Source: Mytilus edulis
Taxonomy: Eukaryota
Assembly: GCF_963676685.1 (NCBI RefSeq)
Contig: NC_092357.1
Coordinates: 21,638,001-21,702,000 of the forward strand
DNA length: 64,000 bases
Direction: 5' to 3'
This document shows positions 1 through 64,000 of the stretch, piece by piece. How positions within the stretch are numbered: the first letter of the stretch is position 1; the number at the start of each line of letters is the position of its first letter. The notes under the pieces were generated by a model. The model did no database searches. It was not told the origin of the DNA and saw only the letters and a program-made list of their open reading frames with translations. The position numbers and the translations under genes are program-made.

Positions 1-251
1 TCCCTTTAAACTTGCATTACCTTGTAATCTTTGTTAAAGTTTCAAAGTTAAAAACCCATGATGAGGGAGTGAGGCTATATAATCTCTATGGAAATGATAC
101 TTACAAATGCAAATTCACTTGCACACCATATATCTCTGACTTAATAATTTGTGGTTCATCTTTAATAAACTGATCTAATCCCAAACTCAACATGTAAATT
201 ATGCAAAACATTCAGAAGTCAATAGATCATGACTCAAGGACAGGGCTAAAT

Positions 252-508
252 CATACCTGCCAACTTTTCAAAATGCCCATGGGGGTTTTACATGCAAGAT
301 GGATCCTTTAGTTCTACAAAACCATCAAGGGGGCCTTCAAATATATTTTAGTCTTTTTTTTTTGGCTTCTCCATACTAGTACAATCCTATAGCCATTGTA
401 AAATTTATTGTTTTGTTTAAATTGTGGACAAAATTGCTCTTTCAAAATTTCCATTTGAGAGCCTCCATGGGGGAAATCCCCGACAAATAGTGACAGTTGG
501 CAGGTATG
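252..508. mobile_element. MITE with 14-bp terminal inverted repeats
   Basis: CATACCTGCCAACT at 252-265 and AGTTGGCAGGTATG at 495-508; similar GCTAAA(A)T flanks on both sides; no ORF. Confidence 0.7.
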
Positions 509-645
509 GCTAAAATTATCAGCAAGCAGTCCTTTTGCGCCAATTACTGTTTTTCAGGGGTATCATTTCCACCAAAAATTTTTTTTTTAAATGTATCAAT
601 TGCGCCAATTTACCTGTACACATATATGCTTATCATAAATATTAA

Positions 646-3600
646 AGGGAAACTTCGCAAAAAAATCAAAAATTGATATTATGTCCATTCTATATAGAAA
701 TGCTCAAATTTATAGATATTTAAGTTTTATTCCGTTAGATAAGAGATCACCATCGATTTTAAATTTAGAGTATCAATTCTCTGCATTCCGCCATTTTGTC
801 GTCTTCCCCGATTAAAAGTCCCGATATGTCTATAAACCAAAAAGGACAAAAACTACAGTAACAGATGTAGTCATAATTGCGTGTCAATATCTTGTCAATC
901 GTACGATTGTTTTATCTGACAAATTAACTTGATACGGAAAATGTTCTTATTTTTTTTAAATGAACATGGTCTGTTGTTTTTAAACTGTTAATATTGGAAT
1001 TAGGTAAAAAGTCAAAGTTGAAATCATATATATAAGTGTTCCGTGAAAATTGTTTTCGAAAATCTAATTTGTTCATAATTCTTTAAAGTAATAAACTGTT
1101 TTCAAATAAATTTTGATCTTCCCTCTTCTGATCACCAGCATGGCTAAAGGTATTACTTCCAAAGGTATTGTGAGGGGTGTGAGGTGACACGTCCAGGTAT
1201 TCCAGCGATTTCCTGTCGGGCTTGCAAGTTCACGCATCGTTTCACTTCTGCAGGTATTGATCAGTGTACACGGCTGATAACATTTAACTTTCCATTTTGA
1301 ACTATCAGATGTATAATATACAACTCTGTCTTACTTGTCATTACCAAACTCATACGCTTGTTTATAAATAACATTTCTGGTGTAAAGAATATTATTCATA
1401 AAAATATAAATAATACCCAAAATATAAGATTTGATGAAATTAAAATCTATTTAAATATTTTTTCCAAGGGTGAATTTGGGAAAATGTAATATATACTCAT
1501 TGTCAAAAGTGAAGGACAGATTGGAACATACCAGAAATACTGATTTCAAAAATGTACGCACTTGCCGACGATTCGTTTATACGACTGGATAGAAAGTAAC
1601 GGAACTATAGCGCAATTTAAAATATATACATGTATACATTGAACATAAGAAAAAAATATATATTTTGAATAAATAGGGGTAAAAGTGTTGTAAATAGACT
1701 AGTCCATGTATGCCAACAGTATTCAATCATCGAATGTCGATAGACTATTGTATACCAGAAGAAGAAGAGAACCAATTTGATTTAAATACAGGTCGATGTA
1801 TAACTTTTGCTTTGGTTCATTGAAGTTGTGGACATAGTAAAATAAGATTGTTCTCGAACAAAGGAAGGAATTCGTCATCACAATTGTTATATATGCCACT
1901 GGACGAACACTAATTATCCCGAAGGGATGTGAATATTTTGCTGGGAAACTTTTGAGTATCAAAGTTTCAAATTAATTTCGGGATTTTTTTTTCTTTCTTG
2001 GTATTCAATAACAGAAAAAAGAATAAATTACTTGTCCACTAAATAGGGGTATTCTTGTCAGATGAAAGACTTTTAGTTATATTTAAAAAATAGGTAAATA
2101 TGACATTAAATTGGTTCTGTCTTTTTTTTAAACATCGTTAAAAAGATGTGTGTCTAAGGTGAACGCCACAAGAACCCTGTAATACTAGTACGAGAGTATA
2201 GCATGTAAACATTCCTTCTCAATAATATGGTTGTGTTGGAAATCTTTTCATACAGATTGACAACTCATTGTCCGATATGCATGTAATATTTGCCACATGA
2301 CGCCCATAGTTCTTTCTATACATCATCTTATTCTTTGATATTGCTGTCAACATCGATGGTTCACACCCAAACAAAATGGGAGTAATGAACCTTCAGAGCT
2401 TCTCCGTGTTATACACTTGTGAAATATATAGACGAAATTTCTGTATTGAAATGAATATACATCTCACAAACAGGATTTTCAAATAACGATTTTGAGTAAT
2501 CACCTTACAAACCAATATAAACGTATGGCAAGATATAACCATGAAGGAATTTAGTTTTTGTCAGACACAAGAACTCATCACTATCATACACGTATACGTA
2601 TATATGCATACAATTTCAAATATCAAGAACAAGCGGTCGATGTCGATAGTCCGTTTTCCAACTGTTCGAGTTAGACATGTCACTTGTTCATTCTTGAAAG
2701 CCTTCATATTCCCCGTCTAACGATGGGAACTGTTTCTGATTGTGTTGATTATAAATGCTTGTATGTTAATTCTGTCGTTTATCTGTACAAGCGGTTGCAT
2801 TTCCTCTCCTTTCCGAACAAACAAACGAACGAAACGCTACTAGTCTGCTTTCTCTGGAGCTCATCCTCAATGGCTCTTATACGTCAGGAAACTTACATGT
2901 ATACTAATAATGATTGTTTCAAGAACAACGATGTATGGACGAACTATTCTAAATTCGTCAATATCAGTTATGCATGACTAAGATATAACTTTTATTACAA
3001 CTACTGTATGACTTATTTGGATTAATGACGGCTATCATGTTCAACATTGCACAAATATTATCATAGAATTAAAAAAAAATCCTCAAAAATCCTTAAAAAA
3101 AATAATGCCTTAGCTTAGATAATTGGTATTTTTTCACAAAAAGTTCGTGTAAATGATTGTCAAATGAATTTAATTATGTAAGAATAAAATGTTAAAAAGA
3201 AACTAAAAAAAAAATCATGTATGTTGTATTTTTTTGTCAATTAAAAACTTTAAAATTGCAATAGTTTTATTAGCATTTAAACACAGCCAGATTTGAATAC
3301 AAGTTAAGAAATTAAGGTAAAGTCAATGATTTCAAACAGATGTACAATGGTATATCAAATTGGGTAATATTGCATTTAGTTTTTATTAAAGATTAAAACT
3401 ACTAATTTTTACTTCATATTTGAATCTTTACGCCAATTGCCGCTAAGAAAGTAATCAAAAATTGTTTCCTTTTATTTTTACACATTTTCGGATTTACGGA
3501 TCTGAATTTTATTTTCAATTAATTTATACAATTTAATTATTGAATCTTTATTCTCATCGTGTATTAAATCTAAGTGTATTAACATCGTGACATCATACTC

Positions 3601-4432
3601 TTTCTAATCCTTTCTGTTTATCCTTTCCAAATAACAACATTTATACCTGTGTACGCTTGAACTCACACCTGCGGCTAAATAGCTACAAGGTAAACGAATT
3701 GACCTCAAGCCGAGAAAAATACAGTGACCTTTACAAAATAATATACACACTCTGCTCACACATTAGTTGCATTGAAATGATTATCAAAACAATAACGATA
3801 AATAGAACTGAAATATTTTCAGTTCAATAAATATTTCAGTTCAATATCAGTAAAAATGTTCAATAAATATTTTATGAATAAAATCTCAACAATAATTAAT
3901 TAAATTTATTCAAAAACATTTACTAGAGATAATTTTATAGGAGTTTAATTCAATCAATACAAAACGATATATGCATATTCATTTTCGTTCATTATTATAT
4001 TGTGGTTAATAACTACGACCATTTGTCAGCTGTGCGCTTTTAATTACGTATATTGTCGATAAGCTATAAGAGTTAAACAGATTTTATTTTTTCCCAGAAT
4101 TCAATAAATCGGGCTAATACGTCACGACCCACTTGAGAATTCAACCAAAAAAGTTACAGATACTTGATTTTCTCCGTTATTAGCAGAGTTCACGAAAAGT
4201 GTCAGTCCTCAGGATTTCACCACCAAAATTTTGTATAGGACTGACACAATTTTAGTATTTTTCAATAGAGTTAATAGTGAGGACCAGTAGATTTTCTTCA
4301 AGGACCACCAGGGAAAAAAAGATTTCGCGAACTCTGTATTAGAAGGAATATAAATTTAAAACTTTGCAAATGTGTTTTTTATGTTAAGATGAACATAATT
4401 AGATGATAAGTAAAAAATCGCGGAATTTCCCT
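646..4432. mobile_element. Non-autonomous Kolobok-like DNA transposon (TTAA target-site duplication)
   Basis: TTAA|AGGGAAACTTCGC at the left end and GCGGAATTTCCCT|TTAA at the right end; no intact transposase ORF inside. The superfamily is inferred from the TTAA TSD plus AGG termini. Confidence 0.6.
4184..4336. mobile_element. Small MITE nested in the Kolobok-like element
   Basis: CAGAGTTCACGAAA ... TTTCGCGAACTCTG inverted ends; TATTAG on both flanks. Confidence 0.6.
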
Positions 4433-5434
4433 TTAATGATTAATTTTTATTCTTTATTTTTGCTTAAAAAGTATCATATGTTTGGAGATATTTCACCATG
4501 AAGATGAGCATCTGGAGTGAAATGACTTTAAATGCATTAGACAGTCCATATACAGAGAGAGAAGAAAACTTATTGCTTTGCTGAATATTTAATACAAGAT
4601 ATGCCAAAAGAGAAGAAAAGAGAAGCTTTTGCTGATAATGTTTTAGCCGCATATAATAATGACACAGTGCTCTGTTCCACAATGTATATGGACTGAAAGA
4701 CGCACCAGTATTTGAGCAGAAGCATTCCACAGGAATTATTATGAACTGCTTTTATGCATTTCATCCTTCAATGTTTGTCTTTTTGGACAATAAAGTGAAG
4801 TTACTATACATACATTAAATTGGGAAGTACCCTTGCAGCAGCAGTAAGAAGAAAGTATGTTTCAGAAAATGAAACATTTGCCGAATAAAGGAGGAAGGAA
4901 GTTATTTTTCTTCTTATTGGCGCAATCATATGTTCTATTTTTGGTGCAAATGATACCATGCAATTTTTAAAACAGGTGATGCAAATGTAGCATTGGAGGA
5001 AATAAGTTGTGGCCTAAAAGGATGCATTTTTGGCGCAAACAGATCTCCCAAATTATCCTCTTGGAAATAAGCTGTGCTTATTCTAATTTATACAACTGCA
5101 TACAAAATATCTTTGAAATACCACTAATGGTTCACCATAAACTAACCTAATCACAAACTAATACATTGTTGACAATGTTGCTTTCACTGGAATCAGCATT
5201 GATTAATGTTTCACTTTTTGATTCCATTGAGGAGAAACAGGTCCTGGCTGCCACCAAGTTTTGAAAATCGCTAAAACTGACTGACTGACTTCAATGCAAT
5301 GTCTAATTGCTATCAAAATTGGTATAAGGGAAACAACTTGTAATTTACAAGTTGCCCAGGTTAGACTCAGGAACTGATGTTCTGTATATCTAGATCACAT
5401 GCTAAGTATAATTTATAAAAAAACACCATCTTAC

Positions 5435-5575
5435 CTCAATAATCTTTTCAAATTCTAGCTTGCCCTTTGGGTCAGAGGTCATTGGCTTGGTAACCATAAT
5501 CTTGTCTTGAAATAGTATGACATGTCTTTGACCTTCAGATTTCGAGTCTTTGTCTACTTTGACTTTGACATCTTC
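5435..5575 (-). CDS. Exon: PH domain, N-terminal strands (EDVKVKVDKDSKSEGQRHVILFQDKIMVTKP...)
   Basis: cag|GAA...GAG|gtaaga, 141 nt, phase 0/0; the RHVILFQDKIMVTKP motif is typical of PH domains that follow a DH domain. Confidence 0.85.
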
Positions 5576-8500
5576 CTGTTTATAAAATTTTTAAAAAAAA
5601 GTTAATATGTAATGATAAAATAGCAATCCTTAAACTAATACTATCGATTTATTTATTTTCATGGATATTATGTTTTCCCAAAGTCTCTTTACAACCATAT
5701 AGAAAATGTGTCATTCTTTGAACATTTGAATTCATGGTTTACCTATGCAATGAAAATTGGTAACCAACCAATAATGATGAATAACAGTAGTAACAGAGAA
5801 ATAGGATTTAGCAGGAAAACTTAATTTTGATGGTAAATTAACCATGTAAGTGATGTAAATGTCAGGCCTCCCCTTTTATATCCATGAAATACAACTTCTT
5901 AGGAACTTTGAAAATAATGACTGAAAACAAGAATCCATGAAAATTACTGTAAAGCAACATGTTACTGACGATGGACACCAATGGATGAGGATACAACAGT
6001 ACTGCTAGCCTGAAAAAAAGAGGTTGTCTACCTTTGCTCAAATCAAGAATTGATATAAATAATAGAGTATTGTTGGGATTGGATTCATATTGAATTTAAA
6101 AGAGGTGTCAAAGATTTCTGAAATATATTTTTCTCTCTCACTTTTATTGATAATAAAAAATTATGGATCATCACTATAACAAAGTTCATTCATTTTCAAC
6201 TTACATGTTTAAGGACAGGTCCTAGTTGTTTGACATCACCTTGGTAACCTTCAATTTTATCCAATAAGACAATGTCTTCCATAGTTCTGCAGATCTCTGT
6301 TAACATCTGTACAGCAGCCATCAACCCTGAACAATCTCCTCCAGACTGAGCAGTCAGTTTAATCAGTGTCTGTTAAAACAAATTTCATAATTAACCTTTA
6401 AAGTACAAAAGTGTTTTTTTTTCAGATCTCAACTTTGAAAAGTAATGCTTTTGTATAGGAAAATATGGTTGGAAAACACCCCCTTATTATATGACTTGCA
6501 TGTGTTGGAACCTCCTGTTTTAAAAATAGCTGAATCATTGCCTGTCTAAAACATTCAATCACTATTGATAGACTTTGATGGTCCTTGATTATATTTCAAA
6601 AACAATGTGATTTTTTCACATAATTTTTACAGTCTCTTTTGTTTTCTTAATACTTAAAATAATAATAATAAAGAAAAGTTTTTGAGGGCCCTAGGAGAAC
6701 CTTACCTCTGTCAACTGACCTGTATTGTCTAGGTGTAACCCATAAATTAACCATTTCACCCTGGATTTTTCAAATAACCTTGGAATTCAGATATTAAACT
6801 GTTTTCAACTGTATTTCTGACTGTTGTTGATTCAGGTATTTAGAAGTGAAATTTACATTTTGTTTTATCGTTTTATTTTCTTTCTTCAAAAAGAAACAAC
6901 TAAAAAGTCAAAGCATAGCATTTGCTTATTTACCTTGCTCTTTAAAATTGGATGAATTTACAGCTTTCAAAACATACTTTGATATTCCTTTGACCATGTT
7001 GACTAAAAAGTAACAACTCACTTTGAATTTAGAAATACTAAAATTCAACCAAAAAAAATTATGACCTGCATTTTCATTTTCAGAGTTGAACACTTAAGAT
7101 AGAAACAAGACTTTTGGCAGGAAAAAATTGCCGGGACATGCTGTTAACAAAAATCATCCAATCACTTATATTTGCCTAGTATCTCATGTATAAAAGTAAT
7201 AACTTTGTATAATTAGTACTACCTACCTTTAAAAGTTCTATATATTCATGAATTCTTTCCAGTGGTCTGTTCATCAAATCTTCAAAGGCATTAGCTGGAT
7301 CTCCCAAGATCAGACTGAATGCCTATGAATAATATATTAATCATTTATGTGACCAATAATATATATGTATATACATATACACACAAATGTACTTGTTTCC
7401 TATTCTTGTACATATAAAAACATGGTAATTAATTTCTTTTTTTTAAATTTCTTTTATAAGAAAAATTTAAAGTCCATTTTTTAGGTTTATCCTATACACA
7501 CACATATATCTACAAAAGTATCTTTAAAATAAAATAATAATAATTATTCCTAATACGAACCCAAATTTTTCAATCAATTAAAAGTGACTTCAGTTAACTA
7601 ATTTAGTCTTTTTTGGTTATGAAGTCAGAAAAATCTATTTTATCATATTATTATCAAATGATATCCTACCTCCATCAATGCTGCTAATTGATCTGGGTCA
7701 GTATCCTCCATAGCTTTGTCATGGTCAGATACAAACGGTACATACTCACAGAAACTTCCACGCTGAAAGGAAATTATTTGACATTCAAATATATTTCTTG
7801 TTAGAGATTTTCAGAATCTATTGTACAGTTTATAATTCAACCTAATTCAACTTGATATACAGAATCTAGACTTTTCTGAAGTTTTCATTTTATAAAAGAA
7901 GTAATGATCTCTTACCATACATGCTTGTACCACATGATAAAGTCAAATAGTTTAAAGTCAAATAAGAAAATCAACCATTTTGCTCCATGATTTGGAGGTC
8001 AAGGGCAACTCCAACTTAAATTACATCATTTATAATAGATACTTATCAATAGGGTCTTACTAATGAAGCCCAGTACAAATATATTTCACAGCCAAAACTT
8101 AAATCAAAATAATAATAATTTGTATTTCCCATCTCCCAATGTTTCTTATGGGACATTTGTTGAAAATACTTACCTTTTCAGTAAATAGGTCACCAACAAT
8201 TTCAGCATCATCTTGTGTTTTCAGAAGGCTTGGCAGCAATGTTCTGAATAAATAAATGTGGAAATTAGTGTCTATTTTCAGTTTACTTCTTTTATTGCAA
8301 TTAAGATTGTGTATGTGTAAAACCAACATATTCATTCTGATATGTTTTAAAACTTCAACTAATCTCATTTCAGCTGAAGCATGCATAGCAGGTAACACTT
8401 CCTTTACAATGTTGATGCATCCAAGTCCATTTTTCTTTACCATGTCCAAAATAACACCTCTCAGAATAAGAAAGAACATTAAAAGAGAGCCACAGCCAGT

Positions 8501-11500
8501 TTGGAATTCATGCAATTTTTTTTTACATTTCCATCTTTTGGTTGGTATATTTAAAATTGAGTTAGAAGTACGGAAGATTGTAAAGTACTGTTGCATGTTA
8601 TTATTCACATGAAAAAGCCTTCTTCAATTTAAAACAATACTGACATCTTTAAATTAATTACTGTAAATCAGAAATTATTGAGAGGTTTTTATTTAAACTC
8701 GCATTCTGATATATGTATGAAGGTTTTCCTAAAACCGCAAAAAATAATCTCACATTTTAGTTCAGTTTCCAAAAGTCACAATAATAAATGCACACAATAA
8801 TTTCTGAATTTAGAGTATTTAAATTGACATTAGACACTTCAACCCTTTAGACATGTTTGATTAGACATTGGAATTCAGATTTAACCAAAAGCATTGATTA
8901 AATAATTCTTACTTACTCCTTGTGAAACTGGTAAAGCTTTGATAAATCTTCTAATATTTTGTCTTGCTTGTCTGCTACAGGTTTCTTGTTTGAGATTTTC
9001 CCTTCCTTTATATTTTTCCTGTCTGAGACTTTCCCTTTCTCTAGAGACTGGCTGTAGGTGTCTATAAGATCCTTTAGATCACAAATATAGTCTGTTTCTG
9101 ATTCCAATAAATCAGCCAAAACTTTCCTGGAAGTAACAATGGTAGTTATTAAAACTTTACATAAATGTTTGTATCAATTCTTAATTTAATGTCTGCATGG
9201 TAAATAGCAAAGTGGTAGTTTCTTAATTTAAGCTCATTTAAAATTTTCTGATTGGCAGAAGGGGACCTTTTATCTGTTGTTAAGGTTGGGCCTTTAATTT
9301 TGCAAGAATTCTGGATTTTGCCTTAATTTTCACTGGAATACAGGATTTAAACAAATCGGGGAAATTAATGATTGATTTTCAAGGATCTAGGAAAGAATGA
9401 TTTATTTTTTGGGGAATTCATAACACCCCATTGTACCACCCTTCTTATATAGATAATTTCCGTTGTTTTTTTTTAGGAAAGGCTGGCATTTGTACTTCAA
9501 AACACTTTTTTTTTATAGTAAAAAGGTACGTACTATACATATTTTTTTTTTAAATAGTCAATTTATAAAATAATGATAAATTTAATCTCAAGTTATAAAT
9601 ATCACACACAAATCCTAAAATATATTAAAATATCTAAATTAAAATCTCCTAAAACAATGTAAAAAGAATCCACTGTACAAAGTTTTAAAGTTCAAAACTT
9701 AAACCTTATCCATCTCCTTACTATATTAAATAGGCATGGAAAGGAAAACATTTCTAAAAGGAGGATTGAAAATCAAAAAGGCTTAAAAGAAATATAGTAC
9801 CATTTTATTAATATGGCAAAATATAAATTCTTTATAGAAGACTTCAGATCATAATCAGGGGATGGTTTTTATTAGCTGAATTTTTCTTAAAACTAATTTT
9901 GTTTTTTTCTATTTAAAGAATGTTTCTCATTCACCTTCACCTTTACCTTATTAAGTTTTCACTTACTTGGTTTTAGTTTGCATTTCTTCCTTAGATACAC
10001 AATTTTTCCCTTGACCTTGATTCCATGCAGGTACGTTCCCAACATTGTCAATATCTGTGTCAACTAACAGGTCTGGAGGAGCATAACATACCTAAAGAGT
10101 ACAAACGATTCAGTGAAATTCAATCTGATTGAACTTTTTTGTCAAAGACTCAGAACGAACACCCCTAACTCATACACTTTGCATTGGAAAACCTTTGAAC
10201 ATTTTTAACATGACAATAGTAGTAAATCCAAAAATAATTTCAAAAAATTTCATCACATCTAAGTTATCAATGGGGATCCAACATTTAGTGCATGGTTATG
10301 AAGAATGTCTAAAAAATTGAACAGTTGCATAAGTGACATTTCAAATAAGAAAAACGGCCTAGAACTTAAAGCTGGTAACTACTCAAATTTATTAACAAGA
10401 TTTGTTTTACTTATTTTTTCATAACTTTGGTGTTCAAAATGTAACACTCTTTATTAAAGTGATAAGTGTAATCCTTCTTGTCCAAAAAACAACCTTAAAC
10501 AATCATTATATATAAAATTTTGATAGACATGATTTAGATTGACCAATCACTGCAAGGAAATAAAGTTGAAATTTCTTAAAACATTGTAAATTTTGCAAAA
10601 TTTGCAAAAAATCTCCTCCTTAAATAGCAAAAGTAATCTTTGGTGGCAGAGCACAGATGTAATCATAATGCAAAGAATATGTGCTATTTATTTGGGAAAT
10701 AACTAATGCACAACTTTAATTCTTTAAAAGAATAGATTAAACCTTTAGACAAGTTCATTTGTATGGAAATTATTATAGATTACTGCAAATTCAGACTTCT
10801 GCCTATAAACTGTCACATGACTGTTTGTAATTTGAGAGAAATGATACATGCATGTAGTGTTTTATTAATAAGATATATATATAATAGTCCTTTAAAATAT
10901 AAACCTTTGTTTGTTCTTGCATAGATTTGACCAGCCAATGAGATTGTTTAGATCTGTCTAACACCTCAATTATCTCCCCTTTCTGCAGGTCAATATCATT
11001 AAATTCATCATGGTAGTCAGATACAACTTCATATCTTCTCGAAAAACATTCCTGAAATTAGTAAATGTAATAAAAATATTTCAAAAAACTGGTTGATAAT
11101 CAGTGGTGGATCCATAACTTTACAAAAGGTGGGACCAGCTCCAGCCTCAGTGATTCCCTATATAATCAACAAATCTTTTCCCACAAAAGGGGGGCCTACT
11201 GATCCACCAATGATAGTGATGAGGGCTATTCCCTTACAATGGATGAGGCATGATAAGAAATGACTTCTTAAATCTTCTCAAAATTAAAATAATTAAATTT
11301 TTTAGTAAATTGGATATATTAAATAGACATGACACATACTACAAAATTTGGGGTACTTTGCTAATTTGCATAGCTGCCATTTTGCCTTATCATGACGACA
11401 GCCATTACAATAGGATTATATTTGAACCTTAAATAAAAATGCAAATAAGCCAATTCCTATATCGAATCAACAATTTGTCCGCATATAGGTGAAAAACATG

Positions 11501-14500
11501 ATGATTTCAACTTTCCAATTTCATAAAAAGTCAAATTTTAAGCATTTTCAATAAGAAATACACAACATTTTTGTTAATATCCGCCAACTGAAGTTTTCAA
11601 ATACGTATTAGTTTTAGATCCATGACATAAAAGGACTGATTTATCCGCAAATTTTAAATCATTTATATTTTGAATCTTAAACAAAGGGAAGTTATTTAAT
11701 CAAGAGGGGCAAAGTCACATGGTGCAAAATACATGAATAAAGTACCCCTAATTTTGCCATAAGAACCAGAAATTATCTATGACAAAAATTAAAACTTCTG
11801 AACCCAAAAGACCTCATATGGTAGAAAATCATTATTTTTAATATAGTACATTGTACCAGAAAAGAACATATTCAGCAATGTCAAACTGTAATACAGAAGC
11901 ATGTCACTTAATGTAATTATAGTATTTATACAAACGTACATCTGATTCAGACATATCAAGCTGAATAACAGGAGCAGTAGGTTTGTCCAATCTGTCATGA
12001 CTAGATACTGTGTTCGACTCAGCTTTGCCAAGACTAGATACCAGCTGGTTCCACTCAGCTTTGTCAAGACCAGGTACCAGGTTCCACTTTGCCCTGTCTT
12101 CATCATTGTTGATATCTGTAGCTGTCTGTATGTTATCCCCTTCAATTTATGAAGCATAGAATAAATAGTTTAAGCAACAATTGTAAGTAATCTTAGCCAT
12201 CATATTTAAAGCAGAATGTATTCTAAAGGGAAATAACTCTTTAAAGTCAACAAAACATATAATACATGTACTGCAGATTTGAATTATTCTTTTGAAACCA
12301 ATTTTGTTGGTTTCATGCGTATTTATAAACCACAAATTTTTTAAAAGTACAATTCTTTTCATAAATACAGACTTTGGCAAAATCAGGAAATCAAATATCC
12401 ACTCAACAAGACAATTTTCCCTAAGACCTTTTGAGTTTACAGTAAAAGTTAAAGACAGCATCATAGGCTCTATATACCCTCATCTGAGACACAGACAGTA
12501 AACTGAACTTGATTAACACCAACAGAATTTGAGGCTCTACACATGTAAATTCCAGCATCTTCTGGTTCAGTATGTTGTATGATCAGTTGACACTTTGTAG
12601 AATCTTGTAATATCTCCACCCTCTCCTCTGGGTAGAACAGTTCTCCATTCTTAAACCATACAATCTGTGGGCTAGGATCACCTATAAAAATAAGAATATG
12701 TGGTCAAATTTGTATGAGGTTTGGTAGGAGGGGGTGTCATCCTATAAAAATAAGGAGTTGTGGTATGATTGCCAATGAGACAAGTATGATAATGAGGTTT
12801 GGGAGGAGAGGGTTTCATCCGGAAATTCAGAAAAATTTAAGAATTCTTTCCCAGATCCTCAAAATATTTTAATTACAGTCCCAATAGGTGTTAATCTTAA
12901 ATTCCGGCTAATATAAAGGTCCAATCCTGACGTCCCAGAAATGGTCCTTCCATCCCTCAACTATCCAACAAAGTCCAAAAGATTTGTATATAATCAACTA
13001 TGGATCACTGATAAAAAAAAAGTAAAATCACAAAAATACTGAAATAATTCACAACGTAAAGTCACTAATCAAGTGGCAAAATCAAAAGCTCAAACACATC
13101 AAACGAATGGATAACAACTGTCATATTCCTGACTTGTAACGTAACGGTACCCAAATTGCAACGAGTACCCAAATTGCACCTACTTAGCAAAAATAGCAGC
13201 GGAAATCTTACAAGATCTCCTAGAGACTAAACAATTTGTATTTTTATGATTTGATACTACACATGTCTTTCAAAATAGGTAAATATATTTAGATAAACAC
13301 AAAACGTTCACAGTATCTATCAACAGATGAAGTGTTTACTGAAAAAGCAAAATGTACCGAAACGTCGTCATGCGACGTCATCGAAACGTCATCTTTTTAA
13401 AATTAGCAAATACAATATGTTTCAAGTATTCATTTCTTAAAAAAATAAGAGTAAGCGTGGACAAATATCCAATTGTTCAAAATATTTGAAAAAAATAAAC
13501 AAAAGCTCTGTTATTCGACTTTTGACGATGCGAATTTAAGCATGGATGCAATTTGGGTACTCCTCATTACAGAATCATTGATGGTTTGGGGGTTAGTTCA
13601 GACTAATTTTTCTATGATTCCATATGAATTGAAAATCAAATTGGTGTACCTATATAGTAAAGAGGGATACGGCTACAAAATAAACACAAAATGGAAACTT
13701 TTGTCTTAATCATAAAAAAACGTAGTTGAAAAAACTGTCAAAATAGGTGCAAATTGGGTACCGTCACGTTAACTGACATTTTCTTATGTATAGAACATGG
13801 TGGATTAAACCTGAAAGACATTGAGTAATGAATGAGCAAATTTAATTCCATACCAAATATTAAACTATCACTTAACTTCATACCAGTACTAGGACTGACA
13901 GTAGCTTAATCTAAACAATTGCTATCAGATAAAAAGTCCCTATTCCATCTTGGCGTGGAGGCATATTTATGCAGTACAACCAAACAGACCCTAAGCATGG
14001 GTCTTACTGTCTACTATATATGTCAAGCTCTAAGCCACCAAAAGTATTGATTGATTGATTAGGGTTTACTGACACTTTCAGTACTATTATCTATTTGGTG
14101 GCAGTCAGTTTTTTATTGGTGGAGGAAACAGGACTGCCAGGAAAGAACCCCCAAGCTTTCATAAACTGCAAATAAAGTTAATAAAAATTGGAGTCGAATA
14201 CAATTTGAGAATAGTTTCAATAAACACATGCCAAACATCTGACATCACCCAAACATCAACTTCTCAATGTACAAAAAAAAATACCAATAAAATAAAAACA
14301 ATGGAATCTACTAAAAAAAGGTGTAAAAACTGGAGATACATTTGATATTTGACAGGTACAAATGTATAAAATATCAAATCTTATCGCCCATGATTATCTC
14401 CCTTTTTTAACTTTTGGCGGAAAGACAAAATGCACAGAAAAAAACACACAATTTTAATCTTGGTGATCTTAATCAAAATGTCCATAAACTTGTGGATTGA

Positions 14501-17500
14501 TTATCTTCTTTGATCATCTCCTACTTTTAACATTAAACTATACTATATCTATGCCAGTCTGATCCATTTAGATCCAAGCATTACATAATTATAGTATGTA
14601 TCAAGCTATTCAATGGTATAGATCAAACAAAATACATCCTAAAACTTTATTTTTTTTTAAATTTTCATCATTGGATTATTAAGAGTTACACTTGTTTTTC
14701 TTTTTCAGAAGAAGTTTCATCTGATTCAAATTTCAGATTGACAGGCTTGGACTTTTTTTTTAATGTTTACCTTTTTTTTTAGCTTCGGTCTGTTAGAGAG
14801 ACATTTTTACCTCAATAGTCCTTAATTAGTTAATGATTGATTGATTAGTTGGTGATTAACACCATTTTCAACACTAGTTTGTTATTTACTGGCAGTCAAG
14901 TTTTATTAATTGAGGAAGCCAGAGGGCAAGAGAAGAACCATTGTCCTTCAGTTGGAAAACTGACAATCTTAGTCAATCAAAACTAGAGTTGAATGCACCT
15001 CCCCTGTCATTTTCCTGTGCCGTATTCAAACTCATAACCTCAATGTTTACAGGCTAGTGATACAGAAGTTTCAGTGGTGGATCCAGAAATTTTCATAAGC
15101 GGGGGCCCACTGACTGACCTAAAAAAGGGGCCGCTCCAGTCACGCTTCAGTGATTCCCTATATAAGCAACCAAATTTTTTCCCATTTTTCCCAAAAAGGG
15201 GGGGGGGCGGCCCCCTGGGCCCTCCCCCTAAATCCGCCTCTGAGTTTGACTACTATAACCACACTACCACTTAGGCCCCAAATTTCTCAATGGAGAATAT
15301 TAATATATAGGGTTGTGAAAAATAGGGTAGGTGACAATAAACTCTAAACTTTTTTATTTTGGCGATATTCTGAATTATTTGTTCGTACTCGTAAAAGCTA
15401 CATGAATATTTTAGAGTCTTTGACTGCATGGAAATAGATCCAATTGTATATCATCATGATCATTCTGAAGGGAAGTAAAAGCTATGCATAAGTTGTTACA
15501 GATAAAACCAATTTTGATTGAAAAATAATTGCACAAACATGCAAATCTATTGAACAAAATCAAACTAATTACTAAAATACTGCATGAAATAAAGGTTATT
15601 TATTTTTAAAGTACTGTAAATTCAGAAATTTGTGCATTTGATTATTTTTATGATCATTGTTGAGCAGTAGAGAAAAATGCAAAATTTATTCCTTCCGTTT
15701 CAGAAAAAATAATTGGTCATGTTGGTGTGAAATTTTTAAATGAGAGAGGTGTCAAAATCTTATATATCCCTGTTTTCAAAATAATAAAACCCATCATAAA
15801 CATTTCAGAGATTTCAGTAAATAACCTCTTGCCTGCTGTATGCCACAATTACACTTACCAGTTATTTGACATTCAACATAGATAATGTCCCCTTCTATCA
15901 CTTCCACATTGCTTGGAGATTTTAGGAATTCTGGGACACCAGTTTGCTCTTCTCTGCAATATTAGTGATTGTCAAAGTTATTTTCATTTAATTACGTGTA
16001 AACAACTAAAGCATATAGATATAGGAAGATGTGGTATGAGTGCCGATGAGACAACTCTCCATCAAAATAACAATTTATAAAAGTAAACGTCAAGATACGG
16101 CCTTCAACACGAAGCCTTGGCTCACACCGAACAGCAAGCTATAAAGGGCTCCAAAAATTACTAGTGTATGTGCTCTTATCAGTAATGCTCCACATGTTTT
16201 ATTCTTTATTTCGTGACAATATAACTATTTTTTCTTTATTTTGTCTTTTCATGGTGTTTGAAGAATTGTATAAATGTTAAAACTTAAGCAAGTGAACAGC
16301 TCTTAATTCATTTCACAAATACAAAACAAAGTTTCAAAAAATTCCCACAGGAATAATTTTAAAACAAATCAACAATATTGATATAAAAGGCACATCTTAA
16401 TAGATGAATAAAAAAAATAAAAAATAATACATTTTAAAAAATTCCAAAATAGAACACCCTACATTCATGTAAGGTAAATGTGTAACTTTTCTAAATTACA
16501 TTAATGATGATGATTTTGAAAAATTCACTACAGATGAATGTTTTTGAAATTTTACTAAAAAAATGTTGGAGGTTTTAAAAAAATGGCAATTGTGCCCAAT
16601 TTACTTAGAAAAGTTGGAGAAATGTATTATAATTGTTCCGGACCATATGAGTTTTTGGACCATATGAGTACGCGTATGGTCATGACCATATGCCTATACT
16701 CATATGGTCCGACCATATGAGTATATACTTGTTTGGTTATTGATGGGCCGGACCATATGAGTATTTGGACCATACAGGTATTTTTTCAAATATGCATTAG
16801 AACCGTTTCAATAATAAAATAAACTTAAATAATCAAAGACAATTGTATTTTTGTCCATCTGATGAGTTAAGCCGTTTTCAACTGATTTTATAGTTCGTTC
16901 TTATGTTGTGCTGTGCACGACCCCTCGCAGTTACACTTTTTTGCTTTCGAGTTAAAGGTTAACCTTCTTAGCAGCTTCGTGCAGTAATACCCAGGTCTTT
17001 AGAAATTTTTGAAATCTTTTCAAATCGAAATCTTACCATTCTAGCGTAATGAAAAATCGCTAATAAGGTATGAAATGTGTTTACTATAGTTTTGAAAAGT
17101 GAGTAAAATCAAAAGCGTGAAACTGTTAATTTTTATTTAGTTAACCTCTTTATCATTATAATATATATATAATAAAATAACCTGTTATATGTCTTTTTAA
17201 TGACATGAACTGGAAGGGTCGTACCTTATGAAGAGTTAAGTATTTAAAACTGTAAACTTTGTAATTACCCCGACCATACGTGTACGGTCGGACCATACGC
17301 GTATGGTCGGACCATATGAGTATATACCCATACGGTCATGACCATACGCGTATGGTCTAAATACTCATATGGTCCGGAACATAATCACTTTACCATATTG
17401 CTCAAAGACTACAAAAGGTGAATCAGTTAAATTATTTGTTGATGATTCACTGTAATAATATGTGTATCTTTGGTGATTCAGTATAATTTTCTAACTGTCT

Positions 17501-20500
17501 TGGCATTTGTATTTATAAAATTTTACATTTTCTCATTTTGACACATCCAATAAGAACCATTAAAAAAATCTAGAGATCCAGAAATAGTTTTTACTTTTCT
17601 AAAACATAATATGCATTTATAAACATTAGATCATGCCTGAAAACTTTACCAGGTGCACAGGTTTGCATGTACCTAGTCCAAATAATTATGACGTCTTGAA
17701 AGGCTATTATAATTTTTTTCTTTGACGCCTTATGTAAGGCGTCAAAGAAAAAAATTATAATAGCCTTTCAAGACGTCATAATTATTTGGACTAGCATGTA
17801 CCCAGATAGTACATACTTTTTGTGGTGTTACGTGTAAACCATTTTTGTCAATTTCCTCTGATAAACATTGTGCTTTCTTGTATATTTGTTTGTCATCTCT
17901 TACTTCTAACTCCTTGATCATGTTGATAGTTTCTTTATAGGTAGTTTAGAGAAATGCACTGTCATGTGTTCAGAGATTTCTTGGAAATTTGGGAATGATG
18001 GGGAGTGGGGAGAGAAACGGAGATTGGTATCTCAAAACCAAGGAATTATTAGTCTACCAAGGATTTATACAAATTCCCCGGACAAATCCTTGGTCTTACA
18101 ACCACCGTATTGTAAATATATCAGCCAGGGACGGATCCAACCATATTTAAGAGGGGGTACCAAACTATTCAGTATGTTAAAAGGTAGCGTAAGGGTACCC
18201 AAATTGCACCGAGTACCCATATTGCACCTATTTAGAAAAAATAGCAACGGAAATCTTACAACATTTCCTAGAGACTAAACAATTTGTATTTTTTTGATTT
18301 GATATACTATGCACGTCTTTCAACATAGGTAAACATATTTAGATATATACGATACACAAAACGTTCACAGTATTTATCAACAGATGGACTGTTTACTGAA
18401 AAAGCAAAATGTTCGAAAACGTCACCGTACGACGTCATCAAAACGTCATCTTTTTTAAATTAGCAAAAACAATATATTATAAGTATCCATTTCGTAAAAT
18501 ATGAAGAGTAAGCATAAACTAATATCCAATTGTTCAAAATATTTGAAGAAATTAAACAAAAGCTCGGTTATTAGACTTTTGACGATGTGGATGCAATTTG
18601 GGTACTCCTCATTACAGAATCCTGGATAGTTAGTAGGTTGATTCAAACCCATTTTTTTATGGACTCAATATGGATTAAAAATCAAATTATTGTACCTATA
18701 CAATGAAGAAGGATAGGGCTACAAAATAAACACAGTGTGGACATATTTTACTTGATCATAAAAAAACGTAGGTGAAAAAACTGTCAAAATAGGTGCAATT
18801 TGGGTACCGTCACGTTACACAGTGGCATTAGGTAACCGTGGCATTATACTATACAGATTATCATCCGTCCGTCTGTTCGTTCGTTCGTCTACTGTCCAAA
18901 TTTTGTAAAAAAAACAAATGACAAAGTTTAACTATCTCCAAAAAAAACAATTATTAATAAAAAATTAAAACCCTAACCAAATACACAAAGGAAAGTGAAA
19001 ACTTCCTAGCCTTCATACTGTATAGGAGCAGTTATCCGGAAACGCTATGCACCTCTTATTATGCAAGTAATTACTCAAACAATTTCAACTATCTCCCAAA
19101 AGAGTAATTTTTTTATATCAATAAAAATCAACACTCTGACTTCAAGCAGACCTTTGAGACCAATATATGTTCACATAGCCATCAAAGAGAAAACTTTCTA
19201 TAGCACTTTTAAAAATACTAAAAAATGACAAAATTCAACAATCTCCCAAAAGAGCAAATATCAATAAAAATCAAAACCCTGACTATACATGCACATCTGC
19301 AATATATGTAGAAATAGCCAGTAAAGTGAAAATTTCCTGGCATTCAAACTGTAGGAAGAGTTATCTGGATAACTGTATTCCCATAATTGGACAGACGGAT
19401 GGACAGAAGGACGGACGGACAGGAGTAAAACAATATGCCACCAAACTTTTAGTTGCGGTGGCATACAAACTATTGTTAAAAGTGAACAAAAATATCAAAC
19501 ATGCTACATGCACAGATGAACAAGTTATCAGTATGCTGGAGTTTCTCGTTGACAGCTTATTTGTTGGATTTGGAGGTAGACGTTTCCAATAAATTGTCGG
19601 CATCCCTACAGGGAAAAAAACTGTGCGCTCTTATTTGCATATGAGTCGGAGTTCCTCCAGACACTTGTCAAAAACAAAAAGAACAAAGAAACCAGATCAT
19701 TTAATTTTACATTAAAATATGTTGATGGTGTTCTTTCCATTAACAATCCAAACTTTTCTGATTTGGTCCCATTGATATACAATGATATATCCTCAAGAAC
19801 TATGAGTTAAAAAAAAAAACATTTAGCTTCCTCCGCCTCAATTTTAGTCGAATACCCCGATTTTGTCATATCAGTACCAGAATTTATGACGAACGAGACA
19901 ATTTTAAAATTATCAATTTCCACACCTTAGTAGCAATATACCAACTTATACATTCCACAACTCATTCGGTATTCAGCTTACAGCTCATACCCAGATCTTA
20001 TGAAGCAGCTCCAGTGTCTGAGTAGAAAGTTGATGAACAATGGTTATGACAAAAAACGTCTCGTCAGCATTGTTTATCGACGGTTTAACCATGGAAAAAA
20101 ATCTAACAGACCAATCGAATTAAAGTTTTCGTAGCATGCAAGTCATATATGAGTTATTGTACCTTTGTTCATTGTTAAATTTGTCTTCTCTAACTGGTGA
20201 ATTTTTGGCACTTTTAACATAAACCCTTGTCTTTAGGATGTCATTCCCAGATGAATTGACGGCACATATTTCGTATAAACCAGCGTCCTCCTTCATACCA
20301 TACGGGATCTGAAGAGTCCACGTGTTTTTATCATTTTCAAGTGTTATCCCATCACAGATATCCAATGTTTCTCCATCTTTGAAAATAACAACTTCTGGTT
20401 CAGGAAAACCTAGATGACAAAACCTCTAAATTAAATGTACATGTACTGGATGTAAACATTATGTTTATCATTTAGAAATCAAAATTGTGAAAACATCAGT

Positions 20501-23500
20501 TGAAATTAATACAAAGAAATAAAAAAAAAACATGAAAAACTAACGACCGAGGAACACATACTAAATAACCGAATATGATAGCAGGTGCCCCTGAAGAATA
20601 AGTAGATCCTGCTCCTCATGTGACACCTCCTGGAAATTTGATATAGGAAAGTTTAGATAATAATATTTAAAGACTTTACAACCATTTCAGACATATCTAT
20701 TAAATGTCTATGCTATTCAACGCTGTATGCACGAGGACAGATTTGATACACACTTACAAATTTTGTGTTTGCTTGTTTATGGAGCCCCCTTAACCAACTT
20801 AAATTATGTATGCACTAGTATAAAGATGAAAAACTCTTATTTAGTGCCAACAGAATTTTACTTGAGTAACGAATAACCTTCTTTTCCCTTTTAGCCACAG
20901 TTACAAAACATCTGCAAAACATATTTTTGCTATCCTTGGGTCTGTAAGATTTTGGTTAAGAAATATATACCATTATGTTGTTATATCCAAAGTTCTCACA
21001 TTAATCTTTCAACTGTAAAAAAAACTGTGATTGTATTTTTTTAAACGACATAGTATGACATAAATTAAGGAAGTACAGGATTTACCACTTTTCAATTTTT
21101 ACAGCAAAATGCCTTCAGTGTGTACATTAAGGTAATATCTTTGGTTAGCTTGCTTGCTAGCTGAACCGTGAAATCATTTTTAGGTAAGGTATACTACCCT
21201 CCTGTTGGATTAGTGTAGTCCTACAGAAAGATAGGTTGGTTATCTGTCGGGTTAGTCTTCTATTTAAGGAAGGTAGTGTATCCAATTTAATAAGGACTTC
21301 AAGGTTCAGGTAGCAAGCAAGCCAACCAAAGATATTACATTTACCTACACATTCAAGGCATTTTGCTGTAAAACTATACATTTACCTGTTATGGTCCACT
21401 GAAGAATGATTTCTTCACTATCGATTGCTGTGATACTACTTGGTCCTTTCACAATTCGTGGTATTTGTTCCATTCCAGTTTCAATAGGTTGGTCAAAATT
21501 ACAAGGCTTGCTGAAACTTTGAAGAACATCTATATTTTGAAGGTTAATGCGTTCCACAACTCCATCAGTATCTGTAACAGTAAGATCAATCAACGATGGC
21601 CTCTTTGGTTTCTTAACGGTTTGTTCGTCCACAGACTCTGGGCTTAGAGTGTCGACTGATTCTGCAATTTGGGAAACGGTTCCCTCTTCGCTGATTGGGG
21701 ACAGTAAAATACGCGCATCCTTCCCAGGAACAACCGCCAGTATGTTGACGAAGTCATTGAAATCAACATCTTCTAATTCTGGCGGGGATGCATTCTGTAG
21801 TGTATTTGTTTCGGTTATAATACGGCCCATAAGGGACGCCAATGATTGGTTATCACCAATGAATAAAGTATTCGGCAGTGCGGGTCTTGTATCAGATAAA
21901 CTTTCTAGACCAATACTTTCGTCATAGATCTCGTCGGAAGCAGACATTGAATGCAGCTGTTGTAATTTTTCGATACCATGTCTTTTCTGAAACTCTTTAT
22001 CGTCGCATGTGATACCATGTTGTTCGTTATCACTAGTATCATTCATAATTATCTTATCATTAGATTTCTGGTTGTCATTCGCGCTATTTTTGTTGGTTTC
22101 CTTATCTTTTATCGTACTGTTCATTGGTGTATCTGATTCAACGTTTTTACAATCATTATCGTCTGAGAGTTCAGGGGACGTATTTTCTTCGACAATTGGT
22201 AGTTGTTGCTTTCTTGATGCGTCATTAATGACATATGTGCTCAGATCCAGTTGTTTCAGAATGTCACATCTTTCTTCCTCAATTTCTTCCACTGAAACAT
22301 CAGATTCGTCGTCTATGTATTCGTCGGAGGAATAAGGCGTATCTCTAAGATCAACTGTTAGCAGCTCTGATTCATCATTTTCATTATTTTTTCCTTGTTT
22401 TCTACAACTGTCATTTTCTTGTTCCCCAAGTGATCTAAATTTCTCATTATAATCCTGAAGGATTTTGTTACTTTGTTCAACTTGCCTTTGGTCATCATCT
22501 AGAGCAGAATGATTTGCTGGCATATCTTTACTTTTATCTAATAGTTGACCTTTCTTTTTATGTATATCACTGTCCTGACATTGATTGTTATCAAATTCAT
22601 TTTCACTCAATAACTCCATTTCATCAAGCGATTCGTTGATATCAATGTCAGCCAATATTTGCATTTTGTTGTCGTTGATAGAAAGAGATTTGTCGACATC
22701 AACATTAACCAATAGCTCACCCACCTGGTCTTTGTTAGGAGATTCATCAACATCAATATTCACAACAAGGCAATCAATTTTATCCTTTGTGTTGGTTGTG
22801 TCTGTTTCTATATCCAACAATATCGCACTTGATTTGTCCTTCTTATGAGATTCATCGATATCAATATCGGACACCAACTCACCAATTACATCTTTGGTAG
22901 GACATTTATCGTTATCAAAATCTGCCAATATACCAAATCTTTCATCCTTGTTAGACGAATCGTCGATATCAATATTTAACTCCAGTTCACCAATCTCATC
23001 TTTGGTTGGAGATTTGTCTTTATCAAAATCCGACAATATACCTATTATTTTATCATTGGTAAGAGAGTCTTTAATATCGATATCGGATACCAACTCACCA
23101 ATTACATCTGTGGTAGGATATTTATCGTTATCAAAATCCGTGGAAGTTCCAATGCCTTTATCATTGTTAGGCGATTCTTCAATATCGATATCAGACTCAA
23201 GTTCTCTTATCACTTCTTTGGTAGGAGATTTATCGTTTTCCAAATTCGACAAATTACCAATTTTTATATCCTTGTTAGGAGATTCATTGATACCAATATC
23301 AGACACCAGTTCACCAATAACATCTTTGGTAGGAGATTTATCGATATCAATGTCCGTCGAAATACCAACTCTTGTATTCTTGTTAGGAGATTCACCAATA
23401 TTGCTATCAGAAATTAGCTCAACAATCTCATCTTTAGTAGGAGATTTAGCGTCACCAAAATCGGACAATATACCAATCCCTTTATCCTTGTCAGGAGATT

Positions 23501-26500
23501 CATTGATACCAATATCTGACATCAGCTCACAAATTTCAACTTTGGTAGGAGATTTATCGTTTTCAATTTCCGTCGAGATTCCAATGTCCTTAGCCTTGTT
23601 AAGAGATTTTTCAACGTCAATATCAGACACCAACTCACCAATTATATCTTTGGTAGGAGATTTATCGTTATCAAAATCCGTCAATATACCAATTCTTGTA
23701 TCCTTGTTATGAGATTCGTCAAAATCAATATCGGACACCAACGCACCAATTACATCTTTGGTAGGAGATTTACCGATATCAATTTCTGTCGAAATACCGA
23801 TTCCTTTATCCTTGTTCAGAGATTTTTCGGTATCAAAATCAGACACTAATTCAGAATTAATACCCTCGTCATTCGATTCTTTTTCCTTGGTTTTGTACGA
23901 TTGGCGAGAATCTTCATCCTTGATTTCATTTTCTTGAATTAAGCTTGATTCTTTTCCATTTTGAATATCTTCGATGTGGTTGATAGTTTTTAGGTCGCCA
24001 ATCTTGCTAGGTTTCTCTCCAAATTTGCATAAGAAAAAAATCTCATCATCTATATCTTGATACGATAGAGCATCCAAGTTTGTCTCGGAAAGGCTATAAT
24101 CGTCACCACTTTCATACATGGACCAGCTTTCTGCCGACTGCAAAGAAAGTGTGTTACTCCTAGTTTCATCTAACATAGGTTTCTTTAAATGTAAATTCGG
24201 ACGAATCTCTGCTAAGATCTGTTGCTCTTCTTCGTCTGAATGAAACAAATGCTCTCCGTCATTGCTTCCATTGTCATTGGCCAAATCAACAATATCTTCT
24301 CCTGTGTTTTCGTCTGATTTAACGAACGTTATGTCCTTCGGTTTTTCGAAAGTCTTTTCCTCTAGAGTTGTTTTTTCGATGTCTCTACTACCTGTCTCTC
24401 GTAAGAGGTCAAGTTTTTCATACCCTGCAGCATTGATTTTATCATCACAACTCAAGTTTTCGGCAGTCTGGTTGTCTACCATTTCATCTTTTCCAGCAGA
24501 TTCACACATTTCATCTTTTCCAGCAGATTCACTAATTTCATCTTTTTCAGCAGAATCACACATTTCATCTTTTCCGATGCTGTCATGAATACCATTCCTG
24601 GCAAATTTACCGTCATCTGTTTTGTCTACATTCTGGTACGGAAAAGCATCAAAATTTGACTCTGAGAGTGTACAGTCATGACCACTGTCATAAACTGACC
24701 AACTTTCAGCCGAAAACGCGTTACTTGTGGAATCATCAAACAATTGCTTTTTCATGTGTAAGTTTGGACGAATTTCTTCCAGGATTCTGTGTTCTTCTTC
24801 GTCGGAATGAAAATTTTCCTCTCCATCATCCTCGCTGTTACTGTTTTCTGCTTCGAATTGAGGGTTCTTTTCTTCAATTGCATTTGGCTTTTGTTTTAAT
24901 TGATGATTTGTAATACCATCTATTAACCTGTCGTTAATATCGCTGGTTTTGGGATTTTGTACAAAGTTTTCAACCTCATTTTCATTCTCACATATTTGGA
25001 TAGGTTTGCAGTCAGTGCCTTCTTTATCGTCAACACCTTGATATCTACTTTTGTCAATGTAGTTTGAAGGCTGGTCGATATCCGATGTGATACTATTTTG
25101 ATCTTCCTTTTTCGAAGTACTTGAAGAAGTTTTGTTGTCGAAAGGGTCAACATTTCTACCAGATGGAGATACTTTATCATTGGGAATATTTTTCGTTGAT
25201 TCAAGCTCTTGATCATTTATTTCACGTCTTGTACATCTATCATCAAAAGGATCATCACAAGAGGGACTCTTTTTTGCACGTTTTTTATTATGTTGGTCTG
25301 AATATTTTCGAGATGACCTTCGTTTGTCTCCCATATGATCTACATCTTCATCTGATGATGGAGGAGAATAATCATCGTCTGCGATTCCGCTATCTCCTGT
25401 TAACCTCCTCGCGCGGTTGAATTCGTCATCTGCTTTAAGAAAACTTGCAAGCTCCTCCACAGTATCTTCCAGTCCGACTTGAAGATCTTCATCGTCACTC
25501 ACTTCATCGATAGATATTGTTACCTTACTTCCTTTGTTTTCATTTTGCTGTTTAATGGAACTACTCGACGAAAAATGACCGCTATCTGTTTCAGCTAAAT
25601 CTACGTCTTGTGCTTTTCCACTGTCAGCGATAGCTTTTCCGTCTAAATTATCGGTTTCAAGCATGGTGTCATTATTAGTAATATTATTAACTGACATATC
25701 AATCTTATTCTGGTCAGAACCAGGAAAGGAGATATTTCTCTTTCCATCTTCGACCGTAGCACTTCCAGTAGAAAGAACCTTCATAGATATCTGGCGGATA
25801 CCGTTTGCCGATAAAGAGCGATCAATTTGATCTATGCTAAGAAAATCATCCAAGTTTTCTGTTTTATCCAAGTTAGCTAGAACCAATGGTCTTTTGTTGC
25901 TATCTTTTCTGGAACCAGATTGATCGAAGGTCATTCTGTGGACTGTCAGTGTGTCATCAGTCTTGTCAGTATCTGTACCTACAAATAAGTGAATGCGTCA
26001 ATTAAATGTTTTATTGTCTTCAAGAGTCATTTAACCTTGACTTTTATTTTTATTTTACAGTCGGCATTCTTGTGTTTAAGTATATAAATTCTTCAAAGTA
26101 TAATGATGTACACGTGAGTAGTATAATATCTGTGATTTTTTTTTTAAATAATTGTTTTTTTGGAGCAGGGAAAATGTTGTAAATGGTAATCAGCTCAATT
26201 ATTTGTAAGCATGTTGTACTTTAAAGGTTAATAAAAAAAAATGCATCGATGTTAAATATAATTTTGTACAATTTGCAAATTTCGTAATGTAATTATATTA
26301 CCAGTTCTCAGAAAAAGGAAAAATGCTTTCCTCACAAGCCATGTGTATTATTCTTCTTTATAAAAAAATATTAATTTCCAGTCGGTTGGGCCCAAAATGT
26401 TTCTCAATCAATAGTTAAATTTATTTTCAGGCGTCGTGCTGTCTTGTCATAGTAACCTTAAATTAAGACAACAGTAGTAAACCGGTGTTCAAAAGTCATA

Positions 26501-28866
26501 AATCGATTAAGGACAAACAAATCCGTGTAACAAACCAAACCAAAAGGGAAACACAGCAACTATAGGAAATCAAAGGAACAACAGGAACACAGAAGTGCAA
26601 CAAAAACATAAACCAACATACATAGAAACGAATTCCGATCAAATTATATTTTCAAATTGAAATTCTTTTGGTTTAAAATGGCATATCATTAAAAAGGGAA
26701 ATATATTCATATATATTTAAATTTCATGAGCAGTTTTTTACCGGCATGTACTGATTCACCACCAATTAAGTTTCCAGAGTGAACTAGACACAACAATTGT
26801 TATGGGCATGCACTGAAATTGATACTCTCAAGTTGCGTAAAACTGACAAATACTGTATAGATATAGAACAAGATATATCTTGTAGGCCAGTTATCAGGAA
26901 AAGTTCGTTAAATGATTATAAGTCGATAAAGAATTTCTTAAAAAAGATTGTATGAGTCACATAAAGTATCATCTTTGAAATCATCTGATTGATGCTGGTA
27001 ACCCTGATATATAAGTGTAGATTTTAACTTGATTTAACTTGATATATTACTATGCTGTTTAATTTTTGCTAGCATTAAAGTTTTAGTTTTTAAATAAATT
27101 ACTATGCAGTTTAATTTTAGCTCACATTAAAGTTTCATTTTTAGATGAAGAGTCGAATCAAATTTAGACACATGGTGTGATCAATCTTAATATATACAGA
27201 ATATAGATTGATAGATTAGTGTATTACTCCTAGTTCTATTGTGCTATTTTGTGATGGTCAGTTTTTTTATTTCTGGGGAAAGTTGGATTGTCCTTTGAAA
27301 ACAACTGACCTTCTGTAGCAAAACTGACAATCCTAGTCAATGAAGATTGAATCGAGCTACAGAAGATAGAATTAAACTGTTTACAATCCAGGAGAATGTG
27401 ATAAGAATTAAAGCAGGACAAATGATATTTATTAGAATACGGTTATTTTGTTTAAGCTATCAACACTGTACAGCAAATAACTATTAAACACACAATTTAT
27501 GAATTACTCAATTTCCATGTGTTTTGATTGTAATAAATATTGCTTTTTAGATTGAATATGACGTTGTTCGACTAGATGGGTGGTATACTTAAGTTTCCCA
27601 ACCTTACAGATTATTAAGTTTATTAAATATCCGTATTGGTATTGTTGTTATTATAAAAGAGCTGGGCAATATTGACTACAAATATACCATAAATATTAAA
27701 ATAGATTAAAACTATTAGTTACGACAACTCAAGGGCATAAGGATGAACAACGATCTCCAAACACAACACTGAAAACCAAAAATTGGGTGAAATAAACTCT
27801 GTTTTCCACTGACCATTTGAATAAGTGTACATTGTGCTGGATTTATTTTTATTCGTAAAAGTGGGAAAACGAAGTGAAGATTGAACGATTTTGAATACAT
27901 CTTTTAGAATAATTTAATTCTTGCACAGGTTTAATACATCAGATTTCCTCTAAGACTTCTTTATCAGTTCCAAATCATTTACTCTGTCTATTTGTGTGTT
28001 ATAAATGGAACACTAACGTTTGATTTTATCTATATTGAATGTTCATATATTTAGACATGTCTTTGTCTCCTGTGTTTTGATGCTGAGTTTTATTTTCGTA
28101 AAAATTAAAGGCGGCGTAAAAAGGCGGAGAAAGACAAACAAAATCATAGCAAGAAGAGCAAAGAAAAACAGACGATCATCAAAACACTGCACAGAAAAAA
28201 AACCTCATTGAATATCGAAGAACACGAACGACACCAAAATTCCAAGATGAGGGTCCCTATCATCCAAGTAATCACATAATCACAATTTGTTGCCAATATA
28301 CTCACATAATTATTTTCTTTTTTTTAAACAAGATAATCAAATAAACAAGATTACAGTCCTAGATTATCATATAATCCTGAAATATTTGGTCTTGTAAACA
28401 AATAATCACTATAAAAACGGCCAAGTTATAACATAATAAAAAAACCCATCAAAGGCTCGATGGTAAACTCACCTATCACGGAAAGGTAATTTGTCCCTGT
28501 CACTAATCTTTGTCATTATCACCATTGATCTTGTTAATAGAACATTCAAAACCACTTTATTTTTTTTATTGACATACACGATTAAAATATTTACCCTTGA
28601 CCTTTAGAAGGGCAGTTGTGGAAGCCCATCCTTCTGAGTTCACTGCCAAACATTGGTAGCTACCGACGTCAGCATATGTCACGTTTTCTATTTCCATGGT
28701 AACATAACCATCGACAGAAAATTCAAATTTATATCGATCACTTTTTGTTATGTTCATGTCATCTTTCAACCACGTGATTCGAGGTGTTGGATAACCTATG
28801 ACCCTGCATTCAAACCGTTTGCTGCTCCCGAAGGAAGCAAGGGTATCTTCAGGCATGGTCCCTTTT
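5435..28866 (-). CDS. Obscurin/UNC-89-like multi-exon gene (Ig, long acidic KSP-repeat region, Ig, Ig, SH3, DH RhoGEF, PH); partial
   Basis: 14 exons joined in frame with GT-AG sites and matching phases: 28595-28866, 21386-25978, 20163-20409, 15859-15953, 12478-12681, 11940-12139, 10905-11051, 9967-10091, 8917-9126, 8174-8243, 7670-7762, 7227-7322, 6205-6369, 5435-5575. Ig I-set, SH3, DH and PH motifs are recognisable in the translation. Confidence 0.85.
6205..6369 (-). CDS. Exon: DH C-terminal helix and DH-PH linker (TLIKLTAQSGGDCSGLMAAVQMLTEICRTMEDIVLLDKIEGYQGDVKQLGPVLKH)
   Basis: cag|...|gtaagt, 165 nt; resembles the Trio/obscurin linker (LxGFxGxxxxLGxLL). Confidence 0.85.
7227..7322 (-). 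CDS. Exon: DH conserved region 3 (AFSLILGDPANAFEDLMNRPLERIHEYIELLK)
   Basis: tag|...|gtaggt, 96 nt; PxxRIxxYxxLL motif. Confidence 0.85.
7670..7762 (-). CDS. Exon: DH domain (RGSFCEYVPFVSDHDKAMEDTDPDQLAALME)
   Basis: cag|...|gtagga, 93 nt, phase 0/0. Confidence 0.8.
8174..8243 (-). CDS. Exon: DH domain (TLLPSLLKTQDDAEIVGDLFTEK)
   Basis: ttcag|...|gtaagt, 70 nt, phase 2/0. Confidence 0.8.
8917..9126 (-). CDS. Exon: DH conserved region 1 (KVLADLLESETDYICDLKDLIDTY...LYQFHK)
   Basis: ccag|...|gtaagt, 210 nt; matches the ELLxTExxYVxxL DH motif. Confidence 0.85.
9967..10091 (-). CDS. Exon: SH3 end and linker (VCYAPPDLLVDTDIDNVGNVPAWNQ...)
   Basis: ttag|...|gtaagt, 125 nt, phase 0/2. Confidence 0.8.
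10905..11051 (-). CDS. Exon: SH3 domain (ECFSRRYEVVSDYHDEFNDIDLQKGEIIEVLDRSKQSHWLVK...)
   Basis: ttcag|...|gtttat, 147 nt; SH3 pattern DY...LxxGExIEVL...WLV. Confidence 0.85.
11940..12139 (-). CDS. Linker exon with short internal repeats (KAEWNQLVSSLG-like)
   Basis: Supplies the phase 1 to 0 transition needed between the Ig and SH3 exons; donor gtacgt. The acceptor could instead be the CAG near 12116. Confidence 0.6.
12478..12681 (-). CDS. Exon: Ig I-set domain, second half (GDPSPQIVWFKNGE...DAGIYMCRASNSVG)
   Basis: tatag|...|gtatat, 204 nt; W-F-K and DxGxYxCxAxN motifs. Confidence 0.9.
13139..13769. mobile_element. TA-flanked MITE (Tc1/pogo-like), copy 1
   Basis: TA|ACGTAACGGTACCCAAATTGCA ... 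TGCAAATTGGGTACCGTCACGT|TA; a second copy is at 18187-18815; it interrupts another dispersed repeat. Confidence 0.8.
15073..15242. mobile_element. Short GC-rich MITE (CAGTGGYGGATCC family); relatives at about 11101-11210, 35231-35368 and 35628-35694
   Basis: CAGTGGTGGATCC ... AATCCGCCTCTG ends; several similar copies in the window. Confidence 0.55.
15859..15953 (-). CDS. Exon: Ig domain, first half (EEQTGVPEFLKSPSNVEVIEGDIIYVECQITG)
   Basis: tgcag|...|gtaagt, 95 nt, phase 2/1. Confidence 0.9.
16634..17381. mobile_element. MITE with long repetitive TIRs, TGT...ACA ends and a 4-bp TSD (Ginger-like)
   Basis: TAAT|TGTTCCGGACCATATGAG ... CTCATATGGTCCGGAACA|TAAT; internal GGACCATAYG repeats. Confidence 0.75.
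17674..17793. mobile_element. Perfect 120-bp palindromic mini-element with a 9-bp TSD
   Basis: 59-bp perfect inverted arms around TG; TAG...CTA ends; GCATGTACC at 17665-17673 and 17794-17802. Confidence 0.85.
18187..18815. mobile_element. TA-flanked MITE (Tc1/pogo-like), copy 2
   Basis: Same TIRs and internal sequence as 13139-13769. Confidence 0.8.
18900..19450. mobile_element. Helentron/pearl-like non-autonomous element
   Basis: Degenerate ~140-bp internal repeats, a (GGAC)n tract at about 19390-19421, then the terminal palindrome TATGCCACC...GGTGGCATA; the left boundary is approximate. Confidence 0.5.
19510..20065 (+). pseudogene. Decayed Penelope-like (Naiad-type) RT fragment
   Basis: Translates to MLEFLVDSLFVGFGGRRFQ*IVGIPTG..NCA..., KYVD.VLSINN and IYDERD, with stops and frameshifts; homologous to the RT at 58790-59340. 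Confidence 0.75.
20163..20409 (-). CDS. Exon: Ig domain, second half (GFPEPEVVIFKDG...DAGLYEICAVNSSG)
   Basis: ctag|...|gtacaa, 247 nt, phase 1/2. Confidence 0.88.
21097..21373. repeat. 71-bp imperfect inverted repeat (21097-21167 / 21303-21373) next to the donor site of the giant exon
   Basis: TTTTACAGCAAAATGCCTT...TTGCTTGCTAGCTGAACC matches the reverse complement of GGTTCAGGTAGCAAGCAA...AAGGCATTTTGCTGTAAAA. Confidence 0.8.
21386..25978 (-). CDS. Giant 4593-nt exon: acidic, low-complexity region with 36-aa KSPTK repeats, ending in the start of an Ig domain (PRIVKGPSSITAIDSEEIILQWTITG)
   Basis: Open 1529-aa ORF; acceptor ttgtag|GT at 25978 and donor G|gtaaat at 21386; phase 1/1. Confidence 0.9.
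22700..23850 (-). repeat. Coding tandem repeat, about 10 x 108 nt (36 aa, made of two 18-aa halves)
   Basis: Recurring KSPTKDVIGELVSDIDIxESPNKDxxIGIxxDFDND units; boundaries approximate. Confidence 0.85.
28595..28866 (-). CDS. Exon: complete Ig I-set domain (MPEDTLASFGSSKRFECRVIGYPTPRITWLKD...DVGSYQCLAVNSEG)
   Basis: tttag|...G|gtaaat, 272 nt; canonical I-set motifs. Confidence 0.9.
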
Positions 28867-29689
28867 CTAAAAATAGAACGCATACTTCATTTATTACTGG
28901 ATACATTCAAATATATTTTTGGTATTGCATTAATGTGTAGAACTATTTGTTTTCGCCTCAGCTGTTAATTTCAAAATAGAGTCTAAATATATTGGTTGAT
29001 TTCTGGATGCTTAACGTCCAGTGTCAAATATTCAGGACGATGACAATATATACAATAGGAAAGTAATGTAATGAGGGTCGAGCAGGATGAAGGTTCGGAA
29101 ATTTGGAATGCTACTGTGAAATGAGGGTACATTGAAAATGGACAAAAATTTAGCCTTGCAACAGGTCACATAAGAACCCTAGGCTCAAAGAGTTGTCTCT
29201 AAGGTAAACGTGTCACTCTGTCTACACGAGGCACATTTAACGTTTAAAGAAGCATTGAATACTTAAATGAATATTAAAAATGACGGATATAATAACTATA
29301 GAAAAAAATTCTGGATTATGCAGTGGTTTTGATTCATGACCATGTATTTATCTCTAATGGGTCTCACTTGGTGTCAATCTTTCACAAATTCTGTACTAAG
29401 TCAGGAATATGAGAGTTGTTATCCACTCGTTTGATGTGTTTGAGCTTTTGATTTTGCCATTTGATTAGGGACTTTCCGTTTTGAATATTATTGTGATTTT
29501 ACTTTTTAACATAAATGGATATCGTATGTGCATTTGCAAAATAGAACCATGTCGGGGCCTTTTATAAATTGCTATGGGTGTGTGTTTTTCTCTCATTGTT
29601 AATTGAAAGCAATTATGATACATCTTATTGTTTTACAAAAAGGTCTCGACTCATATGTGACAGAAATCTATTATACCACAATATATATA

Positions 29690-30400
29690 TCAATATAATT
29701 ATTTATGTGACTGTATCTTGCATTAACGTGTAGGATCCTTTACAATATATAATTCAGCTGATCTGTAACAATACCATCTTCATGCCTTATATATCATGTA
29801 CTGCATTACGACGCTAGATTAAAACTGACGAGGAAAGGTAACACCCGGTCACCGAAAGCCTTATTTTTGTGAATCTAAGGTGGTCGAGTGGTCTAGCGCG
29901 TCGGATACCATGCAGGCGATTTGGTGTAATGATATCTCAGTAGCATGAGGTCGAATCCCACGGTGGGAAGAATAAAAAAAATTGCTGGTGATACAATGGA
30001 TAAATCTGTTGTAGATCTAGAGTTGTCACTGGTTCAGACGTACTTATAAATATAATTACTTCTGTGACTGTATCTTGCATTAATTTGTAGGATCCTTTAC
30101 AATAGATAATTCAGCTGATCTGTAACAATACCATCTTCATGCCTTATATATCAGGTACTGTATTACGATGCTAGATTAAAACTGACGAGTTAATGTAACA
30201 CCCGGCCACCGAAAGCTTTATTTTTTGTGAAGCTAAAGTGGTCGAGTGGTCTAGCGCGTCGGATAAAGTGCAGGCGATTTGGTGTCACGATATCTCAGAA
30301 GCATGAGTTCGAATCCCGCCGAGGGAAGAACAAAACATTTGCAAAAGCAAATTTACAGATCTAACATTGTTGGGCTGATGTTAAGACGAGTTGTATATGA
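29690..30400 (+). repeat. Tandem pair of ~357-bp units, each containing a tRNA-Leu/Ser-like Pol III module (SINE-like)
   Basis: A box TGGTCGAGTGG at 29881 and 30238; B-box-like GGTCGAATCC at 29949 and GTTCGAATCC at 30307; no proper acceptor stem. Confidence 0.65.
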
Positions 30401-31814
30401 TGATTATAATATGTGTTCAAATAAGTTTCAATTGGAAAAAACATAGAAGAAACGAAAGAGTGCAACCAATAGCCCAAATACCAAAATCGATTGAAGTCAG
30501 GCAACTCCATGACCAAAAATAAAAGACACCGAAAAGACAAACAACTGTATACAAAACCCCACACACAATTTTGCCGCTCTGCTTGGGAGAGAACTCATGT
30601 GCGATAAATTAACCAAGGTATGATTTATTGAGAGTTATCCAACTTGTCAGAATCGTTCTAAATTTGCGAAAAATTAGAGATAAAAGTGTGAATAATTCAT
30701 TTTCTACGTTGTTGATTATATATATCACATACACCGACAGCCATCAATCAACGTATTAATCTTAGCCGTTAATATTTTGATATTATTAGCATAGGTTATA
30801 AAATAGACGACCGCTTTCAAGTGTATATATAACCAATTGAACAAATCATTTAGGTATCTCAATATGTTGAGTTCGAAACACTTTTCTTGATGATCGATAA
30901 GGGTGGTTTTAACGACCTTGACTAAAGCTACCCATGAGGGTATAGCACGATGAGCAAAAAATAAATAAAAAACATGGAATTAGATTAGGTAATCGTTAAA
31001 CAAAAATTAGTAAATGATTTGACAAAGGGGATGTCTTGTATACTTTAGTGCGACTGCAGCCCTACACAAATGCAAAAATTATCAATATAAATGCTGATTT
31101 GAACACTAGACAAATACAGGATCATTATCGACCCGATTCGAAACAAACATTGGTAGAAAAGGGTAAAGGTACAGTCGTGAATAGTTCAAACAAGACATAA
31201 AATTGAGAATGGAAATGGGAAATATGTCATAGAGACAACAACCTGATCAAAGAGTAGAAAACAGCCGAAGGATACAAATTGGTCTTCAACAACTGCTTAA
31301 ATATCACGATTGAATTTAAGTTGAAAGTGAATTATGAAGGGTACATGTATATAGTTTTAAATAAAATTATTATTATTAGTGATCTATGTAAATGAGGTCA
31401 AGGTCAGATAAACCCAAGCATACATGTTCACCTAACAATATAACCATACATCAAATATAGTTAATCTAATGATTATGGTATAGTACACGAGAAACGGACA
31501 TAATCATAAAAAAGAAGATTAACAAATGAACCATGAAAATGAGGTCAAGGTCGAATGAACCATGCCAGAAGCCATGTACTCCATGCCATTATTTCATACA
31601 CCAAATAAATTCTACCAATTACTTACAGTATATGAAAAACCTACATTACCATAAAAAAATTACTTTGACAAATAAACAGTGACAATCAGGTCACGACAAA
31701 TGAATCCTACCAGGCAAATATGAAATATGTCACACAAATATAAGTGAGCTATTGCAAATAGTTTGTGATCAACAGAAAAAATTAAAATCAACATTGATCA
31801 ATGAAACATATTAA

Positions 31815-32387
31815 AGTCATAAGAAACCTCAAATCAAAAAAAAATAATGCATATGATTTTTATAACTCAATGGATAGTTTTCATTATAAAACTTATGTAC
31901 ATATACTTTTTTCTGAAGAAAATTCTTTAATTTATTCATATTTAGAAGAAGTTTACTTTATTTGAATAGCTTCCTTCCAGCAAGCTATTCCCCCGACATA
32001 TTTTCCGTATGCAAGGTGACCTCAGTGTGGCCCATCTCGTAAAAATCCGGTGACCACAATACGCATGGATGTCCTTAAAATAAACTATTATCTGAATTTA
32101 CATGTTAAACACGTGCTCAATTTCCATGCTTTTTTGTTTATTTTTCGTCAATTGTTGACAAACAGGTGACAATCGTTAAACTTCGGCTTCAAAACACGAA
32201 CTTTAATTACCTGCCATATTTTCACAACAACACTGACCGATTGAGAAAAAAAATTGACAATTATACGAAATTTACACGAAAAAAATGATAAATTCGAGCA
32301 CAGAAGACGAAGTTTAGGATGTTTGTATGCATTAGTTCAAGAATTGGAAGAACATTATTTTTCACCGGTCACTCGTTTCTTATGACT
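31815..32387. mobile_element. Kolobok-like MITE (TTAA TSD)
   Basis: TTAA|AGTCATAAGAAAC ... GTTTCTTATGACT|TTAA, a perfect 13-bp TIR. Confidence 0.8.
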
Positions 32388-35300
32388 TTAATGAGGACAA
32401 GGTCAGATGGATGCATTCAGACGACATATACGTATTACAATTATCTTTTTACACAAAATATAGTTGACCTATTGTATGATATTTGACAAATGAACCAAAT
32501 AAAAAAAACATTGATCAATGAACCATGAAATGAAGGTCAAGGTCAAATAAAACCTGCCAGTGAGACATGTCTACGTAACACTAATTCCATACACAAAATA
32601 TAGTCGACCTGTTGCTTATAGTATCTTTAAGCTTCTAATAGACCAAGGCTCACTGTTTATATGTCAACAATGACGAAAACCTATACCGTGTATTCGGTTA
32701 TGAAAGACAACGGTATGACAGAATGTCAAACAAATTAATTCAAACAAAAAAACAACAACAATGACCTGATTTATGACAAAACAATAAACGAAAAACAGAT
32801 ACACAGAATCACAGGTCCCTGACATGGGATAAAACATACAGATTCTGCGCGTGGTGACGCTAAACATTTTAGTGAGAGCTTTATCAGTATACAGATGTGG
32901 ATCAGGAATCCAGGCCTCACTGTGACTTTGTTAGATGACTGAAGAACGGCGACCAAGGTCAGGGAAATATTATACTTTTGCATAGCCAGGGCCTGTGTGC
33001 CTGTGCTGATTTTGTGTCATTGATGAAAACCCTCTATCCTTTCTTTTCTAGATATAGTGTACATGTATCTACTGTGAAGGACACAACTTCAGTGCAGTCG
33101 TTTTCTTTGCCGTTTCGGAAATGTCGAAAATACATGAATCATCCAGCTTACTATAAAAAGTATTTATTGATGAACGATCAATTCCACATAAGTAATCAAT
33201 CAAAACACATGAATGATTTCTGGTAAACATTTTTGAATAGAGTGGAAAAACGGACAGATTTTGGTATATATATTTATGTTATTAACGTCTTTATGTATTA
33301 TGCGTGGGAGGTTTATCATACGCACTTTCTGTGTCTATGGATTTTTGTTTGATTTATACCAGGTTTGCCCATGCTAACTCTGCGATTTACACTTTGTTAG
33401 ACCGGTGACGATACAGTAACTGTATATTTTATGGCTTAAGATTTTTGTCTGTCTTTTCTGTTGTTTGATTGCCGTCTTATTGAAGTACGTGTATACCCCA
33501 AATATCTTTTAGTTCATTTGGGAAAACTGTTAATTAGTGTGTGCCTAATGTTCAGTGGCAAATAGTTCATGCGTATTCAGGACAACAAAAGAAAACAATA
33601 AATCAAATTAAAGAAGCTATGCATAGTTGGTCGGCTTGGTTTGTGAAGTTGGATGACGAAACATTTGAACCGCCAGTGAGAAGGTTACTGCATTGTCAAC
33701 CCCCCCCCCCCCAAAAAAAAATATAAAAAAATAAAGGGGAAGCCTTTTGCAGCATGCATAGGGCATTTTTACTCATATTTTTTTCATTCGTCCCGCTTGT
33801 GATATCTAACGTATTATAATGCACTAATGCATGGAAAACACATACAAATAATAGATCCATGTATGTATTTCCTTTTGGAAAATAATTACCAGTAACATAT
33901 GTCTCTCTCTTTCTCATGTTCCTTTCTTTCCTCCTTATTTTTTTTTTATACATGCGGTAAGATGAGAATGATGAATAGCAACAAAAAAAGTAAAAAAACA
34001 AAAAAACGTTTATTTACATAAACCGATAGAATCAACATAAAACAGATAATCTGAAGTCGATACAGTGTAAGATGGAGATAAGAAGTCCGAAAATAGATAG
34101 GAAATCTTTTTGGAAGATCTTTACACTATCAAAAATCAAAATCTAGTACTTTGGGGTTTTTGTATACAATTTTCTGCAAAACGCTTACTATTTCTACAAG
34201 TTTTAATCTGTCTTGTGTACATTTGTAAATTTTACTTTTGAATCATGCACGTGTTTTCTGCATATCATTCAATAATTTGATTAATAATATACAGTCAGCC
34301 TCATGGTAATTTTTTTTTATAGATGCAAACTATCAAAGCGAAATATTTTTTTTTTCACAAATGTTTAAATAAGCTTACGTACGCTAACCCAGCTTTCCTT
34401 ATTTCAGGACAAAAACAAACAAAAAAAGAAAAAAAAAACAAAAAAAAACACAACAACAATCAAATAAACAGAACAAAAAAAAAAGCTAACTTTTACACTC
34501 AATCATCGGGTTAAACATGTGCGCAGTTAATTAATTGTGTGTTTTTTGTTCATTTTCACCATCAGTTAGAATTTACAATACATGTACATACATTTCCACT
34601 TTATCGAAAACAAAAGCAATCTATTGACTTCAAATTAAAGAGCACATGATATCGATCATCAAGATCAGATGTTTGGAATTATACCTTATCTCTATGATAA
34701 GAAATCATGATTGTTTGCAAACAGAAACATCCACAAGAGATCCAAATCAATCTATATGTAGTAAAATACAAAATAGTAATATGAATCAAAATACGTAGCT
34801 TTCTCGGTAAATTGGTGCAAAACAAGTTTGAAAGCGTCAGAAAAATGCCAATAATCGCTAATTAATTTGATTATTCAATGAAAGATCTTTGATTCGAATA
34901 CCTATCTGTTATATTAGCTTGATCGTTATTTCTAATTGAAGTTCCTCCTTTCACTTTTATAGATACACCTGTTATTTGTGTTGTTGGATGAGGGACTGAT
35001 TGGGAGGGTATTTCAATTTTTAAATACTATAATTTGTCAATCCAATTTTGTCTGTTCTTTTCAAGTTTTGCATTTTTTTCTCATGTTCTCTATATTTGAC
35101 ACCCCCATTTTTACCTATTATTTATATTTTAGCACGCCATTATTTTCTTTTTACTCTATTTCTAAGCCTTTTTTCACTATTCTTTATCCCCTCTTTTTCT
35201 GTAGTATTTGCCTATTAATCTCTATTCTATCAGGGGCGGATCCATCCATTTTAAAAGGGGGTTTCCAGCCCAGGACAAAGGGGGGTTCAAACTATATGTC

Positions 35301-35454
35301 CCCATTCAAATGCATTGATCGTAAAAAAAAAGGGGGGGGGTCCGGGGGTCCCCCTGGATCCTCCACTGTTCTATGGACCTCATCCAGACCCCTTTTTCTG
35401 TACGTACCAGTCTGTTGTATAGGTTACCACCGGCCAACACTACAAGAATATTAA

Positions 35455-35630
35455 TAACATGGAGAAAGAACATAGTGAATGTGTCAACGCGACAACAACC
35501 CGACCATAGAGCAGACAACAGCCAAAGACCACCAATAGGTCTTCAATGAAGCGAGAAACTCCCGTACTCGGAGGCGTCATTCAGCTGGTCCCTAAACAAA
35601 TATGTATACTAGTTCAGCGATAATGGACTG
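35455..35630 (-). repeat. Dispersed diverged copy of the Naiad pseudo-LTR sequence
   Basis: The reverse complement aligns with 60120-60275 (GTCCATTATC...CCAGCTGAA...TTGAAGACC...CTCTATGGTCGGG). Confidence 0.7.
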
Positions 35631-36087
35631 GAGCGGGCCCCCTCTTAGGTAAGTCAGTGGGCCCCCACTTATGAAAATTTCTGGATCCGCCACTGGATTT
35701 TATCTGTCCTTGTACACTACCGCCTGACAAAATAGAAAACTGATAGACAAAAGAATTTAAGACAGACAAATCATCATGCATGTGTTTGAGTGGATTACTG
35801 CATTGTAGTTATATAGTCATGAAAGAACTCGAACGATACTGTCAAAAAATTGCAATCCTAAGCGACATGAAAAACAAGACCGATACAAATATAAATAAAT
35901 ACCACGGTTTTATATTAATAAAAAAAGAAATAATACACATGTGTGTAAATAACTCAAATAATACGCCTTAATTTCATGCTTATTGAAAATATCAAATCCA
36001 GGTTTGAATGTATATACAACACAAGGTATAGTGGTAAATAAAATGTTACACATATTTTAACCATAACAATTTTCCGTACATGTTCAA

Positions 36088-38282
36088 GAGAATCTCAATA
36101 GGACATTTGAGCGAAAAAGAAAAAAGCACATAGGGTCATTTGAGCGCCGACTTCATAGGACATTTGAGCGCCGGGATATTAACCTTACCTGAGTTTTCAG
36201 ACAGGACATTTGAGCGAAATTTTCCCTGATAATTTTACACGAAGTAATTCGACCGGTTCTGGCTGGTTTATGTAAGTGAAATCCTAAGTTGATCTCTATT
36301 TACCAATCAATTCTACTATAATTCATTGGCTATGCAAATTTTCTTTGTTCTAAAATTCTTATATATATATCTATTAAGTGAAATGTCCCTTGGCACTTGA
36401 AATCTTAATACTAATAATACATGTACGTGTTAAAATGGATATTATTTTGACCGAGACTAATAAGGGAAAAAGAAGCCTTGTTTGTGACAGTTTCCGATAT
36501 AGAGTGGACAAAACACTAAAAGGAGAAGAAATATCCTGGAGATGTACAGTAAGTACCTTTTTTTACAAATTTAATGTTAATGTAAACTACTTGTTCGTCT
36601 GTTACGCTTCAACTTCCATAACTTCTTTTAATTTTGATTTATATCTATATCATTATATGTCTATCTTATACCTCCTTTAGATTAATTTTTTAACACATTT
36701 GAATATAAGCTACCACATATAGGGTTAGGTTGATTTTCTAGGCACTTTACAATATTCATACAATACACTGTAAAAATTGTGCTTAGAGCCTAAACATGTT
36801 TAGGAAAATGTTTAGAAGCTAAACACATAAATGTCTGTGGTGTTCCCATTCTAAACATGTTATGAATTTCATTTCATTTCATTTCATACTACATCTTATT
36901 TTTATGTCTTGCAATAGCAAATGAAAAAGCATTTAAACACTTCAATTGTATTTGTCCTTTCAATATTTTTCAGGCAAAAGGTTGCAAAGCAAGACTGAGG
37001 ACGGATTGTACCGGAACCGTTATAATTCAACAGAAAAATACTCATAACCATGATACCAGTGATCGTGACAATGAACGTCACTTGCTGCGGGTACGATCAA
37101 AAAGAAAAGCGGATGATGTTATGTCCCTCTTGTATTCTGCTTACTTCCTGGAAAGTCTGAAGAAATTTACGTGAATTGCTTTTCCTCAATTGTCAAGCTA
37201 TGTTCCGATCAAGGTCACACACTTCAACCGAAAGCAGTACACGTCGATTTTGAAGAACGGGTAATGAAAGTTATGAAGGATTTTTTCCCGTCTATAGAGA
37301 TCAAATGCTGTAGGTTTCACTTAGGCCAAGCCTGGTGGCGAAAAATCCAGAAAGTTGGACTTAGTCAACAATACAAAGAGCTTGATTCAGACATTAGTAA
37401 ATGGCTTAAAGGGATTTTTGGGATAGCCTTTTTAGCTCCAGACGAAGTAGCCGACTGTTTCGTAGAAGATTTTATGGCCGTTGTACCTAACGACAAGCCT
37501 TGTATAGAATTTGCAGATTACCTGACTGATACTTATATAACAGATGAATCGTTATTTCCCCCTCATCTCTGGGCCGAAGTTCCATCCTCGTTAAAACGTA
37601 CTAACAATGGGCCCGAATCATTTCATGCCCATTATAACGAGCAGTTCTATCACAGTCATCCATCAATTTATATTTTCCTTGACACTATTATCAAATTGCA
37701 ATCTGTGACTTACATAAAAATTCGGAGTTTGAACATTGATGCACCGCAGAGCCGAACAGAAAAGGAGAAGGAACAGAATCTCCGGGATTTGCATTCGAAA
37801 TACTGCCAGCAGGAAATTACGAGGGATTTTTATGTCAGAAGCCTGGGATATAAGTTCCAAGCCCGAACAGACTTGTAAATAATGCCGTTGCCGAGTTTTA
37901 TGTTTTATGACAGTGCTTTGTTTTTAGTGCTTTGTTTACAATTAAAAGATGTTTTAATCTTTTTGTTGGTAAACTCCTGTTTTATGACTGTGCTTTGTTT
38001 TTAGTGCTTTGTTTTTTACAATTAAAATATGTTTTAATCTTTTTGTTGGTAAACTCCTCATTTAATGAACTATATTCGTAAGAAAATGTGGTATGATTGC
38101 CAATAAGACAATTCTCTATCCAAGACTTGTTTTCGCTCAAATGTCCTACGCTTATTCTTATTTTTGCTCAAATGTCCTAAAATTTAGGCGCTCAAATGTC
38201 CTATACTTTGGCGCTCAAACGTCCTTTTTTTTCGCTCAAATGTCCTGTCAATGCGCTCAAATGTCCATTGCTGTAAAATCTC
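36088..38282 (+). mobile_element. MULE (Mutator-like) DNA transposon, internally deleted
   Basis: TIRs built of repeated AGGACATTTGAGCG (left) and CGCTCAAATGTCC (right); encloses a FLYWCH plus MULE transposase gene; no clear TSD, so the ends are approximate. Confidence 0.85.
36435..37878 (+). pseudogene. FLYWCH-MULE transposase, spliced (36435-36548, then from 36974), with a deletion and frameshift at about 37118
   Basis: Exon 1 MDIILTETNKGK...WRCT|gtaagt; exon 2 AKGCKARL...HNH; then a frame jump to YVPLVFCLLPGKS...VDFE...CRFHLGQAWWRKI...RTNNGPESFH. The segment carrying the first catalytic Asp (DGTF-type) is missing. Confidence 0.85.
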
Positions 38283-38543
38283 TAATTTGGCATTAGAATT
38301 AGAAAGATCATATCATAAGGAACATGTTTCAAGTTGATTGGACTTCAACTTCATCAAAAACTACCTCGACCAAAAACTTTAACCTGAAGCGGGACAGACG
38401 GATGAACGAACGAACAGACGGACGGACGAACGGACGCACAGACTAACATAATGCTCATAAATGGGGCATAAAAAATAGAATAAAGGACAAAAAGTAACGC
38501 ATAGAGAAAATATGCCAAACAAATAAAGAATAGAGAATAATAG

Positions 38544-39455
38544 GGGGCTTCATCTAGATTATCATTTAGCTAAAGGGTCTAACGGTTGTTATAGCTTGAA
38601 CAGTACATGGGGCTCCATCTAGATTCTCATTTAGCTAAAGGGTCTAACGGTTGTTATAGCTTGAACAGTACATGGGGCTCCATCTAGATTCTCATTTAGC
38701 TAAAGGGTCTAACGGTTGTTATAGCTTGAACAGTACATGGGGCTCCATCTAGATTCTCATTTAGCTAAAGGGTCTTACGGTTGTTATAGCTTGAACAGTA
38801 CATGGGGCTCCATCTAGATTATCATTTAGCTAAAGGGTCTAACGGTTGTTATAGCTTGAACAGTACATGGGGCTCGATCTAGATTATCATTTAGCTAAAG
38901 GATCTAACGGTTGTTATAGCTTGAACAGTACATGGGGCTCCATCTAGATTCTCATTTAGCTAAAGGGTCTAACGGTTGTTATAGCTTGAACAGTACATGG
39001 GGCTCCATCTAGATTCTCATTTAGCTAAAGGGTCTAACGGTTGTTATAGCTTGAACAGTACATGGGGCTCCATCTAGATTCTCATTTAGCTAAAGGGTCT
39101 AACGGTTGTTATAGCTTGAACAGTACATGGGGCTCCATCTAGATTCTCATTTAGCTAAAGGGTCTAACGGTTGTTATAGCTTGAACAGTACATGGGGCTC
39201 CATCTAGATTCTCATTTAGCTAAAGGGTCTAACGGTTGTTATAGCTTGAACAGTACATGGGGCTCCATCTAGATTCTCATTTAGCTAAAGGGTCTAACGG
39301 TTGTTATAGCTTGAACAGTACATGGGGCTCCATCTAGATTCTCATTTAGCTAAAGGGTCTAACGGTTGTTATAGCTTGAACAGTACATGGGGCTCCATCT
39401 AGATTCTCATTTAGCTAAAGGGTCTAACGGTTGTTATAGCTTGAACAGTACATGG
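38544..39455. repeat. Tandem array, 65-bp unit x14
   Basis: GGGGCTCCATCTAGATTCTCATTTAGCTAAAGGGTCTAACGGTTGTTATAGCTTGAACAGTACAT repeats every 65 bp with no spacers. Confidence 0.95.
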
Positions 39456-39494
39456 TGGTTATTTCTCTCAGATGCTGATACACCAGAAACTAAG

Positions 39495-39531
39495 ACAAAA
39501 CGAAACAAAACAAAACAAAACAAAACAAAAC
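39495..39531. repeat. (CAAAA)n microsatellite
   Basis: Directly visible. Confidence 0.8.
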
Positions 39532-42500
39532 AGCGCCATGTTAACAATATATTATTATGATGTTAACTGACAAACACGCGTATCGTCAAAGTAGTTCTAA
39601 ACAAATCAAAGTTTACCCGTTTGAAATATCTTTCCCATTTTACTATGCAGTATTTTTTAAGTTGTACGATCTTATTATTTAACTTTGCAATATTGATCAT
39701 GTACTTAAATAATATAACGACTGATCTAGTACACTACTCCAATTGTATTATAATACATGTAGATTTGTACTATGAGTTTTTTTTTTTTTAAAGTACTTGA
39801 TTTGATATATTGGTTGGTGTTTAATGCTTCTTTCAGCACGTTTGCGCAATTTCGTGGCGGTCATTTATAATTGATGGAGGAAGTCAGAGTGCCAGGAGAT
39901 GAACCACTGACGTTCGGTAGAGAAACTGACAATCCTTGTCAATTAACATTTAAGTCGAGCACGCCTGCACGTGTGGGGTTCAGAACGGTAACAATAAAAT
40001 AGATGAGCTATATATATATACTGGAACCACTCGGCCAGTGAGACCCCGTCTAAACAGAAAATTCTAGCAGGCTATTGATACAGTAGTTGAGATGAACTAC
40101 TGGGATTTCTCGGGCACCGAGGACCGTCCCGTCCTGACAGGAAATTTTAATGTCAAATAACTAAAAATAAATAAGTAAATAAACAAAATAAATGAGTGAA
40201 GTAAATGTACTTACGTTCGTCGAAACTTTATCCAAAATTCATTATTCTGAAATTACATCCATCGGTAACGGCGTTGATGCTATTTACTCCTCATTAATGG
40301 ATATTGAATGTTAATACAAATGTTGTGTTTATTCCAAATGTTTTGGTGTTTATGTTTTTCTGACATGAATCTTGACTTTTCGACCTTATTAATTTTCTCT
40401 GTAAGCAAAAGATAAAGATAGCAACGGAGTTGATGCAGCAATGAGAAATAGTTTGTTTTATCTACTTTTATACAAAGTTAAAATGTTATCATACAGATGA
40501 TAAGGTATACTTAATGACGCAATAAGTATCTTTCTTTTATTTTACATAAAAATATAAAAATAACCATCTTTTCCTTGATTTTTGATGTTATAAGAATTCA
40601 TTTAATTAGTTAATTCTTTTTGTATCATATCTTTTTGATACAAGTTCAGTCGCCATATTGCATGCACATAGTTACATTTTCAAGTAGTATAAAGGAAATC
40701 CAAAGATTGAAGTACAATAACGAAATCATTAGGTCATTTTACAACACATAAAGCGGACGCTTGCAGTACTTCAATAAAAATCAATACTGGCTTTCTTTTC
40801 TAGATAGAATGATGCCAAATTTTAACAGATAAACATCAAACATTTAAAAAATAGATAAAAAATAAAAATCTTTAAATATAAAATACGAAGAAAATGTTCA
40901 CAAACAGTAAAAATAAAACCAGAAATATGAAGTTACAAGTAAAACACTGAGTACTAATTATATAAATAATGACTTATGCAGGTGATTAAATTTTTAATTT
41001 GAGGTATGGGGAGGGGATAAGCAAAACAATTTTCTTGCATTAACATTATTATTTGCCATATCAATGCATTAATATTAACCAATGAATATGCTGTCAAATT
41101 GACAGCAAACTGGGGTTTCTGTATTTCAAAATGTGAATCATGCTTTTTTTTTACCTACCACATACTATGTTTATTTTCCGATCAAATACGAACCACAAAT
41201 TCTGGATTGCAGACCAAAAGTCTAACCGTTATAAACCGTTACGAACCTTGATATATTTATGTTATATTTGGTATGTTTTTGTAGTTCATATTTTGTTTCG
41301 TTATAATGCACTCCCGCCATTTCATACAGATCTACTGATCAATTTAAAGTGACATGATTTGGTAGTCGACCACTTGCAAATATTACATGCGCATTTTAGA
41401 CAAAATGATACGTATGTCATTTGAGGTAGAGCGGGAACATTGTGTTACCGCTGTCGGGCGTGTGTCAAAAAAGTAAGTTCCCCCCACCCCGTAAATTGTC
41501 ACATATCAACTCTTCGAATACTTTGCGCCAGGGATCAATAAAGTGCAGTATTAAAATCTAGTTACCAGGTGCACGTAATTTAGAGGTTACACCGGTTAGT
41601 TCTCTTAGTTAAGACTTCATTTGGTATATGTTTTATAAAACATATCTTTTAAAACAATATTTCACGTACTTCACCCCAGTTTGAGTTTCTTTGTTATGCA
41701 TGCTTTCCTTTGTTCTGTAACATTTTTGCGAGAATGTCAAATCCACTATAAAACTTATAATTAATTATACGGAAAAGACTATCTATCAAAATTAACGTAG
41801 AAAAAAATCCAGTGTATATACTGGGATTCGAACTCAAGACCTTTAGTATATCAAGCTACGACACATACCAGTACACCAGGACGACTTGATACGAATAAGT
41901 AATTTGAAATACTTAAAGGAAGCAAGATTATTTTTATAAGTGGGGCGAGTTGTCAGACCTTTATTCGGTGGGGTTTAAACCTTTTTTGTTAATAAGTGAG
42001 TTTTCAGACTGACTGATTAATTTGATTTTAAACTTTTTCAAAAGTGGGGCGAGTCGGTAGACAAGAGTGGGGCGATTTTCTTATAGGGCGATATAGTGTG
42101 GGCCGATTATCAGTTGGGGCGAGTTGACATTGTTTGATATCTGCTCATCGTGTTTGGGGGGTTATAAAGGGTATACATCATATAGTTTGTCAGGACCAAA
42201 TGGATAAATTGTTTTTCTTCTGCTTCAGGTAAAATTTAATACTTATTTATCTTGAGATTTTTTTTCTTTTAAAAAGCAACACAATATTAAATAAATTTCC
42301 TTTTTGAATTTTTTTTTTATAAATATAAAACTCTCCGTAAAAATATTTAAATTCAGACAATTCAACATTAAATGCTTACTTTTTTATTGATAAATTTACA
42401 TGTATTGTGCTTCTCTGAAAAAAAACCTTTGCTGTATATATCATCAGTCTGGCATTGTTTTCTTGAAAGAAAAAAAATCCCTAAAATGGCAGGTATATAA

Positions 42501-42772
42501 ATTAGATAAATACTATTTTACCTATATCTTTAAGTTACCCCAAATATTTTTGTTTATAATTCTATAAACATGTATGTGTACCATTAGAAAATGTATGAAG
42601 ATTTGCAAAATTAAAAATGTTTTGTTTTAATCTTTGCTCTTTCACCTTTAATCAGTAGACGTTTTTCCAAGGAAAATGCCTCAGGGAATTGTACACTTTG
42701 TTAGTGCAGTTATTAACAGTTCACTTTCATAATTAACTGACAATGAAAAGTCATTCACTAATATAGCATTTC

Positions 42773-43150
42773 TTAGAACATACTCACCCGTTCTCGTCCA
42801 ATGAAAAGTAAGTTTTTCCCTCTCTAATTTTCATAGTACATGGTTTTCCATGCACTATGAAATGCTATACATGACTGACTTTTCATTTATGGAAATATTT
42901 CAATGGGATAATTTTATAAGGTCACTCGAAAGTGTGAATATGTTCTAAATTGGTCAGACAATACTTGGTCATGTTTTATGAAGATTTAAGCCCTCGGCTT
43001 CGCCTTGGGCTTCGCCTCGGGCTTAAATATTCATACAACATGACCAAGTATTGTCTAACCTATAAATAGTGCATGCAAAACCATGTACTATGAAAATTAG
43101 AGGGGAAAAACTGACTTTTCATTGGACGAGAAGGGGTGAGTATGTTCTAA
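42773..43150. mobile_element. Foldback non-autonomous element with nested inverted repeats
   Basis: ~75-bp outer inverted arms (TTAGAACATACTCACCC... / ...GGGTGAGTATGTTCTAA) and an inner ~45-bp hairpin centred on GGCTTCGCC motifs. Confidence 0.75.
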
Positions 43151-43795
43151 TAAAGAATGTTCGTTCTTTATTATAAGTTGCCCATCAGCTGTTTTTTTTC
43201 TCGAATGAACCAAGAGTTAATTGACCAACAAGGCTAAGGTTAAAAGGACTAGTGAGTAGTTTTATTTCTGAGAGTGTGTCTTGTTATGTCGGTTTTCATT
43301 GGTTTGAAGTTTTGAATACCCTCCGTGTTTGGTTAGTGATTTAAATAGCCATATTTCGTTAGACCAAGATGTTAGAAATAACGTCAAAGAAGCAAGAATT
43401 TTGATGATAGATTTGAAACTGTTCGAAGAACCACATATACAAGGTATATCATAACGAATAATTTATCTAATAAGATTTTTTAAAAACTTTTATTTTGCGT
43501 TCTTCATATTATCCATTAAATATGCGACCCCTTCCTTAACATATATACTGAAATACATTAACCTATATCCAGTGACAGCCGATGTCTTATTTCAGGATTT
43601 ATTGTTGTTCTATGTGTCCTTGTCCTAAAAAATCGTGAAATATTCGCCACTGAACGTTAAACAAAAAATAATCAAACATCAATCAATAAATAATTTCCGG
43701 ACCACAGGAGATATGCAATCCTCCTAACAAATGTAAAGGCCAAACAAAAATTGATAGTTTTATATTATAATTATATTACTTTTTGTTATGTTTTA

Positions 43796-45470
43796 ATAAA
43801 ATTGAGAATGAAAATTGGGAATATGTCAAAGAAACAACAACCCGACCAAAGATCAGATAACAGCCGAAGGCCACCCATTTGTTTTCAATGCAGCGATAAA
43901 ATTCCGCACCCGGAGGTGGTCCTCAGCTGGCCCCTAAATAAAAAATGTGTATTAGTTCAGTGAAATGGCATCACACTAAATTCCGAAACATAAAATGAAC
44001 TGAGAATAAAGAAAACCACATAAAAGACTAATAAAGGCCAGAGGCCAGACTTGGGGTCAATTACATTGGAATGTAATTAATTAAATTACACATTACATTG
44101 CAAAAATGATCAATTACATCAATTACACATTACACTGTTTTTGAAATGTAATTAATTAAATTACAATTACTTTACTAAAGTAATTAATTAAATTACACAT
44201 TACATTTCGTCATGGTATTTTTTAACAATATTATACATGTATAAATAATGCATGTGTAAAATATTCATGTAAGCATAGTTTAAGCGTTGCATTTGATAAT
44301 CATTAGCTATTTTAATGTTTTGTCATTTAGTCTGCCTCTCTCTGGTCTGAACACTTTGACATCAATTCTAAATAGTCTTTAGACAGGAGCTAATGTGGCA
44401 GATATTGCTTGATCAGAACATGGAAGTTCTATGATCAGAAGATCACCATATTGAAAGGAGGGGGAATTGGTTCCTATTAACTTGCCAATACATCAAGGGG
44501 TATTTTGACATCTCAGAAATTAAGTCATTTAAATTAAACATAATATAAATAAAGATATTATACATAAATCATAATTTTTTTTTTTTAATTTACATTAAAA
44601 ATATCAAAAAGTGTGCTTGTCACAATATTGAAAATAATTTTTAGTACAAATAATGTATGTATAATGTCTTAATATTAGCAATATTTTGCTAATTAGATAA
44701 AAAATACATGCAACAGTGGCATTGCCCCTGGACATTTTAATCTGATTAATTGCTGTTTGTTTTTACAGCTGTTAATTTTTATTTCTATAATCCTTTTGTG
44801 TATACTTATTTGACAAAATGATTGTGTGCAGTGATTTTAAAATCTAAATGAACTATCTAAGAAAGATTTTTCACAGTGACACTTTTTTTTGTTTTTTGTT
44901 TAACAAGGTGATTAATTACTTATAAATATATTTAGTTTAAAGATCATTCTTAAAAACAGAACACTAATATATGATTCTCACATTTTTTTTAATTTACAAT
45001 TAAATAATTATTATCAAAAAAAACCATCAGCAGGTGAAAAAAATATTAATATACATTGTAACTTCAGTATAAATTATGGACTTCATATAATGAAAGAGTA
45101 TGTGATATCAATATTTGAAAAACAAGTATTATTTTACAATTTATATTATTAAACACAAATCCTTATCTTTAACACCATAAAAGTATATGTAATTGAAATG
45201 TAATTCATAAGTAATTGAGCATTACATGCTTTTTTCAATGTAATTAATTAAATTACCATTACATGTAATTAAAAAAATGCTCAATTACACATTACATTCA
45301 ATTACATGGAAAATTGTAATGCATTACACTTAATTACCATTACATTTTCAATTACCCCATCCCTGCCAGAGGCTCCTGACGAGGGACATGCGCAAACATT
45401 GGCGGGGTTCAACATGTTTAGTGACATCTCAATACTCCCCCTATGCCTCTAGCCTATGTAGAATAAACAA
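43796..45470 (-). mobile_element. 5'-truncated relative of the Naiad 3' end/pLTR, split by a hAT MITE
   Basis: 43796-44045 and 45366-45470 are reverse-complement homologues of about 59950-60290. Confidence 0.7.
44046..45365. mobile_element. hAT-like MITE with ATTAC-rich subterminal repeats
   Basis: 8-bp TSD CCAGAGGC at 44038-44045 and 45366-45373; CAG...CTG ends. Confidence 0.8.
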
Positions 45471-46344
45471 ATACACAGTATACACACAGTGAAACTCTGT
45501 TTAAAAGAAGTCTGAGTTAATGTTTGTCTTCCCTGTGAAAAAAGTCGCAGAAAGTTAGACATAGGTGTTACAAATAATTTTGATAGGAACTAGTTGTAAT
45601 AACTTTGAAGTTATATTACTATTAGTTCATTTCTAGTTTGACATTAATTTTGAGACCCTGTAGCCATAGGTTATTGTCCAGAGACTTTGAATTTATTAGT
45701 AATGTTGCTGTCCATCAGATTGTTTTTCGAATTATCTGCCGACAGGCGAGACATGCATATCTCTATCAACAGTTAATTTGTCTCGTCTTGACGCAGTCTA
45801 AAAGCGAGTCAAAGGTATAATGCTTTCGAAAGCTTCATGTATGCCAATTATTAGACATAAAAAAGAGATGTGATACGATTGCTATTGAGACTATCTACAA
45901 TAGACCAAATGACACAGAAATTAACCACTATAGGTAGCCGTACGGCCTTCAACAACGAGTTAAGCCCATACCGAATAGTCAACCGAAATGACGTATGTAA
46001 AACATTCTTATAGCATTCCGCGAAGTACTTATCTAGATGTTTGAGAAGCACTACCCTTTCTCTACCAAATATAGAAGAGACGGGATCAGTCATCTGTGTT
46101 GGCGAAGATGTACCCTTACTCAATAACATGCATATGAGACAAGCTTTGGTTCTCAATCAGATGCATATGAGACAAGCTTGGGTTCTGTACCAGAATGAGA
46201 AGCTGTATCCTTACTGTATCCGTACTCGATTACATGTATGAGAAATCGTGTTGTAACTCAATCGTGTAAATGAGAAATAAAACGTATCAGATGTATATCA
46301 GCTTGTATCTTGAAAGTATTCAAAATAGATGCTAGCTATTTCAA

Positions 46345-48020
46345 TTATTATAGCATAGCATTTACATTTTCATAGCATAGTGCTAGGTCCCTTCTTATAG
46401 AATAGCACTATGTACATTATTATAGCTTTCGACTAAGTACATTCCTATTGCATAGATCTAAGTTCATTATTATAACAAAAACCAGGTCCATTATTAAAGC
46501 ATATCACTATTGACACTATTATTAGATAGTGCTAGGTCCATTCACATACCTTTCCGCTAAGCATATATCCTATAGCATTGCACTAAATACAATATTATAG
46601 CATTATTACAGTAAAAACATTCATAAAGCATAATTTTAGGTACACAATAAAAGCCTAAATCTAAGTCAATTCTTTTAATACTAAATACATTATAATATCA
46701 TAGCGCTGAATCAATACTTATAGAATAGCACTAAGTACATAGAGAATATCATATGGCTTTTTCAATATCGCATCCGTATCAACCACCAATATAATCCCAA
46801 GAGCTCTGCTCGAGGGATTATATTGGTTGAAGGTTGATACGGTGTGTGATATTGAAAAAAGCCATATCATATACACTTTATTATATATACATATCTCAAG
46901 TAGACGTTTTTTATGTGACATTTCGTCATAGAGATAAGGAGGATTGAAATGACGTCATACAGATTATAGGTTTGACATGACGTCATAAAGATTAGGGTTT
47001 TGATAAAGCCTTTGCAACAGTGACTGCAATCGATGACGTGACGTCATACAGATTAAAGATGTGATAAAGCTTTTGCAACCGTGCTGATATCGATATCATC
47101 ACGGGTGGCTGATACACCACGCTTGCCATTGATTGTATTACACATACAATTTATCTGTATTTACTACTAAGTATATAATAAATTATTATAACATTTTACT
47201 AAGTACAGTTAGCTAGCATCGCATTACGTACATTGTTTTAGCATCCCACAAAGTACATTATACAAGCATCGCATTAAGAATATTATTTAAACAAGAACTA
47301 AGTCAATACTTATAGCATAGCAGTAGGTGCATTATTATAACCTACAGCTAGGTCCATTTTTATAGCATAGCATTAAATATATATTTATAGCATTCTAATA
47401 AATGCATTCTGAGAGCATAATGCTAACTACATTATTTAAGCATAGAACTAGGACAAGTCTTAAAGCATAGCACTAGGCACGTTATTATTGCATAGCACTT
47501 AGTCCATTATAATAGCATAGAATTTAGAACATTCTAATAGCATTTAACTAAGTACTCATTCTAATGTTTGAGAATCACTACCCTTTCTGTACTAGATGTA
47601 AAAGAGACTGGATCAGTCATCTGTGTTAACGAAGCTGGACCCTTACTCAATCACATGCATATGAGACAAGCTTGGGTTCTCTACCAGAATTAAAACATAT
47701 CACTATAAAGACTTTTATCACATAGTGCTAGGTCTATTTATATGCCATTCCGCTAAAGACATTTTTGAACATAGCGATAGGCCCATTACGCTGAATACAT
47801 TTTTGAACAAGCTCCATTATTATACATATCACAAGAAACATTTATATAACATAGCGCTAAGCCCATTCGTATAGCATAGCACAAAGTACACCAATATAGT
47901 ATTCCAATTAGTAAATTCTTATATTATAGCACTAAGTATATTATTTTAGTATTCGATGGCCTCTGAGTACATTTATTAAAGCATAGCACGAGGTACATTA
48001 TAACAACATAGCGCTATGTT
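46345..48020. repeat. Degenerate satellite-like region (~21-23-bp TAGCATAGCACTAAGTACATT-type units) with a palindromic insertion at about 46740-47170
   Basis: Many decayed copies of the motif; the block 46036-46195 is duplicated at 47564-47690. Confidence 0.55.
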
Positions 48021-48489
48021 CTTTCTTTTACAATATTAATTGGAATAACTCTGTATCAATTTTAAAACATTACTATATCATACAACTTTAAAAGATGCTA
48101 TTGAAATTTTGCAAAATAAATACACAACTTTTACTACTGATTTGTTTATCTATTTCTTTATATTTGGAACCTCTTCCTTTTACGTGTATTGTGTATAATA
48201 TGCCAACTTTAATGTATATAACATAAACAATATTTAATATATAACATGTTTTATTTTGCTTTTAATGTCATGTATTGGTTGAAAAAAAATCAAAATCAGT
48301 AAACAATCAACAATGAAAATTTCACAATCAATCACGTTCAGTTAGTCTTTCACAAACACCGGTGTTTTTATGGGTCTTCCAAGTGCTCCAAGATACCACT
48401 TTCATAATTAACAACATCAATTGTATGAATAATCAAAGTAGGTATGCAAAGTTTATGTGAAACTGCCTATTCTAACCAAGTATCTTGTC

Positions 48490-49250
48490 TAAGCATAGGA
48501 AAAATCACTCTGATTCAAACATTCTTTTCCCATAAAACTTACATTATCAAGATGCTGGATTTCTTGATTGACAACTTATTGCTACGTTAGTTAACTGTTG
48601 AACGCATCTAACCTATCCAACTAACGGATACACCAGATGCATTTAAGTCTGCCTTTTATCTTAACTTGCATCTAGAAATTGACGACAAGGGTCGGTTGGC
48701 AACTGAGTTGCACGATATAATTGATTCAGCTTCATAATTGTAAACTTTCAATTTCTATGTAGCAGCGTATTTATCTCCCAGTTGATACGGTATTGCAGAG
48801 CTTGTAATTTCTATTGTATTTTCCTTGATAAAGGATTGCTGGTCACAAGGAAGCTATTAAACCAAGAGTTCCAAGTGGAGAAGTTGAAATCCTTCATTTG
48901 TAACACGAGTTGGTTGATCTTTATGGTAGTAAGTTTTAACTACAACCTCGCCCCTTTCCCCGAACATGTCCTATCGAGTAAGACTTATTACTGGTGCTGT
49001 ACTAGTATGAGCAACACGATTGATGCCACATGTGGAACAGGATCTGCTTAACCTTCTGGAGCACCTGTGATCACATCAAGTTTTGTTATAGTTCGTGTAG
49101 TACTTCGTCTTTAGTGTTCTATGTTGTGTTTTGTGAACTATCGTTGGCTGTTTGTCTTTTCTTTCTTAGCCATGGCGTTGTCAGTTTATTTTCGACCTAT
49201 GAGTTTAAATGTCCTTTTGGGTTTTTTTTTCGCCTTTTTCCTACGATGAG
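48490..49250 (+). pseudogene. Decayed Penelope-like RT 3' fragment with its 3' tail
   Basis: IIKMLDFLIDNL, SAFYLNLHLEIDDKGRL and YFSQLIRYCRAC...RKLLNQEF remnants. Confidence 0.65.
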
Positions 49251-49679
49251 CAAGCGCTAATTATGATATTTCTTTTTTGCGTTTAATCTATGTCGATTTT
49301 TTTGAAAAATCAGAGGCAATGATTTTGATTAAAACAACTAAAGCTTCAAGATCCGTGTGTAATTTGCAACCTACAACTACTATACGCTGATTGTCGGAAA
49401 TATAAAATGTACTTGTGCTCACTACGAAACTGCGAGTTTCGTTTCTCATCATGTTTCATATGCAAAAATTTCTTTAGTTTAGTAATTGTAATATATATCA
49501 GTTATATACGATATTTAATTCGATATTTATTTCTTATAAGCTTTCATGATTAGTTTGAATATACTTTTTATACATGTTACTATTTTTGTGTATGCAATTC
49601 ATTTCAAATTCAAAAGCCAGCATAGAAGCAACTTGAAAAATTGGAATGAGAATACTGCAAATAGAGTCAAGTCATACTC

Positions 49680-50250
49680 AAATTTTGACTTACATCTAGA
49701 AATAGACATTTAGGGTCGGTTGAAAACAAAGCTTTAAAGCAAAAGAGATGACTTCAGCTTTCAATTTCTATGCAGCATGTAGCAACATTCCAGCAACGCC
49801 TGCATACAGATTATATATCTCACAGATGATACAATATTCTAGGGAATGTATTTCCAACATGATTTTCTTGATAGACGGTTGCAGCTGCTTATAAGGAAGC
49901 TATTAGACCAAGAGTTCCAAATGGTGATGTTGAAACCATCCCCTCATAAGTGTAACGGACGCCATCGTGAATTGGTTGACCGTTATTGAATATCCGTTTA
50001 ACAGACGATAATGGATATGTTAGTAATCTTGTAACTACAATACTGTCTATATTTCCCGAATGTGACCTCCCGAATTAGAATGATTATCGGATTTGTATTA
50101 ACATGAGTAACACAACTTGTGCTACATGTGAGGCGGGATCTGCCTACCCTTCCAGGTTGATGTTCGTGTTGCTCAGTCCACAGTGTTCTATGCTGTGTTT
50201 TATTTACTATTATTTGTCGGTTGGTTTTGTTTTCCTTTTTTACCATAAGT
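49680..50250 (+). pseudogene. Second decayed Penelope-like RT 3' fragment with its tail
   Basis: DLHLEIDI.GRLKTKL..KRDDFSF, SNIPATPAY..YISQMIQYSR and KLLDQEF remnants. Confidence 0.65.
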
Positions 50251-50576
50251 TGTATAGATTACCAACAAATCTGATATAACTAATTCTGCTAAACACAAAA
50301 ATAAAGTCAATCTGTATTATTTCATTTTCTAAACACTAACTTTAATTTATAAGAATGTAACAAAAAAGTAAACGAAGTATATTTAAATGCGGATATATAA
50401 AATTGTTTGCCTAAAATTGTTTTGATCACCATAATTTGGTATAAACTTGAGGCTAATTTTGCAACCAATCATATGTTAACCAAACATCATTTTTAATGTA
50501 TATATTGTATTTTCATTGCTACCTCATAGAATATCCATGTGTATACAAACAAAAACATTCAACATATAAACAGGAG

Positions 50577-50887
50577 TCAAAGCAAGTCGGCCAAAACATT
50601 TTCAATGATTTTGACATTTTTGCCAATGTTGTTGAAAGCCTTGCCAATATCTCTCAGAGATGGTCGGATATTATGTAAAGAGCAAAAGTTAGACTTCCAT
50701 TCTTGAAGAATATGGCGATTAAGTTTCACTAAATCTCTTTCTGCTTGCTTGTATTTGATCTCCTCCCACGTTCGGAATTTCATGCCAAGCTCAACAAGGA
50801 ATGACAGTGAGTTATTTCCCACCAACGGAGCGACTCTGTCCAGATGCTCCTCTGTAGGAACCAAGTCCCATTTTTCTGGTTCTTGGT
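50577..50887 (-). CDS. Last exon: death domain 2 (DQEPEKWDLVPTEEHLDRVAPLVG...LVELGM...ILQEWK...IGKAFNNIGK)
   Basis: catag|AC acceptor, phase 1; death-fold pattern; TGA at 50577-50579. Confidence 0.85.
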
Positions 50888-53800
50888 CTATGAAATAGAA
50901 ATACAAATGTCAATATTAATGTACAATACAGTGTTGACTGATGTACCCCTATTGTGAAATCATTACCTTTTAGGCATTTTTGTCAATACAATTAAATATT
51001 ATGCGCCTTACCTACAAGTGAAAGGTTTAGCTAGCTATAAAACCAGGTTAAATCCACAAATTTCTAATAAAGAACATGTCTGTACCAAAACAGGAATGGG
51101 ACAGTTGTTTTTCAATCGTTTTATGTGTTTGAGGTTTTGATTTTGCCATTTGAAAACAAATTTCCCTGTTTAAAAAGTTAGGGCCAATTTGTCCGGATTT
51201 TTTTTCACAGAAAGGCCAATTTCAAAAAGTACCAACAGAATAAAATTTACTATAAAAACAAAAAATAAAAAAAAATGCTTTTGATCAATATCTCGATTTA
51301 CATATATTATGATACGTGTGATAAATATTTAATCTTACCCTCAAAAAGGATGAAAGTCCAATATGCGGAATTTGTTTTTAGGTGGGAAATAAAGAGAATC
51401 CCCAAAGAAGGACATTTCACACCAAAAAAAAAAGTTATGTTTTTCGTAACTGTGGCAATTTATACTATATTTTCCGTCAGATATGAAATTGGTTGAGTGT
51501 GTCCTTATTATATAAAAAACAACTTTTTAATGGAAAAATTGTAACATCTCTAAATTGTGCCGATATAGCTCCTTATTAAGAATATTATGGTCAAGTATCG
51601 CGATGGCTCAATCAGTAGAGCATAGAACTACAAATGACATATTGTTTTCAAGCTAGGGTTCGAATCTCGCTCAGACTTTTTGCTTTTATTTGTTTAATGT
51701 TTCTATCATATTTTTTCGGATGTTTGCTTAATTCATAGAGTCATTTAGGTTCATTTTGACTATATAGTATAAATCATTTTATTAAAAAAAATACTGTATC
51801 GCTTATTGTGTGCATTCCTATGACTGCCCATACTCTTGACTTATTTTCTATTCATGTTTCCATTGATAACATATATGCAAAGAACAACTGCCGTCAAACT
51901 GAAGAAGGTGGCTATAAATAACCAATAACACGAGAATTGATTCTAAAGCAATGAATCCCAAATGTTGCATGTATAATTAATATACACATAACATAAAATA
52001 AGGTCATTGTATACAAGTTTCAAAACAACACAAACAATTTTTCGAAACTTGATGCTTATATTAGGTAAGATGGAGATGTTCGAGTATTCCTATCGTGTGT
52101 ACAATGTACATAGTGCAGTCAACAGCAATCAATTTTGTCGCCAATTCACTAACTGTGTAGATACTAGTACTGAAATTCTTACCACCGTCCCTACACCGGT
52201 AACTAAGTCATCAGAAAATAAGACAACACCACAGGACAAATCAATTACACTACAAATCGTGATTGTATACGTAAAACATCAAGAAGCTGTTGCATCTGTA
52301 TCGCAACGAAGGGCCGATTTGTTAAAATGCCAGAAAAGGCCATATAACATGTGTTAGTAACACAAGGTGTTCTATGGCCAGCTGATGTAAGCTGTTCTCC
52401 GGTTACTATATATATAATCTTATCTTATAGACGATAAAACATTAAAAGACCAGGACAAATACAGATATACATATATTAAGAATGTGAAAAACAACATCCC
52501 ATTTGAATTTGTTCAATATTATTTGATTCTTGACAAGTTACGTTGTATGGTACCTTATGCGCATAAAGGGTGTTAAAAATTAGATACAATCAATATAAAA
52601 CAATCAATAGTCTTGGCCTTGATTTTTTGTAAGAATACCTGTTCAAGGTAGGAAAATAGATGATGTGACGTATTTCAATGTACTATTATTAGCATATATC
52701 GGGCTATTTAAAACATTTACCTATCTTATCGAATGAAATGAATTGAGGGGAAATTGGCCATACCTCTTTTCCTTTGAGTTGGGTATTTTTGTTATTTTAC
52801 AATAATGTCTATGTAAAAAGTATCCGGTTGTATTTCATTGTCTCCTTTTGAATTGCATCTGCACATCATCATTATTTGAGAATAATTCATTCTATGAAAA
52901 GCTAGTACAATTTATTAATTAAGTAATACATAAGATTAAGTTTATTGTAACCCAGCATGTCTCTACAGACACGGACAAAGGAAACACGTTTGGATATTTT
53001 AACACCGTACGATGGTGTTAATGGAGCACCAGCGTCCATAAAACAATCACAATAAGACATTTTTTTTCCCGTTTTGTTGTAAATTTGTGTGTTACATTCG
53101 TCGTGTAAAACTAAAAAATCGACGTTTAGAAGCGGACAGTTATTGCTTTTAAGTACAGTTGGAAAACTTCAGGAGTATAATAAGATTTATAAACTAGAAT
53201 TGCCATTGCAAGCAATAGCGGATGTCACCCTGGTCCACCAATTGCCACTAAACAGCAGCCATGGTAACGGCAGCCATTTTGGAAATTCCAAAGTTGTATG
53301 CCGCATCTAGATTTACAAGTTTACCTTTCTGCAACGTTTTCAAAATTTTGCTATTTTTGAACAGTTTCCATGGCAACATTTGAAAATTCCAAAGTCATAC
53401 TGCTGCTTCATATTGTGCTCCCAATAATATTATACCATTATATAACATCTAACGGCCGTAGAATTAATCTAAATCTAATGTTCTAGAATGTTCCATCACA
53501 TTTTCACATTTTTGCTGTTTCCATGGAAATGGAAGAAATATTTTAAATTCCAAAGTCAGGTGCACAACTACAGATGGTGATCAACATTATGTTATAGTTT
53601 CATCAATATTGGTCCATTCAGTTCCGAGAACTAAGCTGGACAAAAAAGTGTGGAATAAGAATATGAAAAAAAGAATTGTACAATAACAATATGTCATCCG
53701 ACCATGTCAGGGTGACATAATTATTTGATGAAATAATATATATCATGAAGAAAGTGTGGTTGTTTTATCCGTTTAAACATTGAACTTGTTGAATTTAGGC

Positions 53801-56800
53801 GTGTCTTTATAAGTGTAACCGTAAGCTGAGATTCAAAACAGTACAGTAACAAATTTGCTTTCAAAGTGGCGGAATTGGCGCCTAAAGAAATACTAACAAC
53901 CTGTCGATTAACTAATTTTGAGAAATTTACATTAATGTTGGCATCGAAAAAAATATAAGAAGCATTATTGTTTTTTTGGTCTGCAATATATTGTTCGAAT
54001 GTTTATACTTACCAAAGTCTATTGGGTTGCCTCTGACCACCTAAATAAATGAAAATAAAGCAAAAACATGTCAGAAAAACAAAAGGGTGTCTGGAATTTT
54101 ACTGGATTAATAGTCATCTTAAAGGAGTAAGCTCTGTAAGGGTCATATTTGGCCCCCATTAAAAGTTCAATGCTACAAGATAAGAAAATGTTCAAATTTG
54201 ACTAAAATATTCAATGGACATTTACCCATTCTCATTGTTTCTCGATAAAAATCAAAAAGAGTTTGTTACTCTTGTTACTATTTGTGACGTCATGAATAAA
54301 AGGCAAGAACGTAAATTTACAACAAATTTACTTATTTCCTGTTTACTCAAAGTATTATTCATTGTAATTTTGGTCAATAAATCCCAATTGGAAATTTAAT
54401 CTAACAAATGGGGCAATTTTAGGGTCTTGTCGAACCTACTCATTCTTTTTGCATAGGAAAATTTGTGTACACGACTAACAAAGCAAAATTTCTTTAAAAA
54501 ATGTCTTTAAAAAGACAAAAATGATAAGATACTAGTAGTTAAAAAAAAGGTCTTCAAATTGAAGAATATATGAATGACTAGAAATATACCTTACCTTGCA
54601 AAGAGTGTGAATGCTCCGTATTTTACCAATTTCGACTGCTTTTCTGATGTCATCAAATGTTATATGGGTACCCACGACGGTTTTGTGGAGTGCCTCAAAT
54701 TTCAATCTTTCTGGTTCTTCTCCAAATGTAACATACAGATCATCCCATGGTTGATAGTCCATCCCAAGATGCATTGCCAACTCTTTTGTTTCGGTTATGC
54801 TGTACTGCATTGACAATCGATGTAGATGAATATCTGAGGGAATCTGTTCTAAAAACTCAGTATCGGTTACTGAAATGTTCATAGAAAAAAATATTATCAA
54901 TATTTAAAAGGAATATTAAAAATATAAAGAAGTAGATTTGAAACAATTCTGAATGAGACAACTATTCACAAGAAACCAAAACTTACACATAAATTAACTA
55001 CTATAGGTCACCGTAAGGCCTTTAATAATGAGCCAAAAAAGCACATTTGATAGGATCTTATAATGTCTAATTATAAAATGTTAGGCTTAAAAAAAATCTA
55101 TACGAAATAAGGAATATAACAGTTGTATTCCAGTTGAGCACGTTAATTTTTCATGTTTTATGGACTATAAATAAGTAAATATAAGATATGTTGTATACGA
55201 TCTGAATACCGACAATGATAATGGGTCTGATAAAAATGATGGGTTTGCACGAAAAAATCGATTACATAACTATGATAACATTTTGTCAATTTCTTAGTTG
55301 TTCAACAGTAGAAAAGGTAAAACCATATTCCTCAATGCAATCATACACCGATTTATAAAGTCTTCAAACCTTTTCATCATAAACAATGTAGTTTTTTACT
55401 GATCGCTTTATACACATTCAAAACAACTGCACCGTATTTCAAATTAGGACTATCGACATTAATTGATAAAAAAAATGATACACCTAAAGAATATAAATTA
55501 ATAGAAGTAATGCATTATAAACTAGTGGTATTCCTGCGTCATGTCAAAGCATTTTATCACATTATTACAGATAACAAGAATATAAAAAAATCATGCAGAA
55601 CATCTTTTTCTCTCTCCTTGGAATGAGGATCAAATAATATAGACTCTTCCTTCATTAGATAACGTTGTTTTGTCCTCATTTAAGATTAAACTGTTTAAAA
55701 ACAAAAATGTGTAAACAATTTTCACTAAATAGCAATCATGCAATAGATAAATCATACAGCAAATACGTCACCTGGGCATGATTTTCCACATTGAAATTCG
55801 TCCTAAAATATACATTAACACCGAATAAGTTAATAAGGAAATATGAGTAAGAATAAACAAAAGGGTAATCAGATATAAGGACACAGAGCATTTGGACAAG
55901 AAATAAACAAAACTCACTTTACAGTAGGCTTATGATTAAGTTTATTCGAAAGTAGAAAAAATAAATTCCGGATTCCGGAGCAATGTACGGTTTGCAAGAT
56001 TTTTGGGAAACATGTATTTCAGGTAAATATTCTGGGAATTCTCGCTACATTGAAGACCCATTGGTTGCCTTACGGAGTTTAGTATGACGTCCATTATCAC
56101 TGTACTATTATGCATATTTTAGGGGCCAGCTGAAGGACACCTACGGGTGCGGGAATTCTCGCTACATTGAAGACCCATTGGTTGCCTTCGGCTGTTGTTT
56201 GCTCTATGGTCGGGTGGTTGTCGCTTTGACATAGTCACCATTTCCTTTCTCAATTTTATTTTTTACAGAGTTTGTCTTTAGTGCCGTGTGGAGACAGTAG
56301 AGTGCCTCCCCGTGCTTAAGGTTTATGCTCTTATATTATACTAGATTATGGAGTGTGTGTCCGAGCGAGAACTTCTCTATGTTCATTACTTTAGGAATAT
56401 CTATCAAAAAGTAGTATTTTAATATTCAGCCCCATTCATCTATTTAGTCAGACGTCAGTCGCTACCTTGATATACCCTTTCTTTTTTAAATTTGTCGGGT
56501 AACTTATGACAATAAGCATTTGACGTCTTGAGCCGAACAGTTTTATCATTTTTACACAATTTAATCTACTGTGTGATGGTTCATATTCTGGACGCCAGTC
56601 TTTGCTCCTTTGTAATAAATCTACATACCAAAAAACAAATATGAAGCTTAGAAATGGAAAAATATTAAATACTAAACTCGTTCAAAGGGTATCTACACGT
56701 CTCAATCTTCAGAATCGCTTATCTAAAAATACTACTATAGCTAACGTTTTTAACAATAAAAATCGTGGTTACCCTTCTATCGATAAGTGTCATGCCAAAA

Positions 56801-59800
56801 AATGACTTACGTGTCCCCGTCTTTCCACCAACAATACAGTAAGGTCCACATTTAATGGTCGCACATTTTCTCTAAATTTTGAAACTGATATTACTTGAAA
56901 AACAAACAGTATTATTTATTTACTCACATGAAACAAACCGGGATGCGGTATTCAGTACGTAGGTGAAACTGGGCGATATTTATCTAAACGCACGCAAGAA
57001 CACCTGTATCGTTTTAAAAGACCCAATAAATTCAAAAGTATCATTTATCAACATCTTAAGAAGCACAGTCATCCTATTAAATATTTAACAGTTCAACCTT
57101 TAGAAGTAGTAAATAAGCAGCCTGGTGAATCTCATTCCAAGTTTGTACGATCACGAAAAATAAATGAATTAAATTGGATTAAAAAATTACAGACAGTCTA
57201 CCCTCTCGGTCTTAATGATAATATCATGGGAATTGGCAATATATCAAGAACCGATTCTGTTAACATTTTGGATATAGTTTCTAAAACTGTTCGTAAAAAT
57301 CGTTCTCATGGACGCAGAAAAAATCGCAATCAAAGAAAATTTCGGACTAACCATACAAATATTTCGGACCTAATTTCCATTTCAAAAAACAACGGCAGAC
57401 ATTATCTGTTAACCAAGCTTTGTTCTTTACCTATAAATAAATTAAATAAAATTTTAGAGGATTGCAACACAATTTCATATTACAGTCCTAAGTATGAAAT
57501 TGTCCAAATTATAATGGCATATTGTTATTCTAAACTGTTTCCAAAAATTGATCGACCTGAAGATCATAAAAAACCTTTTATTAAAATAAAGTATGTCAAT
57601 AAAGGTTTTGATTTTGTAAATATTGCCGGCATTTTTAACGACCATTCTGTTAAAGACCAAATTCCTGGATATTTTGATAATACTGAACTCCCTCTCATTT
57701 GTTATATTTACAAGAAATCTACCCGAAAATATGTGTTTAATTATAGCCAATTGTGTAAAGATGTAAATATCACTGAAAATACACCTATGTCGTGTAATTG
57801 CAGTAATTCAGAATACACCTATGGACCAATTTCCCATGTTATAACAGGAGACCTTAACATCGTTCGCGACCGAGAGTTAAAATCATTCCTCAGTAAAGGA
57901 CCTAAATATCGTCCCCCGTCAACTATTAACTGGAATGAGTGTCGTAATATCATCAACGACTCACTCCGCGCCTACTGTTTGAAATGGGTAAAACGGGAAA
58001 AAGCTGACAAAAAATCTTTGGACTCTTTTATTAATTCAGTAATGAAGATAGTTGATATTCGAATACAACATTTTAAAGAACATTTTACCCTCAACAAAAA
58101 CTATAAAAACCCTATTTCGCGTATCAAAAATAAACTAACAGAACTAGCCAAGGAATTTGTTTTTGTCCCGGCTGATAAAGCTGCTAATAATATCATTATT
58201 GTTTGACGTAAATTTTATATAGAGGTTCTGCAAAAGGAAATCACGAATTCACCAACATTCCAACTGACTTCATTTTCAGAAAACGACATCTGTAACAAAC
58301 ATAAACTTTTAGCTACTTCTTTACAAGCAGAACCAAACACAATGAAAGTCCCAACTATGTACTGGCTTCCGAAGCTGCACAAAAAACCTTACAAATATAG
58401 ATTTATTTCATCTTCCAGCCATTGTTCAACTACTAAATTGTCTGTTTTACTTACTAGTACACTTGGTACAATAAAAAACCTGATAATAAATTGTTCAAAT
58501 AAGGCCTTTGAAAATAGTGGAATTAATTACTTTTGGAGTGTCAAAAACTCGTTGGAAGTACTTGATAAATTGCATGCATATATTGGTGATTTTGAATCTG
58601 TTCAAAGTTTTGATTTTTCTACCCTATATACCACTTTGCCTCATATTCTTATTAAGAAAAAATTCACATCCCTAATTAACTGGGCATTTAAAAAGTCGGA
58701 ATGCGAGTACATATGTTCAAACTCTTTTAGATCATTTTTTAGTAGCAATAAACAAAAGAACTATGTCAATTGGACATGCTTTGATACTATTTATGCACTT
58801 GAATTTTTACTTGATAACATTTTTGTTCGCTTTGGAGATTCCGTATATCGTCAAGTTATTGGAATTCCAATGGGGACTAACTGTGCACCACTTATTGCGG
58901 ACCTGTTTTTGTATTGTTATGAGTTACAATTTATGACTAAAATTAGCAAAGACCCATCAAAACAACATTTGATACAAAAATTTAACAATACTTTTAGATA
59001 TTTGGATGATATATTGGCTCTAAATAATGACGACTTCAGTATGTATACTAAAGAAATTTATCCTGTAGAACTTACTTTAAATAAAGCTAATGATAACAAT
59101 GACCACTGCCCTTTCCTCGATCTTGATATCTATATCATAAACGGGAAGCTTAATACAAAAATTTATGATAAAAGAGATGATTTTTCATTTCCTATTGTTA
59201 ATTATCCATTTTTAGATGGTGACGTTCCCTTGTCACCATCTTATGGTGTTTATATATCTCAACTTGTACGATTCGCTCGTGTATGTAACAATGTATTAGA
59301 TTTTAGCGAGAGAAATTTATGTATTACTGAAAAATTATTACACCAGGGTTTTCGATATCACAAACTGGTCAAAACATTTACTAAATTTTATCACCGGTAT
59401 AAGGAAATAATTCGTAAATATAACTCAACATGCAGACATCTTATACGTTCAGGTATTTCACATCCAAAATTTTATGGAAATATTCTTTATAAAGCACAAA
59501 AATGTCAGTATTCTCCTCAGAAACTAACAAAACCTTTAAATAGACTTATTAAAAGGGGATATAGTTACGATACTGTTGTCAGGTCATTAAAGATTGCATA
59601 TTTTGGCTTTAACATTGATTCACTGATAGGGTCTTTGCATCGGAACTAAACACATTTACTTCTAAAAAAACAGTTGTTGGCATGACACGGGTTATGTTCT
59701 TCTCATATATTTTATGATAGTATGATACTAAACCCCTAACGGGAGGGATTGTACCTGATATTCATATGATGAAGACATAATCTTTCAATCAGTTTAATTG

Positions 59801-62800
59801 AGGTCTGGAGCTGGCATGTCAGTTAACTGCTAGTAGTCTGTTGTTATTTATGTATTATTGTCATTTTATTTATTTTCTTTTGTTACATCTTTTGACATCA
59901 GACTCGGACTTCTCTTGAACTGAATTTTAATGTGCGTATTGTTATTCTTTTACTTTTCTACATTGGCTAGAGGTATAGGGGGAGGGTTGAGATCTCATAA
60001 ACATGTTTAACCCCGCCGCAATTTTGCGCCTGCCCCAAGTCAGGAGCCTCTGGCCTTTGTTAGTCTTGTATGATTTTAAATTTTAGTTTCTTGTGTATAA
60101 TTCGGAGTTTAGTATGACGTCCATTATCACTGTACTATTATGCATATTTTAGGGGCCAGCTGAAGGACACCTACGGGTGCGGGAATTCTCGCTACATTGA
60201 AGACCCATTGGTTGCCTTCGGCTGTTGATTGCTCTATGGTCGGGTGGTTGTCGCTTTGACATATTCACCATTTCCTTTCTCAATTTTATTTTCATTATAT
60301 CTCGAAACTAATAATCCTTGTCGAAAGGTTATTGGCCTGTATATAAAAAGTACTGTCAGTATCCCATATAGAAGAGGTAGGAAGACTTTATGCACAAATT
60401 TAAGATACTTCTTTTTCTTATATTGATATTTACCAACAGCCTAATGTCTTATTTCAATCTAAAAGATTGTAAATTTTTTCTTTTTACATTTTGGAAACAG
60501 GACTCACTTATATCTTCTAGTCATATAAATTTATGTGGTACGATGTGTTGTTATTTAAAAAATCATGATTGACCAAACATATAAAACAGAAAAGTTGACC
60601 ATGCATATATTATATGTTTAATGACATAATAGGAATGAGCTACGCTATTAAGATAACATTATCAAAATATTGAACCCTTTTTTTTTATTTAGTAGTCATC
60701 ACTATGTTAAAATCTAAACATAATTTACATACACAACTTTGAATTTGTTTACTTATTATGTTTAACTTATACAACTTTTAAAGAGTATTAGGCAAAAGCA
60801 TTGGAAATTTTGACTCCGGAAAGTTCTTCGATTTCCTATCGTATTTAGCCTTTTAACGTTTTTGATTTGAGTGTCACTAATGAGGCGGTTGCAGACGAAA
60901 CGTGGTGTACACAATTATAATCCAGGTATCGGTGATGTTGTATTCTTTTGCCGAATATACGAGACACGTTCAAAGTTGAAGATAGGTAAATAAAAATACA
61001 ACAGTTCTTTTGCATTTGCCTAGGACTTTAGTTTGAAGTTAATTCTATGTTAAAATTTCTTAATTTCTTAATTTTGAAAATGAATATGTGCCAAGTATTT
61101 AAGATTATTATTCAAAACACATCTATCATGGTATAACCTTAGACTAAATGGTTTAGTGAAAAAATAAATTTTTACAGATATCCATCAAAAAAGTTGAAGA
61201 ACATCAGAAGTTTTTAACGTATTTATAGAAGTTATGTTTTAATTGTATTTACCTTTTGTATGGCCCACGACGACATCATGTCTTTGGTGTGCTCGATTCC
61301 GTGTTTTGGACATATCCATGAACCGTCTTGTTGTTGAAGTGTTGATATTGGCAATAGACAAGGATCGTCAGATGAACTGCAACACAAACTTAGATTGAAA
61401 AAGCTTTTGCTGGCAACAAAATCTGTACTGCTGGTTTTGACGTACAGCTGACTTATTTTCTCAAGAGCAACAGTTAAACATTCACGAATACTAGATGCAA
61501 GATCTCTCATAATGAGTGTTCGATTCCGCAAGTGAACAAGACGGACAACTATGATTTCATCATCACAGTTTACACACATATCTAGAGATTGGTCAATATT
61601 AAAAACAGCTGACCTATGAAACAATAATTCATCATCCTTCTGTCCGTATGTTTTAACTGCAAAGATACTCAAGCAATAACTGATGAATCGAAAGGATAAA
61701 GCCGGTGGTATCATTGAGGAAGAGTAGCTAAAAGCTATAGCGATATTACTCTGAGTGAATGTCGGCGACATAAGATAACCTGTTGTGTCATTGGTTCGTA
61801 CCATGCTGGCAACGTAGTAGAATTCAGCTGGTATACGTGTTTGTGACTTATCATATCGTTTGGGTTCAACTAGTATATCAAGATGTGTCATGACTCCTAA
61901 TAAATATTCCTTATGATCTTTAAACTTTATGTACTTTTTCTTCTTCCAGATTTTTTCTATGGAAGTCTTCTCTATTATGCCTTTCTTACTCATCAAATCC
62001 CAAGATTTCAGTCTCTTTGTGTCACCTTTACAAAAGCTTCTATCAGTAACGATCGATTTAAAGGCATCAATCAGATGTGTCGGCGACAGAATGATGTGTT
62101 GATCCAAATTAACCTCATCAAAGTATAAGATCCGTCCAACAGAGTGCTGAAATTTGAGAAATACTTTCAATTCTTCTTCAGTTAATGGTCGAACAGGTTG
62201 AAGGGAATTAATTCTCTCCATTTGCTCCATTGTTATTGACAGATTGTTTCTACTCAGAAGTGACTCGAATTCCCATTCAAGAGGAATGAAGCATTTGGGA
62301 AGATGCTGTCCCCATGTCGGTTGCATCATTGCCTGCTCAGTTATAACCTTTTTGATTTTCGCCATTTCTGGATCACGTTTGTTCTTTGTATTTACAAATA
62401 TTTGCTCTTTAATTACTAGATGCGACAGTAATGGACTTCCAGAAAACATCTTCTCTATTTCACGAAATAATTTGCGACGTCTTGCTTCAACTTCCATCTG
62501 TAAACAAACCTGTTGTCTTGAGTTTTGTGAATATATAGAATACCAAACTGTTATACATGTAGCTGAATAATACATACTAGTAATGAAATGATATCTACTT
62601 GCGTATTTCATTAATAGTTCTATAAATGTAATATGTAGTTTATAATAAACACACTTTAATATATACATTTTCTTTTTCTGCATTTTAGTGCAGACTAGAA
62701 CAATGTTACTGCAACTGTTTTATACGAAAATTTCTTTTTCAGTAAATTTAAAACAATATAGAAGCCATTTGTTTATATCAATCTGTCGTTGATGTTGCTA

Positions 62801-62933
62801 ATAAAATCAAATAAATTCATACTTACAGCTTTTAGTTTATCCTTGTGAGTTAAGACAATCATGATTTTAGGAAATCCCGGTCCACCTCCCTTACAATATG
62901 TCACTATGGTATTTATCCAAAATCTAAGGTAGT
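50577..62933 (-). CDS. Roco-family gene, 3' part: ROC GTPase end, COR, death domain, death domain
   Basis: Six phase-compatible GT-AG exons: 62827-62933 (DYLRFWINTI...IMIVLTHKD, G4-like), 61253-62497 (COR: PTWGQHLPKCFIPLE, FLKFQHSVGRILYF), 55772-55802, 54595-54869, 54013-54040 and 50577-50887 (TGA stop). The 5' exons were not found in the window. Confidence 0.85.
51598..51676 (+). repeat. tRNA-derived SINE-like head
   Basis: TGGCTCAATCAGTAGAGC (A-box-like) and GGTTCGAATC (B box); not a foldable tRNA. Confidence 0.45.
53190..53722. mobile_element. Helentron/pearl-like non-autonomous element
   Basis: Subterminal inverted ATGTCACCC / GGGTGACAT, a 3' palindrome ATGTCATCC...GGGTGACAT, and internal CCATGG...AAATTCCAAAGT repeats. 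Confidence 0.55.
54013..54040 (-). CDS. 28-nt micro-exon (VVRGNPIDF) linking the two death domains
   Basis: tttag|GTG...TTT G|gtaagt, phase 0/1 as required. Confidence 0.8.
54595..54869 (-). CDS. Exon: death domain 1 (TDTEFLEQIPSDIHLHRLS...ELAMHLGM...HTLCK)
   Basis: ttcag|...|gtaagg, 275 nt, phase 1/0. Confidence 0.85.
55772..55802 (-). CDS. 31-nt micro-exon (DEFQCGKSCP)
   Basis: tttag|GAC...CCA G|gtgacg; supplies the phase 0 to 1 link between the COR and death-domain exons. Confidence 0.75.
56073..56262 (+). repeat. 5' pseudo-LTR of the Naiad element
   Basis: Near-identical to 60103-60292. Confidence 0.9.
56641..59649 (+). CDS. Naiad GIY-YIG endonuclease / reverse transcriptase polyprotein, 1002 aa, predicted selenoprotein with 4 Sec (U55, U86, U97, U522)
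   Basis: ORF-track pieces 56602-56805, 57226-58206 and 58342-59649 share one frame, and the gaps translate openly apart from TGA at 56803, 56896, 56929 and 58204. Motifs: IIYLLT..QYVGETGR...R..EH, E..WI..L.T..P.GLN, CNC, ADK, YWLPKLHK, FDFSTLYT, GIPMG and RYLDD. Terminal stop is TAA. Confidence 0.9.
59692..59780 (+). promoter_or_regulatory. Eukaryotic SECIS element (type II-like)
   Basis: Helix I TTATGTTCTTCTCATAT / ATATGATGAAGACATAA; core ATGA (59714-59717) opposite TGA (59756-59758); helix II GTATGAT/ATTGTAC; unpaired AAA (59730-59732) followed by a CCC/GGG minihelix. Confidence 0.85.
60103..60292 (+). repeat. 3' pseudo-LTR of the Naiad element
   Basis: Near-identical to 56073-56262. Confidence 0.9.
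60868..60910 (+). ncRNA. Degenerate type I hammerhead ribozyme relic
   Basis: GTGTCA-CTAATGA-GGC-GGTTGCA-GAC-GAAA-CG: a CUGANGA/GAAA core with a G-to-A change and a broken stem II and III. Confidence 0.45.
61253..62497 (-). CDS. Exon: ROC end and COR domain, with a Cys-rich tail (415 codons)
   Basis: tacag|ATG ... AAG|gtaaat, phase 0/0. Confidence 0.88.
62827..62933 (-). CDS. Exon: ROC GTPase G4 region
   Basis: tgtag|AC TAC ... GCT|gtaagt; contains the VLTHKD motif. Confidence 0.85.
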
Positions 62934-64000
62934 CTACAATTAAATAGTGAAATAATATCATTAGCAATGTTAAGGGCACACATTTTCTTAATTATCATGT
63001 CTTTACAAAGCATCTTTAATTAGAATGGCAATATCAAAATAATGTATATAATCAATAATGCATTTATTTTTACACCAAAATGACAATGAACAACACTTTG
63101 ATATGTTAAAATTAAAACAACGCTCCAACGGTTTGATTTAATTATAGAAACAAGAAACCAAAAACAAATATGATATATAGTTACAAACGACAACCAATAA
63201 GATACTGGTTTTCTAACGGTCTAGAATAATCAGATTGATACAAAAGACAATACAGCTATTTTGTTTCAAACTTTTGATATCAGTGCGTAAACATTACTGA
63301 AAGACGTAAACAGTTAATCATTTTAAACATAACCTATATTGATCTACACTTTATCAGGGCACCCATTGAAATTCCTTCTATCTCTGTTAAAAAAACGTTC
63401 AATGACATAACAATTGCAGCTTAATTTAGTAAGTACGCAGTCAGGGATAAGTCGCATTACATGATTGCTTTTGTAAAACGTTTTTAATAGTCTTGGGTTT
63501 GCACTAGTCTCACAATGTTAAATCTCAACCTATTTCTTTATGTTTTTTTCTTAAGAACATTTTTATGATTATGATATTTTTCATATTTTATAAAATGACA
63601 TACATAAGGAGACATTTTTAAATGCATTGTATTTTATGATGTTAGATAATAAGGACGTGTTTTTGGTTTGTATTAACCTGATGATCAAACTCTAGATTAT
63701 TTATGTAACTAGTCTGTTTGTATGTTCTGCTTCTACCTTAAAAGTATTTAAATGTTGAATATGTTCTAATGTTTTTAGTTGTGAAAAATCGTCTCAATTA
63801 GCCCAAAACGAATGCTTAGAAATGGCGGCCTTAACAGACGTAGGTAGATTGGTCCCACATTATTGTGCCAGTTTTTGCATTTAAAGAGATATTTTTGTCG
63901 TTTAAACTGTAGGTAATGTGCTTCGTATAGATGAACTATAGTTACTCATATGTTTTGAAGACGGAGGTAGGGAAATAAAAGACTTTTGAACAGTACACAC

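Follow-up and report, generated by a model that had tools for sequence, protein, structure and literature searches.

Element, open reading frame and predicted folds

The window, a stretch of 64,000 nucleotides of the Mytilus edulis genome, contains a full-length Penelope-like retroelement (PLE) of the Naiad type (Table 1). Its pseudo-LTRs form a 190-nt direct repeat, 99% identical and spaced by 4030 nt, and an extra 38-nt piece lies beside the 5' one. Pseudo-LTRs, partial tandems, 5' truncation and a size within the 3.4-4.4 kb range, all of them Naiad traits, are found here, and copies of the element, both dispersed and in tandem, are 99.4-99.9% identical. Within its own genome this young Naiad numbers hundreds of copies. 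Two young selenocysteine (Sec) subfamilies, A and B, are present there with about 360 endonuclease (EN)-containing copies together, as are two intact Cys-only, SECIS-free Naiad families (L223 and L224). In a general Rfam scan no hammerhead ribozyme family matched at E up to 10, and among viral contigs 78 pattern matches gave no confirmed relative.

Table 1. Features of the element, in window positions
Feature	Position	Strand	Basis or remark
Full-length Naiad Penelope-like retroelement, subfamily A	56073..60292	+	4030-bp unit plus terminal repeat
Extra piece beside the 5' pseudo-LTR	56034-56071
5' pseudo-LTR (3' end of the preceding truncated unit)	56073..56262	+	direct repeat
3' pseudo-LTR	60103..60292	+	direct repeat
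Single ORF, 1002 aa with TGA as Sec: N-terminal GIY-YIG endonuclease and telomerase-like RT	56641..59649	+	ATG at 56641, TAA at 59649
TGA codon 55	56803-56805
TGA codon 86	56896-56898
TGA codon 97	56929-56931
TGA codon 522	58204-58206
GIY-YIG catalytic core: IIY 91-93, YVG 106-108, R117, H121, E176, N192	56911..57216	+
RT catalytic YLDD motif	58999..59010	+	sequence; fold matches telomerase RTs
Predicted metal site 1 (C4): C50, U55, C58, U86, upstream of GIY	56788..56898	+
Predicted metal site 2 (CCHH): U97, C102 (56944-56946), H138 (57052-57054), H144 (57070-57072)	56929..57072	+
Predicted metal site 3, CxC..H portion: C385, C387, H399	57793..57837	+
DKA motif and U522, predicted fourth ligand of site 3	58174..58206	+
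SECIS element	59704..59768	+	Rfam SECIS_1 match, covariation, own covariance model, fold z -2.5

The reading frame is open from start to stop save for TGA at codons 55, 86, 97 and 522. In a profile comparison R117, H121 and E176 align with core residues of I-TevI, and the EN model matches the same enzyme in fold (1ln0_A, Z 10.4, rmsd 1.9, 91 aligned). Since a Pfam search of the 1002-aa protein returned no real domain and phmmer of the EN no PDB relative, the relation to I-TevI is seen by profile only among the sequence searches. Foldseek on the EN model returned nothing at E<=0.001, the top rows being I-TevI at 3e-3; the best fold matches of the EN are GIY-YIG nucleases, an oxidoreductase fold having also been considered, and the predicted RT fold matches TERT at E 6e-11. 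The structure models are confident (pLDDT 92.8 and 87.1). No zinc-finger structure occurs among the fold matches, which excludes nothing. Although the predicted folds match both the I-TevI GIY-YIG domain (PDB 1ln0) and telomerase RT, these structures are without the three Cys/His sets of the Naiad protein and hence provide no template for metal sites. Between EN and RT core the translation contains a KR-rich block, CxC, GxKY and DKA, of which C385, C387, G420 and D512-K513-A514 are conserved at >=90%.

Decoding of the in-frame TGA codons

The SECIS element starts 55 nt past the stop, has an apical mini-helix, and displays the AUGA/GA quartet, the AA motif and a paired helix II, in which two-sided changes are observed at 10/10 pairs (9 sequences). 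Its SECIS_1 score is 30.9 bits (E 0.0034), under the Rfam gathering score of 35. A SECIS-like match was found at 11/18 Sec-clade loci compared to 0/13 Cys-only loci. With our own SECIS covariance model, the window gave no further SECIS match. Apart from the sequences used to train it and the two copies of the subfamily in the window (L100), the model recovered just one locus, and it missed L098, L099, L103, L106, L107 and L155, so that SECIS presence holds for part of the TGA-bearing loci and is not established for all. The host has five tRNA-Sec genes over the cut-off, and the three that were checked carry the anticodon TCA.

All four TGAs fall on the 9 of 29 Cys/U positions that are 98-100% Cys among 72 homologues (P=0.005). 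Essential Cys residues of any kind, whether they bind metal or not, would show such an enrichment. In the own genome, the three TGAs of the 55, 86 and 97 region are retained in 147/150 best-scoring EN copies and TGA522 in 149/150. Subfamilies A and B are 92% identical, 24% of synonymous sites being different between them; dN/dS is 0.09 (688 codons), 0.05 for codons 1-96 and 0.08 after U522. Given this low dN/dS, and since all four TGAs are common to both although the C102 codon has switched between TGC and TGT, the TGAs are retained under purifying selection. No substitution to TAA or TAG is shared by copies. From these sequence data, the four in-frame UGAs are very probably decoded as Sec via the 3' SECIS. 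The base following the UGA is C, A, A and C for codons 55, 86, 97 and 522, with no common rule, and no strong hairpin follows any of the four (-3.7 to -8.7 kcal/mol over 60 nt, w/o shuffle control). A genetic code with TGA as Trp was rejected, as Cys columns alone are affected and the host has tRNA-Sec, and so was CpG decay from CGA, the TGA columns being Cys and not Arg.

Much of this has precedent, and the Sec-Naiad observation is largely published already. Craig et al. 2021 (PMC8557442) described Sec-Naiads of clams and spiders with a type I SECIS 1-21 nt past the stop, compared to 55 nt and an apical mini-helix here. The clam elements Naiad_Mmer and Naiad_Scon likewise combine an N-terminal GIY-YIG and an RT with one SECIS soon past the stop, and carry Sec at 86, 97 (the first CCHH Cys, with the same U-x4-C spacing) and 522, the window element having an extra Sec at 55. 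The spider elements Naiad_Sdum and Naiad_Smim, of independent origin according to the same authors, share Sec at 86 and 522, and Sdum also at the U55 position, but differ by Sec at 50, Cys at 97 and a reduced IFD. Mussel Naiads listed in that paper are Cys-only, unlike the window element. Cys-only Naiad_Mcor, Naiad_Mgal, Naiad_CGi, L223 and L224 share domain order and Cys/His ligand sets with the element but are without in-frame TGA and without SECIS. Finally, relatives of the window element have a fifth Sec site at the CxC (385), absent from the published list.

Predicted metal sites and Sec/Cys exchange

The sequence-only reading had singled out the motifs C-x4-U-x2-C, U86 and U-x4-C, which are present as described in the interval it gave, from C50 to C102, and a fourth U near DKA, which is indeed ten residues past the D. 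Its view that Sec occupies Zn-finger-like Cys positions is borne out, and had been published for four Naiads (PMC8557442). The cluster that it placed between GIY and YIG is however divided: U97-x4-C102 does lie between IIY and YVG, but C50, U55, C58 and U86 make up a motif of their own upstream of GIY. As for the His residues proposed to complete a CCHH set, H138 (conserved in 183/188) and H144 (His in 140 or Cys in 31 of 184) stand, but H121, the His of EH, was rejected as it aligns with the His following the catalytic Arg of I-TevI, and H142 as it is not conserved.

Three predicted four-ligand sets result, the third uniting residues 120 apart in sequence. The Cys/His ligands are conserved in fours and are present or missing jointly across PLE clades. 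In the alignments of Craig et al. 2021 (PMC8557442), C86 is found only in PLE rows having CX2-5CxxC (Fig. S2), the Cys at U86 is missing from the Penelope/Poseidon and Chlamys rows, and the Cys at U522 is present in 23/23 Chlamys/PLE-X rows with CxC..H and in 0/18 rows of clades without CxC. Given the grouping of C385, C387 and H399 with it, U522, which the sequence-only reading left outside the sites, is probably a metal ligand too. The predicted site formed by CxC..H and U522 is new here. The same authors call the CX2-5CxxC finger tentative, and in the literature examined no PLE protein is reported to bind zinc. Mean-field covariation over 161 EN sequences, a weak signal from a shallow set, ranks K99-Y148 as the 9th strongest coupling (z 5.2), which bears on site 2, and no usable coupling was obtained for sites 1 and 3. 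Two couplings were set aside, C86-C97 (z 5.2) as reflecting shared TGA/W states and C50-C55 as reflecting shared truncation. The proposal of Sec as a Zn ligand thus gains indirect support from the four-ligand sets, the His/Cys alternation at 144, the co-presence of ligands and the Sec/Cys swaps described below, and we regard three four-ligand metal sites with Sec as ligand as likely.

Among 17 Sec-clade loci, which are related so that counts are not independent events, TGA is found at 27/66 ligand-position Cys/TGA codons compared to 5/275 others, five TGAs lying outside the ligand set. Codon 385 is TGA in 6/12 loci, several relatives being affected, and codon 522 is TGA in 11/17 and Cys in 6/17, with both states intermixed on the tree at the two positions. 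One locus, L097, has a SECIS and no in-frame TGA within its covered part (residues 247-1000). Considering these swaps at 385, 522 and sometimes 97, together with the intact Cys-only Naiads, Sec seems to serve as a structural ligand that Cys can replace, and not to be a catalytic need. Codon 86 is TGA in 4/4 Sec-clade loci covering it (W is written there in 17 proteins), and 86 and 97 stay TGA across the clade down to ~30-45% identity. Copies with Cys97 are rare (6 vs 162 in subfamily B, 0 vs 198 in A), with the variant carried by four independent TGC insertions, compared to a chance expectation of 0.17. Hence, Sec is probably favoured over Cys at 86 and 97. The second Cys of each pair (C58, C102, C387) is never TGA, in 0/4, 0/4 and 0/13 loci respectively. 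This is unexplained by plain interchangeability and fits a redox reading of UxxC.

Interpretation and rival explanations

Our preferred reading, to which we give a probability of roughly 0.6, is that of a young Naiad whose UGAs are read as Sec via the 3' SECIS, with Sec as Cys-exchangeable structural ligands of a metal, probably zinc, in three sites. A single SECIS gain would have come first; ligand Cys codons would then have become TGA and reverted, TGA being kept most firmly at 86 and 97; the Sec residues, swappable with Cys, would help to hold metal in three separate sites. The full-length protein would require four read-throughs, so that a shortage of Sec-tRNA would cut output sharply. That the amount of protein depends on selenium is expected from known recoding biology; whether such a throttle matters in vivo we put at even odds. 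An extended version is more doubtful. It sees natural selenolate-zinc fingers in three structural sites, with CxC-H...U clamping the linker to the RT DKA hairpin, and Sec convergent in bivalves and spiders at all ligands but the second Cys; one SECIS would decode four or five UGAs, so that host selenium would set the amount of retrotransposase, in competition with selenium-independent Naiads.

The persistence of TGA at 86 and 97, the untouched second Cys and the independent Sec of spiders on Cys 55, 86 and 522 would also suit a redox switch, in which Sec, as the first residue of UxxC, Ux4C and UxC, is the reactive one: its oxidation to a selenenyl-sulfide or selenenic acid, whether metal is released or not, would toggle EN or RNA binding or give reversible oxidation protection. 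However, no Cys stands next to U86 or U522 in the sequence, Sec and Cys swap freely at 385 and 522, Cys97 copies have multiplied, intact all-Cys Naiads live in the same host and the EN model matches GIY-YIG nucleases. We hold the switch to be rather unlikely as the explanation; it is compatible with metal ligation as a possible added layer. The covarying SECIS restricted to TGA-bearing families, the limitation of TGAs to Cys columns, the purifying selection in all segments measured and the lack of common TAA or TAG leave very little probability for true stops, or leaky Trp/Cys read-through, in an element dead or mobilised in trans, even with a SECIS below the gathering score and with Cys-only Naiads in the genome as a possible source of activity in trans.

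A selected selenium gate, in which UGAs are kept so that transposition is tied to selenium and U522 sets the ratio of fragment to full EN-RT, appears unlikely. Sec insertion per UGA has been put at 10-25% and is selenium-dependent (PMC8704476), and codons 1-97 contain three of the UGAs; with independent read-through p, full-length product would be p^4 (0.004 at p=0.25) and fragment:full (1-p)/p. Nevertheless, the TGAs follow ligand Cys and not a fixed interdomain place, the response would be flattened if decoding is processive, and hundreds of EN-containing copies from both subfamilies imply that a gate is not tight. The product of termination at U522, taken by the sequence-only reading for endonuclease-only, would be 521 residues long and contain EN, the KR-rich block, CxC, GxKY and DKA, with one site 3 ligand missing. 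The Cys state at 522 and the case of L097 further weaken an EN:RT ratio set at U522, and we consider a tuned switch there improbable.

Sec-encoding Naiads are known. If the three-site model is true, they would provide a natural case of Sec as structural zinc ligand, of which our literature search found none, and a function for the Naiad/Chlamys CxC motif. Formate dehydrogenase binds Mo, and [NiFeSe] hydrogenase binds Ni, through a Sec (PMC10298544), where selenolate replaces a Cys thiolate on the metal as predicted here; those sites are however catalytic, prokaryotic and have one Sec each, whereas the mobile element studied here, a eukaryotic one, would have several, interchangeable with Cys and probably structural. 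The own genome is a ready test set, with two Sec subfamilies, the natural Cys97 variant and Cys-only families together. As to multiple Sec in one protein, a sea anemone MsrB reportedly has four. The Sec-Naiad family is far wider than the four published elements, and gene callers end these ORFs at TGA or put Trp there, so that the family is hidden.

Identity and coding potential of the element

The fold matches and motifs of the open reading frame (ORF) identify the element as a Naiad Penelope-like element (PLE). Indeed, the predicted structure of its GIY-YIG endonuclease (EN; pLDDT 92.8) matches I-TevI (Z 10.4, rmsd 1.9, 91 aligned), that of the full-length protein (pLDDT 87.1) matches telomerase reverse transcriptases (RTs; E 6e-11), and the KR-rich, CxC, GPKY and DKA motifs are all present. 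In-frame TGA is found at codons 55, 86, 97 and 522 only. In the window's genome (1.37 Gb, 14 large contigs), copies are dispersed, tandem and 5'-truncated, with 99.4-99.9% identity. Three copies with mixed variant patterns of subfamilies A and B (L066, which is without many B variants, L065 at 97% and L032 at 98.7%) are possibly a third subfamily or recombinants. Given the flanking opposite-strand exons, of which 61232-62719 carries a COR-A domain (PF16095, E 2e-11), the element probably lies within an intron of a Roc-COR gene. Elsewhere in the window, the acidic open frame gave zero Pfam matches.

Features of the window and of compared loci
Feature	Coordinates	Strand	Remarks
Naiad ORF	56641 (ATG) to 59649 (TAA)	+	1002 residues with TGA read through
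Direct repeat, 190 nt	56073-56262 and 60103-60292	+	frames 4030-bp unit
SECIS	59704-59768	+	Rfam 30.9 bits (gathering 35), E 0.0034
Host exons either side of element	61232-62719 and 54532-54903	-	opposite strand
MULE transposase domain fragment	37117-37878	+	PF10551, E 2e-7
Acidic open frame	21345-25997	-	1550 codons, ~40-residue Asp/Ser/Ile-rich repeats
Sec-Naiad family L095, L096	L095 ORF 479-3481; SECIS 3614-3684		five in-frame TGAs; ~63% identical
Cys-only families L223, L224	L223 479-3493; L224 351-3338		own genome; no SECIS; many copies with open frames
Subfamily-B copies with Cys at codon 97			own genome; L197, L199-L202 TGC; L198 TGT

All four TGAs fall on positions that are 98-100% Cys among 72 homologues, such positions making up 9 of the 29 Cys/U (P=0.005). 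In the own genome the three EN TGAs are kept in 147 of the 150 best EN matches despite Cys in the query, and TGA522 in 149 of the 150 best, the exception being AGA. Subfamily B, ~92% identical to A, keeps all four. When 58 A records (not de-duplicated) are compared with 12 B records, the fixed differences correspond to a pS of 0.24 and a dN/dS of 0.09 over 688 codons; dN/dS is 0.05 in codons 1-96 and 0.08 in codons 523-700, and codons 87-96 show zero changes.

Helix II of the SECIS displays two-sided changes in 10 of 10 pairs among nine related sequences picked as SECIS-like, a score reached by 0 of 500 shuffles. With a simple scan, SECIS-like sites past the ORF turned up in 11 of 18 loci grouping with TGA-bearing Naiads (Sec-clade) versus 0 of 13 Cys-only loci; Rfam matches numbered 6 in 20 Sec-clade loci versus 0 in 15 Cys-type loci. 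Many animals usually have a single tRNA-Sec gene, and the five above cut-off in this host are thus more; they lie at L190-L192 and two more places (contigs C7 and C1), four of equal score being within 0.6 Mb of C7. RNA reads from a related species, mostly subfamily-B-like, span the whole ORF, with host introns as a possible source, and one of three RNA-seq runs shows a sense bias over the EN (60 vs 12 at 56778-56918; X22). In three runs the depth over the 3' UTR from SECIS to pseudo-LTR (59739-60292) is 10-30 times that of the EN, as expected from many 5'-truncated copies, which spread SECIS elements through the genome.

Predicted metal sites

The sequence-only reading had proposed Sec as a Zn ligand within 56788-56946, which spans C50 through C102. 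The residue motifs it listed are all present, but three points need correcting. Of these motifs, U97-x4-C102 alone falls between the GIY and YIG halves (IIY 91-93, YVG 106-108). H121 (EH) aligns with the I-TevI His four residues past the catalytic Arg and belongs to the R/H/E/N core instead of a Zn motif. In QHLKKHSH, H138 and H144 are conserved and are the two His marked in Fig. S2 of Craig et al. 2021 (PMC8557442), while H142 is not conserved.

Besides H121 and H580, the near-invariant Cys/His positions form three sets: C50, 55, C58 and 86; 97, C102 and H138 with H or C at 144; and C385, C387, H399 and 522. We infer from these three metal sites (C4, CCHH and CCHC), most likely for zinc. The EN model has 97 and 102 closing a beta-hairpin and H138 on the next-but-one helix; K99-Y148 is among the strongest couplings. 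Protein residues 506-525 (window 58156-58215) are predicted to form a DKA beta-hairpin ending in U-R-K. This hairpin appears similar to that of the telomerase T-motif, which ends in Y-R-K; given this likeness, site 3 may shape the RNA-binding surface.

By eye, in those alignments of Craig et al. that were available (PMC8557442), Cys86 occurs in the Naiad, Neptune, Nematis, Hydra and Terminon rows with the upstream motif and is missing from the Penelope/Poseidon, Chlamys and homing EN rows. There, Cys522 occurs in 23/23 Chlamys/PLE-X rows, all with CxC then His, versus 0/18 rows of clades without CxC. Each co-presence has a single origin, yet both are retained from algae to animals.

Exchange of Sec and Cys at the predicted ligand positions

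The core of this finding, Sec at Zn-finger-like Cys of Naiads, is already in print. Craig et al. (PMC8557442) report four Sec-Naiads, two of clams and two of spiders, all with UGA at the Cys ahead of GIY and at the Cys eight residues past DKA; UGA is further found at the first CCHH Cys in clams and at the first, or first and second, CX2-5CxxC Cys in spiders. The authors place nearly all Sec within two Zn-finger-like motifs or beside DKA, propose a catalytic advantage for Sec, and describe mussel Naiads that are Cys-only. Our literature search, which covered some sources in part, found no later work on Sec-Naiads, one bioRxiv preprint making no mention of selenium in its available part. No natural Sec-zinc site was found in the literature within reach, which excluded subscription papers and preprint supplements; the available part of one review lists only Mo and Ni as metals liganded by Sec (PMC10298544). 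This analysis adds a Sec clade of much greater size, a host group that is probably new, CxC as a new place for Sec, natural Cys controls inside one genome, and a proposed role for U522 as the residue completing a third metal site. The picture-only Figs. 3 and S3A of PMC8557442 may mark further residues.

The TGA in CxC was predicted from truncated relatives, and metagenome DNA displays TGA at 385 in eight loci, among them L095 with five TGAs (55, 86, 97, 385 and 522). In 17 of 69 loci, picked because they belong to the Sec clade and stay mostly in frame, TGA makes up 27 of 66 ligand-position codons versus 5 of 275 other Cys/TGA codons. It is found at 385 in 6 of 12 and at 522 in 11 of 17, intermingled on the tree, and never at 58, 102 or 387. 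TGAs off the ligand set occur in L100 and L102 (codon 434-436), L108 (882), L103 (819) and L098 (312); the one near 434 is common to two sister loci with Cys522, which suggests Sec at a Cys outside that set. Trp occurs among 189 EN homologues at 86 (17), 97 (14) and 55 (2), which would correspond to TGA in the DNA, and all Trp-bearing proteins fall within one 30-row clade including the query (quick tree, SH-aLRT 97).

Among exact matches in the own genome, codon 97 is TGA in 198 copies of subfamily A and 162 of subfamily B, versus Cys in zero of A and six of B. Two of these six, L201 and L202, resemble a local duplication, and the examined part of all six lacks a clean frame. TGC97 is present in four independent insertions versus 0.17 expected; a Cys97 source was therefore copied, whether in cis or in trans, and has remained rare. 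The same genome also holds two Cys-only Naiad families with open ORFs of 995-1004 aa.

Proposed working and selenium supply

In the mechanism we propose, the SECIS would recruit the host Sec machinery, and the full-length protein would nick DNA through its GIY-YIG domain and then prime reverse transcription, as established for another PLE (PMC11167929). Sec would provide ligands to three structural sites and be swappable with Cys. At 86 and 97 it looks to be favoured over Cys. In each pair the second Cys stays unconverted, so that an added redox layer would be possible.

Sec insertion depends on selenium, with an efficiency put at 10-25% per codon (PMC8704476); an effect of selenium supply on the amount of full-length protein, as the sequence-only reading had suggested, would thus be expected. 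With four UGAs and independent read-through at p=0.25, the calculated yield of full-length protein is 0.4%, or more if read-through is processive. The EN:RT switch at U522 proposed along with it is not a conserved feature: 6 of 17 Sec-clade loci carry Cys at 522, and L097 has a SECIS yet zero TGA in residues 247-1000.

Follow-up and report, generated by a model that had tools for sequence, protein, structure and literature searches.

Naiads, a type of Penelope-like element (PLE), are known to encode selenoproteins in some animals. The sequence-only reading of the locus described here had pointed to such elements in spiders and clams, and both groups are documented in Craig et al. 2021 (PMC8557442), with Naiad_Mmer (Mercenaria mercenaria) and Naiad_Scon (Sinonovacula constricta) from clams and Naiad_Sdum and Naiad_Smim from spiders. 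The true stop of the clam elements is UAA or UAG, and Naiad insertion ends carry tails of 30-40 bp (PMC8557442). Spider Naiads were inferred to have gained selenocysteine (Sec) independently, and chelicerate Naiads are without the IFD (PMC8557442).

In the current study, a 64,000-nt stretch of Mytilus edulis DNA (NC_092357.1; hereafter the window) was analyzed. It contains an element that is best explained, with a probability of about 0.88, as an intact copy belonging to a young Naiad family of high copy number, in which four UGA codons would be decoded as Sec through the element's own SECIS in the 3' UTR. This reading agrees with that made from the letters, and is supported by the conservation of TGA and Cys codons, by covariation in the SECIS and by selection downstream of the TGAs. 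Because selenoprotein Naiads have already been described, the element is a further member of a published class. Its features are as follows (window positions).

56034-56075, + strand: 42-bp tail, an extra copy matching unit positions 60181-60221 (97.6%), directly 5' of the upstream pseudo-LTR
56073-56262, + strand: upstream pseudo-LTR, the 190-bp 3' end of a tandem copy with 5' truncation
56263-60292, + strand: full-length Naiad unit, 4030 bp from start-to-start spacing
56263-56640, + strand: 5' untranslated region; 56641 is the first ATG of the frame
56641-59649, + strand: single ORF with N-terminal GIY-YIG endonuclease, linker and reverse transcriptase; 1002 sense codons including four UGA, then TAA
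56788-56814, + strand: CX4UxxC zinc-finger-like motif (C50, U55, C58); U1 is TGA 56803-56805
56896-56898, + strand: U2 (TGA), residue 86, in place of the Cys preceding the GIY motif; Cys column in homologues
56896-57219, + strand: GIY-YIG endonuclease core (IIY...YVGET...QEH...NELNW...PLGLND), from motifs and homologue alignment
56929-56931, + strand: U3 (TGA), residue 97, at the first CCHH Cys, within the GIY-YIG core; Cys column in homologues
57292-57345, + strand: KR-rich block, putative nuclear localization signal, RKNRSHGRRKNRNQRKFR, residues 218-235, from its motif; R/H/G/N invariant in the alignment
57790-57801, + strand: CxC motif, SCNC at residues 384-387 (C385, C387), TGT/TGC in this copy
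58174-58206, + strand: DKA motif (residues 512-514) and, 8 residues on, U4 (residue 522, TGA 58204-58206), from the motif and a Cys column in homologues
58372-59262, + strand: reverse-transcriptase core, from motif positions: KLHKKPYKYRFI to FDFSTLY, then GIPMGTNCAP, YLDD, and FLDLDI to GVYISQ
59650-60292, + strand: 3' untranslated region; its closing 190 bp (60103-60292) are the downstream pseudo-LTR
59702-59772, + strand: SECIS of type-II form with helix I, AUGA/UGAU core, helix II, unpaired AAA and a 3-bp mini-stem, from Rfam, fold, covariation and our own model

Compared by description, Naiad_Mmer and Naiad_Scon resemble the present element in architecture, in UGA at the U2, U3 and U4 sites and in a 3' UTR SECIS (PMC8557442). 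The Mytilus edulis family adds a UGA at the second Cys of CX4CxxC, which had been reported as Sec only in spiders (PMC8557442). The spider elements Naiad_Sdum and Naiad_Smim are multi-Sec Naiads, as the present element is predicted to be, and Naiad_Sdum has Sec at the second Cys of CX2-5CxxC, the site of U1 here (PMC8557442). Unlike in spider Naiads, the first Cys of this motif is not Sec in the Mytilus edulis element. The SECIS also differs, being of type-II form and 55 nt past the stop, whereas those of published Naiads are of type I and lie 1-21 bp past the stop (PMC8557442). A UGA at RT6(D), present in Naiad_Scon, is absent from the Mytilus edulis family. The host has 14 large chromosomes, unlike both clam hosts, Mercenaria mercenaria and Sinonovacula constricta having 19 each.

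Cys-type Naiads (Penelope-2_CGi of oysters; P0009, P0012 and P0026) show the same domain order and all diagnostic motifs, with 28-37% identity to the present protein over residues 98-521. Each of the nine conserved columns (defined below) is a Cys codon in them and, unlike this element, they have neither an in-frame TGA nor a SECIS. The canonical PLEs Penelope, Poseidon and Neptune share the partial-tandem pseudo-LTRs, 5' truncation, the pairing of GIY-YIG with RT and the CCHH motif, but differ in their C-terminal endonuclease, in hammerhead ribozymes within the pseudo-LTR and in having DKG where DKA is found here. Selenoprotein P likewise takes several Sec from one mRNA, which is rare among eukaryotic proteins, and its Sec content is particularly high in bivalves (Baclaocos et al. 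2019, as related in PMC8557442). It is unrelated to the present protein and usually has two SECIS and a Sec-rich C-terminal tail, whereas here one SECIS is present and the predicted Sec are scattered over finger-like enzyme motifs.

The element had at first been delimited as 56641-59780. This span does hold the ORF and the SECIS, but the true unit is larger (56263-60292) and is accompanied by a pseudo-LTR and a tail. Its edges were taken from 29 other copies, in which the shared sequence starts at about 56263-56267 and stops at 60288-60292. The direct repeats (56073-56262 and 60103-60292) are identical at 188 of 190 positions (99%, 2 mismatches), and in other genomic copies of the family the upstream partial copy varies in length, some copies being 5'-truncated. 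The structural features expected of a Naiad were thus found, namely a partial-tandem pseudo-LTR, 5' truncation, a body within 3.4-4.4 kb and a tail of the 30-40 bp class. No hammerhead ribozyme family was matched in an Rfam scan of 56000-60400 with E values up to 10. No obvious (TA)n run adjoins this copy, the one insertion looked at, either before 56034 or after 60292. Other PLE remnants are present in the genome.

Translation of 56641-59649 (+) gave 1003 codons in a single 3009-nt frame without a frameshift, as had been proposed, and the residue contexts quoted around the four TGAs were exact. All internal stops are TGA, at codons 55, 86, 97 and 522 (nt 56803, 56896, 56929 and 58204), and the true stop is the TAA at 59647. 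Since the ORF listing opens the frame at TTG 56602, an in-frame stop lies further 5' of that position. The finger reads C50-x4-U55-x2-C58 and the CCHH motif U97-x4-C102 followed by His residues; the columns of both are conserved in 35-44 homologues, two of the positions being TGA here. KGPKYR at residues 419-424 corresponds to the GxKF/Y motif of Naiads, and FDFSTLY (657) and GIPMG (741) are about 84 aa apart.

None of the three ORF pieces contained a significant Pfam domain, as the GIY-YIG core is divided between them and the RTs of PLEs are divergent. In full-length homologues, Pfam PF01541 was found at the same N-terminal place, and RVT_1 was found C-terminally, below threshold. A phmmer search for homologues gave 2741 matches; in the PDB, the RT piece had no meaningful sequence match. 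Judged by its N-terminal GIY-YIG and C-terminal RT domains, together with CX2-5CxxC, CCHH, KR, CxC, GxKF/Y and DKA in place of DKG, the element is a Naiad Penelope-like element.

The suggestion that the TGAs occupy Cys positions was borne out. In an alignment of 49 full-length Naiad homologues, a column was counted as a Cys column if Cys made up at least 90% of it, and only nine such columns exist. Each of the four TGAs occupies a column with Cys in every one of the 37-49 full-length homologues covering it, i.e. column 55 (U1, 37/37), column 86 (U2, 42/42), column 97 (U3, 44/44) and column 522 (U4, 49/49). The combinatorial odds that four random codons of 1002 would all land on the nine Cys columns are about 3e-9. 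Chance is excluded, because there are four stops, all are TGA and all are on four of the nine Cys columns.

The related-locus set consisted of 76 metagenome loci, and stops were counted in the 43 with alignments longer than 400 aa. These contained 87 in-frame TGA, one TAA and one TAG, and 81 of the 87 TGAs were on five Cys columns, where the alternative codons are TGT/TGC. TGA was seen in related loci at U2 (n = 14), U3 (n = 17), U4 (n = 28) and the first Cys of CxC (n = 15). The same columns carry TGA, and otherwise TGY, even in lineages with as little as about 40% protein identity, the exceptions among sister lineages being a single TAA and a single TGG in loci that are visibly decayed. All four TGAs are also kept in a 93%-identical subfamily (L034) and in a 62%-identical family (L036), and seven protein clusters stop exactly at U4. 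Every locus with TGA at U4 belongs to a single clade (support 98/95), within which reversion to TGY is seen twice.

A SECIS-shaped hairpin had been placed about 40 nt past the stop. A SECIS was confirmed in this region, the extended helix beginning 46 nt and the Rfam match 55 nt after the TAA. With 30.9 bits (E 0.003), the match to Rfam SECIS_1 (59704-59768, +) fell short of the curated cut-off of 35, and thermodynamic folding of the SECIS alone was not significant (z -1.5). Compensatory changes were found in 15 of 18 predicted SECIS pairs, and AUGA, AAA and GA are invariant. SECIS_1 matched nine of the 15 Sec-type loci whose 3' flank reached about 150 nt, versus none of 11 all-Cys loci (Fisher p 0.002). 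Each of the 25 matches to our own SECIS model (R1) lay on the + strand immediately past the stop, and all-Cys loci had none; the SECIS of the window scored 73.6 bits. Some Sec-type loci (L039 and L073) had no SECIS match in the SECIS_1 and R1 searches. This single hairpin would serve all four UGAs, which span 1.4 kb and begin 2.9 kb upstream of it, and the full-length yield may be low as a result.

The below-threshold SECIS_1 score would also suit a readthrough of UGA without Sec, by near-cognate Cys, Trp or Arg or by other SECIS-independent recoding, with the hairpin otherwise employed. Insertion of Cys at UGA by the Sec machinery is known in selenium deficiency, which adds to the case for such a reading. 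We nevertheless consider it improbable, since every SECIS hallmark is present (the AUGA/GA quartet, unpaired AAA, two covarying helices and the 3' UTR position), the presence of the hairpin follows TGA across lineages, and the host has tRNA-Sec genes (five RF01852 matches of 77-80 bits versus a cut-off of 47).

From the Mytilus edulis genome, 31 loci were cut, comprising young copies and one older copy (L031). The TGAs are not private to the copy in the window, as all 30 sampled genomic copies have the four TGAs and the TAA, although these copies are so young that TGAs shared among them prove little by themselves. The best 30 copies are 99.65-99.87% identical, with at least 25 of 30 free of any further stop, a level of identity that fits the earlier view of the element as probably recently active; it is probably among the most recently active transposons in the Mytilus edulis genome. 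The older copy (93% identical) has TGT at U4, and in a single decayed copy both an ancestral state and a mutation fit this codon. The 30 young copies have 8 synonymous and 6 nonsynonymous shared variants, too few to test selection firmly. Between the window and L034 (7% diverged), there are 212 substitutions and no indels, with four TGAs in both. The resulting dS of 0.28 and dN of 0.028 give a dN/dS of 0.10, and the ratio was 0.10 for codons 98-521 and 0.11 for codons 523-1002, past the last TGA. This substitution pattern indicates that purifying selection acts on the coding sequence across and beyond the UGAs.

These data also bear on whether the family is a dead or non-autonomous lineage, in which the TGAs are true nonsense codons of a master copy mobilized in trans by Cys-type Naiads. 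Such mobilization is frequent among retroelement families, and the host genome does hold remnants of other PLEs, but this explanation appears very improbable given a dN/dS of 0.10 past every TGA over a dS of 0.28. It is further opposed by the alternation of TGA with only TGY on the same columns in distant lineages, by the excess of TGA over the two other stops and by a covarying SECIS confined to TGA lineages.

That the pieces between TGAs are made as separate polypeptides by termination and re-initiation, as the splitting of the frame by gene predictors and the clusters ending at U4 might suggest, is equally implausible, since two of the inter-stop pieces have only 30 and 10 codons, the GIY-YIG core is cut at U2 and U3, homologues continue straight through with Cys, and re-initiation leaves the TGA/TGY alternation unexplained.

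RNA-seq reads span the entire unit. Of the 23 best-supported ORF variants in them, 20 are synonymous and 22 match L034. The reads are weak proof of autonomous transcription, because the libraries are apparently unstranded, coverage is strongly 3'-biased and 36-39% of the placed reads continue into unrelated sequence. Such run-on is expected for copies embedded in other transcripts. One small-RNA run (X24) contained too few reads for a conclusion on piRNAs.

If the selenoprotein reading holds, the element would produce an mRNA with one 1002-codon ORF, whose four UGAs would be read as Sec under the direction of the single 3' UTR SECIS and host tRNA-Sec, SBP2 and eEFSec. Sec would then take the place of invariant Cys residues, i.e. 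the second of CX4CxxC, the one before GIY, the first of CCHH and that 8 residues past DKA. The full-length selenoprotein would be expected to nick DNA and to reverse-transcribe its own RNA at the target, a process that could yield 5'-truncated and partial-tandem copies (pseudo-LTRs). Sec insertion itself, a metal-binding or redox role of the residues concerned and any selenium dependence of transposition are inferred.

Selenoprotein Naiads, to which this element adds a new host lineage, are the only class of mobile elements known to encode selenoproteins. For molluscs, the predicted Sec site within CX4CxxC, at its second Cys, is a new one, and related loci have a predicted Sec in the CxC motif, a site absent from the list of Craig et al. 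2021 (PMC8557442). The Sec-type loci recovered form one clade with repeated exchange of Sec and Cys at metal-finger positions, and thus represent a natural experiment on the replacement of Cys by Sec. In standard pipelines, this element would be labeled a three-piece pseudogene, and so would hundreds of its sister copies.

A broader proposal, speculative and on present evidence rather unlikely, is that selenoprotein Naiads are no peculiarity of two clams and two spiders but an old, species-rich clade of marine invertebrates' elements, with one SECIS for one to five or more Sec, switching in both directions between Sec and Cys, selenium-tied transposition and seeding of SECIS elements. If this is true, transposition would depend on how much selenium the host has and on its capacity to decode Sec, since the enzyme is incomplete without Sec, and thousands of 5'-truncated copies would spread ready-made SECIS that could seed new host selenoprotein genes. 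Dispersed SECIS copies have been proposed as raw material from which new selenoproteins could arise (PMC8557442), and this family supplies thousands of them. About 440 copies in the Mytilus edulis genome reach the fourth TGA (U4), and the SECIS of this family alone is present in 2,363 copies.

The window element is a real, intact and recently active selenoprotein-coding Naiad, a Penelope-like element (PLE) with an N-terminal GIY-YIG endonuclease and a C-terminal reverse transcriptase (RT), in which, we infer, four in-frame TGA codons specify selenocysteine (Sec). Translation of 56641-59649 (+) gave one frame of 1003 codons, in which the only internal stops are four TGAs (56803, 56896, 56929 and 58204; residues 55, 86, 97 and 522, termed U1 to U4) and which ends with TAA at 59647. 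This frame had been proposed in the sequence-only reading and was borne out, and the residue contexts quoted there around the TGAs were exact on re-translation. The order of motifs in the protein is the diagnostic Naiad layout of Craig et al. 2021:

Residues 50-58, CX4UxxC
Residues 86-193, GIY-YIG core with CCHH motif
Residues 218-235, KR-rich block
Residues 385-387, CxC
Residues 419-424, KGPKYR
Residues 512-514, DKA
C-terminal to DKA, RT motifs through YLDD (787-790)

A Pfam search with three ORF pieces of the window frame detected no domain; full-length homologues match GIY-YIG N-terminally and RVT_1 C-terminally.

The direct repeats at 56073-56262 and 60103-60292 (190 nt each) differ at two positions, the same count as was claimed earlier, and comparison with 29 other genomic copies defined a 4030-bp unit at 56263-60292. 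The 5'-truncated tandem copy upstream of the window unit, the length of which differs among genomic copies, is the pseudo-LTR typical of PLEs. Published Naiads have a 'tail' of 30–40 bp, and its counterpart in the window is a 42-bp fragment (56034-56075) that duplicates an internal 3' stretch of the unit.

All four TGAs occupy cysteine positions. With residues 98-521 as query, a phmmer search of 1.84 billion representative proteins returned 2741 matches, and the window protein was aligned with the 49 of these that were at least 800 aa long. The comparison with Naiad proteins, proposed earlier, revealed Cys in every non-gap row at the four sites (37/37, 42/42, 44/44 and 49/49). Across the protein's full length, just nine columns reach 90% Cys or more (50, 55, 58, 86, 97, 102, 385, 387 and 522), and the window TGAs fill four of them. 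Fragments of ORFs make up the closest phmmer matches; seven distinct 50%-identity protein clusters stop exactly 7 residues past DKA, at U4, and three further clusters stop just ahead of CxC's first Cys.

Metagenome contigs were scanned and yielded 76 related loci, from 100% to about 26% protein identity, in which codons at the Cys columns alternate strictly between TGA and TGT/TGC (TGY). In the 43 loci with alignments longer than 400 aa, the in-frame stops comprised 87 TGAs, one TAA and one TAG, and 81 of the 87 TGAs fell on five Cys columns. TGA was found at residue 55 in 7 loci, 86 in 14, 97 in 17, 385 in 15 and 522 in 28, and the number of Sec per element, as read from the TGAs, ranges from one (L045) to five (L036, L041 and L046). 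No in-frame TGA was present in the all-Cys loci. In the RT tree, all loci with TGA at U4 form part of one clade (support 98/95), within which two nested loci, L053 and L059, have reverted to TGY; the all-Cys Naiads lie outside it.

L059, with 78% protein identity, is the closest relative of the window family beyond its subfamilies L032-L034. It has TGT at U4 yet keeps a SECIS (L059:1910-1981), which implies that one site went back from Sec to Cys and that others are still Sec; these others fall outside the sequence of the 5'-truncated contig. Extra in-frame TGAs off the five Cys columns, in frames that are otherwise open, were observed in L040 and L062 (query residue 922), in L038 (residue 819, near RT6(D), the site of the reported UGA in Naiad_Scon) and in L041 (in an insertion near residue 568). 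Each may be an additional Sec site or a mutation of recent origin.

A SECIS-shaped hairpin after the stop had also been claimed, and on the same strand Rfam SECIS_1 matches 59704-59768 (+) with 30.9 bits (E 0.003), a score short of the curated cut-off, 35. No other RNA family gave a significant match in 56000-60400. SECIS_1 matched 9 of the 15 Sec-type loci with at least about 150 nt of 3' flank, versus 0 of 11 loci of all-Cys type (Fisher p 0.002). The matches lie 51–55 nt past the TAA in the window's subclade and adjoin the TAG stop in a subclade of roughly 45% identity. In ten aligned hairpins AUGA, AAA and GA are invariant, and compensatory changes occur in 15 of the 18 pairs predicted. 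A covariance model made from these ten (R1) gave 25 matches in 318 kb, every one on the coding strand directly past the stop and 11 in loci outside the training set, with no match in any all-Cys locus; its sole match in the 64-kb window was the SECIS of the element, which folds in the type-II form, the unpaired AAA being followed by a mini-stem. Two Naiad loci have weak matches to the Rfam twister-P1 ribozyme in their 3' regions (L039:4555-4618 and L065:2415-2464; 23–24 bits, cut-off 67, E 1–2), probably due to chance. Other PLEs carry a hammerhead, but Naiads are without it.

The window's own genome gave 4504 candidate matches, of which the best 40 were full length, and 14 large contigs of the 1.37-Gb assembly carry matches; the two clams with published Sec Naiads each have 19 chromosomes. 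Thirty copies from the best matches are 99.65–99.87% identical to the window copy; all 30 have the four TGAs and the TAA, and at least 25 lack any other stop. By pattern counts, about 440 copies reach U4 and 2,363 have the SECIS core (reversed controls, 0).

The L034 subfamily, 7% diverged from the window copy, differs by 212 substitutions and no indels over 3009 nt and keeps all four TGAs. The Nei-Gojobori estimates were dS 0.28, dN 0.028 and dN/dS 0.10, with 0.10 for codons 98-521 and 0.11 for codons 523-1002. The entire frame, with all that lies past each TGA, has thus been subject to purifying selection during propagation of the element. These values stand against a dead family mobilised in trans, against UGA readthrough without Sec, and against the pieces between UGAs being separate polypeptides. 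All three explanations are disfavoured also by the TGA/TGY alternation and by the lineage-specific SECIS. For a Sec-encoding element, one SECIS would direct SBP2/eEFSec-mediated insertion of four Sec, which in finger-like motifs may serve as metal ligands or in redox. The element would be copied by target-primed reverse transcription, as other PLEs, and transposition could possibly be linked to selenium status.

The window Naiad joins a kind already published in 2021. Naiads with three or four UGAs, and with SECIS elements of grade A, were reported from two clam and two spider species (Craig et al. 2021, PMC8557442). In the clams the UGAs occupy the Cys ahead of GIY, the first Cys of CCHH and the Cys lying 8 aa past DKA, with an additional UGA at RT6(D) in one family, and in the spiders they lie in CX2-5CxxC (PMC8557442). 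By published description, U2, U3 and U4 match the clam pattern, but U1, the second Cys of CX4CxxC, was published for a spider Naiad family only (PMC8557442). Sec (TGA) at the first Cys of CxC, found in relatives, is absent from the list in the text of PMC8557442. A limited literature search found no later paper on Sec-coding transposons. The present analysis extends that description in two ways: there is a deep Sec clade, whose switchable Sec sites number one to five, and SECIS copies lie dispersed in their thousands.

A second young and distinct Sec-Naiad family, with about 59–62% protein identity to the window family, occupies at least 10 places in the same genome at 99–100% identity and matches L035/L036 at 99% identity. 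Five TGAs interrupt its frame, the additional one falling on CxC's first Cys, and the expected 286-codon open piece spans the U3 stop to the CxC stop. This family and related fragments in the window are located as follows:

G000:C10:949330-950160, example of the second family in the window's own genome, represented by L036:479-3481
19488-19989 (+), decayed fragment of another PLE-type RT
48725-49867 (+), the same
52932-53951 (-), the same
43795-44056 (-), fragment resembling the unit's 3' end
45365-45523 (-), the same
35453-35628 (-), the same
31197-31289 (-), the same

The decayed fragments share 34–52% protein identity with the element's RT. The four fragments that resemble the unit's 3' end, 78–83% identical to the unit's final 100–400 bp, are 5'-truncated copies of related families with a common 3' tail. 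An older own-genome copy with an internal deletion (L031:3474-4925; G000:C1:55851473-55852924) has 93% identity, no close siblings in the genome, and TGT at U4, which is either ancestral Cys or a later mutation.

The window element is present in RNA libraries. Raw RNA-seq reads reach every part of the unit at low depth and are in strong excess at 59822-60115 (about 10-fold the depth of the ORF); read orientations are about equal, and 36–39% of reads run on into unrelated sequence. Autonomous transcripts and copies inside host transcripts are not separable from these reads, and the excess and run-on fit thousands of 5'-truncated copies co-transcribed within host transcripts. Reads under a second species label carry the L034 subfamily: of the 23 ORF differences with the best support, 22 agree with L034 and 20 are synonymous. 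None of the best-supported differences listed is in a TGA codon.

Five tRNA-Sec genes exceed the Rfam cut-off in the host genome (G000:C7:74815896-75374462 and G000:C1:49149863-49149948), a number of copies that is unusually high for an animal; four with identical scores lie inside about 560 kb of one chromosome. A tandem array with a period of 895 bp (G000:C10:14401393-14442259, and contig C945) gives tRNA-Sec-like matches below the cut-off (45.9 bits; cut-off 47) and presumably represents a different long-arm tRNA or a repeat derived from a tRNA.

Follow-up and report, generated by a model that had tools for sequence, protein, structure and literature searches.

A predicted SECIS hairpin behind a four-UGA Naiad retrotransposon frame in the mussel Mytilus edulis

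How can a retrotransposon make its reverse transcriptase (RT) when four UGA codons cross the reading frame, and could a single hairpin behind the stop codon be the answer? The question is raised by a stretch of 64,000 nucleotides from Mytilus edulis (contig NC_092357.1, positions 21,638,001 to 21,702,000; hereafter the window), where a sequence-only reading had described one canonical SECIS element for four UGAs in the 3' UTR of a retroelement. We conclude that, very probably, one 3' UTR SECIS recodes all four UGAs to selenocysteine (Sec), yielding a full endonuclease/RT protein of 1002 residues.

The hairpin belongs to a full unit of ~4030 bp (56263..60292, + strand), whose 3' end other copies share at 60288-60292. 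Directly upstream lies a pseudo-LTR (pLTR) of 190 nt (56073..56262, +), a 5'-truncated copy of 60103-60292 with 99% identity, and a further 38-nt duplicate, of 60181-60218, sits at the 5' junction (56034..56071, +). All of this fits the Naiad Penelope-like elements of Craig et al. 2021 (PMC8557442), as do a body within 3.4-4.4 kb, 5' truncation, tandem copies (here spaced ~4031 bp), a GIY-YIG domain at the N-terminus with CX2-5CxxC and CCHH motifs followed by the RT, and the CxC, DKA and KR-block landmarks. As that description requires, no hammerhead ribozyme match was found in 52-64 kb. Judged by its sequence, the element is a Naiad-clade Penelope-like retrotransposon that was recently amplified. 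A mytilid mussel host is also indicated by 14 myticin matches above the cut-off, myticins not being known outside mussels. The window copy probably lies antisense in an intron of a host gene: an exon-like ORF with a COR-A domain (61253..62719, - strand; Pfam PF16095, E 1.8e-11) and an exon-like frame at 54595-54869, downstream of it in the host gene direction, would belong to that one gene.

With TGA read through, the Naiad ORF spans 1002 codons (56641..59649, +) and closes with a TAA at 59647-59649. It runs from an N-terminal Zn-finger/GIY-YIG endonuclease through a KR-rich block, the CxC and DKA motifs to the RT, and its start at 56641 is supported by a stop that lies six codons upstream in subfamily B, a sister ~91% identical to the window element. 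A possible fifth UGA ahead of this start (~56521) was rejected because the frame is lost there in subfamily B. Scanned directly with Pfam, the window ORF gave no real match to its domains; several of its 44 homologues carry Pfam marks for GIY-YIG (PF01541) or RT (PF00078). When 43 of these were aligned, the weakest left out, each of the four in-frame TGAs (at 56803, 56896, 56929 and 58204 on the + strand, the four that had been counted earlier) fell in a cysteine column, counted over ungapped homologue rows. These are codon 55 (56803..56805), the CX2-5CxxC finger's second cysteine (27 of 28 rows have Cys); codon 86 (56896..56898), the Cys ahead of GIY-YIG (35 of 35); codon 97 (56929..56931), the first CCHH Cys (36 of 37); and codon 522 (58204..58206), the Cys after DKA (40 of 41). 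The CxC motif (C385/C387) is kept in all 42 ungapped rows.

The frame is under purifying selection on either side of these UGAs, with dN/dS of ~0.11. Between subfamilies A and B, dS is ~0.30 and dN ~0.033, and subfamily B against the window element gives 0.09 for codons 1-97, 0.11 for codons 98-522 and 0.11 for codons 523-1002. With TGAs at conserved Cys columns and selection acting across them, the proposal that the hairpin serves a multi-UGA retroelement ORF is borne out. All four TGAs are kept in the subfamily-B copy L178, and all three endonuclease TGAs in 143 of the best-scoring 150 genome matches (among 2,984 candidates). In fact, all 150 scored RT matches are identical in protein (100%), which indicates that TGA-bearing copies amplified recently.

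Forty nucleotides downstream of the stop TAA begins the type II-like SECIS element (59689..59783, +), recognised by its Rfam SECIS_1 match, fold z and motifs. On the + strand we recover every part named by the sequence-only reading, namely the long helix I, the internal loop, the AUGA/GA core, a helix II with G-U pairs, an AAA and an apical minihelix. Helix I pairs 59689-59709 with 59761-59783, ending 3 bp past the limits given before; it lies with the internal loop beneath the core, and 96% of its cells are paired. In the core, AUGAU (59714..59718, +; AUGA at 59714-59717) sets its UGAU (59715-59718) opposite the UGAU at 59756..59759 (+), so that the hairpin has the RUGA..GA core with non-canonical quartet of eukaryotic SECIS elements. 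Helix II (59719-59729 with 59745-59755) forms nine pairs over 11 positions, three of them G-U, with two mismatches, A59719-C59755 adjoining the core and A59727-G59747. Eleven nucleotides above the core stands the unpaired AAA (59730..59732, +), followed by a minihelix of 3 bp, CCC/GGG (59734-59736 with 59741-59743).

The whole hairpin folds at -26.7 kcal/mol (z = -2.85), a stability equalled by one shuffle in 200, and the fold is more stable in the versions of subfamily B (z -3.87) and of copy L115 (z -5.38). Folded by themselves, helix II and the apex do not stand out (z -0.51), and the opposite strand over 59680-59790 gives z -1.52. Checked against the Rfam SECIS_1 model (RF00031), the window copy is matched at 59704-59768 with E 0.0079 but scores 30.9 bits, below the gathering score of 35; two of 15 scanned loci pass, with 41.4 bits (L091, a copy of sister subfamily B) and 38.3 bits. 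This score below cut-off and the A-C mismatch adjoining the core speak against the SECIS reading, and the word canonical, although every motif is there, was slightly strong for this copy. The count of one SECIS holds: the match at 59704-59768 is the sole SECIS_1 match across 52-64 kb, and no second one was found in the element. A pattern search for AUGA..AA..GA returned five candidates in the element; a SECIS-like fold occurs only at 59689-59783, and a second candidate is this hairpin again, read in an overlapping register. From sequence and fold, this hairpin is predicted to be a real SECIS of known kind.

How would it act? If established eukaryotic Sec biology applies, the SECIS core would bind SBP2, and eEFSec would bring Sec-tRNA to the UGAs, whose distance of 1.5-2.9 kb upstream of the SECIS should be enough for recoding. 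Because three UGAs fall in the first 97 codons and the fourth precedes the RT, failed recoding would give no RT, and transposition would then depend on selenium. An RT that needs four Sec insertions would thus link transposon mobility to selenium supply, and standard annotation would label such UGA-bearing ORFs broken. The host genome carries tRNA-Sec genes, with five matches over the cut-off, and ARAGORN confirms the two that were checked. These matches lie at C7:74.8-75.4 Mb and C1:49.15 Mb of genome G000; four score equally within 560 kb and may be either amplified genes or assembly duplication. RNA reads over the element, from four runs whose species label matches only a minority of the genomes carrying it, fall on both strands (with uncalibrated strandedness), are 3'-biased and in 35-41% of cases continue into other sequence; a strand bias in run X22 was accordingly set aside. 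None of the records listed as carrying the element is catalogued as RNA.

The SECIS is also found far beyond full-length copies. A 34-nt pattern of its core occurs exactly 4,762 times across the genome (2,430 forward, 2,332 reverse) and not once when reversed as a control; the first 100 matches listed comprise 58 of B-type, 37 of A-type and 5 that are mixed. We sampled 60 copies, namely the first 62 core matches listed on contig C1 minus two neighbours in a duplicated run. Fifty-eight of these are 5'-truncated, and seven lack ORF sequence altogether, starting at 59668-59694. Both halves of the earlier expectation are therefore seen: short 3'-end copies lose the SECIS (when loci were selected through the 3' end, no more than 11 of 29 in one set and 7 of 19 in another extended to it), and longer truncated copies scatter it. 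We envision this scattering as a by-product of 5' truncation, and most SECIS-bearing truncated copies are likely inert. The hairpin had also been placed outside the duplicated pLTR part, which is correct for the window copy (56073-56262 = 60103-60292) but not for L156, L158 and L162, whose upstream partial copies contain the SECIS. Truncation recurs at 59690-59694, the foot of helix I (L190, L191, L197, L230, L231, L052, L060, L149), which may be chance, some of these loci being duplicates of each other. Searches from L033 and L077 for a more distant SECIS-bearing family gave only decayed members of the same one. A genome-wide RF00031 search found one match, a Naiad copy, with 130 of 47,381 candidates scored, and so is no census. 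Type I hammerhead matches in repeats flanking two copies (L091:2372-2415 and 2672-2715; L136:2982-3025) are probably mussel retrozymes, a group treated in PMC7229834.

Some 225 nt downstream of the SECIS, the 3' UTR holds a twister-like motif (59965..60055, +) of P5-type permutation, with a predicted cut between U60008 and A60009. It has the L1 words UAA and GAGGG, the L4 word GUCCCAAG, stems P2 and P4 and pseudoknots T1 and T2; its P1 stem is mispaired, a stem reported as dispensable in PMC5408937. An Rfam scan for twister gave no match. In loop L4 the window copy has changed from U to C at 60033; just 2 of 220 matches show this C, and they are presumably the window copy itself. Over 27 hand-picked related rows, covariation gives 25 two-sided cells against 10.8 in shuffles (reached in 0 of 500), for a structure that was drawn from the window itself; this backs the motif in a supportive way only. 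At the predicted cut, 60009, 47 molecules end at a depth of 175 in one RNA run of four (X23, strandedness uncalibrated), and these ends may derive from another repeat. Such a repeat, bearing a twister-like motif with a different P3 loop, occurs in L023, L025, L195, L210, L227 and L229. Judged strictly, the motif is intact in 42 of the 60 sampled copies and apparently broken in 18.

In PMC8501958 (Table 1), the twister variants of Schistosoma Perere-3 retrotransposons share the same domain words (UAA, GC, GUCCCAAG, GAGGG then UUGA) and an imperfect P1. They differ in place: Perere-3, a non-LTR element, carries its twister at the 5' end, whereas the mussel motif is P5-type and belongs to the 3' UTR of an element of Penelope-like kind. 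The word twister is absent from the main text of PMC8557442.

A bolder proposal couples the SECIS to this predicted self-cutter, in which case the element's own RNA would serve as a selenoprotein message of unit length that lacks poly(A) and is possibly circularised, rolling reverse transcription would produce the pLTRs and the 4031-bp tandems, and the ~4,800 scattered SECIS elements could be used by hosts only where the cutter is broken. We regard this coupling as speculative and rather unlikely; were it true, the mussel genome would be a natural test bed for the origin of new selenoproteins.

Does the element then also work as a SECIS donor, host genes gaining selenoprotein status from its scattered copies? 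The idea is stated in PMC8557442, which proposes that 5'-truncated Naiad copies could give SECIS elements to host 3' UTRs, and copy numbers make it testable in one genome: with 4,762 core matches, and 7 of 60 sampled copies free of ORF sequence from 59668-59694 onwards, the raw material is there. Upstream of the sampled SECIS copies, Pfam was run on 133 sense ORFs with a minimum length of 78 codons, and no UGA-ending, Pfam-recognisable host ORF was found in sense among 60 of 4,762 copies, a search made without gene annotation and hence of low power. The credible host ORFs end instead in TAG, as for Usp (present twice, in a segment that is duplicated), or in TAA, as for actin and one AAA_12 exon, and the Usp and actin ends lie 2.3-3.3 kb from the SECIS copy with AATAAA in between. 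Upstream matches to PTPS, DUF1450 and Tipalpha are likely spurious, no stretch passing alone. The donor reading is further weakened by the twister-like motif, for its predicted cut would strip the poly(A) tail from a host mRNA that carried a sense copy, which makes easy donation less likely, and by the window copy, which is antisense to the host exons. We consider working donation improbable, and the suggestion that copies enter host 3' UTRs found no case in this small sample. Next to a Usp gene we noted a 237-nt fragment that is nearly SECIS only (59694-59930), without the twister-like motif (L190:4981-5217, and L191); it lies in sense 3.3 kb past the last Usp exon, which ends in TAG, and is duplicated 8.3 kb apart.

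Is the SECIS itself under selection? Among copies, the motifs persist as had been expected: the 3' UGAU is intact in all 60 sampled copies, found with a search pattern that did not include it, and the five differences between subfamilies A and B in the 65-nt core leave the motifs untouched. Three of the five lie in helix II, where each keeps or makes a pair, and the core has changed less (5/65) than synonymous sites have (p 3e-4). The covariation that had been named as a check did not appear: pairs over 54 distinct copies show 5 two-sided cells against 8.4 expected from shuffles. Changes that recur mostly affect one side of a pair and leave it intact, in copies that are close relatives with post-insertion decay. 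Conservation, moreover, is not specific to the hairpin. In 18 older copies the SECIS differs by 7.7% and the adjoining 3' UTR by 7-8%, and between A and B the figures are 7.7% and 4-5%; with the UTR alongside changing equally little or less, the constraint is not SECIS-specific. The evidence for selection on the SECIS itself is therefore mixed, and what speaks for a function of the hairpin is the UGA evidence together with its motif anatomy rather than covariation. The 3' UTR past the SECIS (59784-60102, +) differs between A and B by the same 4-5%, whereas the final 190 nt differ by 15% and synonymous sites by 25%, and its first part, 59784-59900, has no stable fold.

An evenly conserved UTR and a hairpin whose covariation stays at the level of shuffles are also what might be seen if the family were non-autonomous, the TGAs being true stops, a Cys-type Naiad (a kind published for Mytilus in PMC8557442) mobilising it in trans, and the hairpin serving as a relic or an RT-recognition structure. 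A frame beyond true stops would hardly retain an omega of ~0.11 downstream of all four TGAs, the stops are invariably TGA and invariably in Cys columns, and the hairpin has every SECIS motif at the right spacing, so that we hold trans mobilisation to be highly improbable. Highly improbable too is SECIS-independent leaky readthrough of UGA as Cys or Trp, which could appeal to the few copies with TGC, TGT or TGG at UGA sites and to a homologue with Trp at site 522, but which, over four UGAs in succession, would leave almost no product, ignores a SECIS and tRNA-Sec genes that are both present, and leans on copies that ranked first because the query carried C.

Recoding of the four UGAs through the SECIS thus stays our reading, and the variant copies deserve a description of their own. 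Subfamily-B copies L142-L145 and L172-L174 have TGC, TGT, TGG, CGA or AGA at UGA sites, and codon 97 is TGC or TGT in four subfamily-B copies. The copies do not demonstrate a replicating Cys97 sub-lineage: three have TGC in common and no other private site, and the ranking favoured Cys. In L172 and L173, sites of A and of B form a mosaic, which suggests a third subfamily or template switching. Two relatives, P0001 (79% identical) and P0002 (46%), start downstream of the endonuclease, as if upstream stops cut them; at site 522 they have Cys and Trp, respectively.

How new is such an element? Neither one SECIS for four UGAs nor the scattering of SECIS copies, both put forward by the sequence-only reading, is novel, as both are in PMC8557442. 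There, four Naiad families of clams and spiders are described with three or four UGAs (four each in Naiad_Scon and Naiad_Sdum) and predicted type I SECIS elements. The mussel element resembles Naiad_Scon (Sinonovacula constricta) and Naiad_Mmer (Mercenaria mercenaria) in its N-terminal GIY-YIG and RT, in the UGAs that stand for the Cys ahead of GIY-YIG, the first Cys of CCHH and the Cys that follows DKA, and in a SECIS soon after the stop. By eye, from the text of the supplement, its endonuclease is nearer to these two than to the published Mytilus Naiads. It differs from them in its mussel host and at the second CX2-5CxxC Cys, which is UGA here and Cys in the clams. That site is UGA in the spider Naiad_Sdum, which likewise has four UGAs plus a SECIS; for Naiad_Sdum and Naiad_Smim, however, no UGA is listed at the first Cys of CCHH, and their IFD is reduced. 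The mussel set thus combines sites of clam and spider Naiads. The SECIS differs too, with an apical minihelix (type II-like) where the four published ones are type I, and a start 40 nt after the stop compared with 1-21 nt. Naiad_Mgal and Naiad_Mcor, of the same clade and from Mytilus hosts, have no UGA or SECIS note in the metadata of the supplement and by eye differ from the window element in their N-termini, which points to the window element being a different family.

Outside transposons, vertebrate SELENOP also recodes several UGAs in one ORF, and PMC5133445 confirms its two SECIS elements, as had been stated; it has ten UGAs for these two, whereas the mussel Naiad has four for one. A search of the open-licence literature turned up no report of a selenoprotein Naiad from mussels. 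What is new is the mytilid mussel host, the type II-like fold, the combination of clam and spider UGAs and the large, young copy number: a new host for selenoprotein Naiads, with a mechanism already published. Selenoprotein-coding transposons are thereby extended from clams and spiders to mussels, in thousands of copies and through a very recent burst.

Elsewhere in the window, an acidic, repeat-rich frame of 1561 codons belongs to a host gene (21345-26030, -) and has one TGA, near the start of the stop-to-stop frame. Decayed RT-like frames of a different Penelope-like element lie at 52900-54000 (-). Broken reading frames at 36794-37878 (+) look like what we take to be the remnant of a MULE/FLYWCH-type transposase.
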